Shown here piece by piece: positions 1 to 64,000 of a stretch of 64,000 bases of DNA. Location of the stretch: contig OY762463.1 in assembly GCA_963665815.1 (NCBI GenBank), positions 2,688,001 to 2,752,000 on the forward strand, given 5' to 3'. The position numbers were made by a program, and so were the translations under genes. Under the pieces are notes generated by a model. It was not told the origin of the DNA. It saw only the letters and a list, made by a program, of their open reading frames with translations, and did not search any database. Each line of letters starts with the position of its first letter. Positions within the stretch are counted from its first letter, which is position 1. Source of the stretch: Candidatus Cloacimonadales bacterium. GTDB taxonomy: Bacteria; Cloacimonadota; Cloacimonadia; Cloacimonadales; JAIOQZ01.

Positions 1-1
1 G

Positions 2-358
2 GCAGGACTTCAGAACATTCCTTCAGTGTACTACGAAGCTGCATCTATAGATGGAGCAAGCTCTGCAAGGAAATTTTTCAGGATTACACTTCCACTTATT
101 TCGCCAACAACTTTTTATGTGTTAATGATGACCACAATTACAACCTTTCAGGTATTTTCCCAGGTCTATATGATGACAGGACCTCCAATTGGCGGACCGT
201 TGGGAACAACTAAAGTGATTGTTTACTATATTTTTGACAAAGGACTTGGTGAAGCTGCCAATATGAGCTATGCAAGTGCTGTTGCACTTATACTTTTTGC
301 GATAATTCTTGCATTAACACTTTTACAGAAGAAGTTGGAGAAAAAGGTTCATTATTAA
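2..358 (+). CDS. Carbohydrate ABC transporter permease (MalF/UgpA-like), 5'-truncated by window edge
   Basis: Frame open from position 2 ([19 protein letters not shown]); EAA loop motif, ITLPLISPT, hydrophobic helices. Confidence 0.9.
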
Positions 359-1003
359 ATGGAAGCAACCAGAATATATTTAGTACGACACGGTGAAACT
401 GTCTGGAACAGAGAAAAAAGATGGCAGGGACACATTGATAAACCCCTGAATGAAACAGGTCTCAAACAGGCTGAAGCAGTAGCGGATTTCTTTCAGGAAC
501 ATAACTGTGATGTTATCTATTCAAGTGATCTCAGCAGAGCTTATGATACAGCGAAAGCAACAGGTTCAAGAACAGGTGTCAGTATTGTAAAGGATGACAG
601 ACTTAGAGAAAAACACATGGGAATCATGCAGGGTTTGTCTGTCGAAGAATTCAAAAAGAATAACATAAAAGAATATGATAAAATGATGAGTAATCCTTCG
701 GAGTATATTATACCTGAGGGTGAAACCATGGAAGAGTTCAGAGATCGGGTAGTAGCCTGTATCAAAGATATTATCTCCGAGAATCCCGGTAAAAAAGCAG
801 CAGTGTTTTGTCATGGGGGGAATCTGGATGTAATACTGAGGTATGTACTTGATATCCCGTTGACAGTCAAAAGATCCTTCTCCATTTTTAATGGAAGCAT
901 TGCCAGATTAACCTGCAATGAGGAAGGAATCCGGCTTGATTCATGGGGGATAACCGATCATTTGAAAAGTCTGGATTATTACGATGGGAAAATTCAGTTT
1001 TAA
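359..1003 (+). CDS. Histidine phosphatase (phosphoglycerate mutase family)
   Basis: LVRHGETxWN, SSDLSRA, LRE and HGG motifs. Confidence 0.9.
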   Translation: MEATRIYLVRHGETVWNREKRWQGHIDKPLNETGLKQAEAVADFFQEHNCDVIYSSDLSRAYDTAKATGSRTGVSIVKDDRLREKHMGIMQGLSVEEFKKNNIKEYDKMMSNPSEYIIPEGETMEEFRDRVVACIKDIISENPGKKAAVFCHGGNLDVILRYVLDIPLTVKRSFSIFNGSIARLTCNEEGIRLDSWGITDHLKSLDYYDGKIQF

Positions 1004-1015
1004 GGGAAACAGGAA

Positions 1016-1987
1016 ATGAAAAAACTGCCTTTATATATTATTTTGCTTATCTGCGGGATCATAATGGTAATTCCGTTTGTTTGGATGATTACTACTGCAC
1101 TTAAGCCTCAGATAGAAGTTAACAATGGTAATGTCGGATTTATTCCAATGGAAGAATTTGATGAGTATAATAACGGAACAGAGCAAGTTAAAGTTAAAAT
1201 CCTGAAAGAGGATGGAGATAGTACTTACGTGCATATTTTCAATGCAGAAGGTAAAATCAAACGTGCTTTTGCCAAAGTCCAGGCGAATAAAATATCGCAC
1301 AGGAAAGTATACAAGTTATACTGGTCAAACTTCAGAAAAGCATTCAAGAAAGTACCATTCGGGAGATATTTCCTGAATACTATATTTGTGTCGATATTTG
1401 TGATGGTTGGTGTAATAGTAACATCATCTCTGGCTGCTTATGCCTTTGCCAGAATGCGTTTCTTCGGGAAGGATTTCTTGTTTTACCTGTTTGTAAGTAT
1501 GATGATGGTACCTCAACCAATCTATCTTATCCCATCTTATGTACTGATGAGCAGTCTGGGCTGGATAGATACTTACACAGCTCTTATAGTTCCATGGATT
1601 GCCAATATATTCACAATCTTCCTGTTGAGACAACATTTCAAAACTATTCCTCAGGATCTGTTTGATGCTGCAGCAATAGACGGATGCAGCAGATTCAGAA
1701 TGTTATGGCAGATTGTTCTTCCATTATCAAAATCAGTTATATCCACAGCGGCAATTTTCTCAATTATCGGGAGCTGGAACAGCTTCATGTGGCCACTCGT
1801 AATGACGAACAGCGAAGAAATCAGAGTGCTTCAGGTAGGACTAAGCTATTTTGCTCAGGAATCATCATCAATGACAACTCTGTTGATGGCTGCTTCTACA
1901 TTCAGTATTTTACCGCTTGTAATCCTGTTCCTGTTTGCTCAGAAACAGATTATGTCAAGTTTTGCATCAAGCGGATTAAAAGGATAA
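1016..1987 (+). CDS. Carbohydrate ABC transporter permease (MalG/UgpE-like)
   Basis: YFLNT, AAYAFAR, DAAAIDG (EAA loop), WNSFMWP; extra soluble insert after the first TM helix. Confidence 0.9.
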   Translation: MKKLPLYIILLICGIIMVIPFVWMITTALKPQIEVNNGNVGFIPMEEFDEYNNGTEQVKVKILKEDGDSTYVHIFNAEGKIKRAFAKVQANKISHRKVYKLYWSNFRKAFKKVPFGRYFLNTIFVSIFVMVGVIVTSSLAAYAFARMRFFGKDFLFYLFVSMMMVPQPIYLIPSYVLMSSLGWIDTYTALIVPWIANIFTIFLLRQHFKTIPQDLFDAAAIDGCSRFRMLWQIVLPLSKSVISTAAIFSIIGSWNSFMWPLVMTNSEEIRVLQVGLSYFAQESSSMTTLLMAASTFSILPLVILFLFAQKQIMSSFASSGLKG

Positions 1988-1988
1988 A

Positions 1989-3560
1989 ATGAAGAAATAC
2001 GTATTGATTCTGTTTCTTATCTGCATTTCAGCAGCTTATCTGCAAGCTGAAATCAGGGCTTTCTGGGCTCCTCCCTGGGATATTAACTCCAGAGAAAAGA
2101 TTGACCAGTTAGTTTTTGATGCTGCAGAAAATAATTTCAATACGATTGTTGCGGAAATCAGATACAGAGGTGATGCTCTTTATACACCTAATAGAATCAA
2201 TAAAACATACTCAAATCCGGAGCATATCAGTCGAATTCTTGAAGAGGATTTCGATCCGCTGCAGTATCTTATTGATAAATCCAAAAGATATAATATTCAG
2301 GTTTATGCCTGGGTGACAACATTTGTTGCAACAACAAGACGAGAAGAATCTTTCAGTAAAGATCATGTATATAAGAAATTCCCGGAATGGATTACCTGCG
2401 ATAAGTCGGGAAAACGAATGAACTTCAACTCATATGAAGGAGCTTATCTGGATCCGGGAGTTCCCGAGGTTCATGATTATCTCCTTGAGGTTATAAAAGA
2501 TATTGTAGTTAACTACGATATTGATGGTCTTCAATTTGATTATATTCGCTATCCTGCTAAGAAATTCGGATACAATCCGATCTCGATTGATAACTATAAT
2601 GAATTCTGTGAAATCACAAATTCGGATATAAATTTTGAGACCTGGAAACAGAATCAGATATCACGATTTGTGAAGAGAGCATATCTTGAGTTAAAGCACT
2701 TGAATCCTAATCTGGTAATCTCGGCAGCAGTAATTCCTGATGTAGAGAACGCAAACAGAAATGTTGGTCAAGACTGGTTGAACTGGTTAGAGAATGATTA
2801 TATTGATCAAGTATTCCTGATGGCATATACAAAATCAACTTCTTATCTGATTAAAGAGATTGCTGCACTTGAAAAGAAGGACATTCTTGATAGATGCGTA
2901 ATTGGGTTGAGAGCCTGGTCTGAAAATGGGTATTATCCTTATCGTCAGCTTGCAGGTAAGATATCTGAACTTAAAAATTACGATAGAGCCGGTTTATGTT
3001 TCTTTTACTATAACGGGCTGAAAAAGAACAATTTTCTGGTAAAATTGAAAAGGGACTTTTTTAAGAGGTCCGTGCCGGTATATAAGCGTATGAACTCGGA
3101 TTCAGGAATCTTCGGATATATTACGGATGATCAGGGAAGAGCAGTATCAATGCAGAGAGTAACTCTGAATAAGATTGTATCAACTTATACTGATCAGAAT
3201 GGTTTCTATGCTTTTAACAATGTGAAAACACTCAAAAACATTGTTGCAACTAAAAGTCATGAGTTATATGAATATACTGGAATTATAGATTTTAATCTTC
3301 CTGAGATTGCCAATATTGAGCAACAGAATTTTGTTCTCAAGAATACTCTTTATTCTCTGATAAACTACGAGCAGCCAAGCTCAACTTATGTTTACCAATT
3401 TGGGGAGAACACCGAATCCTTTATGCCTCTTGCCGGTAATTTTCCTTATACAACTGCCAGAAATGAAAGAATTCCACGAATATTCCTGCCTTCTACAGTT
3501 TTCAATAACAGAGTTAATAGAAAACTGGATATCGAAAAAATTTATAAAATAGATTTGTAA
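1989..3560 (+). CDS. Secreted glycoside hydrolase-like 10 (YddW/DigH-type) with carboxypeptidase-regulatory-like C-terminal domain
   Basis: Signal peptide; EIRAFW, FDPL, YLDPGVPEV, YDIDGLQFDYIRYP; TDQNGFY in C-terminal domain. Confidence 0.8.
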   Translation: MKKYVLILFLICISAAYLQAEIRAFWAPPWDINSREKIDQLVFDAAENNFNTIVAEIRYRGDALYTPNRINKTYSNPEHISRILEEDFDPLQYLIDKSKRYNIQVYAWVTTFVATTRREESFSKDHVYKKFPEWITCDKSGKRMNFNSYEGAYLDPGVPEVHDYLLEVIKDIVVNYDIDGLQFDYIRYPAKKFGYNPISIDNYNEFCEITNSDINFETWKQNQISRFVKRAYLELKHLNPNLVISAAVIPDVENANRNVGQDWLNWLENDYIDQVFLMAYTKSTSYLIKEIAALEKKDILDRCVIGLRAWSENGYYPYRQLAGKISELKNYDRAGLCFFYYNGLKKNNFLVKLKRDFFKRSVPVYKRMNSDSGIFGYITDDQGRAVSMQRVTLNKIVSTYTDQNGFYAFNNVKTLKNIVATKSHELYEYTGIIDFNLPEIANIEQQNFVLKNTLYSLINYEQPSSTYVYQFGENTESFMPLAGNFPYTTARNERIPRIFLPSTVFNNRVNRKLDIEKIYKIDL

Positions 3561-3600
3561 AATTACATAAATCCATTATTATTTCTGAAATAGTATTGAG

Positions 3601-4206
3601 GTGAGAATAATGGCTTTTACGTATTTCTGGAGGGACTTACACACATTGAAAAGAGTATCCGGCACTGTATCAAACCTGTTGAAATCCAATGGAGAAGTTA
3701 CAATATGGGATGCCGGCTGTGCAATGGGTCCCGAACCATACACATTAATAATGCTTATGGCTGATTCTTTGTCTGAAAAAGAGTTTGATAAAGTCAAACT
3801 GATTGCGTCGGATTATAATCTTGATTTTGAGAAAGTTGTATCAGATGCAGAATACGATAGTGAAGATATCAGTCGTGTACCTGATAAATATCTGAAAAAG
3901 TACTTTTACATAAATCCGGAAACAGGTTTGTATAAAGTTAAGAGCTTTATTCGGGATAAGCTGCATTTCTATCATCATGATTTGCTAACTTTGAAACCAA
4001 TATTAAAGAACATTGATTTGATTTTATGTAAGAACGTTTTGCTCCATTTTCAACAGGAGCAACGGGTTGAAGTTCTTAAGATGTTTCATTCTTCTCTTAA
4101 ACACAATGGATATCTTGCTACCGAGCAGACACAGAAAATCCCCAGTGATGCTGCGTATTTGTTTGAGCAGGTAGTTTCCGATACTCAACTGCACAGGAAA
4201 AAGTAA
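3601..4206 (+). CDS. CheR-type SAM-dependent methyltransferase (catalytic domain only)
   Basis: IWDAGCAMGPEPYT, HHDLL, DLILCKNVLLHF; GTG start. Confidence 0.8.
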   Translation: MRIMAFTYFWRDLHTLKRVSGTVSNLLKSNGEVTIWDAGCAMGPEPYTLIMLMADSLSEKEFDKVKLIASDYNLDFEKVVSDAEYDSEDISRVPDKYLKKYFYINPETGLYKVKSFIRDKLHFYHHDLLTLKPILKNIDLILCKNVLLHFQQEQRVEVLKMFHSSLKHNGYLATEQTQKIPSDAAYLFEQVVSDTQLHRKK

Positions 4207-4215
4207 CGAATAGAT

Positions 4216-4815
4216 ATGAGAATCCACCCATTGATGGCAGACAGCACATTTTACAGGTCTAATAACTATCTTGTTCTTGGAGAAATGAACAATTTGAAGA
4301 ATGTAAATACTTTAATTGATGCCGGAGGAAATGAAGCCTTTGTTGATCAGTTAAATGAGGTTTACACAGGTATTGGAAAGAAAAAGGTTGAACAGATTAT
4401 CATCACGCATTCTCACTTTGACCATGTAAGTGCATTACCAAGACTTAATGATCTTTATTCTCCTCAGGTATATGCTTTTTCCCCATATTTCAAAGATAGT
4501 ACGAAGCTGAATAACGGGCAGCTAATTAAAGCTGGTGACGGATATCTCGAAGTTCTTCATATTAATGTTCATTCACAAGATTCGATATGTCTCTACTCTC
4601 AATCTGAGAAAATTCTTTTTTCAGGGGATACGATCATGAATGTTAAGAACACTAATGGGAGTTATCATAAATCTTTTGTAGATTTTCTAGAGAGGATCAT
4701 GACATTGAAACTTAATGCTATTTATCCGGGGCATGGTCCAATGATAATAGATAACATAGAAGAAATGCTGCAATTGACATTGAATAATGTGAAGAACAGT
4801 ACAATTTTCGAATAG
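4216..4815 (+). CDS. MBL-fold metallo-hydrolase
   Basis: THSHFDH, HSQD, FSGD, YPGHG metal-binding motifs. Confidence 0.85.
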   Translation: MRIHPLMADSTFYRSNNYLVLGEMNNLKNVNTLIDAGGNEAFVDQLNEVYTGIGKKKVEQIIITHSHFDHVSALPRLNDLYSPQVYAFSPYFKDSTKLNNGQLIKAGDGYLEVLHINVHSQDSICLYSQSEKILFSGDTIMNVKNTNGSYHKSFVDFLERIMTLKLNAIYPGHGPMIIDNIEEMLQLTLNNVKNSTIFE

Positions 4816-4833
4816 TTAAAATCACCTTTAAAC

Positions 4834-4867
4834 AAAAAAAACAGACTGTCGCAAAACAACAGTCTGT
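4834..4867 (-). terminator. Rho-independent terminator of ferredoxin gene
   Basis: acagactgt(4841-4849)/acagtctgt(4859-4867) stem preceded by A-run on + strand. Confidence 0.7.
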
Positions 4868-4885
4868 ATCCAGAAAATAATATTC

Positions 4886-5056
4886 TTACATTTCAAGTGC
4901 TTCAACAGGGCATGAGCTTACACATGCACCACAATCAACACATGCATCACCGTCAACTTTAACGACGTCTCCGTCCATTTCTAAGGCACTTACAGGGCAT
5001 GTACCAACACATGCTCCGCAACCAACACATTTAGTTTCATCAACTTTTACTGCCAT
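4886..5056 (-). CDS. 2[4Fe-4S] clostridial-type ferredoxin, 56 aa (absent from ORF track)
   Basis: Manual translation MAVKVDETKCVGCGACVGTCPVSALEMDGDVVKVDGDACVDCGACVSSCPVEALEM; two CxxCxxCxxxCP motifs; AGGAGGA RBS upstream. Confidence 0.93.
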   Translation of the reverse strand: MAVKVDETKCVGCGACVGTCPVSALEMDGDVVKVDGDACVDCGACVSSCPVEALEM

Positions 5057-5516
5057 TGGTTCCTCCTTGTGTTATTTGTGGCAAAGAATACGATTTAATA
5101 ATTGTCTGTCAATAATTATTGAAGTTCATAACTGCTTTTTTTTGTTAGTGTAATGAAACTTTGGTCGTATTATAGTATAGCTAAAATATTTAATCTGAAC
5201 ATATTCCATCCTTAAGTGAATCTGACAGAAGCTTAGCTTAATAAAAACAGGATTGAAAATTTGAACTTAAGCCGACATGTATTTCAACTCAGTATATAAT
5301 TGATGTTGTGTGTTAAGTAGTTCTTATCCTATAGTAATATATATTTGGTTGGTATAATATTGATTGTTTTTACATTGTAGGGAAAAAAGCAGAACTTCTG
5401 AGCATTTACTAACTTGAGATTGTTCATGAATAAAAAACAAAAGTAATATAAGAATAAAAGGTTGACAGACTTAACTTATTTGTTTTCAATTATATAAAAT
5501 TTGAAAGGAGTCAAAT

Positions 5517-5963
5517 ATGGATAAGGAAATTAAAATTTATGTAATTGATGAAAGAAAATCTGAACTTGATAATAACTTGAATAATATTGCTGAATTCCTT
5601 TTCAAAAGTCTGGAAGAATATGGTGATCCTGTTGAGGATATAAAAAAGGCAATGAAATATGCACTCAGCTCAGATACTTTTGGTGGTTCAGTGATTTATG
5701 CAGAATCAGGCTCGAAAATTGTGGGCGCTGTTGTTATGAATAAGACAGGTATGGATGGCTATATTCCGGAAAATATTCTGGTTTACATTGCTGTAAGCAG
5801 AACAATGCGCGGAAAGGGTATTGGAAAGAAACTGATGAACAAAGCTATAGAAGTTTCCAATGGTAATATTGCTCTTCATGTAGAAGAAGATAATCCTGCT
5901 AAATTTCTTTATGAAAAAGTCGGATTTCAGAAGAAGTATGCAGAAATGCGATTAATAAGGTAG
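5517..5963 (+). CDS. GNAT family N-acetyltransferase
   Basis: YIAV...RGKGIG motif A; LHV..DNPA..LYEKVGF; AAGGAG RBS. Confidence 0.88.
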   Translation: MDKEIKIYVIDERKSELDNNLNNIAEFLFKSLEEYGDPVEDIKKAMKYALSSDTFGGSVIYAESGSKIVGAVVMNKTGMDGYIPENILVYIAVSRTMRGKGIGKKLMNKAIEVSNGNIALHVEEDNPAKFLYEKVGFQKKYAEMRLIR

Positions 5964-5968
5964 AGTAT

Positions 5969-7039
5969 ATGGCACACTTGATAATGAACAAAGCGAAACT
6001 GCAAAAGAATTTTGAGTTTCTCGATAGAATTTTTGAAGAAGAAGGAATTAAGTGGGCTATCGTATCTAAGGTACTCTGTGGGAATGAAGAGTATCTGAAA
6101 CAGCTTATTGATATTGGTACAAAACAGATATGTGATTCACGTCTGACCAACCTTCAGATGATAAAAGAAATTAAGCCTGAAATTGAAACTATATACATAA
6201 AACCACCATCTCTGCTTGATGTAGAAGATGTTGTGAGGTATGCAGATATTTCCATGAATACGGAATTCGATACAATAGAGGCTCTATCAGAAGAAGCTGG
6301 GAAATTGAATAAAACCCATAAAATAATCATTATGATTGAGATGGGAGAGCTGCGAGAAGGTGTAGTAAGAGAAGAGTTTATTCAGTTTTACGAAAAAGTA
6401 TTCGAACTCAGTAACATAGAAGTGGTTGGTATAGGTGCTAACTTCTCCTGTTTATACGGAGTTCTGCCTAATCCTGATAAGCTGATTATCCTCTGCCTGT
6501 ATGAGCAGCTTATTGAGGCTAAGTTCAACAGACATATTCCATTTGTCTCGGGAGGATCTTCAGTTGTAATTCCGTTAATTCTCAACAATACTCTTCCTCT
6601 TGGAATAAACCATTTCAGAGTTGGTGAAACATTGTTCTTCGGAAAAGATATTTATAATGACAGAGATCTTAAGATGATGCATAATGATGTGTTCAAACTA
6701 TATTGTGAGATTATTGAACTATCTGAAAAGCCTATTGTACCAACTGGTGAAATGGGAACCAATGTAGAAGGTAAAGAATACTCATTCAGGAATAAGGATA
6801 TTGGTAAAACAACCTATAGAGCAATTCTGAACCTTGGACTGCTGGATGTGGATGAAAAACATATCTGGCCTGTTGACCCTGATGTTCACTTTGTGGGAGC
6901 AACATCTGATATGATAGTAATAGATCTTAAAGATAATGAGAACGAATATAAAGTCGGGGATATTCTTGAGTTCAACATGGACTATATGGGACTTCTCAGG
7001 CTGATGAACTCGAGATACATTGAAAAAAGAGTAGTATAA
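5969..7039 (+). CDS. Alanine/ornithine racemase family PLP-dependent enzyme
   Basis: VSK (PLP lysine), DSR, MGELREG, SGGSS, RVGE, GATSDM motifs. Confidence 0.85.
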   Translation: MAHLIMNKAKLQKNFEFLDRIFEEEGIKWAIVSKVLCGNEEYLKQLIDIGTKQICDSRLTNLQMIKEIKPEIETIYIKPPSLLDVEDVVRYADISMNTEFDTIEALSEEAGKLNKTHKIIIMIEMGELREGVVREEFIQFYEKVFELSNIEVVGIGANFSCLYGVLPNPDKLIILCLYEQLIEAKFNRHIPFVSGGSSVVIPLILNNTLPLGINHFRVGETLFFGKDIYNDRDLKMMHNDVFKLYCEIIELSEKPIVPTGEMGTNVEGKEYSFRNKDIGKTTYRAILNLGLLDVDEKHIWPVDPDVHFVGATSDMIVIDLKDNENEYKVGDILEFNMDYMGLLRLMNSRYIEKRVV

Positions 7040-7058
7040 CAAACTTCGTAATACGTTA

Positions 7059-7090
7059 AGGCTGGGGATTTGATCTTCAGCCTTTTTTTT
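7059..7090 (+). terminator. Rho-independent terminator
   Basis: aaggctgggga...tcttcagcctt hairpin followed by T-run. Confidence 0.75.
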
Positions 7091-7091
7091 A

Positions 7092-7946
7092 TTACCATCC
7101 GCGATGTTCTTTCATTTTTTCGCGGTTGAATTTTTCCATCCTATCTTTCTTTCTATTGTATTCTTCATTTCTTCTTTTATTATCGGCATTCATCTGCTTA
7201 ACTTTTTTGTTGTATTCATCATCATCTTTAGGACTGCTGGATAGAGGTCCATCACTAATTTTTATAAGGAAAGCAATTACACTAATCCCCACAACAAAAA
7301 CTATAATTCCACCAAGAATAAGCCCCACAGCAATAACGAAGTAAGTAACAGCAGTTGTAGCCATGAAGATAAGTGGAATTGCTATCAGGCCATGAACAAC
7401 CTGATAGGGGATAGTATACAGTGCTATATGCTTAAAGACAATCAGTTCACGAATTACAGCCCATATAGCCGATACACTCAGGAATACAAGACCAATCCAT
7501 AAAACCCAGCTTATCCAGTGTTGTCCTTTCGGGATACTCAGTAAGCTGAAATCTGTTGCAAAATTTATAAGGTGTTTATATCCGAATGAAAAGAATAAAG
7601 CTATAACAAAAGTGTAGCATATCCAGAATATGTAATATAGTCCTTCTCGTTTGACAATCTTTTCCTTTGTTTCTTCCGGAAACAGCTCAATGACTGTTCC
7701 ATGAATCATAGAGAATGAAAACCAGACTATTATTGTAATTACCAGACCCAACCAGTATCGCCAGTGTTTCCAACTGACAAACTCTTTGAGGTACTCAAAC
7801 AAGCTGATAACTCCTGTTATCTGTTTCATATCGGAGAATGTAGCATATTTACTGCTTTTTGCTGCTGAGTCTTTTACTGCTTCCGGAGCGGCAAACAATG
7901 AAAGCAGAATCAATGTTAAAATAAAAGTCAGAACGGTTTTCTTCAT
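7092..7946 (-). CDS. Hypothetical multi-pass membrane protein
   Basis: Signal peptide, several hydrophobic helices, charged C-terminal tail. Confidence 0.7.
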   Translation of the reverse strand: MKKTVLTFILTLILLSLFAAPEAVKDSAAKSSKYATFSDMKQITGVISLFEYLKEFVSWKHWRYWLGLVITIIVWFSFSMIHGTVIELFPEETKEKIVKREGLYYIFWICYTFVIALFFSFGYKHLINFATDFSLLSIPKGQHWISWVLWIGLVFLSVSAIWAVIRELIVFKHIALYTIPYQVVHGLIAIPLIFMATTAVTYFVIAVGLILGGIIVFVVGISVIAFLIKISDGPLSSSPKDDDEYNKKVKQMNADNKRRNEEYNRKKDRMEKFNREKMKEHRGW

Positions 7947-8241
7947 ACTGTAATCCTTACTGTTTTCAGTTATATAAACTCAAGTATCAATAGTTACGTG
8001 CAAGCTGACAAGTATAATCTGATTTTTCTTATGTTTATTCCGGTGCATAATTCGCTGGATGAAAGCATGTTCACTTTCTCAGTAAATATAATTATATTTC
8101 CTTGACTTATCTATTCGAGAATCATCGTATTTTAGAAAATTTCAATGAAAGATTTTCTAAATAAAATGAAACCCTTTTATCTGGCTCATGGATAAGAGTA
8201 GGAAAGTTCAGGAAATAGAGAACACTAATCAAGGAGAAAAT

Positions 8242-9069
8242 ATGCATTTTGTGAGATTTGATTCATGCATAGAAAAAGATTTACAGGCATTGCTGGATAG
8301 TTTTGATGATACAGAAGAAAGAAAACAATTGAAGCTTAAGCTGAATTATCGAAATGACAGCTCATTCATTATCTTTGATGATACTGAAGTTATCGGCTAT
8401 GCGTTAGGATATGAATATGACGGAAAATCTAAGATTGAACTTTATGTTAACAGAGAACCGGAGTACTCCGAACTGCTGGAGTTAGCCGGTGAGATTAATA
8501 CACATTATATCAATCCTGCAGACAAAGATTTCTTTATCATTGAGGAGGCTGACTCTTCAGTTAATATTCTGAATAAATTCAAATTTATTGATTCCAATCA
8601 TACTTATGAATTGAGCACACCTCTCATTATAAAAAAATCCCCTGAAATCCCATATGAGTTCAAACAGGAAAAAGTAGAGCCTGCCGAGTATGCTGAATTG
8701 ATGAAAAAATGCTTTATAGACGATAAAGAATGGGATTATACTAATTATCGGGAACAGGCACAGGAATTTCTGGAAGAAGAGTCTGTAACTTGGACTTGCA
8801 GGGATAATGAAAAGCTTATTGGAGCTTGTTCTATTTGTAATGATGAAGAGATTTATATTGATATGCTTTGCATACATCCCGAATATCAAAAGAAGGGTAT
8901 TGGCTATAAGTTGATGGAGAAATCTCTGTATGATCGTGATGACTCAAAAGTTCGTCTTGATGTAAAATCCAAAAATGAGAAGGCAATCAGATTCTATGAA
9001 AACTCAGGATTTAAAAGGATAAATACCAGTTATATTGTTGTTAAGAAAATGGAAATCAGGAATAGTTAA
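8242..9069 (+). CDS. GNAT family acetyltransferase (probably two-domain)
   Basis: C-terminal HPEYQKKGIG and NEKAIRFYENSGF; start moved to ATG after AAGGAG RBS. Confidence 0.82.
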   Translation: MHFVRFDSCIEKDLQALLDSFDDTEERKQLKLKLNYRNDSSFIIFDDTEVIGYALGYEYDGKSKIELYVNREPEYSELLELAGEINTHYINPADKDFFIIEEADSSVNILNKFKFIDSNHTYELSTPLIIKKSPEIPYEFKQEKVEPAEYAELMKKCFIDDKEWDYTNYREQAQEFLEEESVTWTCRDNEKLIGACSICNDEEIYIDMLCIHPEYQKKGIGYKLMEKSLYDRDDSKVRLDVKSKNEKAIRFYENSGFKRINTSYIVVKKMEIRNS

Positions 9070-9088
9070 CAGCTATTTCTTTTCTTTC

Positions 9089-9772
9089 TCAATCAACACA
9101 ATCAAACTCACGTTCCAGGCATTCAGGGCAAATTCCGTGAGTTGGTTTAGCTCCATAATTGTCATCTACATATTTTTCAATAGAACTCCATTTTCCGTCT
9201 TTTCCCTGCACTTTTTTACAATAGCAGCAGATTGGATAAATCTTACTGAGTTCACACAGTAGTTTTTCTTGCTTCCTTAATTGTGCTTCATCATGTAAAA
9301 TTCGCAAAGTCAACTCAACCATCCTCTTAACATGCTCAATCATTTTGATATGCAGCTTATTCTTCTCATGCTCTTTATAGTCTAGGAAGCAAACAGTACC
9401 AAATAATTCTCCGTCAGGTCTTTCTATAGGCATACCGGTGTAGGATATAATATTCAAGTCCACAGCAGCTGCATTATCTTTCCATTTTGGATCTTTTGTC
9501 GCATTTGCAATAAAATTCAATCCTTTCGTTTTTAAGGTATGTTCGCAATACCAACCGGAATCAGGATAAGGTGCAACCGCATCAGACGGATAAGGGTTTC
9601 CCTCTGTCTTACTGGAAAGCAGTATCTCGATTTCATCCTTGTCCACCCTTGTAATAAGACCTGCCGGAACTCCCAGCATTTCAGCGGTTTCATTCAGGAT
9701 TTCCTGCCATTCCTGCAATATCTCTTCAGATAATACTTTTCTATTGAACGGATTGGCTAATGAATAAGGCAT
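9089..9772 (-). CDS. GAF domain protein with C-terminal Cys-rich tail
   Basis: YCEHT...SYTGMPI..PDGELFGTVCFLD GAF core; PICCYCKK...THGICPEC tail. Confidence 0.8.
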   Translation of the reverse strand: MPYSLANPFNRKVLSEEILQEWQEILNETAEMLGVPAGLITRVDKDEIEILLSSKTEGNPYPSDAVAPYPDSGWYCEHTLKTKGLNFIANATKDPKWKDNAAAVDLNIISYTGMPIERPDGELFGTVCFLDYKEHEKNKLHIKMIEHVKRMVELTLRILHDEAQLRKQEKLLCELSKIYPICCYCKKVQGKDGKWSSIEKYVDDNYGAKPTHGICPECLEREFDCVD

Positions 9773-10026
9773 ATTACCTCCTTCTTTGGTACATATCAGA
9801 CAAATTTATTAATTCTCGTTTCTTGTATTTGAAAATATAAGGTGCCAGACAGATTTGTGTCAAATATTAAATTGGTTTTCGAGCAATTTGTGTAAATATC
9901 AGAATATGGTTTGCGAGGTAGACATCAAGATGATTTAGAGCTTATAGTAAAAATAGTCTTGACGATTCAGGGAGTATTATATCATTTAATGCAAAGGAAC
10001 TGGAATCATTTTGATAAGGAGGTAAT

Positions 10027-11871
10027 ATGGCTAACGGTATTGAATTCAAAGACAGAGCTAAAGCAGAGGAATTTCTTTTAAGGTTTCTGGAGATTGTAAA
10101 AGAAGACCAACAACTGGACTCTCTCGAAGACGCTGCAAAGGCTGTTGTAAATCATGATTTTGATGAGGTGATTGGAATAAGAAAGAACTTTCTGAACGAT
10201 TTAAGAGATTCCTTAATTGATAGAGATTGGGATAAAACAGAGAGCTTGATGATAAAAAGTGTTTTACTCGGAGGATTCAGTAGTAACAAAGTTCAATTAA
10301 AAGATATGTTCAATCATAAAGATTTTCAAGCTTTCGTATTAGAGATTCTAAGTATAAAAGAGCTAACCAGAGAAAAACTGGATTTATTAATTGAGAAAAC
10401 ATTTGAAATGGGAATAAGAAGGAAAAAGGATGATAAACCTATTTGGGATTTTGGTACTCTTATTATAAGTGTACTTCTATCAGCACTTCATCCAGATAAA
10501 TTTGTAGATTATCGATATAGCAGGTGGGTAAACGTTTCCAGACTATTTAACATAGATGTTAAATTCCAGCAGAAGAACTACAGTCAAATGATTTTAAGTG
10601 CAGCAGAAGTAGCTTCTTTAATTAAATCACTGGATACATACAAAAAGTACTTTAGTAACAACACTTTCGATATTGAAGACAACTACATCATTTCCGGTCT
10701 TGCAGAATTAATTCGCAAAAACAATGTATATGATAAGTTTGCACATAAAGCCTGCATTCAAGTTTTTGATATAGTAGACGACCAGGAAGTAACTGCTGAG
10801 GAGGTTGCTTATTCATCCGATAGTAATTACCCCCTTAACCAGATACTTTACGGACCTCCCGGAACAGGCAAGACATACAATACTGTAAATAAAGCTCTGG
10901 AAATTATAAAAGGCTTGCAGTGGTTGGAAGGCAAAACAAGATCTGAGATGACAGAGGAATTTAATAATCTCAGGCAAAAAAAATGGATTCAGTTTGTCAC
11001 ATTTCATCAGTCTTATGGTTATGAGGAGTTTGTTGAGGGGATAAAACCAGATCTGCAAGGTGATTCCGAAAACATAAAATATGTTATTCAGGATGGAATC
11101 TTCAAATCTGTCTGCAATGCTGCAAATTCAAACAGAAACAAGAGGACAGTTCTTATTATAGACGAAATAAATCGGGGTAATATATCTAAAATATTCGGTG
11201 AGCTTATTACTCTTGTTGAGCCGGATAAAAGAGTTGGGGCTGTTGAGGAAATAACAGCTACTCTGCCATATTCCGGTGAAATATTCGGTGTACCGGATAA
11301 CCTTTATATTATTGGAACAATGAACACTGCCGACAGGTCTATAGCACTCATGGATACGGCTTTGAGAAGAAGATTTCATTTCGAGGAAATATTGCCGAAA
11401 CCTGAATTACTTGATCTGGACTCTGAACTGATTATCAATAACATAAAAATATCAGCTTTGCTGAAAGAAATCAACAGAAGGATTGAATTCCTCTATGACA
11501 GAGATCACACAATAGGTCATTCCTTTTTCTTTAAATTAAAGACAGTAGAGAAAGCTGATCAATACAGAAGCTTGTGTGATATTTTCCAGAACAAGATTAT
11601 ACCTCTTCTACAGGAGTACTTTTATGATGATTGGGAAAAGATACAGATAGTCTTGGGCGATCATCATAGACAATTCTCAAATCCCGATGTTAAATTCGTT
11701 ATTGAAAAAGATTTCAGATGCTCTGATGTACTTGGTTTTGATCATGATGATTTTGAAGACTCTGTTAAATATGAAGTTAATCCTGCTTTAAAAGACAGTA
11801 CTATTTCATCCGAAGCTTTTTCCAAAATATATTCTAAACAGCAAAAACAGATAGACGAAGGCGATGAGTAA
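10027..11871 (+). CDS. mcrB: McrB-family AAA+ GTPase (type IV restriction)
   Basis: ILYGPPGTGKT, TFHQSYGYEEFVEG, IIDEINRGN, MNTADRS, DTALRRRF, IIPLLQEYFYDDW. Confidence 0.92.
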   Translation: MANGIEFKDRAKAEEFLLRFLEIVKEDQQLDSLEDAAKAVVNHDFDEVIGIRKNFLNDLRDSLIDRDWDKTESLMIKSVLLGGFSSNKVQLKDMFNHKDFQAFVLEILSIKELTREKLDLLIEKTFEMGIRRKKDDKPIWDFGTLIISVLLSALHPDKFVDYRYSRWVNVSRLFNIDVKFQQKNYSQMILSAAEVASLIKSLDTYKKYFSNNTFDIEDNYIISGLAELIRKNNVYDKFAHKACIQVFDIVDDQEVTAEEVAYSSDSNYPLNQILYGPPGTGKTYNTVNKALEIIKGLQWLEGKTRSEMTEEFNNLRQKKWIQFVTFHQSYGYEEFVEGIKPDLQGDSENIKYVIQDGIFKSVCNAANSNRNKRTVLIIDEINRGNISKIFGELITLVEPDKRVGAVEEITATLPYSGEIFGVPDNLYIIGTMNTADRSIALMDTALRRRFHFEEILPKPELLDLDSELIINNIKISALLKEINRRIEFLYDRDHTIGHSFFFKLKTVEKADQYRSLCDIFQNKIIPLLQEYFYDDWEKIQIVLGDHHRQFSNPDVKFVIEKDFRCSDVLGFDHDDFEDSVKYEVNPALKDSTISSEAFSKIYSKQQKQIDEGDE

Positions 11872-13132
11872 CAATAATCTGAATCTAATCGAATACAGCT
11901 TTATCTATATTGACAAAAGCATAAGATATGCAGAAAACAAAGAGAATAATATAGCTGTTTCTGAGAAAGTTTTCACTGAGATTAAGAACTTTGTTCTGAG
12001 GAACGCCTATGAGCAGGACAGTTCAATAGATAGTATTCTTGTCCCAGGCTATGTGAAGGGCTATGGAGAGGTTCTGAAAGCTAAGAATTATGTTGGAGTT
12101 ATTCAAACACATAATGGGACGACGATAGAGATACTCCCTAAGATTCATGGAATTACAGGAAGTGGATTGGATATAAGGAATCAAACTAAGAAGATTTTTC
12201 TGAAAATGCTGAAAACATTAAAGAACAGTCCTTTCAAAATGTTAAAGCCTGCCCATTTGAATCGAGCAAAACTTCCCTTGTTTGATGTTTTCATTTCAAT
12301 GTTTCTTGATGAGCTGGAAATCCTTATAAAGAGAGGTTTGCGCAAAGATTATCTTGTAATTTCTGAAAACTTGCACAAATTGAAGGGAAAGTTAAATTTT
12401 CCTGAAAACATACAGAAGAATCTTGTGCATAAAGAGAGATTTTATGTTGAGTACGATGAATTCAGTATCAACAGACCTGAAAACAGGTTGATAAAATCAA
12501 CTCTGATTTTCCTGAGAAACAAAGCGAAATCAAACCTTATTCAGCAGAGATTGAGAAAGAATTCCTATGTTTTTGAGGATGTATGTGAATCTGAAAACAT
12601 AGATAGTGATTTCTCTAAGTGTAAGACTAATCGTTTAACAATTCATCTTGGCAAATTACTTCAGTGGTGTAGAATTTTTTTAAAAAACCAGTCTTTTTCC
12701 AATTTCAGAGGTAATGAAATAGCTTTTGCTCTGCTGTTTCCAATGGAAAGGATTTTCGAAGATTATGTTGCATCAAAACTGAAGAAACATCATAAGATAA
12801 AGACTCAATGTGTTCATGGACATCTCCTTATAAATCCAGGGAGACACCTGATGAAGCCGGACATTATTTTTGTTAAAAAACCAGTTATTGCAGATACAAA
12901 ATGGAAGATACTCGACCGAGATCATAAAATGTTTCAGAGTGATCTGTATCAAATGCTTGCCTATGGTGTTCATCCTTTAAGAGAGCGAAAAAACATTGAA
13001 AAGATAATAATGATTTTTCCTAAAACAGAGTACTTTTTAGAATCCAATAAATACACATATTTTAATGGCTTAGAATTAGAAGTTTTTCCATTTGATTTAA
13101 CTGATGATGAACAGAACAGAGACTTGTATTGA
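11864..13132 (+). CDS. mcrC: McrC-family nuclease subunit
   Basis: NYVGVI, IEILPKI, LFPMERIFEDYV, KPD...IADTKWK PD-(D/E)xK motif, DLYQMLAY; overlaps mcrB stop. Confidence 0.9.
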   Translation: MSNNNLNLIEYSFIYIDKSIRYAENKENNIAVSEKVFTEIKNFVLRNAYEQDSSIDSILVPGYVKGYGEVLKAKNYVGVIQTHNGTTIEILPKIHGITGSGLDIRNQTKKIFLKMLKTLKNSPFKMLKPAHLNRAKLPLFDVFISMFLDELEILIKRGLRKDYLVISENLHKLKGKLNFPENIQKNLVHKERFYVEYDEFSINRPENRLIKSTLIFLRNKAKSNLIQQRLRKNSYVFEDVCESENIDSDFSKCKTNRLTIHLGKLLQWCRIFLKNQSFSNFRGNEIAFALLFPMERIFEDYVASKLKKHHKIKTQCVHGHLLINPGRHLMKPDIIFVKKPVIADTKWKILDRDHKMFQSDLYQMLAYGVHPLRERKNIEKIIMIFPKTEYFLESNKYTYFNGLELEVFPFDLTDDEQNRDLY

Positions 13133-13310
13133 TTGAGAAACAAAAGGATAATCAGCGTTTATAGTGGATTTTGAAGTTTTTTTGAATACATCAATATACA
13201 ATTACACGAGAATTCACATTAAAAGCTATTAAAAAAAATTTCTATTAACTTACAGAATGAATTCCCGTGTATTTTATAAATATTTATCTATTAATCACGA
13301 TACAGAATTA

Positions 13311-15959
13311 CTATTTACCGGCACTCTCTTCATTCGTATCATATATTATTTTTCCTTCCCTGAATTTTAGTCCCATAGCATCACATGTTCTGTCGGGTCT
13401 GAATTTTAAATACTTACTGTTGTCAGCCATGTAAGAGAATACTACAGAAAAGATATCCTGGTTTAGAACAAGATCACCATCATATTTTTCAGCTCTTTCC
13501 TGATCCGGCCAGCGGATTGCTACTAATGTGCCAAATCTGTCCCAGAAATTATTTTCATCTGCATCGCCTTCTTTCCATATTCCAACAGACCATTTAGCTG
13601 CACCTTCTCCTGTTAATCCAGGTCCATGATCGCCAATTGCAATTACAATTGAATTCGGATCATACTTTTCAATATATTCAAAGTCTTTTTCCATGTATTC
13701 AAGTGCAATATTGTAATTCCTGATCCATTTAAGAGTATCCGTTTTTGATAATGGTTCAGTATTTAATGTATGCATAGGTTTTTCACAATGATTAATCACA
13801 AAAGCTTTATCCATAGATCTTTGGATAAGTTCATGTTTGTTAGCCTGCATATCATCTTCTAATTTCCGCATCGCTTTTTGAAATTCTCCGGTAGACATTT
13901 TATTTTTCTTATCATGAACACCAACATCACTTGCGTCCCATGAGGATGAAAAAATAGCTCTTGAAAGTTGATTAAACAGAACAAAATTCAGTTGCTTTGC
14001 ATTTGAATTAGGGGGGAAGATTTCATCAACTACTTCTTTTATTGATTCATCAAATTTACCAATCAAATAGTGATCTAAAGTTACAAAAGTTTTATATCCG
14101 TTTTCTCTCAGAACTTTATTCACAACTGAGTAACCTCTGTAGCTGTTTCGCCCGTCATGTTTAGCCATTCTTTTACTCATGTTAAAAAGTGCTCCCATAC
14201 TGCCAACACTTTCTTTTCCTAAAGTATATGTATCCTTGTAGTGTTTAAATTTGTACTTTTTGAAGATACTGTCCATTCTGGAATTGTTTATGTTGACAAT
14301 ATCAAATACTCTGTTATTGGGCATTCCATCATAAACAAAAAGATATATGTTTGGAGTGGTTTCCATTTTGATTTCGCTCAATTCTTCCGGTACTTCGAAC
14401 AAGGATGAATCAAGCAGCGGCTTGCTTTTTACAAGACTATGAATCCAGATAATTATAAAAACAATCAATACAATTGCACCGACATTTCTGAAGATCGTAA
14501 ATATTTTCCGCAGGTCGAAGAAACTGATTATTGAATATAGAATTATATAAATAATACCAAATTCTATAGATGTTTTAATTATCCCAAATTGCCATGCGGT
14601 AATTGATCTGATTGTTGGTAACATTATAAATAAATGTATGAATAAGGCTGAAAACACTGCAGCTTTAAGCAGTTTTTCCTTTCCTCTCGTAAAAAGAAGT
14701 GTCCAGAAGTAACTGAAAATTCCAACAAGTAATAGTGTCAGAAAGAACCACACATAATATAAACCATTCAGGTAGTAAAAATTCAGTCTGGCAGTATTGA
14801 CAACAGGTATCAAAGTGAAGATTATTGTTACAAGTAATGCTTGCCAATGTCCTTTTTTAAAGATGGTTCTATAGTTTCTTACAAACAATACTATCACAAC
14901 AAATGTATTTGTAATAACGCTTACTATGGCAGCTATAAATTTGAAATCAATAGAAACTGACATGAATTTACTGAGAAATTTTGGTGCAACAATACAGAAA
15001 GCTATTAGAGCAGGAACCGAAAAAGTAATTATGAATTTAAGAAATCCATTAATTCTATTTGATTTTTTTAATAACCCCGATATGTTGAATATCCAGAAAA
15101 GTATAGATACTCCAAAGAATGAGACTTTTGTCTGGAAAACAACATCCGAGTTCAGATCACTAATCGTGCTGACAACTGAGAAAACTCGAACAACTTGGAA
15201 CAGAAGCATTGCACTTGTTATTATCTTCATGTGATCTGAGTATAGCGTTTTTTCTATTAGTGCTTTAAGTCTTATTGTAAACGGTACGGACTTTTCTTTC
15301 TCTTTCAGGATTATTTCACCAGATCTTGCTCTTTTAATCAGAACACCTAAGAAAAAGAAAACATTATTCATTGTCCAGTAAAGCAATAAAGCTGATGCTG
15401 AACTATAAAGCAGAATCAGGAAAAACAAAGCAATACCAATCGCCTGTCCCCTTGCTTTTTTATTGAAGCCGGGAGTCAGGAATGATGAAAAAATATTTAC
15501 TAATGTCATCAAAAATGGAAGCAGATTTACTCCGAACTTAAGGTTATCCGGTTTGCTCAGATCTTTAAGAAGGAAAAAAGATTCCCCGGCAAGATCTGAG
15601 AAATTATTAAGAACATAGAATGCAGCAAAAAGAAATGGAAGCTGAATAAAAACAGGAATAGCAGACCTTAAAGCAAAAATTGGATGATAACCATATCTAT
15701 TATATAGCCCCATGATTCTCTTATGCCTGTCATGTCCTGTGCTTTCCTGCTTGATCTTATCCAGTTGAGGCTCAAGAATGCGTTGTAAATTTTGTTCTCT
15801 ATCCGGATATGTCCTGAGAATATATCTGAATCCAGCCATGAGAAGAGATGTTACAAATGACATGATTATAAGGGAATAACCATAATTTCCTGTCAGATTG
15901 TATAGAGATACGAAAAGAAAATTCAATGCTACAATAAAGGGTTTAAAAACTATATTCAT
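13311..15959 (-). CDS. YidC/Oxa1-like N-terminal domain fused to membrane region and C-terminal alkaline-phosphatase/sulfatase-superfamily domain
   Basis: N-term NYGYSLI, LYNRYGYHP, IQLPFLFA, DLSKPD, LLPFLM, LLLYWTMNN (YidC-like); C-term PNIYLFVYDG and IGDHG (LtaS/sulfatase-type metal motifs). Confidence 0.75.
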   Translation of the reverse strand: MNIVFKPFIVALNFLFVSLYNLTGNYGYSLIIMSFVTSLLMAGFRYILRTYPDREQNLQRILEPQLDKIKQESTGHDRHKRIMGLYNRYGYHPIFALRSAIPVFIQLPFLFAAFYVLNNFSDLAGESFFLLKDLSKPDNLKFGVNLLPFLMTLVNIFSSFLTPGFNKKARGQAIGIALFFLILLYSSASALLLYWTMNNVFFFLGVLIKRARSGEIILKEKEKSVPFTIRLKALIEKTLYSDHMKIITSAMLLFQVVRVFSVVSTISDLNSDVVFQTKVSFFGVSILFWIFNISGLLKKSNRINGFLKFIITFSVPALIAFCIVAPKFLSKFMSVSIDFKFIAAIVSVITNTFVVIVLFVRNYRTIFKKGHWQALLVTIIFTLIPVVNTARLNFYYLNGLYYVWFFLTLLLVGIFSYFWTLLFTRGKEKLLKAAVFSALFIHLFIMLPTIRSITAWQFGIIKTSIEFGIIYIILYSIISFFDLRKIFTIFRNVGAIVLIVFIIIWIHSLVKSKPLLDSSLFEVPEELSEIKMETTPNIYLFVYDGMPNNRVFDIVNINNSRMDSIFKKYKFKHYKDTYTLGKESVGSMGALFNMSKRMAKHDGRNSYRGYSVVNKVLRENGYKTFVTLDHYLIGKFDESIKEVVDEIFPPNSNAKQLNFVLFNQLSRAIFSSSWDASDVGVHDKKNKMSTGEFQKAMRKLEDDMQANKHELIQRSMDKAFVINHCEKPMHTLNTEPLSKTDTLKWIRNYNIALEYMEKDFEYIEKYDPNSIVIAIGDHGPGLTGEGAAKWSVGIWKEGDADENNFWDRFGTLVAIRWPDQERAEKYDGDLVLNQDIFSVVFSYMADNSKYLKFRPDRTCDAMGLKFREGKIIYDTNEESAGK

Positions 15960-17212
15960 TTTACTCCTCCCTCATCTGTTGCGGCACATAATTTCAGATA
16001 TTCAGCAACGGCTTTTCCTGCTCCACCATAATTCGCAACAATATTTTCCCGGTATCTTTTTAAATACTCAGGATCACATGAGGATAATGTTTCTTTGATT
16101 CTGTTAACAATATCATTTTCCTCACCTTTATGAATAATGCAGCCAATATTCTTTTCAACTTCAGTTATCCAGGATGCACTAAGGTTGCTGGTATCGAAAT
16201 CTTTTATTGACTCAAGAGGGATATTAAGAGTTATCACAGGCTTCTCATATACAAATGCAAAATCGTATTTGATTGAAGATGTATCGGTAATCAATAATGC
16301 TGCTTCATTCATTGAAACAGAGGGATCAATTGTCTCATCCCAGATTACATCATACTGTTCAAGCTGCTTCTTATAGAGTTTGATTAACTCCGGTTCGGAA
16401 ATTCTTGATTGCGGGTGAGGTCTGACAATTACCTTTGAACCTGCTTTAACTATTTTCTTTATGAAGTCAGTTCCATAACTGTTAAGGAGCCCCTTACTTC
16501 CCCATGAAGAAGCTATCAGTATTGTGTCTGAACTCACAGGAGTTTTAAAGCTTTTAATTTCTTTGAGGTAATCAAAATAAGGTAAACCAAGTATCTGAAG
16601 ATCCTTGTTCTTTAATTCAGATTGATCCCTATTGTTAAGAATTGCCTTTTTCTGCATATCATTAACCAGGATAACTGTATCATAGGCATCAAGTCCTCCA
16701 CTTTTGTATACAATTTGAACACTATGGAGCACATGAATAAGTTTTTTTACTCTATCCGGTCGTTTAACAGGATATCCCTGAGTACCAATGTTCGGAGTTG
16801 TACACAATAAAACTTCTTCTTCAATACGACCTGCTTTATTGTATGCCCATCCGCCATAGCCCAGAAAACGTGATTTCATGAAATCATTCTCAATAAGTAA
16901 TGCAGGATCTTCAACATCGAGAGTATAGTACTTAAATGGTATTTTCATCTCTATTAAAGCTTCAATTACTGATTTGAAAGTACTCCAGTATTGCTTACCC
17001 TCACTTAATATTGCTATCTTGTAATCAAATGATTCCTTTTGCTGTATTTCATTTCCTTTGCCCATAAGCTTCAGAAAAAATCCCTTGAGAGAATAAACTA
17101 CCGCAGCAATTCCGGCAATAATTAAATTAAGTAAAACCGTTCCCGTTCCCGGATCAAGATATGCATGAGCACTTGCCGGAATAAACAGTAATGCAAGTAA
17201 AAATATGAACAT
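15956..17212 (-). CDS. CDP-glycerol glycerophosphotransferase family (TagF/TagB-like) protein
   Basis: GLPYFD, ILIASSW, VRPHP, LITDTSSIKYDFAF..EKPVI; N-terminal AHAYLDPGTG membrane segment. Confidence 0.78.
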   Translation of the reverse strand: MFIFLLALLFIPASAHAYLDPGTGTVLLNLIIAGIAAVVYSLKGFFLKLMGKGNEIQQKESFDYKIAILSEGKQYWSTFKSVIEALIEMKIPFKYYTLDVEDPALLIENDFMKSRFLGYGGWAYNKAGRIEEEVLLCTTPNIGTQGYPVKRPDRVKKLIHVLHSVQIVYKSGGLDAYDTVILVNDMQKKAILNNRDQSELKNKDLQILGLPYFDYLKEIKSFKTPVSSDTILIASSWGSKGLLNSYGTDFIKKIVKAGSKVIVRPHPQSRISEPELIKLYKKQLEQYDVIWDETIDPSVSMNEAALLITDTSSIKYDFAFVYEKPVITLNIPLESIKDFDTSNLSASWITEVEKNIGCIIHKGEENDIVNRIKETLSSCDPEYLKRYRENIVANYGGAGKAVAEYLKLCAATDEGGVK

Positions 17213-17242
17213 AATGCCTCTTCTTACAGAAATTTGAAAATA

Positions 17243-18346
17243 TTATAAGGTTGACTTAAGTATATTAAAAACATCGGATTCATTCATCGGATGTATGTTA
17301 TTGCCAATTCTATCCTTGTTAAAACAGTGTTTAATCAGCTCATTTAAATCTTCTGCTTTTACATTATAGTTCGATAATCTGAATCCTGTTATTGGGGATA
17401 CAGTGTTGTATATGTTTGACCAGAATTCATTGAAATCTGATAGTGTAAGTTCAGCAAGCAATGTACTGACCTTTTCTTCGATATACGGTTTGTTCAGTTT
17501 CATTAAACTATTAATCGTCATAGAACAGGCTATTCCATGAGGAATACCATATAGAGCAGTTAACGGATAACTTATTGAGTGAGCAGCAGCAGTTTTTGTG
17601 TTTGAGAAAGCCAATCCGGCATATACTGTTGCTTCCATAAGATTTTTTCTCACACTAATTTCTGTTTTCTGTTTGAGCTCAGGTAAATTTTCATAGATCA
17701 ATTTTATTGCTTTTATTGCGTAAGTGTCTGAGATTGGATTAGCATTATTATTCCACATTGCTTCAAAAGAATGAGACATTGCATCAAGAGTAGTGGAGAT
17801 AGATATTTCAAGCGGAAGTTTTTTTACAAACCGTGAATCATATATTGCATAGTCAGGATAATTTATATCAACAGATAAGGAGTATTTCTTCTTATTGTCT
17901 TTGTCCCAGACCGTAGCCCATTTTGTCAGTTCACTTGATGTTCCGTGGGTTGTAGGTATAGCTATAAACTTAGCAAGTTTACTCTCATTAAAATGTTTAT
18001 CAAAAAGATTTATCATTGAATCATATTCTATGCACATTGCAAGCCGAACAACTTTTGCAGTATCAATGACAGATCCTCCCCCGATAGCAATTATTGTATC
18101 CGGTGTACAATCAAGTGCAAATCTGACAGCTTTATCACAGCTTTGAAACGAAGGATCTGGTTCAATATCAGAAAACACACGAATATTGTTAAGATAATCC
18201 TTTATCATATCGAATTCTTCTGTTTCTGTAAACCAGGAATAACACAACAGCAGAACATTTTCTTCAGCTCCGGCTGATTCTTTAAGCGAATCCATAAAAT
18301 TATCTGAAAACAGTATTTTCACAGGATTATTATATTTCCACATCAA
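17243..18346 (-). CDS. Phosphonoacetaldehyde reductase (iron-containing alcohol dehydrogenase family)
   Basis: AIGGGSVIDTAK, IPTTHGTSSE, DAMSHSFE, AHSISYP, PHG; directly downstream of phosphonopyruvate decarboxylase. Confidence 0.85.
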   Translation of the reverse strand: MMWKYNNPVKILFSDNFMDSLKESAGAEENVLLLCYSWFTETEEFDMIKDYLNNIRVFSDIEPDPSFQSCDKAVRFALDCTPDTIIAIGGGSVIDTAKVVRLAMCIEYDSMINLFDKHFNESKLAKFIAIPTTHGTSSELTKWATVWDKDNKKKYSLSVDINYPDYAIYDSRFVKKLPLEISISTTLDAMSHSFEAMWNNNANPISDTYAIKAIKLIYENLPELKQKTEISVRKNLMEATVYAGLAFSNTKTAAAHSISYPLTALYGIPHGIACSMTINSLMKLNKPYIEEKVSTLLAELTLSDFNEFWSNIYNTVSPITGFRLSNYNVKAEDLNELIKHCFNKDRIGNNIHPMNESDVFNILKSTL

Positions 18347-19424
18347 TAGCCTCCATAAAGTTATCCCGCATTTCCACCGGTGTTTCCGAAGGTCTTTTCA
18401 AGTTATCTATAGAACCTGCACTTGTTCTTACATGTATAAACACAGGCATTTTCATTTCTGATAAATTATCAATAACTCCGGAGAACTCCTCCATGGTATC
18501 AACATATATTGATGTCTGATATCCGCATGCTTCAGCTGCTACCCGGAAATCTGTTGTAGATGCTGTAGTTGGCTGGCAACCTGTTGATTCATACTTATTA
18601 TTATCAAAACAAATATGAATAAGGTTCTCCGGTTTGTAGAACCCAATTGTAGATAAAGTTCCCATTTTCATCAGTAATGCACCATCACCATCCAGGACAA
18701 AAATACGTCTATCATCAAAGCTCTTTGACAGACCCAGTCCAATAGCAGGAAGACATCCCATAGATCCCATCATATAGAATTTACTTTTTACATCTACAAT
18801 CTGGTGCAGTTCTCTTCCTGTAAAACCTGTTGTGCCGAGAAATATATCACTTTCTTGAGCATATTCGGATAGTTTAACGAGATAATCCGATCTTAATGGA
18901 AATTCCTGCTTTTCAGCATCAATTTTGTATTTTTCAATCAGTCCTTTTTTTACTATAAGAGCATAAGGTTTCTTATTAAATTTTATGTAATCTGCAGCAT
19001 TAGCAATACTTTTTTCAAAACCGTCTTCATCAAGTATCTCATATGGTATTTTAAACAATTCAAGCAGCTTAGTTAATGTCTCTCCCATCAGCAAATGCTG
19101 ATATGCATCTTTCTTTCCGGGTTCGCCTCGCCATGATAAAAGCATCAAAGTCGGCAATTCATACATAAGCTGAAGAGATGACAATGGATTAACAGCATTA
19201 CCATATCCGTCATTCTGCATATAGACTATAGGAAGCTTTCCGCCTAAACTGAATCCTGCGGCAACTCCCATAGATTCTCCCTCTGAACTACAGACATAAT
19301 GCTCAAAAGATTCATTATCAATTATATAGTTCAGAAAATCTTTGAAGACCGAACACGGAACTCCCATTACCGGTCCAAACTCTCTTTTTTTCAGAGCGTC
19401 TACTAATTTTTCTAATTGTATCAT
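18330..19424 (-). CDS. aepY: Phosphonopyruvate decarboxylase
   Basis: GVPCS, YMQNDGYGNAVNPL, WRGEPG, GSMG, DGDGALLM TPP motif; adjacent to PEP mutase. Confidence 0.92.
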   Translation of the reverse strand: MIQLEKLVDALKKREFGPVMGVPCSVFKDFLNYIIDNESFEHYVCSSEGESMGVAAGFSLGGKLPIVYMQNDGYGNAVNPLSSLQLMYELPTLMLLSWRGEPGKKDAYQHLLMGETLTKLLELFKIPYEILDEDGFEKSIANAADYIKFNKKPYALIVKKGLIEKYKIDAEKQEFPLRSDYLVKLSEYAQESDIFLGTTGFTGRELHQIVDVKSKFYMMGSMGCLPAIGLGLSKSFDDRRIFVLDGDGALLMKMGTLSTIGFYKPENLIHICFDNNKYESTGCQPTTASTTDFRVAAEACGYQTSIYVDTMEEFSGVIDNLSEMKMPVFIHVRTSAGSIDNLKRPSETPVEMRDNFMEAIDVEI

Positions 19425-20722
19425 TAATTTGATCCTGGAATAAGGGTTATAATCTCTTTAATTGGCATACAGAAATCATCACATTCTTTTGCTCTGCTGT
19501 TCATGAGGATTGTCTCAGCGGTTTTCATCATTGCAGGATATGCACTTCTTAATAACTGATTAGCATAAATAACAATTCTGACACCCATATCAGCAAGTTC
19601 TTTCTCTGTAATGGTATTATATGTACTTGGTACAACAATCAAAGGTACTTTTTCGTCGAATTCGTTGAATTTACTACAGAATTCAAGTATCTCATCAGGA
19701 GTTTTTTCTTTACTGTGAATCATAATACCATCAGCTCCGGCTTGAATGTAGGCTTCAGCTCTCTCTAAGGCATCATTCATACCTGTTTTAAGAATCAGAC
19801 TTTCTATTCTGGCAATAATCATGAAGTCTTCTGTAATCTGTGATTGTTTCCCGGCAGATATTTTCCTGCAGAAATTCTGAATTGTATCTTGTTTCTGTTG
19901 TACGTCCGTACCAAACAGAGAGTTTCTTTTCAGTCCTACTTTATCCTCAATAATTACTGCTGAAATTCCTTCCCGTTCAAGGGTTCTTACCATATATACA
20001 AAGTGTTCTGTAAGTCCACCGGAGTCACCATCAAAGATAATTGGTTTTGTTGTTACTTCCAGAATATCATTCATTGTTTTCATTCTGGATGTTAAATCAA
20101 CGGCACCAATATCCGGTTTCCCTTTAGCCGTTGAATCTGTCAGGCTACTCGACCACATTCCATCAAACTCCACTTTCATATTATCTTTGTTTACAAAAGC
20201 GTGTTCAACAATAAGTCCGGTCAATCCGTTGTGAGCTTCACAAATTCGGATTATCTCTTTGGCTTGTAAAAGTCGACGCAGTCTTTTTCTTCTGATATTC
20301 GGAGTTGTTCCGATTTCCTTTAAACCTGTATTCAGCTTTGTTGAAGAAATACCGGGCGTATATGTTGGCTCAATCAGTTTTCCACCCCATTTGGCAAGCG
20401 CGTCTAATACTCTCTGACGAGTCTCTCTCTGTACGCCTGTTTTCCAGTCATCACCATGCACAACAAAGTCAGGTTTTATTTTTTCCAGATTTGGTACATA
20501 ATCAAGTGTTTCCTGTGGTATAACGTCTGTTACACCTTTAAGATTACTGACTATCAGCTTTCTTTGCTCGAAATCAAGAAATGGTAATCTTTTATAACTG
20601 GCAATTGCTTTGTCGGTCAATACACCGACAATAACTTCACCGTATTTTTTGGCTTCTTTTATGATGTTAAGATGTCCCGGATGAATGATATCTGCACTTA
20701 ATGCTACGTATACTTTTTTCAT
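19424..20722 (-). CDS. aepX: Phosphoenolpyruvate mutase with N-terminal cytidylyltransferase domain
   Basis: PepM signature [10 protein letters not shown] (EDKx5NS); N-terminal DIIHPGH, VVHGDDW, ISST of HxGH cytidylyltransferases. Confidence 0.95.
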
Positions 20723-21006
20723 GTTTCCTCATTTCTATATGTATCTGGTTAATTAATAATGCATTAACACTGAACTTATACTTCACTAATATTTTAAGTT
20801 TTAGTCTGCATTTTCAATGCAGAAACTTTATTCTGTCAATACAAAATTGGCTAATTTTCAAAGTTTTGTTTAAAATATGTTAGGATAAATTAATATGACA
20901 TCTATTTCGATTATTCAATAAATAGTACTTATCAATTTGTCTCTCTAATTGCCCTATGACTGTTATAGAAATTCATGTTTCAGTGCAATATCAGAATATT
21001 TTACAC

Positions 21007-21034
21007 AAAAAAACCTTTGAAATTCGAAGGGGTT
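21007..21034 (-). terminator. Probable Rho-independent terminator
   Basis: A-run then aacctttgaaattcgaaggggtt hairpin on + strand. Confidence 0.5.
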
Positions 21035-21048
21035 GAAATATGCATTGT

Positions 21049-21500
21049 TCAATTCAGCTTTTGGAAAACTAACGACAAACTGCACGTTTTCTTTCTTAGC
21101 AATCCGGATAACCTCTTCTTCTTTGACGAATTCTCATGTTTAACCGGAAACATAAAATTCGGACATTCATAGCTTGATGTTATATACTCTATGATCTTCT
21201 GCTGGTAAAGAAATGATATATATGAGTAAACATCAATATCTTTAACAAACACCATCTGGTTCTTCACCATTTATTCAAAATTATCCTGTATACCTTCAGG
21301 GATTTCCTGTTTTCCACAAAATTGAAATAACTATTCAGCTCAGCGTTCATGGAGTTTACTTCATTTTGAAGTAACTCATCCGCTTTCGCTTTATCAGGGG
21401 CAAGGAACAATATTGAAGGATTATAATTCTTCACAGAATTAAGAGATGCAAAATTCAATACAGAAAAAATGAATACAATTATAAGTAGAATTTTGGAAAC
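21049..21500 (-). pseudogene. Possible degraded or frameshifted exported-protein gene
   Basis: Two overlapping short ORFs (21264-21458, 21049-21270); first frame extends upstream into a hydrophobic stretch (VVSKILLIIVFIFSVLNFA) with no clear start codon; terminator-like hairpin downstream. Confidence 0.3.
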
Positions 21501-21607
21501 AACAGTTCTATGTTTAAGTTAAAAAACTTCTCCAAGAATAAAATATATTACAACCTTACTCCGGTTTGCTTAAAGTCAAGATAATAAAGTGGTTACTGTT
21601 ATAATAA

Positions 21608-23518
21608 TCAATCCAGCCAGGGTCTCGCCTGCATGATTTTAAGCTGATCTTCCTCGGATGTAAGAAACTCAATTTCCATTGCAAAGGAACTGTCATTTTC
21701 TGCTTTATAAAGCTTCATAAAGTGTTTATGAATTTTCCTGCATTGTTCAACAAGCTCTATTACTTCTTCATCACTCATAACATGCTTTTTGCCAGATGTC
21801 ATATTAGATGTCCTGATATACTGGATCTCCGGCTCAATACGTTCCTCAAAGAAAGTCACAATCAGCTCATCAGGTAATGCGTTTTCATCAGGATTTGTAA
21901 CTAAAGACTGTCCTGACTGAACATTCACATAGAATCCCTCTCTTGTATTGTCGTAAATATTCTTCGTGACAATAACACCATTATTACGCTCATTCTTTAT
22001 ATCTACATGTACGAGTATTCCCATTGCTATTGCAGAATGATCAATCTTGTGGAACTCTCTCTCCATAAAAGCCCTGTATGTCCAAAGTCCACCCCAGACT
22101 TCTTTAACAACATCCAGATAATCATCTGTTGAGTGATAATAACACTCTGATGAGTATAATCCGGCACCATTAAAGTTTTCCAGATCTTCACTATTTGAAC
22201 TCGATCTCATTCTCAAATCAGAATCTACAGGGAAAGACTCTATCATATTCCTGATTTTCTCAGTGATGTTTTCCGGAAACCTCCCACTTCTTATCAATTT
22301 CTGTATTTCATCAACTTCTACTTTATTGGTTTCAGTGTCAGATGCTGGTCCTGCTTCAGACAACATTTTCTCGATTTTCTCATAAAAAACATTATCTTTC
22401 ATGAACTGGTCATAGCAGTAAAATGGTATAGCAAAACCATCTACAGTATATTGTTCGGTAAGAATAATCTTTAGCTCTCCCATGTTAGCTGCTTTTGAGC
22501 CAACGGATGTACTGTCAGCAAAACCAATATAACTCAGGTTTTCAATGTCATTTACATCCAGATTAACAGGTGGAATGACTGACATAGTCGGTGCTTTATC
22601 CTGCAAGTTTTTCTTGACCTGTTCCATATTGGACTGGCTGATCACATAACTATCTGGTTTAACTATGAACCTGACAGGTTTATCCTTCAATCGTAAAAAT
22701 TCTTCTTTCCCGGAAGCATTTTTGATATATGCATTTGGTATGGAGTTTTGTTTTGCTTTCAGGTTAACATGCGAAAGTGGAGTTTGAGAAACATCTGTAA
22801 TTATTCCCCTTACATGACTTAAATCATTAGGTAATGATCTGAATAATACAATATCATGCATATCGGGTATATCGTCAGCATCCATAAATCTCAGAATTCC
22901 ATAAGAATCACCAAGATTCAATGGAATAAATGTCATTCCCTTAAACAGTTTATCTGTATCTAATGTTTCAATATCTGATAAGTTAAACTGCTCAATATCA
23001 TTTCTGAATTGTTCAGACTGCAACTGACTGCATATATGGTAAAATAACTTATTTCTCGCAACTGGCAGCTCCTTGTTAATCAAATCCCATGTCAGTTTAA
23101 CATATTGAAATGCAACAGGATCGGTTGGCCAGAATTCTATTGTATAAATGCCTTTATCTCCGGATTTACACTCAAAATTATCATGTGCTACGATAGATCC
23201 GGCAAGAATCTGCCTGTTTTCGTTAGAATAATATGCAATAGCGTCGAACTCATCTTCCGGAATCTCATTACCGGTAATTAACTTATAGAATGGATAGTGA
23301 TGATAGAACTTGCTTGTCTTCATAAAGAATAACTTCGGTTTATCTGAATTTATTCCGGTGATCAGAAACTTGCAGACCCACATATCTTTAAGACCGGGAA
23401 CATCATTCTTCACAGACATCTTTTCAAAAGCTTTTCTGCTCATAATCCTGGGATTAACAATCTTAGTCAGATATATTCTTCTTACAAATCTCCAAATTTT
23501 CCTGATGCTCTGTTTCAT
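21608..23518 (-). CDS. PEP/pyruvate-binding (PPDK_N ATP-grasp) domain protein with upstream phospho-His-like motif; dikinase-like
   Basis: VGSKAANMGEL, RSSSNSEDLENFNGAGLY, MEIEF, IMQARP; TPLSHVNLKA motif precedes the ATP-grasp domain. Confidence 0.78.
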   Translation of the reverse strand: MKQSIRKIWRFVRRIYLTKIVNPRIMSRKAFEKMSVKNDVPGLKDMWVCKFLITGINSDKPKLFFMKTSKFYHHYPFYKLITGNEIPEDEFDAIAYYSNENRQILAGSIVAHDNFECKSGDKGIYTIEFWPTDPVAFQYVKLTWDLINKELPVARNKLFYHICSQLQSEQFRNDIEQFNLSDIETLDTDKLFKGMTFIPLNLGDSYGILRFMDADDIPDMHDIVLFRSLPNDLSHVRGIITDVSQTPLSHVNLKAKQNSIPNAYIKNASGKEEFLRLKDKPVRFIVKPDSYVISQSNMEQVKKNLQDKAPTMSVIPPVNLDVNDIENLSYIGFADSTSVGSKAANMGELKIILTEQYTVDGFAIPFYCYDQFMKDNVFYEKIEKMLSEAGPASDTETNKVEVDEIQKLIRSGRFPENITEKIRNMIESFPVDSDLRMRSSSNSEDLENFNGAGLYSSECYYHSTDDYLDVVKEVWGGLWTYRAFMEREFHKIDHSAIAMGILVHVDIKNERNNGVIVTKNIYDNTREGFYVNVQSGQSLVTNPDENALPDELIVTFFEERIEPEIQYIRTSNMTSGKKHVMSDEEVIELVEQCRKIHKHFMKLYKAENDSSFAMEIEFLTSEEDQLKIMQARPWLD

Positions 23519-23581
23519 ATCATCCTCTATTTGAATAACTTTAACTATATTGTGTAACGTGATAATCCAGAGTCAATAAAT

Positions 23582-23611
23582 AAAAAATCCCTCCGAAATT
23601 CGAAGGGATTT
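23582..23611 (-). terminator. groL terminator
   Basis: aaatccctccg-aaatt-cgaagggattt hairpin with A-run on + strand. Confidence 0.75.
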
Positions 23612-23645
23612 AATATTTTTTCCGCTAAGCGTAAGAGTGAATGTT

Positions 23646-25313
<1,668 letters not shown>

Positions 25314-25346
25314 TTAATTTCTTTAAAATTTTTGTTTCACTTTTTA

Positions 25347-25373
25347 TTAGCACTCTATAAATATGATTGCTAA
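25347..25373. promoter_or_regulatory. CIRCE element (HrcA operator) upstream of groL
   Basis: TTAGCACTC-tataaatat-GATTGCTAA: consensus TTAGCACTC-N9-GAGTGCTAA with one mismatch. Confidence 0.9.
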
Positions 25374-25402
25374 AAATACTATAATTAGAATTTTGTCAAT
25401 CA

Positions 25403-25821
25403 AAAATTAATATTTTTGGAATCCCCACCCGTTTTTTCTTGAAAATCTGACTTCAAGAAAATTGGAAGGATTTTTAGCAGACATTCCTTAGAAAAATGCA
25501 CTCTTCATTTTCTTTGGTGCCAAAGAAAACGAAACAAAAGAAAGGCACTCTTTTTCTAGATGTATTTTCAGCAAGCTGAAACCATAAATCCTCCCTAAAA
25601 TCCTTCCAAGGCTTCAGGATTTCTTAACGGTTAAATTTATTATACAGTAAAAAAGAGAAAATGCTATCATCAATGCAAAACAATCATACTTAGTTCAAAA
25701 CTATTACATTGATTCATATTTTCCACTGACTTACTGTTTTAAAACTTTTATTTATAATAAGTTATACATACATTGTATTTGGTTTTCGGGGGGATGCATG
25801 AAAATTAATATTTTTGGAATC
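25403..25821. repeat. 21-bp direct repeat enclosing a palindrome-rich non-coding element
   Basis: aaaattaatatttttggaatc at 25403-25423 and 25801-25821; internal IRs 25462-25474/25597-25609 and 25508-25529. Confidence 0.6.
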
Positions 25822-26105
25822 GTCTTCTTTTTCTTGATTACTTGGAGTCTGAAGAGCATTTCAAGTTCTTAAAAGGTTAAAATTCCAATTTGCCTATTTA
25901 AACCTTTATCCCGAAAACTTGATACCTCCCCACCAAGGAAACAATTTATTGAAATCCTGTTGAACTTTTTTTTACACACGACAGAGTACTCAAGGGCAGA
26001 GATTATTAACAAGTTTGTGCCCCCTAAACAGGGAGCTGGTTTCGATTGATAAATCGGACTCTGAGTGTAAAGAGGACTCATTATTAACCCACAGTAAAAG
26101 TAATA

Positions 26106-26624
26106 TCAACCTTTCTCCAATACATAATCATCAAGATTTATTTCAGAAAAGTTTATCTCATCTATTTCAACTCTATCCGTAAATAACATTAAATTAGTAT
26201 AACTACTTCCATGTTGACTAATAAAGCGGATTCCCTTGAATCCTTTATCATAAGCAAAATCACTTATTTTCCGTGTGGGTTCATATCCACCACTTCCACT
26301 TTCCATCAACAAACTTCCACTATGCGATGGATTATCTTCACTAAAAGCTTTTAAATCAAGTACCTTATCTAACTTAATATTATTAAAATCAACTTTATAA
26401 GCTTTTTTGTTCTCAGTACCCACTTCTTCAATACAACCCTCCACTGTATTTGCAAAATATAATGAAGCTGTGCCAGACCCATTATATCGTCCTTCAGGGT
26501 TATTTGGATTTGGATCACATGGTTTGTATTGCTTGTCCTTTAAATTGTAGTATGTTCCTGTCTCTTTAACAGTATACTTTGATATATTATTATTGATAAT
26601 ATCTAAATGCTTTTTCCAAGACAT
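26106..26624 (-). CDS. RES domain protein (putative NAD+-consuming toxin)
   Basis: GRYN...LYFA....CIEE, VLDL, YEPTRKISD, GIRFIS...NLMLF pattern with R/E/S residues. Confidence 0.75.
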   Translation of the reverse strand: MSWKKHLDIINNNISKYTVKETGTYYNLKDKQYKPCDPNPNNPEGRYNGSGTASLYFANTVEGCIEEVGTENKKAYKVDFNNIKLDKVLDLKAFSEDNPSHSGSLLMESGSGGYEPTRKISDFAYDKGFKGIRFISQHGSSYTNLMLFTDRVEIDEINFSEINLDDYVLEKG

Positions 26625-26699
26625 ATCTTATCTCCTTTATACATAAATATATCATTCATTATAAATCTATATACTTTTCTCATCAATTTTCATAAAAAC

Positions 26700-27572
26700 T
26701 TAACCTCCAATCAAAAGCCTGTCCTTTGTTATCTGTCTGAAAAAGTCTGCTGACCATAACTCAAGACTGCTTTTGTTTTTGATAAAAGGAAGTACATCCT
26801 GCTTAGCCAGCCTGAAATCTACACTACTAAATCTTTCATCCAGAAGCTCCAGCAAAGTAATTCTATCAAGTATTTTCTCTTTTGCCAGGTGTCCTGACTG
26901 TTTCATCCTGTTTTCAAGGTGAAGCAAATTAATTTTTGTTCCTCGACTCAGATACCAGATATAATCATAGAAGTCACGACCTTTGACTCTGGTTTTCCAT
27001 TTTCTGCACAATATGGCGTGTAATTTACCTGCAAAAAGTGATTCTTCTGAGTATAACCTGACACTGAAAGGTATTGGATTTAGAAGGTATTTAACTATAA
27101 AGTCTGCACCTGCCGGTGGATTAATATCAAGTTCAAGCTTTATCTTCGTCTTTTCATTAGGATGAATGCCATTAATTTTTCCTGAACCGGGAGTAATCTC
27201 CAAGAGAAGTATTTCTGTCTCCGCTTTCATAAATGCAGAAAGTATATTGGTGTTCACTGTCTTCTTTTTGTGCTCCATTGTAAAATCGAACCCAAACGAT
27301 GCCAGCTCATTACGTATGTATTTTATGTATTTTTCAAGGTTAAAATTCTCATCAGGATTCATGAGACTGAAGTCCATATCTTCGGAAAATCTGTCCAATC
27401 CATAAAATATTCTTAGTGCAGTTCCACCATAGAAAGCAGCATGGTTTAAGAATCCACTCCTGAATAATCCAAGCAGAGCTATTTCCTGTATAATCTCTTT
27501 CAACGCATTCTTTCTATCCTCAACCGACTTGATCTCATACTTTTGCAACATTACTTCAATAGCACTATGCAT
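26700..27572 (-). CDS. abiEii: AbiEii-family nucleotidyltransferase toxin (type IV TA)
   Basis: FYGGTALRIFYGLDRFSEDMDF, KLHAIL.R, KGRDFYD. Confidence 0.92.
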   Translation of the reverse strand: MHSAIEVMLQKYEIKSVEDRKNALKEIIQEIALLGLFRSGFLNHAAFYGGTALRIFYGLDRFSEDMDFSLMNPDENFNLEKYIKYIRNELASFGFDFTMEHKKKTVNTNILSAFMKAETEILLLEITPGSGKINGIHPNEKTKIKLELDINPPAGADFIVKYLLNPIPFSVRLYSEESLFAGKLHAILCRKWKTRVKGRDFYDYIWYLSRGTKINLLHLENRMKQSGHLAKEKILDRITLLELLDERFSSVDFRLAKQDVLPFIKNKSSLELWSADFFRQITKDRLLIGG

Positions 27573-28158
27573 ACTTCAGCTCCTTTAGGAACAATTCAGA
27601 ATATGCTGTACATGCTCTTCGCCGATACAAAACTGCAAGCTCCTGTATCTCAATTGGACTCTGCTTCATGAGTTCAGCTTCATCAATCCTCATATCATCG
27701 AGCAGGAAATCTTTCAATTCAGAAACATCTGGGTTGTACCTGTAGATTATATCAAGTACAGCTTTTTCAGGTGTTGCAATCTGAAAATTATATCCTGCTT
27801 CCTGCTTGATATTGATACCTGAGGAATAAGCATCATGAGGAATATGATAGTAGTAGAAATCTCCAACTGCGGTTTCAAAAACTTTGTTCCGGTTTTTCCC
27901 ATATGACGCACAGGTCGTACCGTAAACCGTCTCCGGTATAAGTCCGTAATAAGATAAAGCAGTTTCAAATGACACATAGGAAGGTCCATATATTATGCCT
28001 GATAATCCTTTCAGGGAATATATTTTATCATTGCTGTCCAGATACAAACCTCTTTTAATCTGAATAAGCTTTCTTTCCTTCAATAAGCGTGTTATCTTGG
28101 ACTTTGGAGATGTATATTCTTTCAACTCATCCAGAAGTCCAATACTCGTCTTAATCAT
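27565..28158 (-). CDS. abiEi: AbiEi-family antitoxin / transcriptional regulator
   Basis: IKRGLY, PSYVSFETALSYYGLIPE, IATPEKAVLD; overlaps abiEii start; start at ATG after GGAGG. Confidence 0.88.
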   Translation of the reverse strand: MIKTSIGLLDELKEYTSPKSKITRLLKERKLIQIKRGLYLDSNDKIYSLKGLSGIIYGPSYVSFETALSYYGLIPETVYGTTCASYGKNRNKVFETAVGDFYYYHIPHDAYSSGINIKQEAGYNFQIATPEKAVLDIIYRYNPDVSELKDFLLDDMRIDEAELMKQSPIEIQELAVLYRRRACTAYSELFLKELKYA

Positions 28159-28165
28159 ATTTCCT

Positions 28166-28196
28166 CCAGTAAGTACGTTATTATTATACTTATTGG
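28166..28196. promoter_or_regulatory. Imperfect inverted repeat over abiEi promoter/RBS (possible autoregulatory operator)
   Basis: ccagtaagta(28166-28175)/tacttattgg(28187-28196), 9/10 match; TTGACA on - strand at 28201-28206. Confidence 0.45.
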
Positions 28197-28302
28197 TGCA
28201 TGTCAAGAATATTCTTATTCAGTATTTTATTTCTTTGACATTATTCACAGCATAATTCATATTTAGATAATTCCATAAAAGTACTATTCCTCAGGAGGAA
28301 AA

Positions 28303-28674
28303 ATGTTGAGACCATTTATTAGTAATAATATAGTTTTTGCAATTGCTGTACTATTTATAGTTATAACAGGATGCAGTAGTATTAAACATGCCGAATCGGA
28401 CAACAAGCCAAAGCCATACAGCCCTGAAACACATATTGATTTTATTGTAGAAGCTGTAAACAATTCTCCTGTACAAGTAAAACTAGTAATTTACAATCTT
28501 ACAGGAGAAACTGTATTAAATCTTGTTGATGAAATGAAATATCCTGGAAAATATTCTGTTAAATGGGATGGCAAAGGCCATAATGGTGAAAGCCTTAAAT
28601 CCGGAGTGTATTACTATATAACCTATATAGGTGGAAAAGAAGTGGAGAAAAAGAAATTAGTGCTACTGAAATAA
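28303..28674 (+). CDS. Lipoprotein consisting of one FlgD-Ig-like C-terminal-sorting-type domain
   Basis: Lipobox ITGC; PKPYSPETHIDF...IYNLTGE...WDG...SGVYYY...KKLVLLK. Confidence 0.75.
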   Translation: MLRPFISNNIVFAIAVLFIVITGCSSIKHAESDNKPKPYSPETHIDFIVEAVNNSPVQVKLVIYNLTGETVLNLVDEMKYPGKYSVKWDGKGHNGESLKSGVYYYITYIGGKEVEKKKLVLLK

Positions 28675-28693
28675 GTAATAATCAGGAGGAAAC

Positions 28694-29368
28694 ATGCTGA
28701 GACTCTTTATCAGAAAGGACATATCCCTTGCAATAATATTCTTGGTGAGCGTTTCAATCGGGTGTAGTGCTAACGACCAGACAAATTGCTACAGCCGACC
28801 TAATCCGTTCAGTCCTCAAACATCTATTAATTTTTCTGTTGAATCCCCTGAAAATTTACCTGTTCCTGTTAAAATAGTAATCTATAATCCGGAAGGAAAA
28901 CCTGTCAGAGTACTGATTGATGAAAAGAAATTACCGGGAAAATACTCAATTAACTGGGATGGCAAAGATGATAATGTGGAATTGCTTGATGCGGGAGTAT
29001 ACCTTTTCAAGTTGGATATAGACGAAAAAACAATCAGAAAAGGCAAGATGATACACCAGATCTGGGATAAAAAAGAGAGCGATCGACAAGTTAGGGAAAA
29101 TTCATATCCAGTATCTTCATCCAAAACTGCTAATTTTGTGATAAATCAACAGAATGAAAATCCCGTAGATATTGTAATTGAGATTTATGACACTGAGGGT
29201 GAACTGATTCATACAATTGAACGTAAAGAGCTGGCATCAGGGAGTTATACAATAAACTGGGATGGACTGACAGATGATAACCATAAAGTGGAGCAAGGGT
29301 ATTATTTCTGGAAGTTGATAATCGATGGAAGGATTGTGAAGAAGTCCAAATTCTATCTGGAATATTGA
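28694..29368 (+). CDS. Lipoprotein with two tandem FlgD-Ig-like domains
   Basis: Lipobox SIGC; PNPFSPQTSI...IYNPEG...WDG...GVY, second IYDTEG...WDG...GYY. Confidence 0.75.
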   Translation: MLRLFIRKDISLAIIFLVSVSIGCSANDQTNCYSRPNPFSPQTSINFSVESPENLPVPVKIVIYNPEGKPVRVLIDEKKLPGKYSINWDGKDDNVELLDAGVYLFKLDIDEKTIRKGKMIHQIWDKKESDRQVRENSYPVSSSKTANFVINQQNENPVDIVIEIYDTEGELIHTIERKELASGSYTINWDGLTDDNHKVEQGYYFWKLIIDGRIVKKSKFYLEY

Positions 29369-29479
29369 CAGACTGCACTATTACTTTTTCTCTTCAGATT
29401 AGAAGAATTACAAAGTTGAGTCAACAGCCTTAAATATGCGAAGGACTTTTCTTTTTTTTCTGAAATGGAAAATAATCTA

Positions 29480-29881
29480 TTAATCTTTAATCTGTATTGC
29501 GAATTCGGTAAAATCTTTTTTTATCAAATCTCTAATTTTTCTGAAGAATTCAATATCTCTTCCATCAGGATCTTCGTAGCCCATGTGAACTCTGTGTTTT
29601 ACTGATCCGGTGAATACAGGGCAAGTATCTTTTGCATCTCCACATACTGTAATAACATAGTCGAAATTCTCATTCTTATAATCAGAGACATGCTTCGGGG
29701 AGTTAGTTGAGATATCTATTCCGTTTTCCATCATGACCTTTATAGCTCCGGGATTTACTCGTTCTGAGGGTTTAGTCCCGGCTGAGTAAGCTTCTATCCA
29801 TTCGTATTGATTGAGAAAGCCTTCTGCCATCTGACTTCGGCAGGAGTTCCCCGTGCATAACACTAAAATTCTTTTCAGCAT
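29480..29881 (-). CDS. arsC: Arsenate reductase (LMW-PTP family, thioredoxin-type)
   Basis: LCTGNSCRSQMAEG P-loop, SAGT, ITVCGDAKDTCP, EDP. Confidence 0.9.
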   Translation of the reverse strand: MLKRILVLCTGNSCRSQMAEGFLNQYEWIEAYSAGTKPSERVNPGAIKVMMENGIDISTNSPKHVSDYKNENFDYVITVCGDAKDTCPVFTGSVKHRVHMGYEDPDGRDIEFFRKIRDLIKKDFTEFAIQIKD

Positions 29882-30049
29882 GAAATCCTCAATTCAGTTT
29901 TTTTTCAAACAAATTTTTTAAAGTAATAGTGTTAAGTTTTTTTTGAGAATTCAGAATTTATAAAAAAGATAACCAATTTTATGTTTTTGCATTGACTAAT
30001 TTCAATTTTTAATTCTAATTTTGCATATCTGATAAAGATATTTAAGGAG

Positions 30050-30487
30050 ATGCTTATGACAGTTATTAACCCATACTTAACATTTAATGGAAACTGTGAA
30101 GAAGCATTTGACTACTACAGGAAAATTTTTGGTGGAGAATTTACTTATATCGGAAGATTTTCTGACATGCCTGAGAAACAGCAGATTAATCTGTCCGATG
30201 AAGAGAAAAAACACATCATGCATGTTTCTTTGCCAATCAGTAAAGAGACAATACTGATGGGTTCAGACGCAATGCCCGGATACAACGAAAAGTGCGTACC
30301 GGGTACAGCTGTTTCGTTATCGATTACAGTGAGAACTAAAAAAGAAGCTGACAGAATTTACAATCTTCTTGGCGAAGGTGGGGAAAAGGTGGTTCCGATG
30401 GGAAAAACATTCTGGGGAGCATACTACGGTCTGGTTGAAGATAAGTTCGGTTTTAATTGGATGATTTCCAGCTTTAAGAGTGATTAG
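30050..30487 (+). CDS. VOC family protein (PhnB/YjdN-like)
   Basis: PYLTFNGNCEEAFDYY, IMH, TFWGAYYG..EDKFG..W. Confidence 0.9.
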   Translation: MLMTVINPYLTFNGNCEEAFDYYRKIFGGEFTYIGRFSDMPEKQQINLSDEEKKHIMHVSLPISKETILMGSDAMPGYNEKCVPGTAVSLSITVRTKKEADRIYNLLGEGGEKVVPMGKTFWGAYYGLVEDKFGFNWMISSFKSD

Positions 30488-30598
30488 ATGTTTTAAATGA
30501 TCTTCTGAATTATATAGATTTCCTTTGATTAATATATTGACACATACTGCAAACTCCTGTTTTATTTACTATGCATTAACGACTTACCGGAGGTTAAA

Positions 30599-31378
30599 GT
30601 GAAGCGTTTTTTATTAATCTTTATAGTATTACTGTGTCTTGTTGCAATGCAGAGATCTATCTACAAGATCAATCCTTATACGTGTGACGGGTGCGGCAGG
30701 TGTGTATTTGAGTGTGATAATAATGCAATAATTGCAGACTCCCTTGGATTTTACATTGATGAATCTCTTTGCGATGATTGTGGGGACTGCATTTCCACAT
30801 GTATTTCCAATGCAATCTTTGTCAGGGATGGTCGTGTAAGAATTAGCGGAACCATATTTTCATCATCAACAAGTTTTTACATATCCGGAGCAGTCATTAC
30901 TATTGATTCGGTAACAGTAAACACTGACAGATTTGGAAACTATTACCACGAGCTGAACCCCGGGATTTATAATATAACTTTCAGTGCTGTTGGTTATCAG
31001 GATTCTGTTATTACTTCACAGCCTTTCGAAGGTGATGGGTGTTATCAATATAACATTACTCTGAATGATGAGAACACAAAAGTAAACAATGTCAGCAAAT
31101 ATACAGAAACAGAAATCAGAGTCTCACCCAATCCTTTCAATCCTGAAACAAATATTGAATATTCCATAGAAACAAACTCACATGTAATAATATGTGTTTA
31201 TAATATGAAGGGTCAGAAAATTGTTACATTGCTGAATAAGCAGGTTCAAGCAGGTAAACATAATATTGTGTGGAATGGGAGAAATCAGAATGGAAAGTCT
31301 TTATCTTCCGGAACATATATGATAAGTATGTCTGTTGGAAATCAAGTAAAAACAGTAAAGGCAGTGTTGTTGAAATAA
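30599..31378 (+). CDS. Secreted protein: 2x[4Fe-4S] ferredoxin-like domain + carboxypeptidase-regulatory-like domain + FlgD-Ig C-terminal sorting domain
   Basis: Hydrophobic signal; CDGCGRCVFEC and CDDCGDCISTC; TDRFGNY..L.PG.Y.I..SAVGY; PNPFNPETNI...YNMKGQ...WNG...SGTY...KAVLLK. Confidence 0.8.
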   Translation: MKRFLLIFIVLLCLVAMQRSIYKINPYTCDGCGRCVFECDNNAIIADSLGFYIDESLCDDCGDCISTCISNAIFVRDGRVRISGTIFSSSTSFYISGAVITIDSVTVNTDRFGNYYHELNPGIYNITFSAVGYQDSVITSQPFEGDGCYQYNITLNDENTKVNNVSKYTETEIRVSPNPFNPETNIEYSIETNSHVIICVYNMKGQKIVTLLNKQVQAGKHNIVWNGRNQNGKSLSSGTYMISMSVGNQVKTVKAVLLK

Positions 31379-31449
31379 CAATTCCAGTAATGACATTGAA
31401 AAAAAATGATATTTAATTTGACAATAAAATATCGATTAAACATAAAAAA

Positions 31450-31517
31450 GAACCTCCGGAATTCGGAGGTTCATGTCTAACTAACCTTTGTTGATCCCGT
31501 TTTCGGGATCTTTTTTT
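31450..31517. terminator. Pair of hairpins between convergent genes
   Basis: gaacctccggaattcggaggttc (preceded by A-run) and gatcccgttttcgggatc followed by T-run. Confidence 0.65.
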
Positions 31518-32014
31518 TAGTTTCGGGCTTTTTGCATTCTTCCTCTTCTTCCAGCAGCAGGTCGGTTAGCGTGAAGTTTTTTAGCTGCTTCTCTCTGTTC
31601 AGGTGTCAAGATTTTGTAAATATCTTCATGAAGGGATATTCTTTTTTTGGCAATTTCAGCCTTTTTGTCGAAAATATTTCCGGTTAAAGACTTTGCTTTT
31701 GAGAAGTCTGCATCTTTCATTGCTTCATGCTTTTCAAGTTCCATTTTCTTTAAATCAGCTCTGAGATCAATCATTTCTTTTTTGTGTTTAATATTAAGAT
31801 CATCAATTTTATTTTGTTGATCTTCTGAAAGGTTGAGTTCTTTAAGGGCAAATCCAAATCCTTCACCATGTCTTTCTCCCATTCCTCTCTGGAAGTTATG
31901 ATGGCCATGTCCTCTTTCCATTTCTGCACAGCCACTTCCAACTTCAACTCCACCTATTGCCATTGCAGTAGTTGCTATAAGCATTATCGCGATAATCATT
32001 GTAATCGATTTCAT
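31517..32014 (-). CDS. Spy/CpxP family periplasmic chaperone
   Basis: Signal peptide; LNLSEDQ and ILTPEQ (LTxxQ) motifs; His/Gly/Met-rich N-terminus. Confidence 0.85.
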   Translation of the reverse strand: MKSITMIIAIMLIATTAMAIGGVEVGSGCAEMERGHGHHNFQRGMGERHGEGFGFALKELNLSEDQQNKIDDLNIKHKKEMIDLRADLKKMELEKHEAMKDADFSKAKSLTGNIFDKKAEIAKKRISLHEDIYKILTPEQREAAKKLHANRPAAGRRGRMQKARN

Positions 32015-32457
32015 TTTCGATTCCTCCTTTTGTTTTTATTATCTCTGATTTTTTTATTAAATCTTTCATTGAAGAACTCTTTGGCTTGTTCAGCAGTCAT
32101 TTCAGATCTGATTGTTATAAGATGTTCTCCAATACTTTTTTCCATTTCTGCTTGAATATTAAGTCCTTGCTGGAATATATATCTTGCTTTTTCAGGCGAA
32201 AAGTTTTCAGATACAAGTTCTTTCATAAATTCTCGTTTTTGCTTTCGATATTCAATCATTCTTTGTCTCGCTTCATGTTTTCCTTCTTCCATCATTTTGT
32301 CCAGACGCGGAGGGTGATGGTGATCTCTGAACTCGAAGCCATCCGGATGTCCAGGATGAGGTGGTCTGTTTTTAATGTGAATTATAGTTGATACGATAAA
32401 TGCAGCATTAAAGCTGATTGATATCAATAGAATAGTGTATAATATTGTCTTTTTCAT
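32011..32457 (-). CDS. Periplasmic heavy-metal-sensor-like helical protein
   Basis: ISISFN TM anchor, His/Pro-rich linker, MTAEQ motif; in ECF operon. Confidence 0.65.
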   Translation of the reverse strand: MKKTILYTILLISISFNAAFIVSTIIHIKNRPPHPGHPDGFEFRDHHHPPRLDKMMEEGKHEARQRMIEYRKQKREFMKELVSENFSPEKARYIFQQGLNIQAEMEKSIGEHLITIRSEMTAEQAKEFFNERFNKKIRDNKNKRRNRK

Positions 32458-32843
32458 TATTCTATTCCTCCAAGCAACGAAACATATGACTCTTGTCCAA
32501 GTGCCAGTTCATAGGTTTCTGAATCTTCGGTAGTTCTTAAGTCACCGAAATATACGCCACCCAGCAAGGCAATCATAACTGAGGCTGCCACTGCCAGACG
32601 ACTGAAAATATGGACTTTTCTTCTCGCTCCTGATGTCTGGGACAGTACTTTATTAACCAGAGAATCTGAGACAGCTTCAACTTCAAAATCATTAAGAAAC
32701 GCATTTACAGAAAGTATTTCGCTGAGTTCCTGTTGACATGCCGAACAGGTTTTCAGATGATCCTGAACTTCTGATGATTGTTTTTCATCAAGTTCATGAT
32801 CTGCGAATGCGTTTAATTTTTCTTTTACTTCTGAGCATCTCAT
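32457..32843 (-). CDS. Zinc-finger (zf-HC2) anti-sigma factor
   Basis: MRC...HLKTCSAC (HxxxCxxC) followed by TM helix. Confidence 0.88.
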   Translation of the reverse strand: MRCSEVKEKLNAFADHELDEKQSSEVQDHLKTCSACQQELSEILSVNAFLNDFEVEAVSDSLVNKVLSQTSGARRKVHIFSRLAVAASVMIALLGGVYFGDLRTTEDSETYELALGQESYVSLLGGIE

Positions 32844-32869
32844 CGTTCTCTCCTTTTTCTTATTTATAC

Positions 32870-33367
32870 TCATACAGTTTGAATTTCCTGCGAAATAATT
32901 TTCTTTAATTTCCTTTTTGCACGAATCAGCAAAGAATCTACGGCAGAAGCGGTTGAATCCATGATATCTGCTATTTCCTTATAGCTCTTCTTTTCGTAGA
33001 ACTGTAGATTAATTGCCTGACTTTCTCGTTCGGAAAGTTCCATCAGAGCTTTTCTTATTTTATCATTTTTGTTTTCTGCAACTCTTTCAGTATACATATC
33101 TTCATCTCCTGAAATGCTGTTATTGATAATATCCTGCTCTTTTTTCTTCTTTTTTGAAGAATGCTTATAGTAGTCAACAATTCTATTATGTGCAATTCTG
33201 TATATATAAGCTGACAGGGTCTTTTCGTCTACTTTGTCATATGACTTATACAAAGATACAAAAACGGATTGGAAGATATCTTCAGCATCTTCTCTATTCG
33301 ATACATTTCGGCTGATGTATCGGAAAATTTTGTTTTTGTATTCCTGAACAGCTTGCTCAAATTTCAT
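32870..33367 (-). CDS. ECF RNA polymerase sigma-70 factor
   Basis: DAEDIFQSVF, YIYRIAHNRIVDY, SYKEIADIM...VDSLLIRAKRKL; start at MKFEQ after GGAG. Confidence 0.92.
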   Translation of the reverse strand: MKFEQAVQEYKNKIFRYISRNVSNREDAEDIFQSVFVSLYKSYDKVDEKTLSAYIYRIAHNRIVDYYKHSSKKKKKEQDIINNSISGDEDMYTERVAENKNDKIRKALMELSERESQAINLQFYEKKSYKEIADIMDSTASAVDSLLIRAKRKLKKIISQEIQTV

Positions 33368-33472
33368 TCTTATATTACTCCTGCCGTGCATGAAAATACT
33401 CCAGAACACTGCAATTTTAAAAAACTTCAATATATAATACTTAATTTTTATTGATATCCTGCAATCTTTTAT

Positions 33473-33502
33473 TTGACAATTTTTGAAAATTTCAATTATA
33501 CT
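33473..33502 (+). promoter_or_regulatory. Sigma70-like promoter
   Basis: TTGACA (33473-33478), 18-bp spacer, TATACT (33497-33502). Confidence 0.6.
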
Positions 33503-33509
33503 ATCTTCT

Positions 33510-33664
33510 GAGAGCTTTGCATAATTGCACAATCAAGCAGCCAGGGAAAAGTATCGATGAGATTTTTGAATTCATCAAGAAATGTCTTCAGAGAAGTTCA
33601 TCTTTGAGTCAGTATTTGATGAATTCAAAAATTGAGTCAGCTACCCCAATAATGCAAAGATCTC
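33510..33664 (+). ncRNA. Candidate structured RNA (rod with central bubble; 6S-like architecture or 5' leader)
   Basis: Closing stem 33510-33527/33647-33664 (16/18 pairs) and perfect 17-bp inner stem 33562-33578/33616-33632; starts ~7 nt after a -10 box. Confidence 0.5.
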
Positions 33665-33693
33665 CTTATGACCGACATTGACAAGGAGAAAAT

Positions 33694-34800
33694 ATGTTCG
33701 CTGAGATTCTTTCTAAAGTAGTCTTTTTTCAGGGGTTGAATCCCAAAGAAATTGAAGATATCACAAGATTTTTTGAGAATATTGATTTCAAAAAAGGAGA
33801 TACAATATTTTCTGAGGGTGATTCCGGAGAAAGTTTATTCATTATTGTTGACGGAACAGTTGAAATTGCACTTGACCTTGAATCTGATTCTAAGGAACGG
33901 GCTGAACTGAGAGAATTCTCTTCCGGTGAGTACTTTGGAGAGATGGCACTGATTGATGATAAACCGAGATCTGCTTCAGCTGTTGCAGTTACTGATGTTA
34001 AAATGTTTTGCCTTGATAAGAATGATTTTCAGGCAATTTGTGTGAAATACCCGAAAATTCTGAATAATCTTGTAAAAACCATGTCATTCAGATTGAGAAC
34101 AACTAATGATCAGGTCGCAGATGTATTCAGTAAACTTCTCCATAAAAACAGACTTGCCGCTTTAGGTGCAACTGCCGGTAAAATAGTGCATGATATGAAA
34201 AATCCTATAGCATCTATTGTACTAAATGCGGATTTCATTCTTCAGAAGTATCCGGAAACTCAAAAATACATTGCCAGAATAATTGGTCAGACAGAATTCA
34301 TGAATTGCTTTGTTCAGGAGATTCTGGAATATGCCAGAGGTAGAATGATTCACCTGCAGATTGATAAAGTGCATCTTGACGACTTCTTTGAAACAATTAA
34401 AAACAATCTCCTTTATATGACTGAAAGAACAAACATCAAGATAAATGTTGATAACAAGATCAATAAAACTATTGCATTTGATGTGATGCGTATGAACAGG
34501 ACAATAACCAATATAGTTAAAAATGGAATTGAAGCTATTGGCATTAATGGAGAAATCAATGTAACTGCTGAAGAAAAAGAAGGCTTTGCGTTAATAAGGA
34601 TTTCTGATAACGGTCCTGGAATAAGTGATGAAATTATTGATAAAATATTCGATCCGTTCGTTACTCAGGAGAAACCAGAAGGTACCGGACTGGGGCTTGC
34701 CATTGCAAGAAAAATTATAAAAGACCATGGTGGAGATCTTATAGGATATAACAGCGATATTGGTGCTGTATTTGAGATTACAATACCTTTGAATCTATAG
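33694..34800 (+). CDS. Cyclic-nucleotide-binding domain histidine kinase
   Basis: GEYFGEMALIDDKPRSASA (cNMP), HDMKNP H-box, NGIEA, DNGPG, DPFVT, GTGLGL. Confidence 0.92.
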   Translation: MFAEILSKVVFFQGLNPKEIEDITRFFENIDFKKGDTIFSEGDSGESLFIIVDGTVEIALDLESDSKERAELREFSSGEYFGEMALIDDKPRSASAVAVTDVKMFCLDKNDFQAICVKYPKILNNLVKTMSFRLRTTNDQVADVFSKLLHKNRLAALGATAGKIVHDMKNPIASIVLNADFILQKYPETQKYIARIIGQTEFMNCFVQEILEYARGRMIHLQIDKVHLDDFFETIKNNLLYMTERTNIKINVDNKINKTIAFDVMRMNRTITNIVKNGIEAIGINGEINVTAEEKEGFALIRISDNGPGISDEIIDKIFDPFVTQEKPEGTGLGLAIARKIIKDHGGDLIGYNSDIGAVFEITIPLNL

Positions 34801-34945
34801 AGAACAAAGATAAATTACAATAAGTGTGTTAATTTTATGCTGCTTTAAGAAGGTTATTCCTATAAAGTTAAAGAAATTTCTTGCCATAAATGAGTTAGGT
34901 TTGTTTTTTGTCACAATTGAATAAACAAAAAAAAGAAGGTGAACC

Positions 34946-35137
34946 ATGTCAAGAGTATGTGATGTATGTGGAAAAGGCTCACAGGTTGGAAATCATAGAA
35001 GTCATGCAATGAATGCTAATAAAAGAAGATTTTATCCAAACCTTCAGAAAATTAAGGCAGAAATTGATGGTAAAGTTAAAGCTATCAAGATATGTACATC
35101 TTGCCTGAAAGCCAATAAAGTTAAAAAAGTTGTATAA
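34946..35137 (+). CDS. rpmB: 50S ribosomal protein L28
   Basis: [10 protein letters not shown]...GNHRSHA...RRFYPNLQ...CTSCLK. Confidence 0.97.
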
Positions 35138-35160
35138 ATATTAACTATCACACTATTTTT

Positions 35161-35189
35161 AGGCTGTTGAATCTCAACAGCCTTTTTTT
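35161..35189 (+). terminator. rpmB terminator
   Basis: aggctgttga-atc-tcaacagcct followed by T-run. Confidence 0.85.
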
Positions 35190-35348
35190 ATGCTTTCCTT
35201 ATCTCTTAAATTCAATATGAGATCTTCACAAAATAGAATAATTAAGCAGCTTTAGCATAATGAAACAACTTTAAAAAACTATAAATGAGATTATAGACAT
35301 ACTTAACAGGATAGCCCTTTTTGGGTTAAATTGAATCAACTAAGCCAA

Positions 35349-36371
35349 TCATGCAAAGATCTCATTATAAACTTTTTCCATTAATTCAAAAACATCCATT
35401 CCGCTTACATAATTTTTTCTAAGCTTATGCAAAACTTCCGGGAACCAGACAAATCCGTCTCCATCTTCAAGAATTATGCAGGTATACATTTCTGCAGTCA
35501 TTTCAGTGATCTGATAAAGTAGATTTTCGTCTACATCCTGATACTTTTCATAAAATTTATTCCTGAATGGTAGAATATATCTGATTAGAAGTTCGTGCAG
35601 GACAAAATGTCTGAGATCCTCGTTTCTCCTGTTGAAATAGTGAAGATTCTTATCATAACCTAAATCCATGGCATCTGGACCATTCTCAATTGAAGAACAT
35701 AAAGATATTCTGAATTTGTCCTCATCAAAATCTGTGGCCGTTAATTCTGAAATCCTGTCAAAAGGATAGAATTGATTCAGGAAGATATTTAATGAATCAG
35801 CTTTGGATTGCAGTATTGTTTCTTGTTCTTCCCAGATATTCGTCAGATAAGAGTCGTAATTGTTGAGGATAACATCACAGATTTTTACAGAGTTTTCAAT
35901 ATCTTTCTCTGGTGCCGAATTGATTAATTCTGCTAAGTAACTATGGAAATCACCAAATTGTTTTCTGGCATAATCCAGATCAGAACTGTATTTTTCCTCA
36001 AACTTCTTCCAGTCCTGGTGCTCAAATACACATTTTAACTCATGGAAGTATTCATGGAAATCTTCATCTTCGAGGTTCATATAGCTTGGGAAAAAGATAA
36101 ACATCCACGCAAAATTGTACTGATACTGCGAAGGAATTTCTATCAGTTGAGATGAATTCTTCAGTAATTCTCTATCTTCTGAGGAAAGGCAGCTCTTGTA
36201 CTTCTCTGAATAGGAGTTATCATAACCAATATTTGTCACAGACAGAAGATGGAACAGATAATTAGGTGTTGATTCAGCACATACCTCAAATGATTTATCA
36301 AGTGCATTGTTCTTAGTCATGCATCCTCCCAGCAATAACAGTATTGTTAACAAACATATAATGATTCTCAT
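35349..36371 (-). CDS. Hypothetical lipoprotein
   Basis: Lipobox LGGC after hydrophobic signal; long ORF. Confidence 0.65.
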   Translation of the reverse strand: MRIIICLLTILLLLGGCMTKNNALDKSFEVCAESTPNYLFHLLSVTNIGYDNSYSEKYKSCLSSEDRELLKNSSQLIEIPSQYQYNFAWMFIFFPSYMNLEDEDFHEYFHELKCVFEHQDWKKFEEKYSSDLDYARKQFGDFHSYLAELINSAPEKDIENSVKICDVILNNYDSYLTNIWEEQETILQSKADSLNIFLNQFYPFDRISELTATDFDEDKFRISLCSSIENGPDAMDLGYDKNLHYFNRRNEDLRHFVLHELLIRYILPFRNKFYEKYQDVDENLLYQITEMTAEMYTCIILEDGDGFVWFPEVLHKLRKNYVSGMDVFELMEKVYNEIFA

Positions 36372-36510
36372 AATGTAGCCTCTTAGCCAGAGCAAAACAG
36401 GTTTAACTCATTTGTCAATCGTTATATCAAATCTTTGTATTGAACAAAAACTCCTTGACCATACAGACATGTATCGTAAGACTCCTTTATTAACAAGAAA
36501 AGGTGCACAG

Positions 36511-37698
36511 ATGAGTATTTTTGGAAAGAGGGCTTTAATGTCAATATTATGGCTTACCATTTTAATTCTATGCAATTGCAGTAAAGATGATACATGCAGA
36601 GTTATAGTAGATAATAATGGTGTTAAGCATTACTTGAATACAGGGATTCCGACTGACAAAAAGTTTAACGTGAAACTCAATAAAGTTGGAGAGATTAAAG
36701 GATATGATGAGTCAAATAATCCTGATACAACCTCATTCTATAATGTGAAGCAGATAATATTTGATGATATGGGATCAACTTATGTATCGGATAATTCTAC
36801 TCTGTCAATCAAGAAGTTTGACTCTGAGGGAAATATGTTAACGAGTTTTGTTAAATCAGGAAATGGTCCCGGTGAAGTCGATGGAGATATTGGGCATATT
36901 TACGTTGTGCAGGATACATTCTATCTGTCATTATTTTATGGAGTGATGAAGTTCACATTGGATGGAGAGTTTGTTAAAACCGACCAGGTTACAGGACTTT
37001 ACATTCCTGTTGCAACTTGTCTCAATGATTCTCTTTTATACGTTTCAGCTCTGGATCTTGATAAGAGAGGGGACGACAGACTAAAAGATAACTATTTAAT
37101 AGATAAGTGCATGATTACTGACAAAAATCTAAATGTCCGGGATACTCTGTTTTGCGGAGAACGAACTTTTTTGGAGGTTTTTGAGAAAGACACTGATCAG
37201 GGATTCTTTGCAGGAAAGATATCAACATTCAGTTCATCTGAGGTTTTTCTTGCTAAACGTAGTTTCAACAACTATGAAATTGATTGTTTTAATTTTAACG
37301 GCAGTCTGAAAAGTGTTATTGAGTTTCCTGCAAGCTTCTCTGAATATTCAGAATCAGAAAAAAACTATATAAAAACCAACTACGGCTATATTGCTCATAA
37401 TGATACCGGTAAACTTAATACTATGACAGAAAGTAAGGTTCAGATAGCCAGTTTGCATTATGATAAGGTGAATGATTACCTCTGGGTTGAGAAAGTTATG
37501 AATCTGGATGATCAGACAACAGAATTTGATATTTTCAAATCCGGTAAATACATTGGCAGTTTCACATATGGGATGACAGTAGAATCTTTTGAACCATTGA
37601 GAAACAAATCCTGGTTTATGATAAATGCTGGAAAACTGTATTTTTACGACAAAACGGAAAATGCAATTGATATATATGAGATAGGGTATCAATTGTAA
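36511..37698 (+). CDS. 6-bladed beta-propeller lipoprotein
   Basis: Lipobox LCNC; IKKFDSEG...GNGPGE NHL-like motif. Confidence 0.75.
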   Translation: MSIFGKRALMSILWLTILILCNCSKDDTCRVIVDNNGVKHYLNTGIPTDKKFNVKLNKVGEIKGYDESNNPDTTSFYNVKQIIFDDMGSTYVSDNSTLSIKKFDSEGNMLTSFVKSGNGPGEVDGDIGHIYVVQDTFYLSLFYGVMKFTLDGEFVKTDQVTGLYIPVATCLNDSLLYVSALDLDKRGDDRLKDNYLIDKCMITDKNLNVRDTLFCGERTFLEVFEKDTDQGFFAGKISTFSSSEVFLAKRSFNNYEIDCFNFNGSLKSVIEFPASFSEYSESEKNYIKTNYGYIAHNDTGKLNTMTESKVQIASLHYDKVNDYLWVEKVMNLDDQTTEFDIFKSGKYIGSFTYGMTVESFEPLRNKSWFMINAGKLYFYDKTENAIDIYEIGYQL

Positions 37699-37930
37699 AT
37701 AAATATTTTAGAATATATTAATAGTTTGTAAGCAGATTGTTGATAAAAGCACTTTATGCTATCAGATCTATGTATTATTACTGATGATTAAATAAAATTG
37801 TAAAGCTCAATCTATAATTTAATTGACAAATACTTTTAAAAATGTGTGTAATAGTCCATTCAGTGTCGAAATGCTGAAATCTTACTGATATCAGAACTTC
37901 TTAACAATTTAACATTTGCAAGGAAAAATT

Positions 37931-38494
37931 ATGAGCTCAAAAAAAATTAAAATATTTGCGGTTGTCAGTATAGTTATATCAATAATTTCTTTTTTCTTAC
38001 CATGGATAGGTGCAAAAGCAAAATCATACGGTCCAAATATGTTGAAGATTTCGTTTAAGCACCTCGATTTTGGAGATTTATCTTCCGATTTCATCATACT
38101 TGGTGTTGCATACATTGTTATATTGTTATTACCAACATTATTGTGTATTTCTAACTTATTATGTGTATTTAATAAAAGATCTTTCAAAAAAGCTATTCCT
38201 ATTTTGGCACTGATTGTATGGTTTGGGCTGATTGTAACAGTTGTAGCTAATAGTAGAGGGGGCATCTTCTCAAATGGATTCGGAATGTCACATATCAGCT
38301 CTGGAATTATTGGATCTCTCGTCAGTATGCTGCTTGTTACCATAATGTCTATAATGGGAAGCAAGAAGGAAGTTATGGTAACAGAGGAGTCTAATGAATT
38401 AATGAAAAGATGTCATAACTGTAACACTGTTCTTGAGAATGGTGCCCGTTTTTGTGTTGAATGTGGAAAGGCTGTGGAGACTTCAAATGAATAA
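37931..38494 (+). CDS. Membrane protein with C-terminal zinc ribbon
   Basis: About four TM segments; CHNC...ARFCVECG. Confidence 0.75.
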   Translation: MSSKKIKIFAVVSIVISIISFFLPWIGAKAKSYGPNMLKISFKHLDFGDLSSDFIILGVAYIVILLLPTLLCISNLLCVFNKRSFKKAIPILALIVWFGLIVTVVANSRGGIFSNGFGMSHISSGIIGSLVSMLLVTIMSIMGSKKEVMVTEESNELMKRCHNCNTVLENGARFCVECGKAVETSNE

Positions 38495-38867
38495 GAATAA
38501 TATTGTTTTGGTTGTATTGCTAATCGTTATTGGTTCAGGCTTTATGATCATGAGTTTTGTTAGAATGCAGCCTACTAAAGCTGAAAGGACAATTGGTATG
38601 ATTAACGATGTTGCGGAAAGTTTTGTAGGGGAAAGAATTAACTATCGAAGCAATATTAGCGGATCATCAATACTCCTGATGGTAATCGGTGCAGTATTAG
38701 TAGTAGTTGGAATTTTATTTGCTGTCAAAAACAAAAAAAACATACCTGAGATAAGCATATCAGAGACACGAAAAGAATTTTGCCCAAATTGTGGAAAACC
38801 ATTATCGGAAAATAATAAGTTCTGTGCGGCCTGTGGAGCAAACTTAGTAAAGGAGCATTTGATATAA
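38487..38867 (+). CDS. Membrane protein with C-terminal zinc ribbon
   Basis: Two TM segments; FCPNCG...KFCAACG. Confidence 0.75.
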   Translation: MNKNNIVLVVLLIVIGSGFMIMSFVRMQPTKAERTIGMINDVAESFVGERINYRSNISGSSILLMVIGAVLVVVGILFAVKNKKNIPEISISETRKEFCPNCGKPLSENNKFCAACGANLVKEHLI

Positions 38868-38882
38868 TTTTATTAAAAGTAA

Positions 38883-39809
38883 TCACTCCAGCACATATTT
38901 ATAAACAATCTGCCAGTATGTTGATACATAAAGCTCATTATCAATCAGGCAAGCACAGTTTATTCCGCTTTGCATTGGAGCTATCAGTTTATAATCCCGA
39001 AGCAGTTCTCCTGTGTCTGTGAATTCCAGAGCAAAACTGTATGAATCGTCTTTCGCTTCGTTAAGGTAGTAACCTGTTATTAAAAATCCATTGACCGTTG
39101 CATCAATAGATCGTATGCTTTTGGAAGATATATCAATCCAGTCCGGGTATTGGCAGTTAACAAGACGATGCTGACCTTTTTCAAGAATGCTGCATGTCTG
39201 CATCTGTGTATGAGCAAGATAAACTTTTTGATTTTTGAAATCACTCAGGTATTCTATAGCATTCATTTCATCCGGATTGAATCCGATTGCATTCTGGAAA
39301 TTTTTGTAAGTATCAAGAGTGTCCAGTGTTTCTCCATTGATTTTCACGAGATTTACTTCCGGGAATCGCATGTGAGTAAGTCCATATAGATTGTTTTTGT
39401 ATGAATCAATTTCAACAAGAAATCTATCAAGTTTATAATCATGAACATACTCCAGGTCTTTGGTAAAAACAACCAGTTTTCTTTGAGCAATATCATTTAT
39501 GTAGATGGAATCATTAGACAGGGTGAAAGACAAAGCTGAAGTGAGTTCGCCCGGTCCATTACCTTCACTGCCAATTTTTCCGGTTGATTCCAGGGATTTT
39601 CTGTCATAAACAAGCACGCAGTATTGACTTGCATCAAGCAGGTATATATTGTTCAGATCAGCATTGATTTCCACAATTCCCTGTAAATAATATTCATCTT
39701 GCTCCTGCCATCCGAGGGAATCAACAGGATTCAGCGATACGGTCTTGTTGGAGTTACAACCGAACAGGAACAGAATAACATACGACAGGAACCAGTATTT
39801 TAACTTCAC
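38883..39809 (-). CDS. 6-bladed beta-propeller lipoprotein
   Basis: Lipobox LFGC; IGSEGNGPGE. Confidence 0.75.
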   Translation of the reverse strand: MKLKYWFLSYVILFLFGCNSNKTVSLNPVDSLGWQEQDEYYLQGIVEINADLNNIYLLDASQYCVLVYDRKSLESTGKIGSEGNGPGELTSALSFTLSNDSIYINDIAQRKLVVFTKDLEYVHDYKLDRFLVEIDSYKNNLYGLTHMRFPEVNLVKINGETLDTLDTYKNFQNAIGFNPDEMNAIEYLSDFKNQKVYLAHTQMQTCSILEKGQHRLVNCQYPDWIDISSKSIRSIDATVNGFLITGYYLNEAKDDSYSFALEFTDTGELLRDYKLIAPMQSGINCACLIDNELYVSTYWQIVYKYVLE

Positions 39810-39812
39810 AAG

Positions 39813-40775
39813 TTAATCCTCCATTTTGAGTTTATAAACTACACTTGAAAATGCATCAGAAATTAATACGTAATCATCTCTGACATCAAGTACGGATAAT
39901 CCGGTAAGAATGTGGTCCGGAATATGGTATACCTTTACCAGATTCAGGTCATTGTCATAAACCTGCAGATATTCTACCATACCAAGGTGCTTTTTGTGTT
40001 CTGCAGAAGACTCTGTTTTAATAGCATCATCATTATCTTTATGCACTGCTATCAAATAGAGCTTGCATTCATATCCGTTGCAGGCAGAGATTTCGGAAAT
40101 ATCCTGATTTTTAACACATTTGAATGGTGTTAAACTACTGTCTGACACATTGAACATGTTGAATTCAGTATTATTCATCATTGTGAGGATGAGTTTATTG
40201 TCAAAAGCTCTGAAAAACTTGTAGTATTTTGACATTCCTTTATCTTCAATCATTTTCCCTATTTTTATGTCATGCAGTATACTGTCGTTTTTGATTTTGG
40301 ATATCTTCAGATCCGGTCTTTTGAAATAGTTCATCACATATAAGGTATCTTCCATAGACTGAATACAATATGGTAAAGGATATCTGAATGAATCTATGTA
40401 ATCGCCTTCAAGAGTGAACTTCTGGATTCTACTGTTTGCTGCATCACAGATATAGATTGTGTCGTTGGCAATACACAGATCAAATGCTACTTTGAATTCT
40501 CCCGGTCCACTGCCTTGCTTACCAAATGAACGAATATATTTAAAACTCTTGTAATCATATAAAGAAACACGTGATTGTTCAAGTATATAGATTATATTTT
40601 TATAAGATTTCACAGTTATAATATTCCCAATGACATTTTCTGCATTGTCATTCCAGTTCAGGGAGTCAACAAGCAGTATATTTCCCTCAAGTTTAGTTTC
40701 CTTTGAACAGGAAATGCACAAGCTTACTGTAAAAATGATTATTAAAGCAGTGGATAAAAGTATTGTTCTTTTCAT
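39813..40775 (-). CDS. 6-bladed beta-propeller lipoprotein
   Basis: Lipobox CISC; FGKQGSGPGEF, IYICDAANSRIQKFTLEG. Confidence 0.78.
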   Translation of the reverse strand: MKRTILLSTALIIIFTVSLCISCSKETKLEGNILLVDSLNWNDNAENVIGNIITVKSYKNIIYILEQSRVSLYDYKSFKYIRSFGKQGSGPGEFKVAFDLCIANDTIYICDAANSRIQKFTLEGDYIDSFRYPLPYCIQSMEDTLYVMNYFKRPDLKISKIKNDSILHDIKIGKMIEDKGMSKYYKFFRAFDNKLILTMMNNTEFNMFNVSDSSLTPFKCVKNQDISEISACNGYECKLYLIAVHKDNDDAIKTESSAEHKKHLGMVEYLQVYDNDLNLVKVYHIPDHILTGLSVLDVRDDYVLISDAFSSVVYKLKMED

Positions 40776-41157
40776 ATATAATGTTCTCCTTACTATATAA
40801 TAGTTGTCAGGTACAACTTTTTGAAACGTTCTGGATGTGCAGTATACACTTGATTCTGCCCTTAATATAGACTTAAATTACCTTATAACCAGATATAAAA
40901 TATTGATATAATGAATATTCTGTCAATGTACTATTTTGTTTTTTGAATTTATACAGGATTCCATTAAAACAGCAGTAATAGCAACAATCAGATCAAATTA
41001 ACTAAATTTGATATTTCTTCATTTTACTAATGGCTTTAGTTTCTGAATATTGCACAGTATTAATATATAAAATATATTATTTCAATAAATAACACTTGCC
41101 ATGAAAAACTAATTATAATATATAAGTTTACCATATACCCATTAAAGGAGCACGTAC

Positions 41158-44100
41158 ATGAAACTAAAAAACATTCGTATCAGCATCAAGCTTCTTGTTG
41201 TCAGTCTCGTGCTGGTCGTCGCATCATTATTGATCTTAGGTTTTGTTAACCTGAAGCTTACCAGGGATAGCGTTTACGATCTTGTTGAATCCTCGTTGAA
41301 CGAACAGACGCAAACGGCAATGACATTGGCCAAGCATGGTCTGAATGCTGCATCAGTATCACTTGAAAAGAGTATTGACATGCTTAACAAGCTTGTGAAT
41401 GCACAAGGTGGATTTCAGATTAACACGAAAGCTGAAGTAAATGTGCGAGCTGTTAACCAGGTTACCAGAAAAGCATCTGATATTTCAATCCCAAGGATGC
41501 AGATTAACAAGCAACAGGTGTATAGAAATTACGATATAGTTGATGAAGTAAGAACGCTGAACAATGTCAGTGCAACAATTTTCCAGATTATTCCGGACGG
41601 TATGCTTCGCATATCAACCAATGTGGTTAAGGATAATCAGGAAAGGGCTGTAGACACATATATACCGACAGATTCACCAGTGTACAAAACCATAATGGAA
41701 GGAAAAACATATTCCGGTATTGCTACGATACTTGGAAAACCATACTTCACAATATACAGTCCTGTTAAAGATAATCAGAATCGAATTATCGGTGCATTAT
41801 ATGCAGGTAATCCTGTAAATTCTGCAATGATTGCAACAATTGAAATGGTTAATTCAGCCAAAGTAGGAAAAACAGGTTACATGTACATCATGGATAGTGA
41901 TGGAGTTCTATTACAGCATCCAACAAGTATTGGAAAGAGCATCCTTTCACATGATTTCACAAAGGAAATGGTGGAAAAGAAAAACGGAGTTATCGTTTAC
42001 GAATGGGAGGGACGTGACAAGATTACCTCATATAAGTATAACGAAGATCTCGACTGGATTATAGCTTCAGGTTCATACTTCGAAGATTACACCAGCATTC
42101 TTGGTAAAATTGGTGGAGCGATCATTATTGCGATCATTATTGCTTCTATTGTTGCATTAATTATGATGATGCTCTTGAGTCGACACATTAATACCGGTGT
42201 ACTGGACATCGTATCTCAAGTTTCTACACTCACTGAAAGTGTACAACTTGGTAAACTGGACCTTCGAGGTGAACCGGAAGAGACTTTTATAGATTTCCGG
42301 TCTATCATTTCAGGAATTAATGGTGTTATTGATGTGTTTGTAGAACCTATAAATCTTACTGCAGAGTATGTTGATAGAATCAGTAAGGGCGATCTTCCTC
42401 CAAAGATTACCGATACATATCATGGAGATTTTAATGAGATTAAAAATAATTTAAATCAGTGTATAGATGTTATCTCTGAATTGTTGAAAGAGACAGAGAG
42501 AATGATTGATTCTGCAAAACAAGGTCAGCTTGATCAACGTGGTGATGCAGATGCATATCAACATGGCTGGAAGGACCTGGTACGTGGTATTAACGAACTG
42601 GTTGATACTTTTGTTGCACCTATTAATCTTACTGCAGAGTATGTGGATCGTATCAGTAAGGGTGATCTACCTCCTAAAATTACTGAAACCTATTATGGTG
42701 ATTTCAATGAAATAAAAAACAATTTGAATCAGTGTATAGACGTGCTTAATAGTTTTGTGACTGATATGAAATATATGAGTGATCAACAGGATGAAGGGGA
42801 TATTGACGTATTTATGCCTGCTGAAAACTATTTCGGGGCATACAATGTGATGGCGCAAGGATCAAACGAAATGGTGAAATCCCACATTAATGCTGTTCTT
42901 GATATGATCCGTATCATTGGGGCCTTTGGAAATGGTGAATTCGATGTTCAAATGGACCAATACCCGGGTAAAAAACAGATTATAAATAACAGTGTAGAAG
43001 CAGTGCGTGCAAACCTGAAAAGCGTTAATGCTCAAGTACAGGAACTTATTGATGCAGTCAGGGAAGGAAAACTGGATATCCGTGGTGATGCAGAAAAATA
43101 TAAAGGTGACTGGAACAGGATGTTCTCAGGTTTAAATGAATTAGTAGACTCATTCGTAGCTCCTATCAATTTTACCGCAGAATATGTTGATCGCATCAGT
43201 AAAGGTAATCTACCGCCAAAGATTACTGATGTTTATTATGGTGACTTCAATGAAATTAAACATAACTTTAATCAGTTGATTGACGTATTAAATGATTTTA
43301 TCACTGACATGAAAAATATGAGTGATGAGCATGATGCTGGAGATATTGATATTGTTATGCCGGCCTCCAAGTATGACGGTGCATATCGACAAATGGCTCA
43401 GGGTGTAAATAATATGGTTGATGGTCACATAAGTATTATCAAGAAGGCAATGGCTTGTGTCAAAGCTTTTGGTGAAGGTAATTTTGATGCTTCAATCGAG
43501 CAATTTCCGGGTAAGAAAGCATTCATCAACGATATTATCGAAGCTGTTCGTTCAAACCTGAAGGGTATCAGTGAACAAGTTCAGGATCAGATAGATGCTG
43601 CTAAACAAGGTGACCTGAAAGACAGGGCTGATGTAGACGAATTCAGTGGTGGCTGGAAGGATATGGTGGCAGGCATCAACGATCTTCTCGACGCGATTGT
43701 CACACCAATAAATGAAGTAATGCATGTTATGGCGAGATTAGCCGACAAGGAATTAAGTGTACGAGTTTCCGGTAATTACAAAGGTGACCTGAACGAGTTT
43801 AAGCAGAATGTAAACAATGCAGCAGACAATCTGGATGATGCACTCAGTCAGGTTGATGCCGCAGTAGATCAGATTGGCAGTGCTGCTGAACAAATAGGTA
43901 GTGGTGGTCAGAGTCTGGCAGAGGGCACATCCGAGATGGCTAGTAGTCTTGAGGAGATTGCCAGCAGTCTGGAAGAGGTGAACAGTTTGACAGTTAATAA
44001 TGCAGATAATGCGAAAGCTGGTTTAAACTTGAGCAATCAGGTATTGATTAACGTTTCTAAAGGAAACGATGCCATGGGTTCAATGACAGAAGCAATGAAC

Positions 44101-44739
44101 AGTATCAGCAAGTCAGCTGAGGAAACAGGCAAAATTATCAAGACTATTGATGAGATAGCTTTCCAAACCAACCTGCTCGCACTGAATGCAGCAGTTGAGG
44201 CTGCTCACGCCGGTGAAGCAGGCAAAGGATTTGCTGTTGTGGCTGAAGAGGTGAAGAATCTTGCATTACGCAGTGCTGAGGCTGCTAAGAATACAAGTGA
44301 ACTCATTGCCGGCTCATTGAAGAACAGCGAGGTTGGAAGCAAGATTGTGCAACAGGTGACTGAATCATTCGATGAAATTCGCACAAGCTTTGAAAAGGTA
44401 AACAGTATAGTAAATGAAATCAGTGCATCGAGTGATGAGCAAGCCCAGGGTATAGGTCAAGTAAATACAGCAATTAACGAATTGAACAAGCTCACTCAAC
44501 GCAATGCAGCTAATGCTGAGGAATCAGCGAGTGCTGCAGAGGAACTGAATAGTCAGAGTGCTGAATTGGGCAATATGGTAGCCAAATTTACTCTGTCAAA
44601 GACAATGTCTTCAAAACGGCATAAACCGGGAAAAGATCGTCGTCAGCAAATGCAGATAACTGATAGACCGAAAGATTTATATGAAGTAGATCCCCGGGAG
44701 CAGTTACCTCTTGATGATGATGAATTTGGTGATTTCTAA
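41158..44739 (+). CDS. Methyl-accepting chemotaxis protein with Cache sensor and poly-HAMP linker
   Basis: [33 protein letters not shown] signalling hairpin; Cache motifs ([16 protein letters not shown]); C-terminal EFGDF. Confidence 0.95.
42346..43286 (+). repeat. Three internal HAMP-unit repeats in MCP
   Basis: PIN(L/F)[11 protein letters not shown](D/N)[20 protein letters not shown] near 42346, 42619, 43162. Confidence 0.85.
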
Positions 44740-44790
44740 TCCGAAAGTCACACATCATTTGTTGCCATTGATCATAGAATAATATATAAT

Positions 44791-44823
44791 GCCCCTTCTT
44801 TTAATAAGATGGGGCTTTTTTTT
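44791..44823 (+). terminator. MCP terminator
   Basis: gcccc...ggggc hairpin followed by T-run. Confidence 0.75.
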
Positions 44824-45000
44824 GTTGAAGTTATTAAAACAGAACATAATGTTCTATTGGGACTGTTCACACTAACAGGTAAAAACGAGTATATCCTTTT
44901 TAAAATTGCTCAATCAAATAAACTTATCGACAAAAAATATATCTGCACTTAGATCATACGATACTTATATTCTATCTATATCAGTTATTTATTACCTACA

Positions 45001-45029
45001 AAAAAAGGACTGCTAATTAAGCAGTCCTT
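45001..45029 (-). terminator. Terminator for secreted-protein pair
   Basis: aaggactgc-taattaa-gcagtcctt preceded by A-run. Confidence 0.75.
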
Positions 45030-45052
45030 ATATATTTAACAAATCTGTATTA

Positions 45053-46561
45053 TTATTTAGAAAGCTTCATTACTTTCTTAACTGTACTTGTTCTTTTGAT
45101 AACATCTTTTTGAGTGCTGCTGGAAAATACCTGTGTATTTATTGATGATGGTGTATTTGAAGGTACTTGAGAGTCAGCAACTCCCGCTGAGAATAATGAA
45201 GCCCATAATGAATTATCTGAGCTGAGTACAGAAGCATCAAAGTTAAGGTCTTCTGTATGATAGCCATCAGAAACACCAGATGAGAAAGCGTTTACCCATT
45301 GAGTATTATCTGAGGAAACAAGGTATCCGTCACCATTGATATCTCCACAATAGATCGCCCAGACTCCGGTTTCAACTTCAACTACGGCTACAGGACCGGT
45401 TGTATAAGAATTGGCAGCTGCTATAGAGAAGTCAATCATATTAGCTGTTGCAGCAGAACCTGTGAATGAGACAATAGACGCAGACATGATGTCCATGTGG
45501 TTTCTATGACGGAGTACAATATAATAGTCTCCTGGAGTTGCACTGTCAAACTTCATGTAATCTACAGTATTATCTGTTGCGTATTCTATACCGACGATAG
45601 ATCCGTCGTCTTTTATAAGCATTGATTTCTGTTGTACTGTTACTCCGTCAACAGTTGCTCTGAGCTCAACTGAAATCCAGTCAACAACATCTGCCGGCAT
45701 AGCTGCAACAGTAGCAGCATCAGCGTATGGAGATGTAAGCGGAAGGTAATTGTTAGCATTGAGGGTCAGATTCATTGATTGTGAGCTTGTATATGCACCC
45801 TGAAGGAATGCTTTTGCTTTTACATAAGAAACCGTACTTCCCTGAAGTCCTTCACCGTTAACTTTAACATATCTTGTAGCTGCTGAAGATGTTGTAAGGT
45901 TGATATATCCTGAAGATTCACCAATAGTTGATGGTCTGAATCTAACATAAACTACAGTTTCTGCAATTTCACCGGCTGATGGTGTGATATTCAGAGTATT
46001 TGAAAAAGTTGTAAAATTATCAAGAGAGAATTCGTAACCGGCTGGTGCTGATATTACAACATCACTGCTTGTAAGGTCATATCCCTTGATAACAAATGTA
46101 TGTATTTCACTTGAGCTGCCTGTTTCAACCTGGCCATACTCGCTTGAATATCCATAAGGATTAACATAAATTCTTGGAGAAGTCGTATTGAGTGGGAAGG
46201 GATTAGCAGTATTATATACCGGAGACCCTGCTCCCTGAATCTGTACTGTCATTGTTCCGGCATAAACTCCATTATAGAAGAAATCTGCATCCATAAGATC
46301 ATCTTCTTCCCATGGGGTTTCAAAGTTACCGACATTCATACCAACAATTCCATAAGTACTGTTGTAGTGTGAACCGTATGAACTTTCAGTAAGAATTTCT
46401 GCCGGTCTGTCGATCATGTAACCGCGTGCAGTAATAGTACCGTCAGCAGGATAAACTCCACTGGAAATTTCTACAACAGTTCCGATATTTTTAGGCATTC
46501 CGGCTGCATAAACTGAAACAACTGCCAATAAAACTAATAATATAAGTATGTTTCTTTTCAT
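45053..46561 (-). CDS. Secreted Ig-like protein with C-terminal dockerin/EF-hand-like motifs
   Basis: Signal peptide; VKAKAFLQGAY, VVDWISVELR, HRNH, GDINGDG and DLNFD motifs. Confidence 0.65.
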   Translation of the reverse strand: MKRNILILLVLLAVVSVYAAGMPKNIGTVVEISSGVYPADGTITARGYMIDRPAEILTESSYGSHYNSTYGIVGMNVGNFETPWEEDDLMDADFFYNGVYAGTMTVQIQGAGSPVYNTANPFPLNTTSPRIYVNPYGYSSEYGQVETGSSSEIHTFVIKGYDLTSSDVVISAPAGYEFSLDNFTTFSNTLNITPSAGEIAETVVYVRFRPSTIGESSGYINLTTSSAATRYVKVNGEGLQGSTVSYVKAKAFLQGAYTSSQSMNLTLNANNYLPLTSPYADAATVAAMPADVVDWISVELRATVDGVTVQQKSMLIKDDGSIVGIEYATDNTVDYMKFDSATPGDYYIVLRHRNHMDIMSASIVSFTGSAATANMIDFSIAAANSYTTGPVAVVEVETGVWAIYCGDINGDGYLVSSDNTQWVNAFSSGVSDGYHTEDLNFDASVLSSDNSLWASLFSAGVADSQVPSNTPSSINTQVFSSSTQKDVIKRTSTVKKVMKLSK

Positions 46562-46563
46562 GA

Positions 46564-47172
46564 TTAATCTCCTTGAACAGTTGGCCATACAGTTTCTGAT
46601 GTAACAGTAACAACATAGCCCATACCGGTTGTGACGTTCCAGACAGTTTCTGAACCTGTGTATTCAACCCAGTCCTGTGCTGTCTTATCATATTGCATAA
46701 CGCTTGAACAACCAGGGATAGCATTCATTAACTGAGCACAGTCAGTGATATCGGATTGTTCGAAAGGAAGCATTATAAGATTTTTTCCTGATTTCAATGT
46801 ATAGCTTGCATTCTGCACCGGTTTACCATAAACATAGAATGAACTTCCTGCACTCACATGACACATGTAAGCAGTAGCAGGATCTACATTCCAGTCTGGT
46901 GTCCATGGCTGAGCATCGTAGGATTTCCACATTTGAGAATCAGGATTCCAGAAAGATACGTTTTCGCAATTTGTAATGTTATTGTAAATACTGCTTATGT
47001 TTGTTCCGGCTGTAACCTGAAAAGGAGTTGTAAAAACATTATAACCGGAAGAACCATCATTTCCAAGGTCGAATTTTACAAAACCGACAACCTCGGATGG
47101 ATCTGATTCAATTGCGCATAGAAGCAGGGGTACAATAAGTGTTAAGATAATAAGAAAGTACTTTTTTTTCAT
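46564..47172 (-). CDS. Hypothetical secreted protein with internal duplication
   Basis: Signal peptide; two similar halves (GYN..../GKNL...., W..Y....W.V....Y). Confidence 0.65.
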   Translation of the reverse strand: MKKKYFLIILTLIVPLLLCAIESDPSEVVGFVKFDLGNDGSSGYNVFTTPFQVTAGTNISSIYNNITNCENVSFWNPDSQMWKSYDAQPWTPDWNVDPATAYMCHVSAGSSFYVYGKPVQNASYTLKSGKNLIMLPFEQSDITDCAQLMNAIPGCSSVMQYDKTAQDWVEYTGSETVWNVTTGMGYVVTVTSETVWPTVQGD

Positions 47173-47815
47173 ACACCATTCCTTTGTCTCTTTTTAGTGT
47201 AACAACCATAGTCTATTTGGGAGATGTATGTCAATAAAAAAATCTAATTTAGAATGTTACGACAATGATAGTTTTACAGATGAAAACATTTGCAGTCAAT
47301 AGTAACAGACTTTCAGCCCATGAAATCAGTTCTTCCATTTAGTATTTATGTTACAATTTTAGATACAATATTATACAACTTCATCATACAATAATAAACA
47401 TGTTAATTTATTCCATTAAGATATACTTTTTCTCAATCTTTTATAAAATACTATATAATCAAATATTAATTACAGACAAAAAAATGATATCGGCTTATTC
47501 TTATTAGCAAAAACTTTATAACTATATATTTTTAAAATAATTATTACACTTAAATGACTGTGTTTCGATATAAACACCTTCGTTTTCATATGGAATCTTC
47601 AGTTATTGATCTGTTATCAGGATAAACTTCTATTGTCAACTAAATCCAATATTAGAATAAGCTCTAAAATCATGTCATAATAACCAATAATAAATGATAC
47701 AATTATTATTCATAAATAGCTTGTTATATAAAAAAGGTTCATAATATTGAAAAATAATATTGACATAGAAAATTTAAATAATAGTATTTGTCTGTTTTTG
47801 GATAAAGGAGTTTAA

Positions 47816-48703
47816 ATGGTCGGATATTTATCATTAGCAAAAGCTGCTGATTATCTCGGTTTTCACCCCGAGGTTTTACGGAAAAAGGCATCCCATAACG
47901 AGATTCCTGCCCGTAAAGTTGGAAAGGGAAAGAAAGCACCCTGGCGTTTTGTTAAAGATGAACTTGATGAGTGGATTTCCAATAATCGTAAAATAGAACA
48001 GACTGTTTCAGAGTTCTCTCTGCATGAAAAACATATACTCAGCAATCTTAAGCATACTGATGATATTGAAAAGCAGGAAGAAATGGTCGATACTCTCGGC
48101 GTTGTCGGTTCCGAATTCTGTATAGATGAACTTGTGAAGTTTCTTCAATCACCTTTCGATAATTTAAGATGGCTGACTGTAAGGAGTATAATTTCTATTT
48201 TAAGAGACAAGTCAAAAGAGTACTTATATGATATGCAATTTACAGATCCTTATTTGAAAGTAAGAATATGGATTGCAGGTTACTTCGCAAAACAGGGTGA
48301 TAAGATATCTATACAGAACCTGAAGGATATCTATAATCACAGCAGTGGAAAATATAAACGCTATTGCGTTTACAAACTTGTTGATGTAGAACCGAATAAT
48401 CCTCAGGCTATACAGACAATTCGCGATGGATTGAAGAGTGACCAGCCGGTCATCAGATATAACAGCGTAAGACAATTAAAGGAAATGAATTATCCTGAAC
48501 TTGAGGATGATTTAGTAATGTTCATTTCAACAGAAAAAGAAGAAAAAATTTTGTTAAAAGGAATTGAAGTTGCCGGTCAGAAGAAAATTCAGAAATCTAT
48601 ACCATTTTTGCAGAAGATTATTCAGGAAAGCACAAATGATGTAGTAAAAAGGAAATCTGCTCTGGCAATTGCAGAAATGTTTTCAACTAAACAACAAACA
48701 TAA
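47816..48703 (+). CDS. Excisionase-like HTH (HTH_17) DNA-binding protein fused to HEAT repeats
   Basis: YLSLAKAADYLG...IPARKVG...WRF...LDEW; HEAT-like helices (DPYLKVR, DQPVIRYNSV, NDVVKRKSALAI). Confidence 0.75.
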   Translation: MVGYLSLAKAADYLGFHPEVLRKKASHNEIPARKVGKGKKAPWRFVKDELDEWISNNRKIEQTVSEFSLHEKHILSNLKHTDDIEKQEEMVDTLGVVGSEFCIDELVKFLQSPFDNLRWLTVRSIISILRDKSKEYLYDMQFTDPYLKVRIWIAGYFAKQGDKISIQNLKDIYNHSSGKYKRYCVYKLVDVEPNNPQAIQTIRDGLKSDQPVIRYNSVRQLKEMNYPELEDDLVMFISTEKEEKILLKGIEVAGQKKIQKSIPFLQKIIQESTNDVVKRKSALAIAEMFSTKQQT

Positions 48704-48719
48704 AACCAATGGAGGAATA

Positions 48720-49949
48720 ATGAGAGCAAGAATGATACTTTTATCAGCTTTGTTTTTAATTTGTCTCAGCAGTATGAATGCTGCAACTATAACTTATGAA
48801 GCCGTTACAGACGGAACAGTAGCAAGTCCTAACTATACTTTACTTCCTTGGCCTGATGGCTCTAATGAAACAGTTAACTTGCCTTTTTTTGATACCAGTA
48901 TGGGAACATTAACAAAAGTTGATATTACTGTATCAAATTATCTCAGACAATCTATTTCCGTAACTAATACCGGTGCAGCTCCTGCGAATACAAGAGTAAG
49001 AGCTGGTTGTGATGCCTACTGGAATGGTGTTAGAAATCAGGGTATTGACACTCCTGATATACTCATTCAATACAATACAGGTTATCAAGATTATGCAATT
49101 GGCGAAACAAAGGAATGGAACAACGTAGAAAGTAATAATTCTCAGATATTTGCTTATACTCAAACCAGCGACTTATTGTACTTTTCAAATTCCGGTACTT
49201 TCGATATGACAATATGGACAGAAGAAAATGTTACATTAGCAGGTACAACAAGCAATATCGAAGTTGTTCTCTCTGCAAATGCATATGCTTATGCAAAAGT
49301 TGTATATACCTATGACCCAAGTCTTCCTGTAGAACTTTCTTCCTTCAGTGCAATTCAAACATCAACAAACGATGCGGAAATTATCTGGGAAACTCAATCA
49401 GAAACAGATCATATTGGGTTTAACATCCTTAAAAACGAAACTGAAAATACAGAATCTTCACAGAAAGTTAATGCTGTTATTATCCCAAGTTCAGGTACAT
49501 CAAATGGTGGAGAATATTCATTTGTTGATGATGATGTTGATGAAGAAGTGACCTATTACTACTGGCTTGAAAGTGTTTCCTTCGGTGGAAATGTAGAACT
49601 TTACGGTCCTGTTTCAGTCAGGATTGATTTTAAAGAAGATGAAGAAGAAGATGCACCTAATGAAGCATATGCAATCAATGAAATTAAATCAGTCTATCCA
49701 AATCCATTTAATCCTTTAACAACTATAGAGTACAATATAGTTGAAGACAGTCACGTTAGCATTGAAGTATATAACCTTAAAGGTCAAAGAGTAACAACCC
49801 TTGTTAACGAATACAAGGATGCAAAAACTTATAATGTTACATGGAATGGTAAAACAGATTCAGGAACAGATGTTACTTCAGGTGTATACTTTGTGAAAAT
49901 GCAAACAGAAAACCAGGTTTACACAAAGAAAGTTGTACTAATGAAATAA
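48720..49949 (+). CDS. Secreted choice-of-anchor-E-like protein with FlgD-Ig C-terminal sorting domain
   Basis: Signal peptide; LPFFDTSMGTLTKV; LPVELSSF; YPNPFNP.T.I...YNLKGQ...WNG...SGVYF...KKVVLMK. Confidence 0.75.
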   Translation: MRARMILLSALFLICLSSMNAATITYEAVTDGTVASPNYTLLPWPDGSNETVNLPFFDTSMGTLTKVDITVSNYLRQSISVTNTGAAPANTRVRAGCDAYWNGVRNQGIDTPDILIQYNTGYQDYAIGETKEWNNVESNNSQIFAYTQTSDLLYFSNSGTFDMTIWTEENVTLAGTTSNIEVVLSANAYAYAKVVYTYDPSLPVELSSFSAIQTSTNDAEIIWETQSETDHIGFNILKNETENTESSQKVNAVIIPSSGTSNGGEYSFVDDDVDEEVTYYYWLESVSFGGNVELYGPVSVRIDFKEDEEEDAPNEAYAINEIKSVYPNPFNPLTTIEYNIVEDSHVSIEVYNLKGQRVTTLVNEYKDAKTYNVTWNGKTDSGTDVTSGVYFVKMQTENQVYTKKVVLMK

Positions 49950-49973
49950 ATTAAGATAAACTCCTATTTCTCA

Positions 49974-49997
49974 AGGCTGTCATATGACAGCCTTTTC
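49974..49997 (+). terminator. Rho-independent terminator
   Basis: aaggctgtcatatgacagcctttt. Confidence 0.75.
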
Positions 49998-50065
49998 TTA
50001 TGTCAAAAATCATTGACAAAATTTCATTATAAAATTCCATAAGAAAAATTATATATGAGGACAAT

Positions 50066-51355
50066 ATGTATAAAATAATACTACTTTCTATACTTCTAAT
50101 AGGAATAATGAGCTGTGATAATCCCTCTACAGGTATAAACTCAAATGCTGATGTCTCAGATGAAATAGTTTATAAGGATCTCAAGGGTACAGTAGTTGAC
50201 TGCATTACGTATGAAATATTCAGCAATGCAAAAGTAAAAATTAAGAACGATAAGTACACTTATGAAACTGTGACTGACAGTACAGGGCTTTTCCATTTCA
50301 CTGATATTGCTGCTGGTAACTATACAGTTTTCACCGAACTTGTATGGCAGGGAGTAACTTTCAAAGACTCATTAGAGGATTTTTCAACAGATGATGCCTT
50401 TAGTAAATTTGCATTATGCAAAGTTTCAAGCAGTATTGTGGGTAATATTCTTCATGAAATGCATAGTGCAAACAATTATTCTAATGAAGTAAGTATTATT
50501 GGTACAGATATTAAAAGAGTAGTAGCTTCAAGAACTGACTTCATGATCAACGGAATTATGCCGGGGGATAGGGAGTTTCTAATCATAAATGGAAGTGCTA
50601 CATCTCCTGACTATATCTGGTCAATAAACCTTAAACCAGGTGGAATTCTACCAATTGGGATCTTCGTTCCAAGTATCTTTGATACAGTAAGATACAATTA
50701 CAATGATTATGTATCAGTCAATGAATATAATGGAGAAGATATAGTATTTATCAACGATATATATTATTATGCAATTGATAAATCTCTTTTCAGCTATAAT
50801 CCTGCAACTGAGACTAAAACAGAAATATATAATGATGATAATTGGGCAAACTTCTCTATTTGTACAGATCATGATGACAAAATTTTCATTTCCGGATCTT
50901 ACAGAGATAACTCAGCTACATTTGAAAGAAAATGCTGTGTTTATTCCATTTCAGAGAGTGCTGTGACTGAAACTATTGAATTTGATTTTATTAATTACAG
51001 TACTGAACTGAGTTATTCTATTTTACATAACTCACTGATTCAGATATACGGTGAGACAATCAGAGTTTATGATGTTTCTTCCGGAGCTGCAAATACTACC
51101 TCTTTCGACTATCCTGGTTATCATTCTGACTGCGATTTTTATGTTTGTGAAAATAATAATGTTATTCTGTGGCAAGATGGATTATTCAATATTTACAATA
51201 GTATTGATGATATGACAATTATCAAATCTTTTAAAATCATAAATCCTCATGATCCGGACAAAAGGCTAAATGGAGATGTAAAAATAGTAGAACTGGATGG
51301 TTATTTATACTTAGTAAGTCACAACTGCTTCAGAAGATTGTATTTTGATGAGTGA
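50066..51355 (+). CDS. Lipoprotein with carboxypeptidase-regulatory-like domain
   Basis: Lipobox IMSC; TVTDSTGLFHF..IAAGNYTV. Confidence 0.7.
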   Translation: MYKIILLSILLIGIMSCDNPSTGINSNADVSDEIVYKDLKGTVVDCITYEIFSNAKVKIKNDKYTYETVTDSTGLFHFTDIAAGNYTVFTELVWQGVTFKDSLEDFSTDDAFSKFALCKVSSSIVGNILHEMHSANNYSNEVSIIGTDIKRVVASRTDFMINGIMPGDREFLIINGSATSPDYIWSINLKPGGILPIGIFVPSIFDTVRYNYNDYVSVNEYNGEDIVFINDIYYYAIDKSLFSYNPATETKTEIYNDDNWANFSICTDHDDKIFISGSYRDNSATFERKCCVYSISESAVTETIEFDFINYSTELSYSILHNSLIQIYGETIRVYDVSSGAANTTSFDYPGYHSDCDFYVCENNNVILWQDGLFNIYNSIDDMTIIKSFKIINPHDPDKRLNGDVKIVELDGYLYLVSHNCFRRLYFDE

Positions 51356-51420
51356 TACTATAGAATTGCAAATGAATACTACACTATCCCAATCCCCTTG
51401 CAAGTAATCACAGAAACTTT

Positions 51421-51485
51421 GCAATGGTGGACTTGAATGGTTCTAAAAGCTGTTATAGGAGTGCATTGATTGTGTCAATGCGAAG
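51421..51485 (+). repeat. 65-bp direct repeat, copy 1
   Basis: 58/65 identical to 56103-56167; contains gcattga-ttgtg-tcaatgc hairpin. Confidence 0.9.
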
Positions 51486-51567
51486 TCGACATAGTCGATT
51501 TGCTCCGATATTTAAGCCAACCCTACGATTGTCTCTACGCGGTGTATGAACAGCAGAGAGTTTTCAG

Positions 51568-51595
51568 ATGTAGAGACGTTGCATGCAACGTCTAA
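51568..51595 (+). repeat. GTAG-type REP-like palindrome, left copy
   Basis: atgtagagacgttgcatgcaacgtctaa; exact reverse complement of 55942-55969. Confidence 0.9.
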
Positions 51596-51695
51596 ATATA
51601 CTCCCTGAAGGAGGTTAATTGCATTTAAGCGAGCTCAAGTCTTTCCAAACTTCGTTTGTAACAACTCAAGTTCACGCATAGATTTTTCACCATGA

Positions 51696-54600
51696 TTATT
51701 GTTCCCTACTTTCCTGCTCCATATTATTTGTAACCTGCTCAAACAACTGCCACAGGGGTTCCTCTATAGAATCCTTTATCTCTATGGCAGGTGTACCATT
51801 TGCATAATTTATAAGAAACTGTGAAAACTGTTTTATCTCTGCCATTTCCTGTGGGATGCCTGCATGTATCTGCTGCAGTTGCTCCAATTTTTCTGCTCTA
51901 TCCACAGCCATAACAGGCATACTGGCAACACTATGCGCCATTTGTATCAATTGTACAAGTTGTTGTGTAAGATTATTTTGATTATTATCTTCTTCCTTGT
52001 AATTCGATACAATATGCTGCTCAATTTCCTCATAATCCAATCCCATTTTATCTGTAACTTTTCTTAGAAGTTCTATGCCTGTTTTCATTAAGAGATTAAC
52101 GCAATTATTGGCTACAATTTTTGCATTGGGTGATCTTAGATTAACAAAAATAAAGATAGCTTTAAGGTAATATTCCAATGCTTTTTCCGGTTGACCGATA
52201 TCATCAAAAATATTACCCATGTTGCCATAGGAGTTTGCCTGCCCCAGCAAATTTCCAATTTGTATTTTCAAATCTAAAGACTTTTTATGATATTCCAATG
52301 CTTTTTCCGGTTGACCGGTATCATCAAAAATATTACCCATGTTGCCATATTGATTCGCCTGTCCCTGCAGGTTTCCGAGTTTAACATTTATTTCAAGTGC
52401 TTTCTCATAATGTTCCAATGCCTTCTGAGGTTCACCTGTTCGATAGTAGATGCTTCCCATGTTGCCATAATCATCAGCCATTCCTCTAATATTTCCAAGT
52501 TTTTCATCTATCTCTAATGCTTTGCTATGATATTCCAATGCTTTCTGAGGTTGACCTGTATCAGCAAAAATCAAACCCATGTTGCCATATTGATTTGCCT
52601 GCCCCTGCAGATTTCCAAGACTGACATTTATTTCAAGTGCTTTCTCATAATACTCCAATGCTTTCTGAGGTTCACCTGTTCGATAGTAGATGCTTCCCAT
52701 GTTGCCATATAGAGTAGCCTGTCCCTGTAGATTTCCAAGCTTAGCATTTATTTCAAGTGCTTTCTCATAATATTCCAATGCTTTCTGAGGTTCACCAGTA
52801 TCAGCATAAATCAAACCCATGTTGCCATATTGAGCAGCCTGTCCTTGCAAATTTCCGAGCTTAACATTTATTTCAAGTGCTTTCTCATAATATTCCAATG
52901 CTTTCTGAGGTTCACCAGTATCAGCATAAATCAAACCCATGTTGCCATATTGAGCAGCCTGTCCCTGTAGATTTCCTAGGCTGATATTTATTTCAAGTGC
53001 TTTCTCAAAATATTCCAATGCTTTTCCCGGTTGACCGGTACGATAGTAGACGCTTCCTATGTTGCCATATTGGTTTGCCTGTCCCTGCAGGTTTCCGAGC
53101 TTAACATTTATATCAAGTGCTTTCTCATAATATTCCAATGCTTTCAGAGGTTCTCCTGTATTGAAATAAATATTACCCATGTTGCCATAGGAATTTGCCT
53201 GTCCCTGCAGATTTCCGAGCTTAACATTAATTTCAAGTGTTTTCTCATAATATTCCAATGCTTTCTGAGGTTCTCCTGTAACTAAATAAATAATGCCCAA
53301 TCTATTCATAACTTCAGCTCTGTATTCTTCCGAGATATTGGTTTCTAAGGATTCAAGATTCAGGTTTCTGGCAAACTCAACATACCCCCAAATTATCAAT
53401 TGGTCTTCAACAGACAAAGCTACTTCAACAGCCTTATCAAATTCCTCTGCAAGTAAATAGTGTGTTCTGACTGCAAGGTGATTATCAACAGTTCTGTTAT
53501 TCTCAAAAACAATATTGCAATACTCCGCAGCTTTTATGTTAAGCTGTTTAAACTCTAATTTTTTCATTGTATCATAGAAGAATTCTGCAGTGAGTCTATG
53601 GGTATAGAAAAGGTGTTTCTCATTTTCTCTTATGTGCACAACAAGGGAAAGGTTCAAGAGCTTTTCCATTAAATCCAATTCAAAATCTCCAATCAGGTGT
53701 GCAATTCCATCTGTTTCTACCGGGCTTTTGTATATGGAAAGTGCTTTTAATATGCGGTTCTGTTCTTCAGTCAGCAGGTTAGTTAGTTCCTGCAAAACAA
53801 ATGGAGCAAATTCTTCTTTACTGCCTGTTCTTAGTTTTGCTTTCAGTTTGTTAATTATCTTGTGGAACTTCTTTTTCTCAATCTCAAAGAGTTTAGTAAA
53901 TCTGCTTTCTCCGGGGAGCAGAGCATCCAGCAGATCAAGTGCACGCGGATTTTTCCCCACAGTCTTATAAATCTCTCTTAAATTCTTCTCATTCAACTGC
54001 TGCAAATTGTTACAGAAATACATTCTTTTATTAATATCGGTATCAGTATATTCCGGTACTTCTATAATGTGGTTTTCAAATTCCGGAACATTGTAGCGAG
54101 TGGACACCAGCAGAATGGATTTTTTACCATTAAACAGCCTTTCAATTATCTTGAGCAGTCCATAAGCCTCATCATGCACTTTGCAATCATCCTGCAGGTT
54201 CTGGTTATCTTCAAAGTTATCAAAAACAATTGTCCAGTTATGTTCATGCATATACTGATTATACAGATAAGTCAGCTTCTCTTTTGCATTGTTAAGCTTA
54301 GAGAGTTCATCTTCCATTTTTTTCGCTTCAGTATCATAAGTTTTGGCAATTTGCAGACAGAGCTTTTCCATAAAACCTGCCTGAGTTAACGGTCCCTGGA
54401 ATTCAATGATCTTATAGTTGTCTCTGGCACAGAACGAGAGTATTCTCGCTGTCAGAGTAGATTTTCCTATTCCTCCCGGACCTTTCAGGATCACCATTGG
54501 ATCGTGCTTTTTTACTCGGAAAATAATCTCCCGAATCTGTATACGCCTGCCGATAAACCCACGCGGTACTGTATTAGTCGTAAAAGTCTTTTTAGAAGCT

Positions 54601-55823
54601 GAAGATTCACCTTCTATTCTATGCTGAGAGAAATCTTTTCTGGAGATACCGGTTTCGGATGAGAAAAGTTCAGGGATATCAACTTCGGTTTTGTTTTGTC
54701 TTTTTTTATTGCTTTCCCATCTGGCAATAGCTTCTTTACCTGCTGAGAACGCTTCGGAAATAGTTTTGTCTTCTATAAGTGCATGGAATAATCCTATATT
54801 AAAAATCATGGAAGCATCATGTGAAATAGATTGTTTCATACCTATTACATAAGGGATACCGGATTTATGCAGTGTTTCTGCAATACTGAGATAAACCCCT
54901 TTTTCGTTTGCTTTGGCAGAATGGCAGGAGGACAGTATCACCAGTTTCAGGTCAACACCATCGGTTTTCAGTTTCTCCAGTTCCTGTGCCAGCTCTTCTC
55001 CTGATACAAATTTCTTTTCTACCGTATTATCCTCTGTAAGCTGTTCGAACAGGAGAAATGTTTTGCCGTCTTTGTCTTTTGTGCCATGGGCAGTAATCTG
55101 CAGAATATCGTGTTTACCGTTTTTCAGGTAGCCAGCCATATCATAGAGGGTAGAGTTAACCATATCGGGTATATCGAGGAACAGATCTGCCTGAGAGAAA
55201 TCACTGAGAGAGTCCAGCATAACCTGTTGTTCTTTCTCGTAGAAGATGTCGGAGTCCGGAGGACTGGCAGTAACCGAGAGGATTTTGATTTGGGGTGGGG
55301 TGGGTATAGCAGGGATGGAGTCTTCAACTAATTCTCGTATTCTACTCACAATGTCGTCATCTATTTCTTTCTTGCTATCCAGCTTATTCATTATTTGCAG
55401 TAAGAGATTTATCACAACTGCTATACTATTGCTGTCCTCAAGATACTTTATGTAATACTCTTTTAACTCCTCTATTCTATTATCCAAATCATTTATACTT
55501 ATCAGACTGTTTATAACATCAGGCATATGATCAAGTTTTCTGAGGTAATTAGATAATTCTGTTGTTGAGACTTGCAGACGTTCAATCTGTCTGCCTACCT
55601 CATATATATCCCATAAAAAATTTTGATCCTCCATAGTATACATAACAGATTTGAATGGAAACTCGAAAGCTTTTTCAAAGGCTTTCATATAAACAGCTAC
55701 TTTGTCAAGTGAGGCCTTGTTAAGTCCTGTTTGAATTGAATCTGCATATTTCTTAATATCGTTTACACTTACACCAAATATACTTGCTAAGCCTGCAGCA
55801 ATATCGAAAATAATCTTTGCCAT
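51696..55823 (-). CDS. NLR-like protein: N-terminal helical domain, CHAT (caspase-like) protease, STAND ATPase, ten TPR repeats
   Basis: ITAHG and ILSSCHS (CHAT His/Cys dyad); FIGR, GPGGIGKST (Walker A), IVFDNFE (Walker B); 40-aa TPR repeats; start at ATG after GGAGGTG. Confidence 0.88.
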   Translation of the reverse strand: MAKIIFDIAAGLASIFGVSVNDIKKYADSIQTGLNKASLDKVAVYMKAFEKAFEFPFKSVMYTMEDQNFLWDIYEVGRQIERLQVSTTELSNYLRKLDHMPDVINSLISINDLDNRIEELKEYYIKYLEDSNSIAVVINLLLQIMNKLDSKKEIDDDIVSRIRELVEDSIPAIPTPPQIKILSVTASPPDSDIFYEKEQQVMLDSLSDFSQADLFLDIPDMVNSTLYDMAGYLKNGKHDILQITAHGTKDKDGKTFLLFEQLTEDNTVEKKFVSGEELAQELEKLKTDGVDLKLVILSSCHSAKANEKGVYLSIAETLHKSGIPYVIGMKQSISHDASMIFNIGLFHALIEDKTISEAFSAGKEAIARWESNKKRQNKTEVDIPELFSSETGISRKDFSQHRIEGESSASKKTFTTNTVPRGFIGRRIQIREIIFRVKKHDPMVILKGPGGIGKSTLTARILSFCARDNYKIIEFQGPLTQAGFMEKLCLQIAKTYDTEAKKMEDELSKLNNAKEKLTYLYNQYMHEHNWTIVFDNFEDNQNLQDDCKVHDEAYGLLKIIERLFNGKKSILLVSTRYNVPEFENHIIEVPEYTDTDINKRMYFCNNLQQLNEKNLREIYKTVGKNPRALDLLDALLPGESRFTKLFEIEKKKFHKIINKLKAKLRTGSKEEFAPFVLQELTNLLTEEQNRILKALSIYKSPVETDGIAHLIGDFELDLMEKLLNLSLVVHIRENEKHLFYTHRLTAEFFYDTMKKLEFKQLNIKAAEYCNIVFENNRTVDNHLAVRTHYLLAEEFDKAVEVALSVEDQLIIWGYVEFARNLNLESLETNISEEYRAEVMNRLGIIYLVTGEPQKALEYYEKTLEINVKLGNLQGQANSYGNMGNIYFNTGEPLKALEYYEKALDINVKLGNLQGQANQYGNIGSVYYRTGQPGKALEYFEKALEINISLGNLQGQAAQYGNMGLIYADTGEPQKALEYYEKALEINVKLGNLQGQAAQYGNMGLIYADTGEPQKALEYYEKALEINAKLGNLQGQATLYGNMGSIYYRTGEPQKALEYYEKALEINVSLGNLQGQANQYGNMGLIFADTGQPQKALEYHSKALEIDEKLGNIRGMADDYGNMGSIYYRTGEPQKALEHYEKALEINVKLGNLQGQANQYGNMGNIFDDTGQPEKALEYHKKSLDLKIQIGNLLGQANSYGNMGNIFDDIGQPEKALEYYLKAIFIFVNLRSPNAKIVANNCVNLLMKTGIELLRKVTDKMGLDYEEIEQHIVSNYKEEDNNQNNLTQQLVQLIQMAHSVASMPVMAVDRAEKLEQLQQIHAGIPQEMAEIKQFSQFLINYANGTPAIEIKDSIEEPLWQLFEQVTNNMEQESREQ
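52140..53300 (-). repeat. Tandem ~120-bp TPR-coding repeats (about 10 units)
   Basis: cccatgttgccata and ttccaatgc cores recur every 120 bp; protein unit GNLQGQAxxYGNMGxIxxxTGxPxKALEY. Confidence 0.95.
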
Positions 55824-55941
55824 CTTCACCTCCTGAGAGTTGGTCAATTGCTGGCAGAAATTGAGAAAAAGGTCAATTCATTTTTTTGTGCTACGTTACA
55901 ACTACACCGGGGAAATCCGTAATATATTAAATTTTGTTTAC

Positions 55942-55969
55942 TTAGACGTTGCATGCAACGTCTCTACAT
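55942..55969 (-). repeat. GTAG-type REP-like palindrome, right copy
   Basis: ttagacgttgcatgcaacgtctctacat; degenerate third copy at 56196-56219. Confidence 0.9.
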
Positions 55970-56030
55970 AGCGATGTGAAACATCGCTGTGCGTTGTTGA
56001 TTAAATGACCTTGCGAATGGTACTTAGACC

Positions 56031-56094
56031 CGTAGATGTTTTCGAAGAAATACATCCAGAATTGACGTAGATGTTTTCGAAGAAACACATCCAG
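56031..56094 (+). repeat. Two tandem 29-bp GTAG-initiated imperfect palindromes
   Basis: cgtagatgttttcgaagaaa(t/c)acatccag at 56031-56059 and 56066-56094. Confidence 0.85.
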
Positions 56095-56102
56095 TGAAGT
56101 TC

Positions 56103-56167
56103 GCAATGGTGGGCTTTAATGGTTCTAAGGGCTGTTTTGGGAGTGCATTGACTGTGTCAATGCGAAG
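56103..56167 (+). repeat. 65-bp direct repeat, copy 2
   Basis: 58/65 identical to 51421-51485. Confidence 0.9.
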
Positions 56168-56308
56168 AATAACTAATAATATTTGTTCAAAACAAAGATG
56201 TTGCATGCAATGTCTCTACGAAGTTGGGCGGATCCATCGATTATGTGAATAAACTCACCCCTGGCTAAATTATAACTACGCCTTAAACCTCAATCAATTA
56301 CTGAACTT

Positions 56309-57619
56309 TTACTTCCCGTTAAGCTGATTTTCCTTAAGCTTCTTCCACCATTTCAAACGTTTTTCTATATCTTTCTCAAATCCGAATTTGGAAGGTGTAT
56401 AATACTCTTTTTCGCTCATGTGTTCCGGGAAATACTTCTGATAGAAATATCTGTTATCATGGTCATGTGAGTATTGGTAATCTTTGCCGTAATCGAGGTC
56501 TTTCATCAATTTTGTGGGTGCATTTCTTATAACCAGCGGAACAGGTAAATGACTTGTTTTAATTGCGTCAGCAGCAGCCATCTTATATGCTGAGTAAACA
56601 GCATTGCTTTTGGGTGCTGTTGCCAGATAAACAACCAGCTGAGCCAGAGCTGTGTTTGCTTCCGGCATACCAAGTGTATGAATTGCCTCTTTAGCACTTA
56701 TTGCCTGGACAAGTGCCTGCGGATCAGCAAGTCCTACATCTTCTGAGGCAAAACGAATCAGCCTGCGAACAACATACATCGGGTCTTCTCCGGCTTCCAG
56801 CATACGAGCCAGCCAGTACAGACCGGCCTGAGTATCGCTGCCGCGCAGAGACTTATGCAGAGCTGATATCACATTATAATGCTCTTCTTTATTCTTGTCA
56901 TAATTGAGTGTTCTGGAGTTAATAATCCTTGCAGCAAACTCGGTAGTAATAACCTGATCTTTCATGGTGTAATTCAGGATCAGTTCAAGACTGTTAAGAG
57001 CTCTTCTGGCATCTCCCCCACACTGCATCATCAATAAATCAAGCACATCCTCAGGAAGCTCTCTATCAAGCTTTTTCAGAGCATTTTTCAGAATATCAGC
57101 AATAGAACCATCCGACAGTTTTTCCAGTACTATAACCTGACATCTCGACAATAAAGCAGGGATAACCTCAAAAGAAGGATTCTCTGTAGTTGCACCAATG
57201 AGAATGACAGCTCCGGTTTCGATATGATGCAGAAATGCATCCTGTTGAGCCTTGTTAAATCTATGTATCTCATCTATGAAAATTATTGTACGTTTATTCT
57301 GTTCTTTAAGGCTGTATTCAGCTTCCTGCATAACAGCTTTCACATCTTTTATACTGGAAAGCACAGCACTGAAAGCCACAAACCTTTCTTCGGAGTTTTT
57401 CTCAATATATCTGGCAATAGTTGTTTTACCGCATCCGGGAGGTCCCCACATAATAATCGACGAATACTTACCGGTAGAAATCATTCTTCTGAGCAAGGTA
57501 TTTTCTCCCAGAATCTTGTCCTGTCCGAGTATCTCTTTCAAGTCTGAGGGACGCATCTTTTCGGCAAGCGGGATGTTTGTACTCTGTTTTTCACTATCGA
57601 ATAATTCAAGCTGTTTCAT
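56309..57619 (-). CDS. rarA: Replication-associated recombination protein A (RarA/MgsA)
   Basis: PLAEKMRP, WGPPGCGKTT, FIDEIHRFNKAQQD, GATTENPSFE, ISALHKSLRGSD, ASEDVGLADP. Confidence 0.96.
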   Translation of the reverse strand: MKQLELFDSEKQSTNIPLAEKMRPSDLKEILGQDKILGENTLLRRMISTGKYSSIIMWGPPGCGKTTIARYIEKNSEERFVAFSAVLSSIKDVKAVMQEAEYSLKEQNKRTIIFIDEIHRFNKAQQDAFLHHIETGAVILIGATTENPSFEVIPALLSRCQVIVLEKLSDGSIADILKNALKKLDRELPEDVLDLLMMQCGGDARRALNSLELILNYTMKDQVITTEFAARIINSRTLNYDKNKEEHYNVISALHKSLRGSDTQAGLYWLARMLEAGEDPMYVVRRLIRFASEDVGLADPQALVQAISAKEAIHTLGMPEANTALAQLVVYLATAPKSNAVYSAYKMAAADAIKTSHLPVPLVIRNAPTKLMKDLDYGKDYQYSHDHDNRYFYQKYFPEHMSEKEYYTPSKFGFEKDIEKRLKWWKKLKENQLNGK

Positions 57620-57633
57620 GTCTGACTCCGAAT

Positions 57634-58554
57634 CTATACAACAATAGAAAGTTTTTTACATAAATTGTAGATTGATAAAATTTCATTGGGCTTTGTGCGG
57701 TATATCTCTCCATCATAATAAACAGGCAGAGCAAATTTGGATTTCACCTGAATAATGGATGACCTTTTCATAGTAACTTCCTTTTCCCGCATGTGTTCTG
57801 CCTTGAGAAGCTTTGGAAAGATAGAAAACAGTCTTTTGAAACTCACTTCCTGAGCCAGGCAGATATCAAATAGACCGTCATCACAAACTGCATCGGGGGT
57901 TAATTGAAATCCTCCACCGCAGTATCGAGTATTACCCACAGCCATAAGTAAAACCTTAGCTCTGAACAGATCATTATATGTCCTTATCGCAATAGGTATA
58001 TTTCTGAACTTGAATAATGCTATCACCAAAGCTGTCATATATCTGGCAATTCCTCTGAGAAAATGAATCTTCGAAGCTACAAGAGCTGTTTCAGCATCAA
58101 GCCCGATGCCAAAGCTGTTGATAAAAAAGCGAACTTCTTTGCAACAGGTTATTTTTCCAACATCAACTCTTTTCAACTCATTATCGAATAATTTCTGTAA
58201 CAATTTTTCAGGGCTGTCATTAATATTCAAGGCTTTGGCAAAATCGTTTCCGGAACCGCACGGGATAAGACACAACTTAATTCCACGCACATCTCTTTTG
58301 GACATAACTGCATTTACAACACAGTTCAAAGTACCGTCTCCACCTACAGCAATAAATGTCCTGATTCCTGCTTTTATGTCTTCTATAACAGAGTTGTAGG
58401 CTATTTCGTAAGTTGAAGATTTTAAAATCCGGCACTTCAGATTTCTGTTATGACAAAAATGGTTGATTGTCTTAAGATATGTGACAGATTTCCCTTTCCC
58501 TGCTTTGGGATTGGCAATAACTGACCAGGTTCCGGTTTTAACTTTCTTCTTCAT
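57634..58554 (-). CDS. Diacylglycerol/lipid kinase family (YegS/DagK-like)
   Basis: NPKAG, GGDGT, PCGSGNDFA, GIGLDA, YCGGG, DDGLFD, YDGE. Confidence 0.92.
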   Translation of the reverse strand: MKKKVKTGTWSVIANPKAGKGKSVTYLKTINHFCHNRNLKCRILKSSTYEIAYNSVIEDIKAGIRTFIAVGGDGTLNCVVNAVMSKRDVRGIKLCLIPCGSGNDFAKALNINDSPEKLLQKLFDNELKRVDVGKITCCKEVRFFINSFGIGLDAETALVASKIHFLRGIARYMTALVIALFKFRNIPIAIRTYNDLFRAKVLLMAVGNTRYCGGGFQLTPDAVCDDGLFDICLAQEVSFKRLFSIFPKLLKAEHMREKEVTMKRSSIIQVKSKFALPVYYDGEIYRTKPNEILSIYNLCKKLSIVV

Positions 58555-59294
58555 TTTTGTTGATATATATGCTTGAAGTACTGATTTGCACAAGCAGATC
58601 CGATATCTGCAATTCTATGCTTTGCAGCAAAATCTTTAAATTCACTCGAAGGTATAAATTTCACTTCTGTATGCTCATGATACTCTATTGCCATCTTCAT
58701 CTTGTCTGCAAACTCGTGCTCGGTGTGTTTTAAACGGCAGTAGAACAGGAACTCCGGTTTCATATTACTGAAGCTTCTTCCCATCCCCGTGCAGATCAAA
58801 GTATCAATATCATTTGTTTCAACATTCAGCTCTTCCACAAGTTCGTTGCGGATTGTCGTATAAGGGCTATCGTGATGCGGTTCCATGTTTCCACCGCAAA
58901 AATGCCAGATTCCTCTGGATTCAGCAACTTTGTGAGATCTCATACCAATAATAAGCTTATTATCAGCTGTTTCGACAACTACACAGGCGGCAATACAATT
59001 TGCCAGCTCATTATTATCCTTAATCTCACTGAGGTTTCTTATATTAGTACCAATATATGATTTATAGGTGGTTGTAATAGTTTCCACCAGAAGCATGACC
59101 CCTTCTATTCGTGAGCTGAGAAAACCGGTTACTTCTCCGTCCCAGAGATCAAGACCTTCACTCAGGGCTTTATTCCAGCCTTTATCAATCAGCTTTTTAG
59201 TATCCTCGGAGTATTTTTTGGGTCCTTCCTGAGGTAGAATATTGATGCTATTCTCACCGAACAATGAGTCATGCAAAATTTCGTATTTTGTCAT
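58551..59294 (-). CDS. NUDIX-like hydrolase
   Basis: TADNKLIIG.RS, WHFCGG...RNELVEELNV degenerate Nudix box. Confidence 0.65.
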   Translation of the reverse strand: MTKYEILHDSLFGENSINILPQEGPKKYSEDTKKLIDKGWNKALSEGLDLWDGEVTGFLSSRIEGVMLLVETITTTYKSYIGTNIRNLSEIKDNNELANCIAACVVVETADNKLIIGMRSHKVAESRGIWHFCGGNMEPHHDSPYTTIRNELVEELNVETNDIDTLICTGMGRSFSNMKPEFLFYCRLKHTEHEFADKMKMAIEYHEHTEVKFIPSSEFKDFAAKHRIADIGSACANQYFKHIYQQK

Positions 59295-59297
59295 AAT

Positions 59298-59996
59298 TTA
59301 GTATTTATAACGTTTCTGTAATTTTTTGAGGATTATAACAAACTCACCTTTGGGTAGTTCAGAGGTCATTGTATCTAGCTCATCGAGGTTTCCCCAGAAG
59401 ATCTGTTCTTCAGGTTGAGTCAGTTTGTAGAAAAGCATTGCCTGCCTTTTCCCCCCAAGTATCATTTTCATATCTCTCAGAACCTGTTTCATTCTGTAAG
59501 GAGCTTCCAGGAATACAAGATCTATGTTATTGTTCAGTTTTCTAATTGCGTTGATTCGATTTTCCCTGTTTGGCGGGAGAAATCCATAATACTGAAAGTT
59601 ATCTAAAGGTAATCCTGAACACATTAAGGAAGCCATAATTGAGGATGGTCCGGGAATAGGTATTACAGGAATATTCATCTGATGGCATTGCCAGACAAGA
59701 TTATTGCCCGGATCAGCAAACAAAGGTGTTCCAGCATCGGAAATAAGAGCCAGAGCTTCTTTCTCATTCAGCAGGCGATTAATAATCTCCTTTGTGCTTT
59801 CTCTCTCGTTATGTTCGTTCAGAAGAATGAAGTCCTTCTTTATATCCAGAGCTCTCAACATACTGCAGCCCTGCTTTCTTTCTTCCATAATGACACAGTC
59901 ACATTCTTTAAGTACTCTTAAAGCTCTCAGAGTAATATCTTCCATATTGCCTATAGGCATGGCGACTATATAAAGTCCATATTTAAGTTTTTCCAT
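59298..59996 (-). CDS. rsmI: 16S rRNA (cytidine1402-2'-O)-methyltransferase
   Basis: LYIVAMPIGNMEDITLRAL, ISDAGTP..ADPG, PIPGPS, GFLP, EAPYR, KGEFV. Confidence 0.92.
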   Translation of the reverse strand: MEKLKYGLYIVAMPIGNMEDITLRALRVLKECDCVIMEERKQGCSMLRALDIKKDFILLNEHNERESTKEIINRLLNEKEALALISDAGTPLFADPGNNLVWQCHQMNIPVIPIPGPSSIMASLMCSGLPLDNFQYYGFLPPNRENRINAIRKLNNNIDLVFLEAPYRMKQVLRDMKMILGGKRQAMLFYKLTQPEEQIFWGNLDELDTMTSELPKGEFVIILKKLQKRYKY

Positions 59997-62208
59997 TTGA
60001 TCTCCATTTTTGTATCAGGCTTTTTACAGCAGTTTTAATCTTTTCGGCTTTCTCAGGGAAACAATATGCAAGATACTTAACCTTTGAAAACAAGATAAAT
60101 ATAATTGATAACAAAATCAAAATATTCTGTAGAAATGTCCACACCTTATTATCGTGATGTATAATTCTGAAATTAATATTATGATTACCGGGGTTAACAG
60201 GAAAACCTACCAGACAGTGATTAACAGGGATGTACCCTGAATTTTTTCCATCAACTCTCAACGAATATAATCCTTCAAAATAGTTTTTCGCCAGAACAAC
60301 AAATGCAGTGTCTTTAACATTTATCTCAAAGGAAACAGAATTTTCTACCAGCTTAATATCTTTAATATCTACACTGTCTGAATAACTTCTGCAGTATAAA
60401 GAATCATTCACAACAAAAGCTCTTTCGGCAATATTATCCGTAAAGACAAGACTATCGAGTACATCATCAACAGAATTACAGTTTACAAGCTCTGTAACTA
60501 TTCTTACAATAGGCAGTCTGTCCGTATTTTCATACATAATCAGTTCATTTTCTCTGTCATACTCAACATATTTCAGGTTTTGAAGTTTCAATTTCATGTT
60601 GAACAGGATATACTTCACATTTAGCATGTTTATAATATTCCAGTTGAAGGGGTCTCCGGTAATTCTTTGTTTATCAACCAGCTTTTCTGTTACTCTTCTG
60701 TATCGGGATGAAATAAAATCAGTATTACCATTCAACATTTTGAGATGATCAGCTCGAGGATCACTGTAAAAATCCTTTCCCGGATAAAAGAAATATCCAT
60801 CCTCTGTGTTATAGCCCTCAAGTTTACTGCTATGGAATACTAATTCTTCATCTCTTGAACTGTCCCTATTATCCAGATTGTAATTGACATTCATGAAAAG
60901 GAATTCAGAGAAGATTACAACTGCACACAATAAAAGAAGCAGAGATCCGGGTATTTTTCTGTGAATAAATGCAAACAATCCCAGAAGCATAATACATGAA
61001 ACCGGATAGAAAAAAAGTGAATTTCTGAATATCAAACCGTTTACCGTGGTTTCACTTACAAATAGATATGAAATCAGATTAAGTATGAAAAATCCAACAA
61101 TAACAGCTGCTGAGATAAGAATACTCATTGGCTTTGCGATAATCACATAGTTATTGCTGAGATCTGAAAACCAGTCATTGATATAAAATATCAGTAATAA
61201 ACCGCAAAATAGAAATAACTCACTTGCTGAATGACTTTCCGTTTTTATGTTAATAACAAAATTTACAACAATTAGTATCGAAATGTAAAGAAGTGGTTTT
61301 ACAGATTTCTTGAATGATGTCAGAGAATACACAAGCAGTAAAGTAAATAAAAGTAAAGATATTCCTACCCCTGAGGTTATACTGAATAGAGCTTTCAAGT
61401 TCAGAGGTAAATTGATCAGTGAATATACTTTCTCAGACATACTGTTAACCTGGTTAACTCCATTGAATACAAAATGTACTAATTCCAATTGTTTAATGGT
61501 TATAGAATTCTTTGACCATGTAATTATGAGATTAGGGAGAATAACCAATACCGACAGAAAATAGAAGCCCAGCTTTTTTAGATATACCTTCATTCTCTTT
61601 TTTCTCAGTGAATCGACAGAATTCCAGAGAATTGCAATCAGTGAAAAAGATATTGTGAATATTGAAATTCTGACGTTATTGGAATAAGCAGTTAAGATGA
61701 AATTGAACAGGAAGAACCCCATCCTCGTAAGTGAAAACTTACTTATATAAAGATAGAGAGAAAGAATAAACCATGGTAGAAAAGCAGCAGATTCAACCAG
61801 AATCATATTTTCCTGTTTTAATAGCGGAAGAACATAAAGAAGCAGATACATTATTCCCAGTAAAACAGCAATTACAGAATCCCTTGATTTCAGACTGACT
61901 ATTGTATAAACACCGAATACTGCCAATACCGGTAATATCCATTGAGCCCCAAAACAATTGATAATACCTGTTATTATCGAGTTGATTGACATCACCCCAT
62001 CATTAACACTTATTAAATCAGGAGTACCGAAAAAGGAATTATCATTCCAGTTACTGCTTGTTATGCTGTTGTCTGTATTCTGACAGCTGAACAGAATATT
62101 TTTATTGGTTTCAGAAGCAAAAAACAGAGTTATCGTCATCAGTATAAGAAGACATACTGCATGCTTTATTGATCTGTTTCTTACTTCCGAATCATAGATG
62201 AATTTCAT
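59983..62208 (-). CDS. YfhO-like multi-pass membrane protein (putative GT-C glycosyltransferase)
   Basis: Many TM helices, FLPWF, NMLNVKYI, ENTDRLP, VDG....PVN....F.V.PG.H.I.F C-terminal pattern. Confidence 0.6.
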   Translation of the reverse strand: MKFIYDSEVRNRSIKHAVCLLILMTITLFFASETNKNILFSCQNTDNSITSSNWNDNSFFGTPDLISVNDGVMSINSIITGIINCFGAQWILPVLAVFGVYTIVSLKSRDSVIAVLLGIMYLLLYVLPLLKQENMILVESAAFLPWFILSLYLYISKFSLTRMGFFLFNFILTAYSNNVRISIFTISFSLIAILWNSVDSLRKKRMKVYLKKLGFYFLSVLVILPNLIITWSKNSITIKQLELVHFVFNGVNQVNSMSEKVYSLINLPLNLKALFSITSGVGISLLLFTLLLVYSLTSFKKSVKPLLYISILIVVNFVINIKTESHSASELFLFCGLLLIFYINDWFSDLSNNYVIIAKPMSILISAAVIVGFFILNLISYLFVSETTVNGLIFRNSLFFYPVSCIMLLGLFAFIHRKIPGSLLLLLCAVVIFSEFLFMNVNYNLDNRDSSRDEELVFHSSKLEGYNTEDGYFFYPGKDFYSDPRADHLKMLNGNTDFISSRYRRVTEKLVDKQRITGDPFNWNIINMLNVKYILFNMKLKLQNLKYVEYDRENELIMYENTDRLPIVRIVTELVNCNSVDDVLDSLVFTDNIAERAFVVNDSLYCRSYSDSVDIKDIKLVENSVSFEINVKDTAFVVLAKNYFEGLYSLRVDGKNSGYIPVNHCLVGFPVNPGNHNINFRIIHHDNKVWTFLQNILILLSIIFILFSKVKYLAYCFPEKAEKIKTAVKSLIQKWRSNGKT

Positions 62209-62384
62209 AATTTGCGAATTATCCTGAATATAGTTTATATGTCAATAAACCATTAACAATTGCAAAAGCAAAGAAATTTCTTGAATAAAATAAATCATAA
62301 TTATTTATGACTTTAAGAGATCTTTAACGTGTGAGTAATTGATATTCTGCATTAGAAAGATCTTAATAAGAAACAGGAATACAG

Positions 62385-62879
62385 ATGAAAAAAGTCCTAA
62401 TTTTGATTTTTGTACTGTTATCAGTATATTGCTATAGTTTCGAAACAGGAAAGAATCCAAAACTTTCTGCCGTGTTGTCTCTCAGTTTACCGGGTGGAGG
62501 ACAATTCTATAATGAAAAACCGTGGAAAGGAGCTCTTGCCGTTGGTATAGAGTCTTTTCTGATATATAAGATGATTGATACGGGAAACTTTATTGATGAC
62601 TTGAAATCAGATATCAGAAAATATGAAAATATACTGGCAGAAGGTAATCTTTCCGATGATCAGATAACAATGTACAAAGTTATGATAGAAGGAAAAAGAG
62701 CTAAATATAATAGAAACAAAAACCGACAGGATAATCATTACTGGTGGATGGGAGGAACAATATTCCTTTCAGTAATTGATGCTTATGTTGATGCTCATTT
62801 GTACAACTACAACGAAAAAAAGAGAAATCTCCGGTTGAACTTTTCAGCAAACTCCGTTAGTTTATCTTATAGTTTCTGA
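62385..62879 (+). CDS. DUF5683-like exported/membrane protein
   Basis: SAVLSLSLPGGGQFYN..WK and IDAYVDAHL motifs. Confidence 0.75.
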   Translation: MKKVLILIFVLLSVYCYSFETGKNPKLSAVLSLSLPGGGQFYNEKPWKGALAVGIESFLIYKMIDTGNFIDDLKSDIRKYENILAEGNLSDDQITMYKVMIEGKRAKYNRNKNRQDNHYWWMGGTIFLSVIDAYVDAHLYNYNEKKRNLRLNFSANSVSLSYSF

Positions 62880-62955
62880 CTCAGTAGCTAAGATGGAATA
62901 CTTTTTGCTTTAATAAACGTTAAATAACACAAAAATAACATATATGGGGAAGGAT

Positions 62956-64000
62956 ATGAAACGTTATTTACTATTAATAGTGGCAATTGCTGTATCAACA
63001 GCATTATTTTCTGCTTATTTCGAGAACATACCAAAAACGCTTGAGCAGCCGGATGGTACAAAATTCAAATGTTTTATTTCAGGAGACGAGTTTTTTAACA
63101 GATACCATGATGAAAATGGTTACACAATAATCAGAGGAAAAGAAGGCTTCTTCTGTTATGCTGTTAAAAATGGAGAAAATATTGTGGCATCCGATTATAT
63201 TGTTGGTTCTGTAAATCCGCAATCTGTTGGAATATCACCTGATGTAATTATTTCGCCTGAAGAGTATCAAGCCAGACGTGACAGATTTTATGCACCAACC
63301 ATAATTGAAAGAAATGAGCGTCCGGCAGATGATCACATTAACAATATCGTTGTATTTATCAGATTCAGCGATCAGACAGAATTTGATACACCATTATCTA
63401 CATTCGACACAAATTTCAATGATACAACTACTGTTTCTTTAAGAGATTACTATCGTGAAGTTACTTATGGACAGCTTGAAGTTACCAGTACATATTATCC
63501 TGTACCGACAGGCAGTACAGTATTGTCTTACCAGGATACACATTCCAGAGATTACTTTATGCCTTATGATTCCAATACAAACACAAATGGATACCAGAAT
63601 GATCAAGAAAAGACATCGCGAGAGCACAATCTTCTCAGGGATGCTGTTAATACTGTAAGTTCTCAGATTCCAACCAGCTTGAATCTGGATTATAATAATG
63701 ATAATCTTGTAGATAATGTCTGCTTCATCGTCAGAGGTGATCAGGAAGGTTGGGCAGATCTTCTTTGGGCTCACAGATGGTCACTGTACTCCCATGATGT
63801 ATTTATCAATGGAAAGAGAGTTTTTGACTATACATTCCAGCCTGAGCCTCAATCATCTGTAAATACACTTTGTCATGAGATGTTCCATGTACTATCAGCA
63901 CCCGATCTTTATCATTATAATTATGATGGATTTACTCCTGTTGGACCATGGGATTTGATGTCCAGCGGTTTCGGTCATATGATGGCATATATGAAATACA
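62956..64000 (+). CDS. M6 family (immune inhibitor A-like) secreted metalloprotease, runs off window end (absent from ORF track)
   Basis: Manual translation MKRYLLLIVAIAVSTALFSAYFENIPKTLEQPDG...GDEF; IRFSD, LWAHRW, CHEMFHVLSAPDLY (HExxH), GPWDLM. Confidence 0.9.
   Translation, partial: MKRYLLLIVAIAVSTALFSAYFENIPKTLEQPDGTKFKCFISGDEFFNRYHDENGYTIIRGKEGFFCYAVKNGENIVASDYIVGSVNPQSVGISPDVIISPEEYQARRDRFYAPTIIERNERPADDHINNIVVFIRFSDQTEFDTPLSTFDTNFNDTTTVSLRDYYREVTYGQLEVTSTYYPVPTGSTVLSYQDTHSRDYFMPYDSNTNTNGYQNDQEKTSREHNLLRDAVNTVSSQIPTSLNLDYNNDNLVDNVCFIVRGDQEGWADLLWAHRWSLYSHDVFINGKRVFDYTFQPEPQSSVNTLCHEMFHVLSAPDLYHYNYDGFTPVGPWDLMSSGFGHMMAYMKY

Follow-up and report, generated by a model that had tools for sequence, protein, structure and literature searches.

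The last gene of a pepM-ppd-Fe-ADH-tagF-like operon in a Candidatus Cloacimonadales bacterium encodes an 882-residue protein in which a YidC/Oxa1 core is joined through a block of nine helices to an alkaline-phosphatase-superfamily (AP) domain predicted to face outwards, and on balance we favour the view that it spans the membrane as one part of a three-module relay exporting a phosphonyl head group to the cell surface. The operon lies in a 64,000-nucleotide stretch (GCA_963665815.1 OY762463.1:2688001-2752000), which was analysed as a whole and is called the window here. The analysis shows which domains are present, their predicted topology, which residues are conserved, how the genes are linked and naturally fused, and a predicted docking interface. 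YidC/Oxa1 proteins are known as protein insertases, with lipid scrambling seen so far only in vitro, and a widespread natural fusion of this kind suggests that the YidC groove handles non-protein cargo in living cells. Among the papers listed by literature searches, none was on the YidC-AP architecture as judged by title or abstract, in agreement with the preliminary description of this locus, which knew of no characterised example. If true, the relay would fill in the late part of 'phosphonyl tailoring' that has been missing, namely how CMP-activated phosphonates reach the cell surface, a transit left open in the portions of PMC6697681 and PMC8942020 drawn on here.

Domain architecture of the fusion protein

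The fusion gene and the parts of its product are located in the window as follows.
13311..15959, minus strand: YidC-AP fusion gene P0001, 882 aa (ORF list, translation)
15324..15959, minus strand: YidC/Oxa1-like domain, residues 1-212, with five core TM helices and a cytoplasmic hairpin at 50-88 (Pfam, fold match)
14415..15323, minus strand: polytopic block, residues 213-515, with about nine TM helices at 241-264, 272-297, 304-323, 339-361, 372-392, 400-423, 429-457, 464-478 and 483-511 (AF2 secondary structure, hydropathy)
13314..14414, minus strand: predicted extracytoplasmic AP-superfamily domain, residues 516-882 (fold matches, column conservation, weak Pfam Sulfatase)

Residues 26-203 match Pfam 60KD_IMP (PF02096; E 1.4e-20, 74.4 bits, cut-off 35), a family which also matches 21 of the 21 family members scanned, and all five matches in a search of PDB sequences were YidC (best 3wo7_A, E 1.7e-10). 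The fold of residues 1-210 in the AF2 model of the fusion (mean pLDDT 72.9, pTM 0.49) agrees with that of E. coli YidC 6al2_A (Z 17.6, rmsd 3.4 for 198 aligned residues) and with that of B. halodurans YidC2 3wo7_B (Z 17.4, rmsd 3.0 for 202), and the Foldseek TM-score to 3wo7_A is 0.70. The ORF noted earlier was recovered at exactly its coordinates, and its N-terminal part, the YidC/Oxa1-like residues ~1-210, takes up a YidC fold in the model. Other YidC models scored below their cut-offs: NCBIfam yidC_oxa1_cterm (TIGR03592) gave 71.2 bits, below its cut-off of 84.3, and YidC equivalog models gave 16-56 bits against cut-offs of 276-891. The genome also encodes a separate housekeeping YidC, which scored 197.9 bits against 79.3 for the fusion in the genome scan. 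A third YidC-like match in the genome (20.2 bits) proved to be a TrkH-type transporter and was discarded as a chance match.

The groove position of the fusion is occupied by Ser38, aligned to the Arg of 3wo7; the positively charged residue of the groove in TM1 is R72 in BhYidC2 and R366 in EcYidC. Among the 98 fused forms without a gap at this column, Arg occurs in 3 and Lys in none, while Ser (47), Ala (13), Asn (13) and Thr (10) are common; 12 of 16 canonical-type YidCs, in contrast, have Lys or Arg. Conversely, polar residues specific to the fused forms are nearly invariant, i.e., Y91 (99/101), T152 (98/101), N155 (96/101) and Q172 (95/101). The fused forms thus have conserved polar residues of their own in TM3 and TM4, and canonical YidCs have mostly Met at the column of N155 and Met or Leu at that of Q172.

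The polytopic block was modelled at pLDDT 50-70 only, and no Pfam family matched it in scans of the fusion and of family members. In total 14 helices are predicted, and alternate loops are rich in Lys and Arg, fitting the positive-inside rule, a pattern which predicts that the AP domain lies outside the cytoplasm. The many TM helices and the soluble domain with PNIYLFVYDG...GDHG, which had been described from the sequence alone, are both present: nine helices span 241-511 and the two motifs lie at residues 536-545 and 776-779.

The AP domain (~518-882) aligned with PbgA/YejM, EptC, LtaP/LtaS, MCR-1 and EptA, and also with sulfatases, at VIA Z values of 16-18.8 over 260-285 residues, and the Foldseek E values against those folds ranged from 2e-6 to 5e-4. 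The best rows were those of PbgA/YejM (5i5h, Z 18.8 by VIA; 6xlp_A, E 2.3e-6 by Foldseek). These fold matches uphold the LtaS/sulfatase-type assignment made earlier, though the Pfam Sulfatase model (PF00884) is itself sub-threshold on P0001 (E 0.018, 14.8 bits, cut-off 25); it matches 13 of 21 family members at E <= 0.1 (best 5.4e-6), and a profile of the AP domain searched against PDB sequences gave E 0.13 or weaker, with sulfatases mixed among unrelated proteins. D544, D777 and H778 are candidate metal ligands and S584 is the candidate nucleophile, with S587 as an alternative, an assignment made from column conservation, the nucleophile loop 582-585 being modelled at pLDDT below 50. Across 150 relatives these positions are kept almost without exception (D/E544 145/145, S/T584 145/145, S/T587 141/145, D777 148/148, H778 147/148), as is H730 (146/147). 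The C/S-x-P-x-R sulfatase motif was not found, residues 584-588 reading S-V-G-S-M, and no P/R pattern appeared across the 150 relatives.

The fusion has 116 homologues at E <= 1e-3, about 20 of them full-length with 31-76% identity, and its architecture recurs in at least 101 proteins. The fusion of YidC with an LtaS/sulfatase-type domain is genuine, but the C-terminal module also occurs alone: 109 of its 150 best relatives lack a YidC domain and 41 have one, as scored with a local YidC HMM (HMMER --max), and many of the YidC-less proteins, 560-600 aa long, are apparently complete. Since such YidC-less modules exist, and one protein (P0383) joins a TagF-like domain, TMs and an AP-like domain with no YidC, YidC is not indispensable for enzymes of this kind.

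The TagF-like partner and the phosphonate genes

Upstream of the fusion gene, the operon comprises the following features.
15956..17212, minus strand: TagF-like (CDP-alcohol-type) phosphotransferase, 418 aa (weak Pfam, homologues, fold)
17243..18346, minus strand: Fe-dependent alcohol dehydrogenase (Fe-ADH; Pfam Fe-ADH and ADH_Fe_C)
18330..19424, minus strand: phosphonopyruvate decarboxylase (Ppd; TIGR03297, 369.3 bits, above the cut-off of 312.5)
19424..20722, minus strand: Fom1-like cytidylyltransferase-PEP mutase (PF01467 at residues 10-130, PEP mutase PF13714 at 148-430)
20810..20839, minus strand: promoter-like site TTGACA, 18 nt spacer, GAAAAT, upstream of the operon (consensus scan, 10/12)

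The ATG of the fusion gene overlaps the TGA of the TagF-like gene (ATGA), which suggests that the two are translationally coupled, and a GGAGG lies 8 nt upstream of the fusion start codon. The promoter-like site is weak evidence, because the region holds 48 such sites where 38 are expected from shuffles; the promoter and terminator scan as a whole was barely above the shuffled expectation.

Pfam Glyphos_transf matches the TagF-like protein weakly (18.3 bits, cut-off 22.1; 19 bits in the genome scan), and most of the 120 homologues listed carry PF04464. Its AF2 model (pLDDT 86) has TagF 3l7i_D as best fold match (E 2.3e-10), with the capsule polymerases 8qoy and 8a0c also among the best, and H160, H163, R264 and H266 are conserved in TagF-like proteins. 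The N-terminus consists of a signal-peptide-like hydrophobic helix, AxA, a YLDPGTG motif, a TM helix and a K-rich sequence. In 42 aligned proteins A15 is kept in 23 and A17 in 33, and within the motif Y18-L/I-D20-P21-G-T/S-G24 the residues Y18, D20, P21 and G24 are invariant (42/42) and G22 nearly so (41/42).

In 14 of 21 related loci the TagF-like gene is the immediate upstream neighbour of the fusion; in the remaining seven the sequence upstream is shorter than ~600 bp. Among 201 genomes of the phylum the fusion was found in 15, the TagF-like gene in 15 and both in 12, and the three genomes with the fusion only have it at contig ends. In the same sample pepM accompanies the fusion in 7 of the 15 genomes and was not found with this query in the other 8, and four genomes have pepM without the fusion. 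The constant partner of the fusion is the TagF-like gene, not pepM, and the earlier placement of the fusion inside a phosphonate operon, while true at this locus, does not extend to the whole family. The two partners have also been joined by nature: in the triple fusions P0384-P0386 (1191-1211 aa) TMs, Sulfatase, YidC and the TagF-like catalytic domain form a single chain, in which the TagF-like part follows the YidC C-terminus without its N-terminal hairpin and the alignment spans query residues 65-406 only. In one genome Ppd is fused to the TagF-like protein.

Furthermore, a complex model of the TagF-like protein with the YidC part gave ipSAE values of 0.66, 0.65 and 0.65, while the best of three controls gave 0.00. 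The ipSAE is the model's own confidence, and in calibration 58 of 80 solved complexes, but also 2 of 110 mismatched pairs, attained the mark applied to it, counts which are approximate here because the alignments were our own. At least 52% of contacts are shared between runs, the pLDDT of the partner is 79 or higher, and the interface joins residues 54, 57-58, 61, 65, 81 and 87-90 of the YidC part with residues 100-101, 105-106, 108, 114-116 and 118-119 of the TagF-like protein. The prediction thus places the TagF-like enzyme on the cytoplasmic hairpin of the YidC part, in contact with residues 54-65 and 81-90. We know of no solved YidC-TagF complex that could explain the docking score by memory.

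Regarding the cargo, the Fom1-like protein scored 412.6 bits with TIGR02320 (cut-off 319.55), and its translation contains a ten-residue EDKxxxxxNS motif as defined in PMC6697681, in the portion cited here, where the Fom1 cytidylyltransferase is described to make CMP-2-hydroxyethylphosphonate (CMP-HEP). Fe-ADHs such as PhpC make 2-hydroxyethylphosphonate (HEP) according to the portion of PMC8942020 cited, and the Fe-ADH of the operon is likely the phosphonoacetaldehyde reductase making HEP; its best NCBIfam model is the phosphonate-linked TIGR03405 (278.9 bits), below the equivalog cut-off of 423.7, so that HEP is likely rather than certain. AEP was considered and rejected as cargo: no AEP transaminase scored above the cut-off in the genome (best 38.8 bits, cut-off 360.8), for which reason HEP is preferred, although a generic aminotransferase could serve. 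From the encoded enzymes, the predicted cargo is likely CMP-HEP.

Strict phosphonate specificity of the module was ruled out by the 8 of 15 fusion-bearing genomes without pepM under this query, together with the four pepM genomes without the fusion. Three loci (L009, L013 and L021) have glycosyltransferase neighbours instead of phosphonate genes, and another (L020) has a stand-alone cytidylyltransferase. The association with phosphonate or phospho-polymer genes anticipated in the preliminary description is accordingly tight in its linkage but wider than phosphonates. The module appears to take different cargos, and may thus be a general, overlooked route of envelope decoration in uncultured, gut or rumen bacteria. 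Such decoration matters for recognition by phages and the immune system and for resistance to cationic antimicrobials.

A proposed relay and its alternatives

We infer the following relay in all its parts: the individual reactions, the carrier lipid, the crossing of the membrane and the acceptor. In the cytoplasm, PEP mutase, Ppd and Fe-ADH would successively make HEP, and the Fom1-like cytidylyltransferase domain would activate it as CMP-HEP. The TagF-like enzyme, held at the membrane by its procoat-like N-terminal helical hairpin and docked on the YidC-like hairpin, would then use CMP-HEP as donor of the phosphonyl head group for a membrane-bound acceptor in the inner leaflet, either a lipid or lipid-linked. 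The YidC-like groove, having lost Arg/Lys and gained Thr152, Asn155 and Gln172, would together with the nine-helix block let the polar head group reach the outer leaflet, a step modelled on the action of canonical YidC on phospholipids in vitro; the precedent is the scrambling of glycerophospholipids by purified E. coli YidC, as described in the portion of bioRxiv 10.1101/2023.09.01.555937 cited here. Finally, the LtaS/EptA-type domain would take the head group on S584 (or S587) at the metal site of D544, D777 and H778 and pass it to a surface acceptor, e.g. a glycan, LPS or a lipid.

We argue for a non-protein use of the groove because its hallmark charge is lost, because it has a polar lining of its own, and because it is wired by adjacency, fusion and predicted interface to an inner and an outer transferase. 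The earlier suggestion that the YidC fold is repurposed is favoured over an ordinary insertase by the separate housekeeping YidC, the lost groove charge, the TM3/TM4 polar residues and the predicted docking; lipid flipping and phosphonyl transfer are steps that we infer. Only tentatively do we go further and propose that the YidC fold is here given over to passing small polar head groups, borne on a lipid carrier, across the membrane, physically coupling a TagF-like to an LtaS/EptA-type transferase; phosphate- or phosphonate-linked decorations may then have a third way to the bacterial surface in addition to Wzx-type flippases and ABC exporters, one which here would install HEP. To our knowledge HEP has not yet been reported on any cell surface. 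Against the relay stand the YidC-less modules and the low pLDDT of the polytopic block and the nucleophile loop. In addition, known TagF and LicD enzymes act on glycan acceptors and not on bulk lipids, and ordinary phospholipids are the donors of LtaS, EptA and GacH, so that the AP domain may be able to work without what the TagF-like enzyme makes.

It is possible, though we hold it unlikely, that the YidC-like domain is a scaffold or private insertase which inserts or holds the TagF-like hairpin, perhaps also its own nine-helix block, and tethers a cytoplasmic and a periplasmic enzyme working on the same polymer, carrying no lipid or head group itself; the donor of the AP domain would then be an ordinary phospholipid or some other compound. 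The TagF-like N-terminal hairpin has the topology of YidC-only substrates, of which M13 procoat and Pf3 coat are the classic cases, the absence of this hairpin from the triple fusions fits a role in association, and the docking model passes the ipSAE mark. On the other hand, the housekeeping YidC could insert such a hairpin, the groove Arg/Lys which canonical insertases keep is lost in nearly all fused forms where new polar residues are fixed instead, and a mere tether leaves the cross-membrane coupling of the cytoplasmic and outward-facing transferases unexplained.

It is improbable that the TagF-like and/or LtaS-like domain builds poly(2-hydroxyethylphosphonate), a C-P analogue of teichoic acid, rather than transferring single head groups. 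CMP-HEP has a free hydroxyl like CDP-glycerol, LtaS-type domains polymerise glycerol phosphate, the TagF polymerase and the two capsule polymerases are the best fold matches of the partner, and in related loci the pair has WecA/MraY-type (PF00953) and GT1 glycosyltransferase genes for neighbours, an arrangement which recalls wall-teichoic-acid primers. However, the fold does not distinguish a primase from a polymerase, roughly half of the genomes bearing the fusion are without pepM, and we know of no poly(2-hydroxyethylphosphonate) polymer.

The leading position of PbgA/YejM in both the VIA and Foldseek rows would also suit a non-catalytic sensor of lipids or LPS, joined to a YidC paralogue and devoid of transferase activity, which we consider very improbable: the Z values of EptC, LtaS, MCR-1 and sulfatases lie within ~2 of PbgA, so that sensor and transferase matches are effectively tied, 141-148 of the 145-148 relatives compared retain the metal ligands and the Ser/Thr nucleophile positions, and a gene linked to the pathway for a nucleotide-activated head group is more readily understood as encoding a catalyst. 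Lastly, an ordinary second YidC insertase (like YidC2/SpoIIIJ) fused by chance to an unrelated enzyme is scarcely credible in spite of the above-threshold Pfam match and the full five-helix core, given the lost groove Arg/Lys, the sub-threshold TIGR03592 score, the recurrence of the architecture, the strict pairing with the TagF-like gene and the rearranged triple fusions.

Comparison with known systems

With the YidC/Oxa1/Alb3 insertases (3WO6/3WO7, 3WVF/6AL2) the fusion shares the five-helix core and cytoplasmic coiled-coil hairpin (21-24% identity, rmsd 3.0-3.4 A across 182-202 residues) and keeps the Q-x-P, D-L-x-x-P-D and Y-W-x-x-N-N motifs. It differs from them in having Ser for the groove Arg/Lys and its own Y91, T152, N155 and Q172, in being without a periplasmic P1 domain and joined to an enzyme, and in a hairpin which is predicted from the complex model to bind the TagF-like enzyme instead of serving protein insertion.

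LtaS and LtaP, with the related GacH and OpgB, likewise have a polytopic anchor followed by an extracytoplasmic AP-superfamily domain; the folds agree (Z 17.4-17.7 to 2w5r and 4uop) and the D/E...S/T...H...DH pattern is conserved. However, LtaS/LtaP have 5 helices where the fusion has 14, the first five being the YidC core, and the Sulfatase match of the fusion is only sub-threshold. The donor of LtaS is phosphatidylglycerol, whereas the fusion gene is linked with a TagF-like enzyme and with a pathway that supplies CMP/CDP-activated head groups, and its host phylum, Cloacimonadota, lies outside the Gram-positive groups in which LtaS is studied. EptA, EptC and MCR-1 have the same fold (Z 16.1-18.1) with a catalytic domain facing the periplasm, and the candidate Ser/Thr nucleophile of the fusion lies ~40 residues past the first acidic metal ligand (D544 to S584), which is the spacing of EptA. 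Identity to these enzymes is 6-12%, and the fusion has in addition the YidC core, a larger TM block and, as predicted cargo, a phosphonate made by its operon rather than membrane phosphatidylethanolamine.

The TagF-like enzyme has the GT-B-like fold of TagF/TagB and Cps3D-type capsule polymerases, with TagF as best match. It departs from TagF/TagB in its hydrophobic helix, AxA, YLDPGTG and TM hairpin and in being paired or fused with YidC-like and AP modules, and its likely donor is CMP-HEP where TagF uses CDP-glycerol.

Finally, in the cited portions of the work on phosphonyl tailoring (PMC6697681, PMC8942020), LicD-like transferases are named and Selenomonas clusters with 'multiple sulfatases' are mentioned; 'yidc' and 'glycerophosph' have no occurrences in the text of PMC8942020 used here, nor 'tagf', 'sulfatase' and 'glycerophosphotransferase' in that of PMC6697681. 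The PF01467-PEP mutase, Ppd and Fe-ADH of the operon form the same route to CMP-HEP as in Fom1/Fom2/FomC fosfomycin biosynthesis and PntC-type tailoring, as set out in the cited parts of Rice et al. 2019 (PMC6697681) and Li and Horsman 2022 (PMC8942020). Unlike the fosfomycin route, the operon has no downstream antibiotic-tailoring genes and ends in membrane transferases, which points to use at the cell surface.

Domain architecture of the fusion protein

The gene under study occupies the following position:

13311-15959, minus strand: fusion ORF, 882 residues encoded

The preliminary description had read its product as a YidC-like domain fused to an LtaS/sulfatase-type domain, and both assignments were borne out. 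Pfam 60KD_IMP matches residues 26-203 (E 1.4e-20, 74.4 bits, gathering score 35), and a PDB sequence search returned five matches, every one a YidC and led by B. halodurans YidC2 (3wo7_A, E 1.7e-10). The AlphaFold2 model built on A1, an alignment of 21 family members (mean pLDDT 72.9, pTM 0.49), is good over the YidC part and in the C-terminal domain's core and reaches only pLDDT 50-70 in the middle block; it was analyzed by Foldseek beside a Z-score structural comparison. E. coli YidC 6al2_A (Z 17.6, rmsd 3.4 Å, 198 residues) and YidC2 3wo7_B (Z 17.4, rmsd 3.0 Å, 202 residues) superpose on residues 1-210. Residues ~518-882 resemble PbgA/YejM (Z 18.8), EptC (18.1) and LtaP/LtaS (17.7 and 17.4) as well as MCR-1 (about 16.8), EptA (16.1) and many sulfatases (16-17.8). 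As these values are effectively tied, the modelled fold is that of the alkaline-phosphatase (AP) superfamily and singles out no subfamily. Pfam Sulfatase itself stayed below threshold on the fusion (E 0.018, 14.8 bits); it was matched at E <= 0.1 by 13 of the 21 scanned family members, and a Sulfatase annotation is recorded for 35 of the 116 listed homologues. The two parts are separated by nine hydrophobic helices. Loops rich in Lys/Arg (residues 49-93, 162-166, 209-245, 298-305, 361-373 and 424-429) alternate in agreement with the positive-inside rule, from which we predict a topology of 5 + 9 membrane helices with the C-terminal domain outside the cytoplasm.

Residues kept in the C-terminal module where a metal-dependent phosphotransferase would need them (alignment of its 150 best relatives)
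Position 544: D or E, 145/145
Position 584: S or T, 145/145
Position 587: S or T, 141/145
Position 730: H, 146/147
Position 777: D, 148/148
Position 778: H, 147/148

The candidate nucleophile lies in S-V-G-S-M, and inspection of the sequence at this site revealed no formylglycine-sulfatase motif C/S-x-P-x-R. With the candidate metal-site and nucleophile positions conserved and this motif absent, the AP domain resembles an active LtaS/EptA-type transferase rather than a sulfatase or a degenerate PbgA-like domain. S584 is the candidate nucleophile by virtue of its conservation and its 40-residue distance from D544, a spacing comparable to that in EptA. Of the 150 best among 422 relatives of the module, 109 have no YidC; many of these YidC-less proteins have 560-600 residues, and five of eight scanned of that size match Sulfatase weakly.

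A second, altered YidC domain

A YidC profile search of the genome (3.96 Mb, one contig) found a housekeeping YidC elsewhere at 197.9 bits and the fusion at 79.3 bits. A third, 20-bit match (G000:C1:3610005-3613502, L003) was spurious, being a TrkH-type potassium transporter, a lesson that weak 60KD_IMP matches on polytopic proteins are unreliable. Every NCBIfam YidC model scored the fusion below cut-off (TIGR03592, 71.2 vs 84.3), and the groove arginine of YidC2 aligns with its Ser38. We then aligned 117 YidC domains, comprising 101 fused forms with the domain N-terminal and 16 of canonical type, this genome's own among them. The groove column holds K or R in 12/16 canonical-type domains, whereas the 98 non-gap fused forms have R in 3 and K in 0, with S in 47, A in 13, N in 13 and T in 10. 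Unlike canonical YidCs, the fused forms have fixed Y91 (99/101) and T152 (98/101), and they carry N155 (96/101) where canonical YidCs mostly have M, and Q172 (95/101) where these have M or L. The shared motifs Q106-x-P108, D138, Y194-W195 and N199 are retained. Since the groove Arg/Lys is lost, residues of their own are fixed and the shared motifs are kept, the fused domains are, judged by sequence, a subfamily of their own in which the groove is re-lined, and not a housekeeping insertase.

The phosphonate operon and the TagF-like partner

Genes of the operon other than the fusion
Minus strand, first gene, upstream of the fusion: CyTase-PepM, a Fom1-like PF01467 cytidylyltransferase fused to PEP mutase (TIGR02320, 412.6 vs 319.55; 10-residue motif EDKxxxxxNS in the translation)
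Minus strand: phosphonopyruvate decarboxylase (TIGR03297, 369.3 vs 312.5)
Minus strand: Fe-alcohol dehydrogenase (phosphonate-linked TIGR03405 scores best, at 278.9 bits vs a cut-off of 423.7)
15956-17212, minus strand: TagF-like protein, 418 residues
15956-17212, minus strand, residues 1-50: N-terminus of the TagF-like protein, MFIFLLALLFIPASAHA-YLDPGTG, then a hydrophobic (TM) helix, then Lys-rich sequence

The stop codon of the TagF-like gene overlaps the start codon of the fusion as ATGA, with GGAGG upstream. A search of the genome for an AEP transaminase found none, the top score being 38.8 bits vs 360.8. The CyTase domain of Fom1 makes CMP-2-hydroxyethylphosphonate (CMP-HEP) and a PF01467 fusion occurs in 23.6% of PEP mutases, as described in PMC6697681, and Fe-ADHs such as PhpC are described as converting phosphonoacetaldehyde to HEP (PMC8942020). 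Together with these precedents, the gene content and the missing transaminase make CMP-HEP the likely cargo. For the Cloacimonadota, fom1 is annotated but not analysed further in a 2025 survey of that phylum (PMC12590816).

Around the operon lie two further features. A 636-aa protein (21608-23518, minus strand), whose C-terminal half is a PPDK_N/PEP-synthase-type ATP-grasp and whose N-terminal 330 residues have no Pfam match, is encoded next to GroEL, 886 bp upstream of the operon, and was not seen in related loci. A McrBC-type restriction system (10027-13132, plus strand; AAA_5 McrB-like protein of 614 aa, McrC 292 bits) converges with the operon end, 179 bp from the fusion stop codon.

The TagF-like protein matches Pfam weakly (18.3 bits vs 22.1), PF04464 is carried by most of its 120 listed homologues, and in fold comparison its model (pLDDT 86, pTM 0.81) comes closest to TagF, the teichoic-acid polymerase (3l7i_D, E 2.3e-10). 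The genome holds five stronger PF04464 matches (L028-L032, including G000:C1:927294-929963), one of them an open frame of 2566 aa that contains two Glyphos_transf domains, and genes for phospho-polymer synthesis seem to be plentiful in this organism.

Among 42 homologues, the signal-peptide-like start with its AxA site (A15 in 23, A17 in 33) accompanies Y18, D20, P21 and G24, which are invariant in all 42. This N-terminus may be a signal peptide that is cleaved off, or it may form the leading arm of a helical hairpin whose loop on the outside is very short, the latter being the topology of classical YidC-only substrates; such a procoat-like hairpin would sit here on an otherwise cytoplasmic GT-B enzyme. 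We take it as a membrane anchor beside or in the YidC-like domain.

A search for longer TagF-like relatives yielded four proteins, P0383-P0386. In P0384-P0386 (1191-1211 residues), five N-terminal helices are followed by Sulfatase (~220-488), YidC (~581-790) and a TagF-like catalytic domain, which in P0386 (846-1197) aligns to residues 65-406 of the window protein (27% identity, E 2e-25); these triple fusions are without the N-terminal hairpin. P0383 (1023 residues) begins at YIDPGTG itself, the leader being absent, and comprises a TagF-like domain, then a block of six helices and an AP-like domain; the YidC profile detected no YidC domain in it. Furthermore, directly after CyTase-PepM in one genome of the phylum (L034, G057:C71, 2440-4860), phosphonopyruvate decarboxylase (TPP_enzyme_N and C) and the TagF-like protein form one 807-residue frame, which a sequencing frameshift might have produced. 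These rearranged fusions are independent evidence that the three modules work together.

We also predicted how the YidC part, taken as residues 1-225 with alignment A1, pairs with the TagF-like protein (its own alignment, A2). The ipSAE values were 0.66, 0.65 and 0.65, against 0.00 for the highest-scoring of three controls; in calibration the mark was reached by 58/80 solved complexes and 2/110 mismatched pairs, counts that are only rough here because our own alignments were used. The runs had at least 52% of contacts in common, with partner pLDDT at least 79. On the cytoplasmic hairpin, a region carrying the family-conserved R54, L85, Y86, Y89 and Y91, the confident contacts involve residues 54, 57-58, 61, 65, 81 and 87-90; on the TagF-like side they involve residues 100-101, 105-106, 108, 114-116 and 118-119, which flank the invariant D102. 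The prediction thus supports binding of the TagF-like protein to the YidC-like cytoplasmic hairpin.

Gene linkage and the proposed relay

In 21 related loci, scanned with one genome per species and 16 of them labelled Cloacimonadota, Cloacimonetes or Cloacimonadales, the gene immediately upstream of the fusion is the TagF-like one in 14; the other seven have less than about 600 bp of upstream sequence (244 bp in L006), and in L007 about 586 bp held no TagF-like match. CyTase-PepM is present in seven of the 21. In three loci that lack it (L009, L013 and L021) the pair diverges from a conserved set upstream on the opposite strand (a 552-aa protein with weak DUF7033, a GT1 glycosyltransferase, a PF00953 WecA/MraY-type transferase and an 823-aa FlgD_ig/Reg_prop protein) which resembles a lipid-linked glycan primer pathway. 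L022, also without CyTase-PepM, has ABC-2 transporter genes upstream, and L020 has a stand-alone cytidylyltransferase of 153 residues. On the Aminicenantes-labelled contig of L022, the TagF-like gene is followed by an 857-aa YidC-headed protein (10001-12571) that shares only residues 1-210 with the query (52% identity), its C-terminal part being of another type.

Among 201 genomes sampled from the phylum of the window (151 high-quality), the fusion occurs in 15 (15/151 high-quality; 4/61 genera), the TagF-like gene in 15 and CyTase-PepM in 11, counts that are descriptive because related genomes are not independent. Fusion and TagF-like gene occur together in 12, and in the three fusion-only genomes the fusion lies at a contig end. 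PepM occurs without the fusion in four. Co-occurrence with pepM, proposed as a check in the preliminary description, was seen in seven of the 15 fusion genomes and not in the other eight, the constant partner being the TagF-like gene; the module is thus accessory, has a patchy distribution and shows no specificity for phosphonates.

The best-fitting reading, which we favour with somewhat better than even confidence, is a relay carrying a phosphonyl head group across the membrane to a surface acceptor. CMP-HEP would be produced in the cytoplasm, where the TagF-like enzyme, docked on the YidC-like domain, would load the phosphonyl head group onto an acceptor bound to the membrane. The nine-helix block and the YidC-like domain with its re-lined groove would let the head group cross, and the outward AP domain would hand it on, by way of a Ser/Thr-phosphonyl intermediate, to an acceptor at the surface. 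Scrambling of phospholipids by purified E. coli YidC, as reported in bioRxiv 10.1101/2023.09.01.555937, is a precedent for the crossing step. The many relatives of the C-terminal module without YidC speak to some degree against the relay. The same applies to the facts that known TagF-type enzymes act on glycans and that LtaS/EptA use ordinary phospholipids.

A pure scaffold or private insertase, the latter already suggested in the preliminary description, is unlikely but deserves attention, its main support being the procoat-like hairpin or anchor of the TagF-like protein. A synthase of a poly-HEP polymer, for which the teichoic-acid polymerase fold of the partner might speak, is improbable, many fusions occurring without PepM. 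A non-catalytic PbgA-like sensor agrees with the PbgA/YejM fold match but sits poorly with the conserved candidate catalytic positions, and is very improbable. An ordinary YidC paralogue hardly merits credence beside the re-lined groove.

A full-text literature search turned up no publication describing YidC joined to LtaS/sulfatase or to TagF, in agreement with the earlier statement that no characterised example was known. Passages on Selenomonas phosphonate clusters in PMC8942020 mention 'multiple sulfatases' and not YidC, and its supplementary tables might list such neighbours. The YidC fold as head-group conduit is the bolder reading, and we advance it tentatively. The combination of modules and the altered YidC are undescribed, and the components are each of a known kind.

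Follow-up and report, generated by a model that had tools for sequence, protein, structure and literature searches.

A predicted Sec-exported and surface-sorted ferredoxin in a Cloacimonadales bacterium

A 259-aa protein encoded by an open reading frame with a GTG start (30599..31378) in the closed genome of a Cloacimonadales bacterium (3.96 Mb, 98.7% complete) is predicted to be an Fe-S electron carrier that is exported through Sec, sorted to the cell surface and loaded with its clusters after export. This is the most likely reading of the gene, with a probability of roughly 0.5. The coordinates refer to the analysed stretch of 64,000 nucleotides, hereafter the window, and to its plus strand unless otherwise indicated. 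The window protein is, as judged from sequence comparison, part of a larger set of ferredoxins with Sec-type and lipoprotein signals in Cloacimonadota. According to textbook accounts, the periplasm receives Fe-S proteins solely as Tat substrates that are already folded and loaded with their clusters. The features described below suggest that exported Fe-S electron carriers may be loaded and may work outside the cytoplasm.

Gene model and domain architecture

The GTG start codon is preceded by a Shine-Dalgarno sequence, GGAGG (30589..30593), 5 nt ahead of it, and a same-genus ortholog carries GGAGG followed by ATG at the position matching this GTG. The database copy of the window protein (P0001, 243 aa) begins at the internal Met17 and hence lacks the signal. 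Taken together, the Shine-Dalgarno sequence, the ortholog start at the same site and the hydrophobic N-terminus conserved in relatives favour the upstream GTG, supporting a correction of the public gene call to this codon. If Met17 were nevertheless the true start, the product would be either a ferredoxin that stays in the cytoplasm, with beta-sandwich domains attached, or a functionless, decaying chimera. Such a product would agree with the database entry and with a near-length homologue search, in which only 3 full-length close homologues were found among 5.8 billion clusters. We consider it highly improbable, however, given not only GGAGG and the ortholog ATG but also the 17 residues upstream of Met17, which are 65-71% identical and still hydrophobic in the orthologs. 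Moreover, a hydrophobic signal is present in 11 of the 12 aligned long-form proteins (the exception, P0032, has its start further into the hydrophobic stretch) and in 15 of 15 aligned N-terminal sequences (alignment A3), intact reading frames occur in 25 genomes, and a sorting domain would make no sense on a cytoplasmic protein.

Upstream of the gene, the hexamer TTGACA (30537..30542) and the next 12 bases are near-identical in the same-genus ortholog. A consensus promoter scan did not call this site a promoter, its -10 candidate being weak, and the hexamer may be regarded as a putative -35 element. A terminator-like hairpin with a T-run (31493..31518) lies 115 nt past the stop codon, and a convergent LTXXQ operon has a separate terminator on the minus strand (31472-31450); the ferredoxin gene looks monocistronic. 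The convergent neighbour is a conserved ECF sigma / anti-sigma operon with two LTXXQ / heavy-metal-resistance proteins. An ArsC-type phosphatase is encoded upstream of the ferredoxin gene, and a neighbouring lipoprotein (ORF 28694-29368) contains internal FlgD_ig-like domains.

The earlier note, made from the DNA letters, had described a Sec-like signal without twin-Arg, two CxxCxxCxxxC motifs lacking Pro after the last Cys, a beta-sandwich spacer and a PNPFNP-type C-terminal sorting domain, and this description holds throughout. Behind the signal, residues 22-73 (30662..30817) form a 2x[4Fe-4S] clostridial-type ferredoxin domain, which scores above the Pfam cut-offs for Fer4 (37.2 bits in two stretches; cut-off 21.1), Fer4_6 (36.4 bits; cut-off 25) and Fer4_9 (28.2 bits; cut-off 27). 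The first motif comprises C29, C32, C35 and C39 (30683-30715) and the second C58, C61, C64 and C68 (30770-30802). The residue after the last Cys is D in motif 1 and I in motif 2, and this loss of Pro is peculiar to the genus of the window protein, CP being kept in most relatives. Sequence matches of the domain in the PDB include the MvhB polyferredoxin (3.5e-12) and clostridial ferredoxin 1clf (9.4e-6), by which its nearest solved relatives are true 2[4Fe-4S] modules. In the AF2 model the ferredoxin part has a pLDDT of only 68-77, and a Foldseek search with the whole model returned no ferredoxin among the matches listed, in which the beta-sandwich and the tail dominate, so that the identification as a ferredoxin rests on sequence. 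Similarly, the nearest clusters in the ESM Atlas (clusters of at least 50 members) contain CarboxypepD_reg or tail domains only, with none listed that carries Fer4.

The ferredoxin is followed by a transthyretin-like / CarboxypepD_reg spacer at residues 82-155 (30842..31063), which matches CarboxypepD_reg (PF13620) with 37.0 bits (cut-off 32.3). In the AF2 model, beta-strands extend across residues 80-155 with a pLDDT of 80-94, and Foldseek aligns this beta-sandwich with 5aq0_B (TM 0.84, normalised to the target; rmsd 1.5). It contains C148, which is conserved in two close orthologs. A poorly conserved linker (residues 156-175; 31064..31123), whose pLDDT falls below 50 at residues 160-168, connects the spacer to a T9SS type-A C-terminal sorting domain at residues 176-259 (31124..31378, stop codon included). 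The segment SPNPFNPETN marks the start of this domain, which is recognised by NCBIfam TIGR04183 (T9SS type A sorting domain; 33.6 bits over residues 175-256 of 259, cut-off 23), Por_Secre_tail (PF18962; 28.5 bits over residues 176-255, cut-off 27) and FlgD_ig (37.8 bits, cut-off 27). It is modelled with a pLDDT of about 90, and its Foldseek matches include PorU (6za2) and the RgpB C-terminal domain (5ag8).

Predicted export signal and probable sorting to the surface

The predicted Sec-type signal peptide (residues 1-17; 30599..30649) consists of the n-region MKR and the h-region F4-A16, a hydrophobic core of 13-14 residues, with likely cleavage near A16/M17; both the signal and the cleavage site were called by our own heuristic rather than by SignalP. 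AF2 predicts a helix spanning residues 2-20. Signals of this type are common to 160 of the 171 C-terminally tagged ORFs of the genome. Among these 160 proteins, the window signal ranks first in hydrophobicity (3.79), and its uncharged stretch measures 15 residues against a median of 18. Co-translational export through highly hydrophobic signals was considered as a family trait and dropped, the relatives scoring about 3.0-3.1 by eye, like other cargo.

A twin-arginine motif is missing from the signal, whose n-region is MKR only (KR, not RR) and whose h-region is very hydrophobic. No match to TatC (PF00902) or TatA (PF02416) was obtained in the closed genome, while the control searches were positive in 11 and 12 of 14 genomes, and this absence excludes the Tat route for the window protein. 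TatC was found in only 3 of the 151 Cloacimonadota genomes.

The genome encodes SprA (461 bits, cut-off 200), PorU (532.6 bits, cut-off 420) and PorV (69.2 bits, cut-off 27), and in 171 of the 178 genome ORFs carrying the sorting domain, as in the window protein, this domain lies at the extreme C-terminus. The GldL and GldM profiles gave no match in the genome, although their controls were silent everywhere too, and GldK-like matches reached at most 93 bits, below the cut-off of 350. From the tail and the SprA, PorU and PorV genes, transit of the window protein through a putative T9SS would be expected. It is conceivable, though improbable, that the signal stays uncleaved instead and anchors the protein in the inner membrane, its ferredoxin exposed to the periplasm and its C-terminal domain a plain Ig-like fold rather than a working secretion signal. 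The predicted cleavage site, L-V-A|M, departs from the textbook AxA, the neighbouring lipoprotein has FlgD_ig-like domains in internal positions too, and the silent motor-gene profiles could be taken in the same sense. However, an uncharged stretch of just 15 residues would not suffice to anchor the protein stably in a membrane, and the strictly terminal position of a domain above the TIGR04183 cut-off, in a genome with SprA, PorU and PorV, speaks for a functional sorting signal. We infer that the signal is probably cleaved.

Conservation of the ferredoxin and its operons in relatives

With a profile of the signal and the ferredoxin, intact full-length copies were found in 25 of 151 Cloacimonadota genomes, from 6 of 15 families. 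Tagged forms were found in Fermentibacteraceae and Aegiribacteria as well, with a three-sequence alignment (A4) as the query, and the family spans two phyla, Cloacimonadota and Fermentibacterota. A Sec-type signal stands directly ahead of the first Cys in 40 of the best 150 representatives. This exhaustive search of representatives overturned the impression of an orphan left by the near-length search; a region search among longer proteins was negative. One match, C1:16804-17538 (query residues 20-259), was discarded as a relative, its ORF having no Cys motif and resembling the query in the tail and the sandwich only.

Not one of the eight Cys varies among the 12 long-form proteins of alignment A2 or the 15 N-terminal sequences of A3. 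The same is true, over these relatives at 26-48% identity, of the A/I/G positions in the ferredoxin signature. The earlier note had named an unconserved Cys pattern as an argument against its reading and had proposed an architecture search as a check; the pattern proved fixed in both alignments, and the signal-ferredoxin-tail layout recurs in relatives. Since the whole architecture is found again in relatives at 26-66% identity, it lies far beyond chance. Constraint was compared by per-domain identity in place of dN/dS, since saturation of synonymous sites is to be expected at 66% identity. Between orthologs, the ferredoxin is 82-89% identical, the tail 57-58% and the linker 17-33%, making the ferredoxin the best-conserved and most constrained part of the protein.

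In six of six short-form loci examined, the tagged ferredoxin gene is located inside an operon, between genes for other signal- or lipobox-bearing ferredoxins. Next comes, again in six of six, a signal-bearing ORF of about 400 aa with an aromatic C-terminus that resembles an outer-membrane barrel, and a DsbD_2 membrane protein follows in five of the six. The model of the barrel-like ORF is all-beta with a pLDDT of 54.7, which is consistent with an outer-membrane barrel. The cassette of this genome additionally encodes a cytoplasmic WCGPC thioredoxin and a NapH-like Fer4_5 membrane protein. No match to the cytochrome c assembly gene (PF01578) was found in the genome, indicating that the DsbD_2 of the cassette is not there for haem proteins. 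A signal-bearing DUF1573-rhodanese protein of the cassette was evaluated as a periplasmic sulfur donor and rejected, its rhodanese loop apparently lacking the catalytic Cys. In one relative, the cassette adjoins a P-type ATPase, read from its sequence as a heavy-metal type. The long form stands alone in the window, where no gene of the cassette is found within some 9 kb of it, and the same holds for 4 of 4 other long-form loci; the link between the long form and the cassette is one of homology only.

Among the new findings, the genomic context in relatives lends most support to a role in electron transfer, albeit indirectly. A more far-reaching and tentative scheme, which we think rather doubtful as a whole, is that in Cloacimonadota and Fermentibacterota, two phyla in which Tat is mostly missing, electrons cross the cell envelope on iron-sulfur proteins only. 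They would pass from the NapH-like protein of the inner membrane to Sec-exported periplasmic and lipoprotein ferredoxins, then through or past the outer-membrane barrel to the T9SS-displayed window ferredoxin. The clusters would be inserted after export, and DsbD_2, fed by the cytoplasmic thioredoxin, would keep the Cys reduced.

We know of no Fe-S assembly route outside the cytoplasm, and no such extracytoplasmic system was identified in this analysis. This favours a different view of the Cys residues, in which the protein is exported and surface-sorted, but the eight Cys hold no extracellular [4Fe-4S]. They would form disulfides or bind another metal (zinc, iron, copper, cadmium, or sulfide/metal ions as a sink or sensor), and the domain would be structural or metal-sequestering. 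The loss of both motif Pro residues in the genus of the window protein fits this view, as do the conserved convergent ECF sigma / anti-sigma operon with its two LTXXQ / heavy-metal-resistance proteins, the ArsC-type phosphatase upstream and the putative heavy-metal P-type ATPase beside the cassette of one relative. On the other hand, the full ferredoxin signature, non-ligand positions included, is kept at 26-48% identity, most relatives retain CP, and the ferredoxin is the most constrained domain. In addition, the cassette co-encodes a NapH-like Fe-S membrane protein, and its DsbD_2 and thioredoxin would keep thiols reduced rather than oxidised. Furthermore, twin-Arg lipoprotein polyferredoxins are among the nearest relatives, showing that elsewhere the clade does work extracytoplasmically with clusters. 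On balance, the cluster-free alternative appears unlikely, though it deserves serious consideration.

In the preferred reading, a Sec-exported, surface-sorted carrier with clusters loaded after export, the ferredoxin would leave the cytoplasm unfolded via Sec. It would then fold in the periplasm or surroundings, which are reducing and rich in iron and sulfide, and there take up two [4Fe-4S] clusters. The SprA/PorV/PorU machinery would recognise the C-terminal domain and place the protein on or beyond the outer membrane, where the beta-sandwich may keep the ferredoxin at a distance from the surface. There, the ferredoxin would act as a low-potential one-electron carrier. The loading after export, the electron-transfer function and the redox partners are all putative.

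Relation to known systems and biological meaning

The Cys domain of the window protein has the same size of about 55 residues, the same two CxxCxxCxxxC motifs and the same spacing as clostridial-type 2x[4Fe-4S] ferredoxins (PDB 1clf, 1fdn) and polyferredoxin modules (MvhB, the HydB C-terminus), with matches from 3.5e-12 to 2e-4. Whereas these proteins are cytoplasmic and signal-less, in the window protein the domain is joined to a Sec signal, a beta-sandwich and a T9SS tail, and Pro is missing behind the fourth Cys of both motifs. Ferredoxin-type Fe-S modules active outside the cytoplasm are likewise found in the Tat-exported class of NapG (with NapH), NrfC, HybA and DmsB, and the NapH-like Fer4_5 protein of the related cassette recalls the NapG/NapH pair. 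Members of this class have a twin-arginine signal of their own or hitch-hike on one, and they are already folded, clusters included, when exported. In contrast, the window protein has no twin-Arg, TatA and TatC were not found in its genome, and none of that class bears a T9SS tail.

The porin-cytochrome conduits MtrCAB, Pcc and PioAB/MtoAB span the outer membrane. The related cassette follows a like logic, in that a single operon combines exported redox proteins with a redox lipoprotein and a barrel-like outer-membrane ORF. However, its carriers are ferredoxins, the window protein has no CxxCH haem-binding motifs and the genome no PF01578 match. The barrel model is of low confidence (pLDDT 54.7). 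The likeness is one of functional analogy only.

In its overall layout, a Sec signal followed by a functional domain and an Ig-like C-terminal domain of about 80 residues, the window protein resembles T9SS type-A cargo of Bacteroidota, such as RgpB, HBP35, gliding adhesins and glycoside hydrolases. Its tail fold matches the RgpB C-terminal domain and PorU, and SprA, PorU and PorV are present in the genome. In Cloacimonadota, T9SS is only inferred (PMC11285876). In the literature covered, this paper included, no ferredoxin or other Fe-S protein was found described as T9SS cargo, nor was a description found of a Sec- or T9SS-routed ferredoxin.

The finding brings together a conserved family whose members are ordinary ferredoxins with Sec signals, a version tagged for sorting to the surface and a phylum from which Tat is largely missing. 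Should the clusters prove real, a hitherto unknown route must build [4Fe-4S] outside the cytoplasm, and a new kind of surface redox protein must exist. Extracellular electron transfer known so far relies on multihaem cytochromes, pili or shuttles. If the path on iron-sulfur proteins alone is true, it would amount to a haem-free way of transferring electrons out of the cell or between species, and to the first bacterial pathway for Fe-S maturation outside the cytoplasm. Cloacimonadota are abundant syntrophs of anaerobic digesters, and a ferredoxin on their surface, at about -400 mV, would qualify as a candidate for exchanging electrons directly with methanogens or minerals.

Domains, start codon and sequence constraint of the window protein

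By every sequence test available, the window protein is a predicted dicluster ferredoxin domain joined to T9SS type-A cargo, two classes between which we know of no overlap. Pfam placed two Fer4 units at residues 22-44 and 52-73, a CarboxypepD_reg β-sandwich at residues 82-155 and FlgD_ig/Por_Secre_tail at the C-terminal residues 176-255, all above the curated cut-offs, and those C-terminal residues were matched by NCBIfam TIGR04183 as well (33.6 bits; cut-off 23). The two CxxCxxCxxxC motifs reported in the earlier note lie at C29-x2-C32-x2-C35-x3-C39 and C58-x2-C61-x2-C64-x3-C68, and the usual Pro after the fourth Cys, which the note had found missing, is replaced by Asp in the first motif and Ile in the second. 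Among solved structures, those closest in sequence to residues 19-80 are genuine dicluster modules, namely MvhB polyferredoxin (3.5e-12), the C-termini of HydB and clostridial ferredoxins (1clf, 9.4e-6; 1fdn). An AlphaFold2 model from an alignment of 12 relatives (mean pLDDT 78.8) contains an N-terminal helix at residues 2-20, a small α/β unit of ferredoxin size modelled without clusters (pLDDT 68-77) and two confident β-sandwiches. Foldseek matched the last sandwich to PorU and to the C-terminal domain of RgpB, and the first to carboxypeptidase D, namely its transthyretin-like domain (5aq0_B, TM 0.84). Every element of the earlier description is thus accurate. Only one further gene of the window has genuine CxxCxxCxxxC motifs; located at 4889-5071 (-), with AGGAGG before its start, it encodes an ordinary small dicluster ferredoxin of ~56 aa, which in contrast to the exported one has no signal.

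The ORF at 30599-31378 (+) has 259 codons and a GTG start, with GGAGG 5 nt upstream as read from the sequence. It looks monocistronic because each neighbour either lies on the other strand or is set apart by a gap, and a terminator-like hairpin with a T-run lies at 31493-31510, 115 nt 3' of the gene. The copy in the public protein collection, P0001 (243 aa), begins at internal Met17, so that the export signal (window 30599-30649) is dropped and would be hidden by automatic annotation. The upstream GTG was taken as the correct start because in the same-genus ortholog an ATG stands at the identical position, likewise behind GGAGG, because the 17 additional residues share 65-71% identity with the two close orthologs, with substitutions that preserve hydrophobicity, and because all aligned relatives have a hydrophobic N-terminus except P0032, whose recorded start lies further into the hydrophobic stretch. 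A wrong start, as the database entry would have it, or a dead gene is highly improbable, and less likely than the main alternative, a domain binding another metal or none.

Identity to the two close orthologs is 67-72% in the spacer, 57-58% in the tail and 17-33% in the linker. Since the whole protein is only 66% identical in the ortholog comparison, against 81-93% for the adjacent envelope-stress genes and 82-89% for the ferredoxin domain, it evolves fast like surface proteins, whereas its ferredoxin core does not. The eight Cys are invariant in both family alignments, together with fold-typical Ala, Ile and Gly positions. The loss of Pro is a trait of this genus; the relative P0003 retains one CP, and most relatives have one or both.

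Predicted export route in the host genome

In the closed host genome (3.96 Mb, 98.7% complete), an iterated search found the tail domain in 178 stop-to-stop ORFs, at the extreme C-terminus in 171. Signals were assigned by our own heuristic, combining a charged n-region, the 11-residue Kyte-Doolittle mean and the length of the uncharged stretch. A start with a positively charged n-region and then a strongly hydrophobic stretch is possible in 160 of the 171, the other 11 being mostly fragments or ambiguous starts. The signal of the window protein is, by this measure, predicted to belong to the same class as those of the other tagged proteins. None of the 160 signals has a more hydrophobic core than this one (3.79; median 3.02), a rank that may be chance. 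That this hydrophobic N-terminus serves as an uncleaved anchor is quite improbable, and less likely than the main alternative; its uncharged stretch of 15 residues (median 18) is short for a membrane anchor.

SprA (461 bits), PorU (532.6) and PorV (69.2) were all found above cut-off in the host genome. GldM and GldL had no match, the control genomes being equally silent, and GldK-like matches fell below cut-off, which leaves the motor of a canonical T9SS undemonstrated. For Cloacimonadota, a T9SS is described in the literature only as a possibility (PMC11285876). In the same closed genome TatC (PF00902) and TatA (PF02416) gave zero matches, with controls positive in 11 and 12 of 14 genomes, respectively, and full-length TatC matches (193-234 bits) occur in only 3 of the 151 Cloacimonadota genomes sampled (G075, G099 and G134). 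The earlier note had called a Sec-like signal without twin arginine, and the N-terminus indeed carries KR, not RR, in an n-region of just three residues before a strongly hydrophobic core. The known export route for cluster-loaded Fe-S proteins thus appears to be absent, not merely unused. Export and sorting, taken alone, are very probable, and the interpretation of routing and architecture is well founded.

Two lipobox-signal proteins at 28279-28671 (+) (ITGC) and 28694-29368 (+) (SIGC) consist almost wholly of FlgD_ig/T9SS-tail-like domains, a single one in 123 aa and two, one of them internal, in 224 aa. A lipoprotein signal and a T9SS-type tail in one protein is an odd pairing.

Family distribution and genomic context

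A word-indexed search returned three full-length members, whereas HMMER, run exhaustively with residues 1-95, yielded 1149 matches (E<=0.001), of which the best 150 representatives were sorted by script into signal and motif classes. Among these 150, a Sec-type signal directly precedes the first Cys motif in 40 (37 strict and three with odd starts). A twin-arginine signal, mostly with a lipobox Cys, is followed by 3-10 Cys motifs in 21 (P0011, P0014, P0017-19, P0021, P0024, P0025, P0027, P0030 and others); these polyferredoxins are apparently Tat-exported lipoproteins, the counterpart of the Sec-type family in Tat-bearing organisms. Other ferredoxin modules account for 73, and 16 have no Cys motif and were read as eukaryotic zinc-finger noise. 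The search for ferredoxin plus tail proposed in the earlier note found this combination recurring among the relatives. Sec-type architectures comprise a long form of ~260 aa with CarboxypepD_reg and tail (all parts in 8/8 scanned), a short form of ~180 aa with the tail alone (tail-family match in 9/10), a form with a second ferredoxin after a low-complexity linker, and a bare signal plus ferredoxin. In many of these relatives a clean cleavage site of the AxA↓Q type lies a few residues ahead of the ferredoxin. Judged by eye, relatives of the window protein do not show an exceptionally hydrophobic signal core.

Sec-type relatives with a stated source come from Cloacimonadota, and the loci nearest to that of the window protein are all from Cloacimonadales/Cloacimonadota. 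A signal-plus-ferredoxin profile built from 15 sequences found intact whole-profile matches of at least 91 bits in 25 of 151 Cloacimonadota genomes and 6 of 15 families, 10 of the long and 15 of the short form; matches under that level (<=80 bits) run across stop codons and represent small ferredoxins of the ordinary kind. Tagged ferredoxins of ~170 aa form a third group, at eight loci in Fermentibacteraceae, Aegiribacteria and further MAGs. On this distribution of homologs, the window protein is evidently a member of a family, not an orphan, and the tagged ferredoxin is real, no chance product.

The long form is a solo gene. No cassette gene, as defined by the short-form operon, lies within ~9 kb at the four other long-form loci (4/4), and the ortholog does not share the upstream neighbours of the window gene, which encode an ArsC-type phosphatase and a VOC protein. 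The convergent operon downstream, 31517-33532 (-), is conserved next to the same-genus ortholog (81-93% identity). Its products are an ECF sigma factor, a zf-HC2-type anti-sigma factor (read from sequence) and two LTXXQ/Metal_resist proteins. The latter are Spy/CpxP/ZraP-like with signal-like N-termini, also as read. These adjoining metal-stress genes, and the fact that no maturation route is known for an exported Fe-S domain, speak for an exported domain that binds another metal or none; the conservation of the complete ferredoxin signature speaks against it, and we consider it unlikely. Binding of clusters by the ferredoxin domain is favoured by a modest margin of probability.

At 6/6 loci fetched, the short form lies inside a tight operon encoding, in order, a signal-bearing protein with a C-terminal ferredoxin, the tagged ferredoxin, two small ferredoxins (the first of ~84 aa with a signal, the second of ~81 aa with a lipobox), a ~400-aa signal-bearing ORF ending in aromatic residues and, at 5/6 loci, a membrane protein of the DsbD_2 family. 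At 2/6 the operon adjoins a gene for a NapH-like Fer4_5 membrane protein. A model of the ~375-aa outer-membrane candidate from the host genome's own cassette has a signal helix followed entirely by long antiparallel strands, at low confidence (AlphaFold2, pLDDT 54.7). In genome G050, an 820-aa protein directly upstream of the cassette (L086 5526-7988 (+)) reads as a putative P-type ATPase carrying a CPC motif and, at its N-terminus, two metal-binding motifs. The host genome has its own cassette ~0.8 Mb from the window gene (G000:C1:3545500-3553300; L085 4555-12308), with Sec- and lipobox-signal ferredoxins, a barrel-like 375-aa ORF, DsbD_2 and a divergent NapH-like Fer4_5 protein. This cassette lacks a tagged member and encodes instead a 735-aa ferredoxin-fn3 repeats-ferredoxin protein with a signal-like N-terminus. 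It further encodes a cytoplasmic thioredoxin (WCGPC) and a DUF1573-rhodanese that bears a signal but seemingly lacks its catalytic Cys. Since no cytochrome c assembly gene (PF01578) was found in the host genome, the DsbD_2/thioredoxin pair does not serve haem proteins.

Proposed pathway and significance

On the simplest account, given the Sec-type signal and the absence of Tat, the pre-protein would cross the inner membrane unfolded via Sec. Its eight thiols would be kept reduced by the anoxic habitat and the DsbD_2/thioredoxin pair co-encoded in the family cassette, and two [4Fe-4S] clusters would then form on the apo-domain, spontaneously from Fe2+ and sulfide or via an undiscovered factor. 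Apoferredoxins are classically reconstituted chemically from Fe2+ and sulfide. As family membership suggests, the tail would pass the folded protein through SprA for processing by PorU, and the ferredoxin, held out on its sandwich spacer, may exchange electrons with periplasmic ferredoxins and external partners, a step suggested by genomic context in relatives only. We give this whole chain a probability of about 0.5.

The protein would resemble NapG-type periplasmic ferredoxins in its working, but it lacks a twin-arginine signal and its host lacks Tat. It would likewise resemble the outer member of a porin-cytochrome conduit, but it has no haem motif and its host no cytochrome maturation. Among main texts outside subscription journals, full-text searching found no ferredoxin described as taking the Sec or T9SS route. 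Conductive pili have been suggested as a possible means of direct interspecies electron transfer in Cloacimonadota (PMC7382037).

The question is directly testable, as a small recombinant domain suffices. New here are a ferredoxin whose tail is of the surface-sorting type, the finding that in other Cloacimonadota such a ferredoxin sits within the cassette, and the solo long form with a spacer domain: known parts in a new combination which, as predicted, contradicts the textbook rule on Fe-S export.

Follow-up and report, generated by a model that had tools for sequence, protein, structure and literature searches.

Bacterial NLR-like sensors with swappable effectors are already known, as are sensors fused to caspase-like proteases. 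The former, Avs, were reportedly described by Gao et al. in 2022 as NLR-like STAND sensors with N-terminal effectors. The family of the protein analysed here, P0002, follows the three-part plan of Avs, in which the effector is N-terminal, the P-loop NTPase central and the repeat sensor C-terminal, and shares with Avs extensive exchange of the effector and horizontal spread; Avs7 has at least 20 effector types (PMC13581612). Unlike Avs, however, P0002 carries two domains ahead of the NTPase, the first a variable warhead and the second the constant CHAT domain; no PADLOC Avs model matches it, and the Pfam STAND models stay below their cut-offs. Avs sensors are also known with a fused caspase-like protease that activates death effectors, and P0002 resembles these fusions in having a caspase-fold protease N-terminal to a STAND sensor and, potentially, in the logic of a protease that licenses an effector (PMC12642450, a 2025 preprint). 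In contrast to them, P0002 has no neighbouring effector gene, its candidate effector is fused ahead of the protease, and cleavage is hypothetical. The helical N-domain of P0002, helA, recalls the HeLo, HeLo-like, MLKL, plant CC (Rx_N) and Bell domains, which are likewise N-terminal in NLR-type proteins; they start with a hydrophobic helix, for which P0002 has a candidate but its two helA relatives no clear counterpart. Bell domains, too, occupy the N-terminus of bacterial NLR architectures (Dyrka et al. 2020, 10.1101/2020.01.06.895854). Finally, DSR-type defence proteins, which join an effector (SIR2) to an alpha-solenoid (PMC11850899), have a layout shared by P0116, a helA-bearing protein whose scaffold family carries SIR2, TIR and Schlafen domains, whereas the chassis of P0002 is CHAT-STAND-TPR. 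In the literature searched, we found no description of a family that places an intact protease between each interchangeable effector and its NTPase and lacks a partner gene; clade tables in the supplements of the 2025-2026 Avs surveys may list one.

The P0002 gene (51696-55823, reverse strand) lies in a 64,000-nucleotide stretch of a Candidatus Cloacimonadales genome, hereafter the window, within an open reading frame of 51696-55847 on the same strand. The likely start codon is the ATG at 55823, five nucleotides behind a directly read Shine-Dalgarno-like AGGAGG (55829-55834, reverse strand), which gives 1375 codons plus stop and a protein of 1375 aa. The encoded domains are, in order, the helical N-domain, a Pro-rich linker, CHAT, a STAND-type P-loop NTPase, a TPR array and a C-terminal domain. 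The upstream intergenic region (55824-56311) is rich in dispersed repeat elements: a 71-nt unit (56097-56167), two 29-nt units (56031-56094) and palindromes at 55936-55969 and 56196-56219. Copies of these families recur downstream (51415-51601), namely a 71-nt unit (51415-51485) 87% identical to the upstream one and a palindrome (51568-51601).

The gene is surrounded by housekeeping genes. Its same-strand upstream neighbour is of the MgsA/RarA type, the downstream genes are convergent and encode T9SS-sorted proteins, and DAGK and NUDIX genes are also among the neighbours; no recognisable defence island was found among the neighbouring genes inspected. A reading made earlier from the sequence alone had regarded P0002 as a single-gene system with no substrate gene adjacent, and both points hold: no conserved partner gene occurs at its own locus or at 29 related genome loci, where the only recurring neighbour families are generic histidine kinases and response regulators, ABC transporters and AMP-binding enzymes. 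A dedicated effector gene of the EACC1, MBL, alpha/beta-hydrolase, Pepco or gasdermin kind adjoining the protease gene is absent from all of these loci. PADLOC v2, with its library of 2023, matched P0002 to no Avs or other defence system, its hits being confined to TPR, C3a156 and, weakly, SAVED_CHAT (E 6.3e-5); newer Avs families reportedly number about 90 (10.64898/2026.08.25.746987). The CHAT-STAND core is present in two of 41 related genomes, its own included, and relatives of the core occur in metagenome-assembled genomes of many phyla; its distribution is patchy.

The CHAT-STAND-TPR architecture proposed by the sequence-only reading is borne out by a PF12770 match, Walker A and B motifs and ten TPR units. 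The CHAT (caspase-fold) domain, assigned from PF12770 and motifs, spans residues 181-400 (54624-55283, reverse strand) and is the only CHAT match in its own genome; PF12770 scores 50 bits (cut-off 24) over residues 234-368. Within this stretch, His246 (codon 55086-55088) is invariant and Cys300 (codon 54924-54926) at least 90% conserved among 61 aligned homologues, indicating that the catalytic His-Cys dyad is intact, as had been supposed. Immediately upstream, the Pro-rich linker (55284-55313, reverse strand), also noted earlier, reads I-P-A-I-P-T-P-P-Q-I-K and ends in the family-invariant Q178-I-K180, which marks the module boundary. In four of five displayed pairs of homologues with nearly identical cores and different N-domains, the sequences start to agree exactly at Q-I-K-I-L-S; the fifth pair, P0044/P0045, failed to align in the 330-residue window used. 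The junction ahead of CHAT is thus established by comparing homologous sequences instead of by composition. The N-terminal coding region had been described as richer in AT than the CHAT start, and codons 1-170 indeed have a GC content of 0.329 (GC3 0.306), whereas CHAT has 0.415 (0.409) and the window as a whole 0.355; yet composition is weak evidence of a junction, because over the first 510 codons GC3 ranges from 0.25 to 0.55. Q-I-K runs straight into I-L-S-x-T-A-S-P, the conserved CHAT start, which looks like the first CHAT strand, so its invariance may be structural.

Residues 401-800 (53424-54623, reverse strand) form a putative STAND-type P-loop NTPase with a helical/winged-helix region. 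Its Walker A, G448-P-G-G-I-G-K454-S-T (54456-54482, reverse strand), and its Walker B, Asp535 within h-h-h-D-N-F-E, are invariant in the family, and a G-x-N-P-R-A-L motif lies at residue 623. The STAND assignment rests on these motifs and on Pfam scores slightly below cut-off: nSTAND1 26.7/26.5 (cut-off 27.1), NB-ARC 20.6 (23.5), NACHT 20.2-21.3 (26.7) and AAA_16 25.7-27.9 (32.6). The precomputed Pfam lists of homologues contain PF20703, PF00931, PF20720 and PF25199; a sequence search for a PDB relative found none.

The TPR array, a putative sensor (residues 801-1215; 52179-53423, reverse strand), comprises ten 40-aa units from residue 839. TPR_1 matches ten stretches (E 1e-82), and TPR_1, TPR_12, TPR_2, TPR_8, TPR_10 and TPR_7 all score far over their cut-offs. 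The units reach 95% mutual identity, with variation centred on unit positions 6, 9, 10, 39 and 40, and they are encoded by a tandem repeat of 120 nt (52168-53299; 9.4 copies, 79% matches). Fungal NLRs whose TPR, ANK or WD repeats are highly homogenised were reportedly described by Dyrka et al. in 2014; P0002 shares with these the near-identity of units, the few variable positions and the tandem-repeat DNA, but is bacterial. Behind the array lies a C-terminal domain of about 160 aa (residues 1216-1375; 51699-52178, reverse strand), which the sequence-only reading had not described. It has no Pfam, NCBIfam or Atlas match and is kept in a subset of homologues, with 57% identity in P0003 and 21-37% in others.

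We compared 67 homologues in which the CHAT start is preceded by an N-region of 60 aa or more. Far from being invariant, these N-regions fall into 11 BLAST clusters (29, 24, 3, 3 and 2 members plus six singletons), so that at least 11 unrelated N-domain types sit on the conserved CHAT-STAND core. Cluster representatives include TIR, SIR2, SMEK_N and Schlafen+HATPase_c_4 domains, the remainder, several helical domains among them, belonging to no family. All 30 TIR-type domains (the 29-member cluster plus singleton P0015) retain a Glu-containing motif, C-x-x-E in 12 and I-x-x-x-E-L in 18, whose Glu we take to be the catalytic one. On the core tree, N-domain type changes at least 21 times (minimum possible 8; 0 of 200 shuffles as low), with 13 changes for TIR, of which starred branches force at least 11, and 15 for helB, of which at least 10 are forced. 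P0002 and P0003 are 86-88% identical in the core and only about 18% in the N-domain, so the histories of module and core are discordant. At the sequence level, a catalytically intact CHAT is retained beside every kind of N-module. Because the same slot holds TIR, SIR2, Schlafen and SMEK domains in homologues, the suggestion that helA is an effector-type module is well supported on positional grounds.

helA itself (residues 1-170; 55314-55823, reverse strand) consists of a hydrophobic segment, helices and one beta-hairpin. As the sequence-only reading had it, this roughly 170-aa N-terminus begins hydrophobic (Kyte-Doolittle mean 1.75 at residues 2-20) and is predicted to be helical: the AF2 model of residues 1-180 shows a single beta-hairpin at 61-70, with a mean pLDDT of 63.3, about 75-88 in the core (35-135) and 36-40 in the first helix. 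The proposed HeLo/MLKL/Bell-like fold did not emerge from searches with this moderately confident model: Foldseek against the PDB gave no match at E<=0.001 (best E 0.74), a wide VIA-align search peaked at Z 5.2, and BFVD yielded no match. By sequence, Pfam (E<=1) returned only noise and NCBIfam nothing, so that similarity to HeLo, MLKL or Bell domains was found in neither sequence nor fold at this model quality. helA also differs from these domains in that CHAT separates it from the NTPase and in its roughly 170 aa with a modelled hairpin, against 120-140 aa for Bell (10.1101/2020.01.06.895854).

Among 1.84 billion representatives, phmmer with helA returned a single match, P0116 (E 3.9e-15; 36% identity across 131 aa), and a profile search recovered P0116, P0002 and P0003 only, leaving two detectable relatives. 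In its own genome (one contig, complete; 98.66% completeness) helA is single-copy, the sole other match having E 0.99. helA is thus a very rare member of the exchangeable N-module pool and is probably a new effector. An N-terminal hydrophobic helix (KD15 >= 1.5 beginning within the first eight residues) occurs in 18 of 24 helB, two of four helC, one of three helA (P0002), 0 of 30 TIR and 0 of eight other domains. Since the hydrophobic first helix is not kept in the two helA relatives (maximum KD19 of 0.76 in P0116, not N-terminal, and 1.30 in P0003), a membrane reading is weakened; that helA acts non-enzymatically, possibly directed to the membrane by this helix, is the idea that we favour for it, though at well below even odds.

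P0116 is encoded in a genome of a sister species of the same genus (G001), on an all-alpha solenoid scaffold that has no protease. No CHAT match was found in G001, and a search of that genome with full-length P0116 returned only its own gene. The scaffold has 204 relatives, which bear TIR, SIR2, Schlafen or no N-domain; PADLOC on five members matched only SIR2 and TIR N-domains and left the scaffold itself unmatched.

We favour the reading that P0002 works on its own as an NLR-like conflict sensor, spreads horizontally and is built in the order warhead, protease, switch, sensor (probability about 0.6); its conflict role is probably anti-phage. As in Avs and other NLRs, a ligand would bind the homogenised TPR array, perhaps jointly with the C-terminal domain, and trigger NTP-dependent oligomerisation. 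This would gather and thereby activate the CHAT domains and would also cluster the N-domains, giving a toxic output by which the infected cell arrests growth or dies. Cleavage at the Q-I-K boundary could be an optional licensing step, though we think it rather unlikely. Against this explanation stand the absence of a PADLOC v2 defence-system match, the housekeeping surroundings, the sub-threshold Pfam scores behind the STAND assignment, the lack of a structural neighbour for the helA model and the poorly conserved hydrophobic helix; moreover, simple proximity activation gives no reason for a protease between every warhead and the NTPase.

On the model of the sequence-only reading, CHAT, once activated, would cut itself at the linker, in cis or between protomers. 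The freed fragment, ending near residue 175, would be a death domain that forms pores, so that one gene would do the work of a protease plus gasdermin or EACC1. The intact dyad beside all N-module kinds, the invariance of Q178 and K180 precisely at the boundary, the hydrophobic residues 2-20, the lack of a separate substrate gene at its own and the 29 related loci, and the precedent of protease-licensed pore formers beside caspase-Avs fusions (PMC12642450) are consistent with such self-release. It is weakened, however, by the nearest N-domain relative, P0116, residing on a protease-free scaffold in a genome where no CHAT match was found, and the possibly structural role of Q-I-K and the failure to find a pore-former fold in the PDB or by VIA-align with a model of moderate confidence also count against it. 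TIR and SIR2 domains, which occupy the same slot, are switched on by oligomerisation and are not known to need release. We consider self-release unlikely. Broader still, the chassis could be a universal launcher, whose activated protease cuts the invariant Q-x-K boundary and frees any cargo (TIR, SIR2, Schlafen, helB or helA). In that case helA would be a new death domain acting on membranes, and it would have moved within a single genus between this chassis and a solenoid sensor that lacks a protease; we regard this as quite improbable.

CHAT might instead be the sole executioner, acting on host or phage proteins, with the N-domain serving as regulatory prodomain, localisation module or membrane anchor. 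An effector-less caspase-like protease of E. coli defence is said to be activated by a TIR product. Such a protease does defend E. coli (PMC12642450), TM helices occur in many conflict proteins that contain a caspase domain (Kaur et al. 2020, PMC7159879), and the hydrophobic N-terminal segment could act as a tether; yet bona fide effector enzymes occupy the slot (SIR2, and 30 TIR domains that all retain the Glu motif) and the same modules also sit on the protease-free scaffold, making this a distinctly improbable account. An EAD/Death-like adaptor that recruits a separately encoded effector by homotypic contact would fit a small, non-catalytic, terminal alpha-helical domain (PMC8195603) common to two different scaffolds, but is very improbable, as the EAD principle needs several copies per genome or locus and the complete P0002 genome has one helA and G001 a single match to P0116. 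A non-immune STAND-TPR signalling role in a housekeeping or developmental process, for which the housekeeping neighbours, the absence of a PADLOC system and the existence of TPR-STAND regulators (the NCBIfam matches to AfsR and FimS cover TPR parts only) could be cited, is highly unlikely given the patchy distribution, the repeated exchange of death-effector modules, the homogenised repeats with few hypervariable positions and the intact protease dyad.

Unannotated helical N-domains of at least four types, namely helA, helB, helC and the one found in G006, are candidate death effectors, and the P0116 scaffold is an unannotated alpha-solenoid sensor family of at least 204 members. If the launcher were real, it would be a sensor, protease and effector in one polypeptide, a bacterial counterpart of release-type inflammasome sensors. 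Near-identical chassis that carry either a TIR or a helical domain constitute a natural experiment on whether a fused protease licenses fused effectors.

The NLR-like gene fills a single long ORF (51696..55847, minus strand), whose ATG at 55823, lying 5 nt after an AGGAGG, starts a product of 1375 residues, P0002. A Pfam scan of P0002 matched 38 families, and the domain assignments here come from the best 25 of the 38. The CHAT domain, which scores 50 bits over residues 234-368 (cut-off 24), carries H246 and C300, and the P-loop NTPase (residues 422-594) carries a Walker A motif at 448-456 (K454) and the Walker B D535. Several STAND models match the NTPase slightly below cut-off (nSTAND1, 26.7 against 27.1 bits; AAA_16, 25.7 against 32.6; NACHT, 20.2 against 26.7), and a separate scan of residues 401-800 again gave near-threshold STAND matches (NB-ARC, 20.6 against 23.5). 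Ten stretches of TPR array follow (TPR_1, E 1e-82). Pfam and the motif positions together agree with the sequence-only reading, which had proposed an N-terminal domain, a CHAT domain with His and Cys, an NTPase and a TPR array. Residues 1-180 and 1216-1375 have no match in Pfam or NCBIfam, and the C-terminal domain (1216-1375) none in Atlas either. PADLOC returned only TPR, C3a156 and a weak SAVED_CHAT match for P0002, and a PDB sequence search with CHAT plus STAND (residues 181-800) gave no hit under E 0.09. Rfam has no match within the window, and scanning for promoters and terminators was of no help, giving 9 promoter-like sites where 15.7 were expected.

A word-indexed search collected 114 homologues at E<=0.001, 71 of which (P0003-P0073) match the P0002 CHAT region by BLASTP, while residues 1-180 match none of these 71. 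Across 61 aligned members, H246 is invariant and C300 at least 90% conserved; Walker A residues G448, G451, G453, K454 and S455, the D535-N-F-E stretch, and Q178 and K180 immediately ahead of CHAT are all invariant. The CHAT-STAND-TPR chassis is constant, its predicted catalytic and NTP-binding residues being intact, and the N-terminal position holds an exchangeable cassette that comes from a repertoire of death effectors, with no partner gene. For the 67 homologues in which the start of CHAT is complete and preceded by 60 or more residues, BLAST sorted the N-regions into 11 clusters (29, 24, 3, 3 and 2 members, and six singletons), and Pfam was run on 12 representatives. The 29-member cluster together with P0015, i.e., 30 N-regions, is TIR_2; three N-regions are SMEK_N, and P0068 has SIR2_2, P0044 a Schlafen AlbA_2 plus HATPase_c_4, and P0018 a second AAA_16/TPR module. 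Pfam was blank for the helical types helB (24 members) and helC (the P0004 group), the P0006 pair, P0003 and P0002. A Glu-containing motif, whose Glu we take to be the catalytic one, is kept in all 30 TIR N-domains (C-x-x-E in 12, I-x-x-x-E-L in 18).

The exchange is recorded on a maximum-likelihood tree of the CHAT-STAND core (IQ-TREE quick mode, 67 rows by 462 columns, N-regions and linker removed). N-domain type changes at least 21 times on this tree, against a possible minimum of 8 and a shuffled mean of 30.9, and none of 200 shuffles was as low as 21. TIR alone accounts for 13 changes, at least 11 of them forced by starred branches, and helB for 15, at least 10 of them forced. Near-identical cores bear different N-domains in P0042/P0073, P0009/P0054, P0057/P0033 and P0002/P0003, where identity starts exactly at Q-I-K-I-L-S; the first two of these pairs set a TIR against a helB N-domain. 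A fifth pair, P0044/P0045, gave no alignment inside the 330-residue window used. With this onset in four of five pairs, the domain junction anticipated just before CHAT is confirmed. The coding region of the N-domain is indeed more AT-rich than that of CHAT (GC 0.329 against 0.415; GC3 0.306 against 0.409), and the N-module is nearer in composition to the host (window GC 0.355) than the CHAT start is; because GC3 fluctuates widely along the gene, however, composition is only a weak hint of a junction.

The N-domain of P0002, helA (residues 1-170), is very rare. A phmmer search with residues 1-180 against 1,835,955,588 representatives found P0116 as the sole match at E<=0.001 (E 3.9e-15); BLASTP aligns it to helA at 36% identity over 131 residues (E 4e-20) and to the P0003 N-region at 33% over 84 residues (E 9e-12), and a profile built from three sequences recovered only P0002, P0003 and P0116 when run against longer proteins. 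The core tree places P0002 and P0003 as sisters (support 100; cores 86% identical over 444 columns), yet their N-domains are only about 18% identical, and that of P0002 is nearer to P0116, so the history of the module is not that of the chassis. The genome of the window has one helA copy and lacks the P0116 scaffold. P0116, a protease-free solenoid protein, is encoded in the same-genus genome G001 (100% match), in which PF12770 has no match (100% completeness). A protease-free relative in a CHAT-less genome argues that helA is not intrinsically dependent on CHAT. Two unrelated chassis carry helA, which thus occupies a slot otherwise held by TIR, SIR2 or Schlafen.

The AlphaFold2 model of helA, built on a three-row alignment, has a mean pLDDT of 63.3 and a pTM of 0.56; it comprises nine helices and a beta-hairpin (61-70), with a confident core (35-135) between an initial helix (2-16) and a tail (136-180) that are both of low confidence. 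No fold family can be named for residues 1-180: the model gave no Foldseek match in the PDB at E<=0.001 and no BFVD match, a single chain out of 48,161 reached Z>=5 in a wide VIA-align search (its Z of 5.2 lies within the noise stated for the tool), and the best Atlas score, 0.78, was under lead level. Residues 2-20 of helA are hydrophobic (Kyte-Doolittle 1.75). A hydrophobic helix at the extreme N-terminus occurs in 18 of 24 helB, two of four helC and one of three helA domains (that of P0002), against none of 30 TIR domains and none of eight others, and is a characteristic trait of the family's non-enzymatic helical modules. An acidic residue at positions 2-5 is given as a HeLo/MLKL/Bell signature in 10.1101/2020.01.06.895854; it is found in 21 of 24 helB and 16 of 30 TIR domains, so it does not discriminate among these N-domains.

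At least three further unannotated helical types were seen, namely helB (P0010-P0073), P0004/P0005/P0008 and the homologue in the related genome G006; their first helix is hydrophobic, contains Gly or Pro, and is often followed by [YF]-[DE]-K-[IL]. Uniting the helical clusters in one family was rejected, as profile-profile probabilities for helA against helB, helA against helC, helB against helC, and for comparisons with TIR were at most 4.6%. These further helical N-domains alternate with TIR on near-identical chassis and are candidate membrane-directed effectors. The N-terminal 200 residues of P0006 and P0017 form a Pfam-less alpha/beta domain with a hydrophobic strand-D-x-x-x-F and D-S-G-D-A-I-F-F-F-G, motifs that may resemble those of nucleotide-cyclase or GGDEF-like folds.

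The scaffold of P0116 (gene at G001:C13:780466-783708; locus L019/L021 8467-11712) is itself Pfam-blank over residues 190-1081. Its model is an all-alpha solenoid of high confidence (block pLDDT mostly 80-96), for which Foldseek gave only generic HEAT/ARM matches (importins, CAND; E about 3e-5, TM 0.12-0.16). Scaffold relatives number 204 at E<=0.001. Among the 120 listed (P0116-P0235), 37 have N-regions shorter than 50 residues, and the 81 N-regions of at least 60 residues that BLAST assigned to a cluster form groups of 48, 20 and 10 plus the singletons P0116, P0137 and P0153. The cluster of 10 includes the TIR proteins P0144 and P0145; P0137 carries a SIR2 with PADLOC matches to pAgo-associated SIR2, P0153 a Schlafen, and P0168 and P0189 a Schlafen AlbA_2 (precomputed Pfam) matching the P0044 N-region. 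Two uncharacterized N-domains of about 300 and 390 residues also occur on this scaffold. PADLOC left the scaffold unmatched in the five members examined. With members of about 870 residues, this family resembles a DSR-type defence system that combines effector and sensor and has apparently not been described.

At the sensor end, P0002 has ten TPR units of 40 residues, the first at residue 839, with a mean pairwise identity of 0.66 (maximum 0.95) and variation focused on unit positions 6, 9, 10, 39 and 40; the coding DNA consists of 9.4 tandem copies of a 120-nt unit. The units of P0003 are far more diverse and differ in number. The C-terminal 160 residues of P0002 are 57% identical in P0003, 33-37% in P0004, P0005 and P0008 (BLASTP), and weakly conserved in several further homologues.

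The core is patchily distributed, occurring in two of 41 related genomes (its own and, at 38% identity, G006). A search across species-representative genomes yielded 44 loci, which lie in MAGs bearing the labels Melioribacteraceae, Aminicenantes, Cloacimonadota, Deferribacteres, Planctomycetota, Armatimonadota, Spirochaetes, Clostridia and Bacteroidota, among others. Among the closer 29 of these loci (L022-L050), the only ORF clusters shared by at least three consisted of TPR pieces of the gene itself, on its downstream side, and of generic families (histidine kinases/response regulators, ABC/HlyD/OEP transport, AMP-binding, and one AAA-ATPase_like+PDDEXK protein), and no conserved partner gene was found. 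In G006, an RVT_1 reverse transcriptase (L010 11491-12825, minus strand) lies 1.5 kb upstream of the CHAT-STAND homologue (L010 6450-9977, minus strand), with two small ORFs between them; a DGR is unlikely there, as neither direct repeats of 40 nt or more nor a template/variable pair turned up, and the reverse transcriptase may instead belong to a retron, a DRT or a group II intron.

In the window, a RarA/MgsA-type ATPase gene (56312-57619) lies upstream on the same, minus strand, followed by DAGK-like, NUDIX and methylase genes, and downstream are convergent genes for products with T9SS sorting domains. None of the adjacent genes is gasdermin-like or encodes an EACC1, MBL-fold or alpha/beta-hydrolase protein, and the earlier statement that no separate substrate gene lies next to this one therefore stands. 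Farther off are a 1193-aa chemoreceptor (41158-44739, plus strand) whose sensor is Cache_3-Cache_2 and whose poly-HAMP stalk is unusually long (HAMP_2 E 5.8e-107 in five stretches, plus HAMP_N3), and ORFs of 511, 202 and 741 aa (45053-47172 and 59983-62208, both minus strand), Pfam-less at E<=0.001.

Repeat elements fill the spacers on both sides, the upstream one being 488 nt long, and include 71-nt direct repeats on either side of the gene (51415-51485 and 56097-56167, 87% identical). These were rejected as insertion scars: a 301-nt upstream-spacer query containing the 71-nt unit matches 46 places in the 3.96-Mb single-contig genome, counting its own, and the repeats are therefore dispersed intergenic ones. 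The repeat families at 51415-51601 and 55930-56230 comprise the 71-nt unit, a 29-nt tandem pair and a palindrome with core GACGTTGCATGCAACGTC. One copy lies downstream of the RarA-type gene of G001, so the repeats also occur in this same-genus genome; that gene is 98% identical to the one in the window, and the CHAT-STAND gene was not found in G001. Between 50001-56097 and G001:C13:894377-916109, the flanks are conserved at 81% and 94% DNA identity. They enclose about 6 kb here (a CarboxypepD_reg protein and the NLR-like gene); in G001 the interval measures about 22 kb and holds metabolic genes, among them GAPDH, FBP aldolase, aldehyde:ferredoxin oxidoreductase and ThiF. Because the G001 region beyond the repeat is rearranged, no clean empty site can be defined.

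By analogy with Avs/NLR proteins, as described in PMC13581612 and PMC12642450, the repeats of P0002 would bind a ligand, NTP-dependent oligomerization would follow, and the N-terminal parts would then be activated by proximity. The constant CHAT protease may serve as a second effector that targets host or phage proteins, consistent with the defence of E. coli by an effector-less caspase-like protease reported in PMC12642450. It may also combine this role with licensing of the cassette. Licensing by cleavage at the Q-I-K boundary, the earlier idea, may apply as well, but is weakened for helA by its protease-free relative in a genome without CHAT. A complex prediction with two CHAT domains, N-domain and linker scored 0.00, which indicates nothing either way.

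That STAND sensors exchange their effectors is amply documented, and caspase/CHAT-STAND-TPR proteins were reportedly noted already by Koonin and Aravind in 2002, whom 10.1101/2020.01.06.895854 cites. The effector-CHAT-NTPase order with repeated cassette exchange, helA and the P0116 solenoid family were not found described in the literature searched, including the available portions of PMC7159879, PMC8195603, PMC12642450 and PMC13581612, whose supplementary tables may list the CHAT-STAND-TPR clade.
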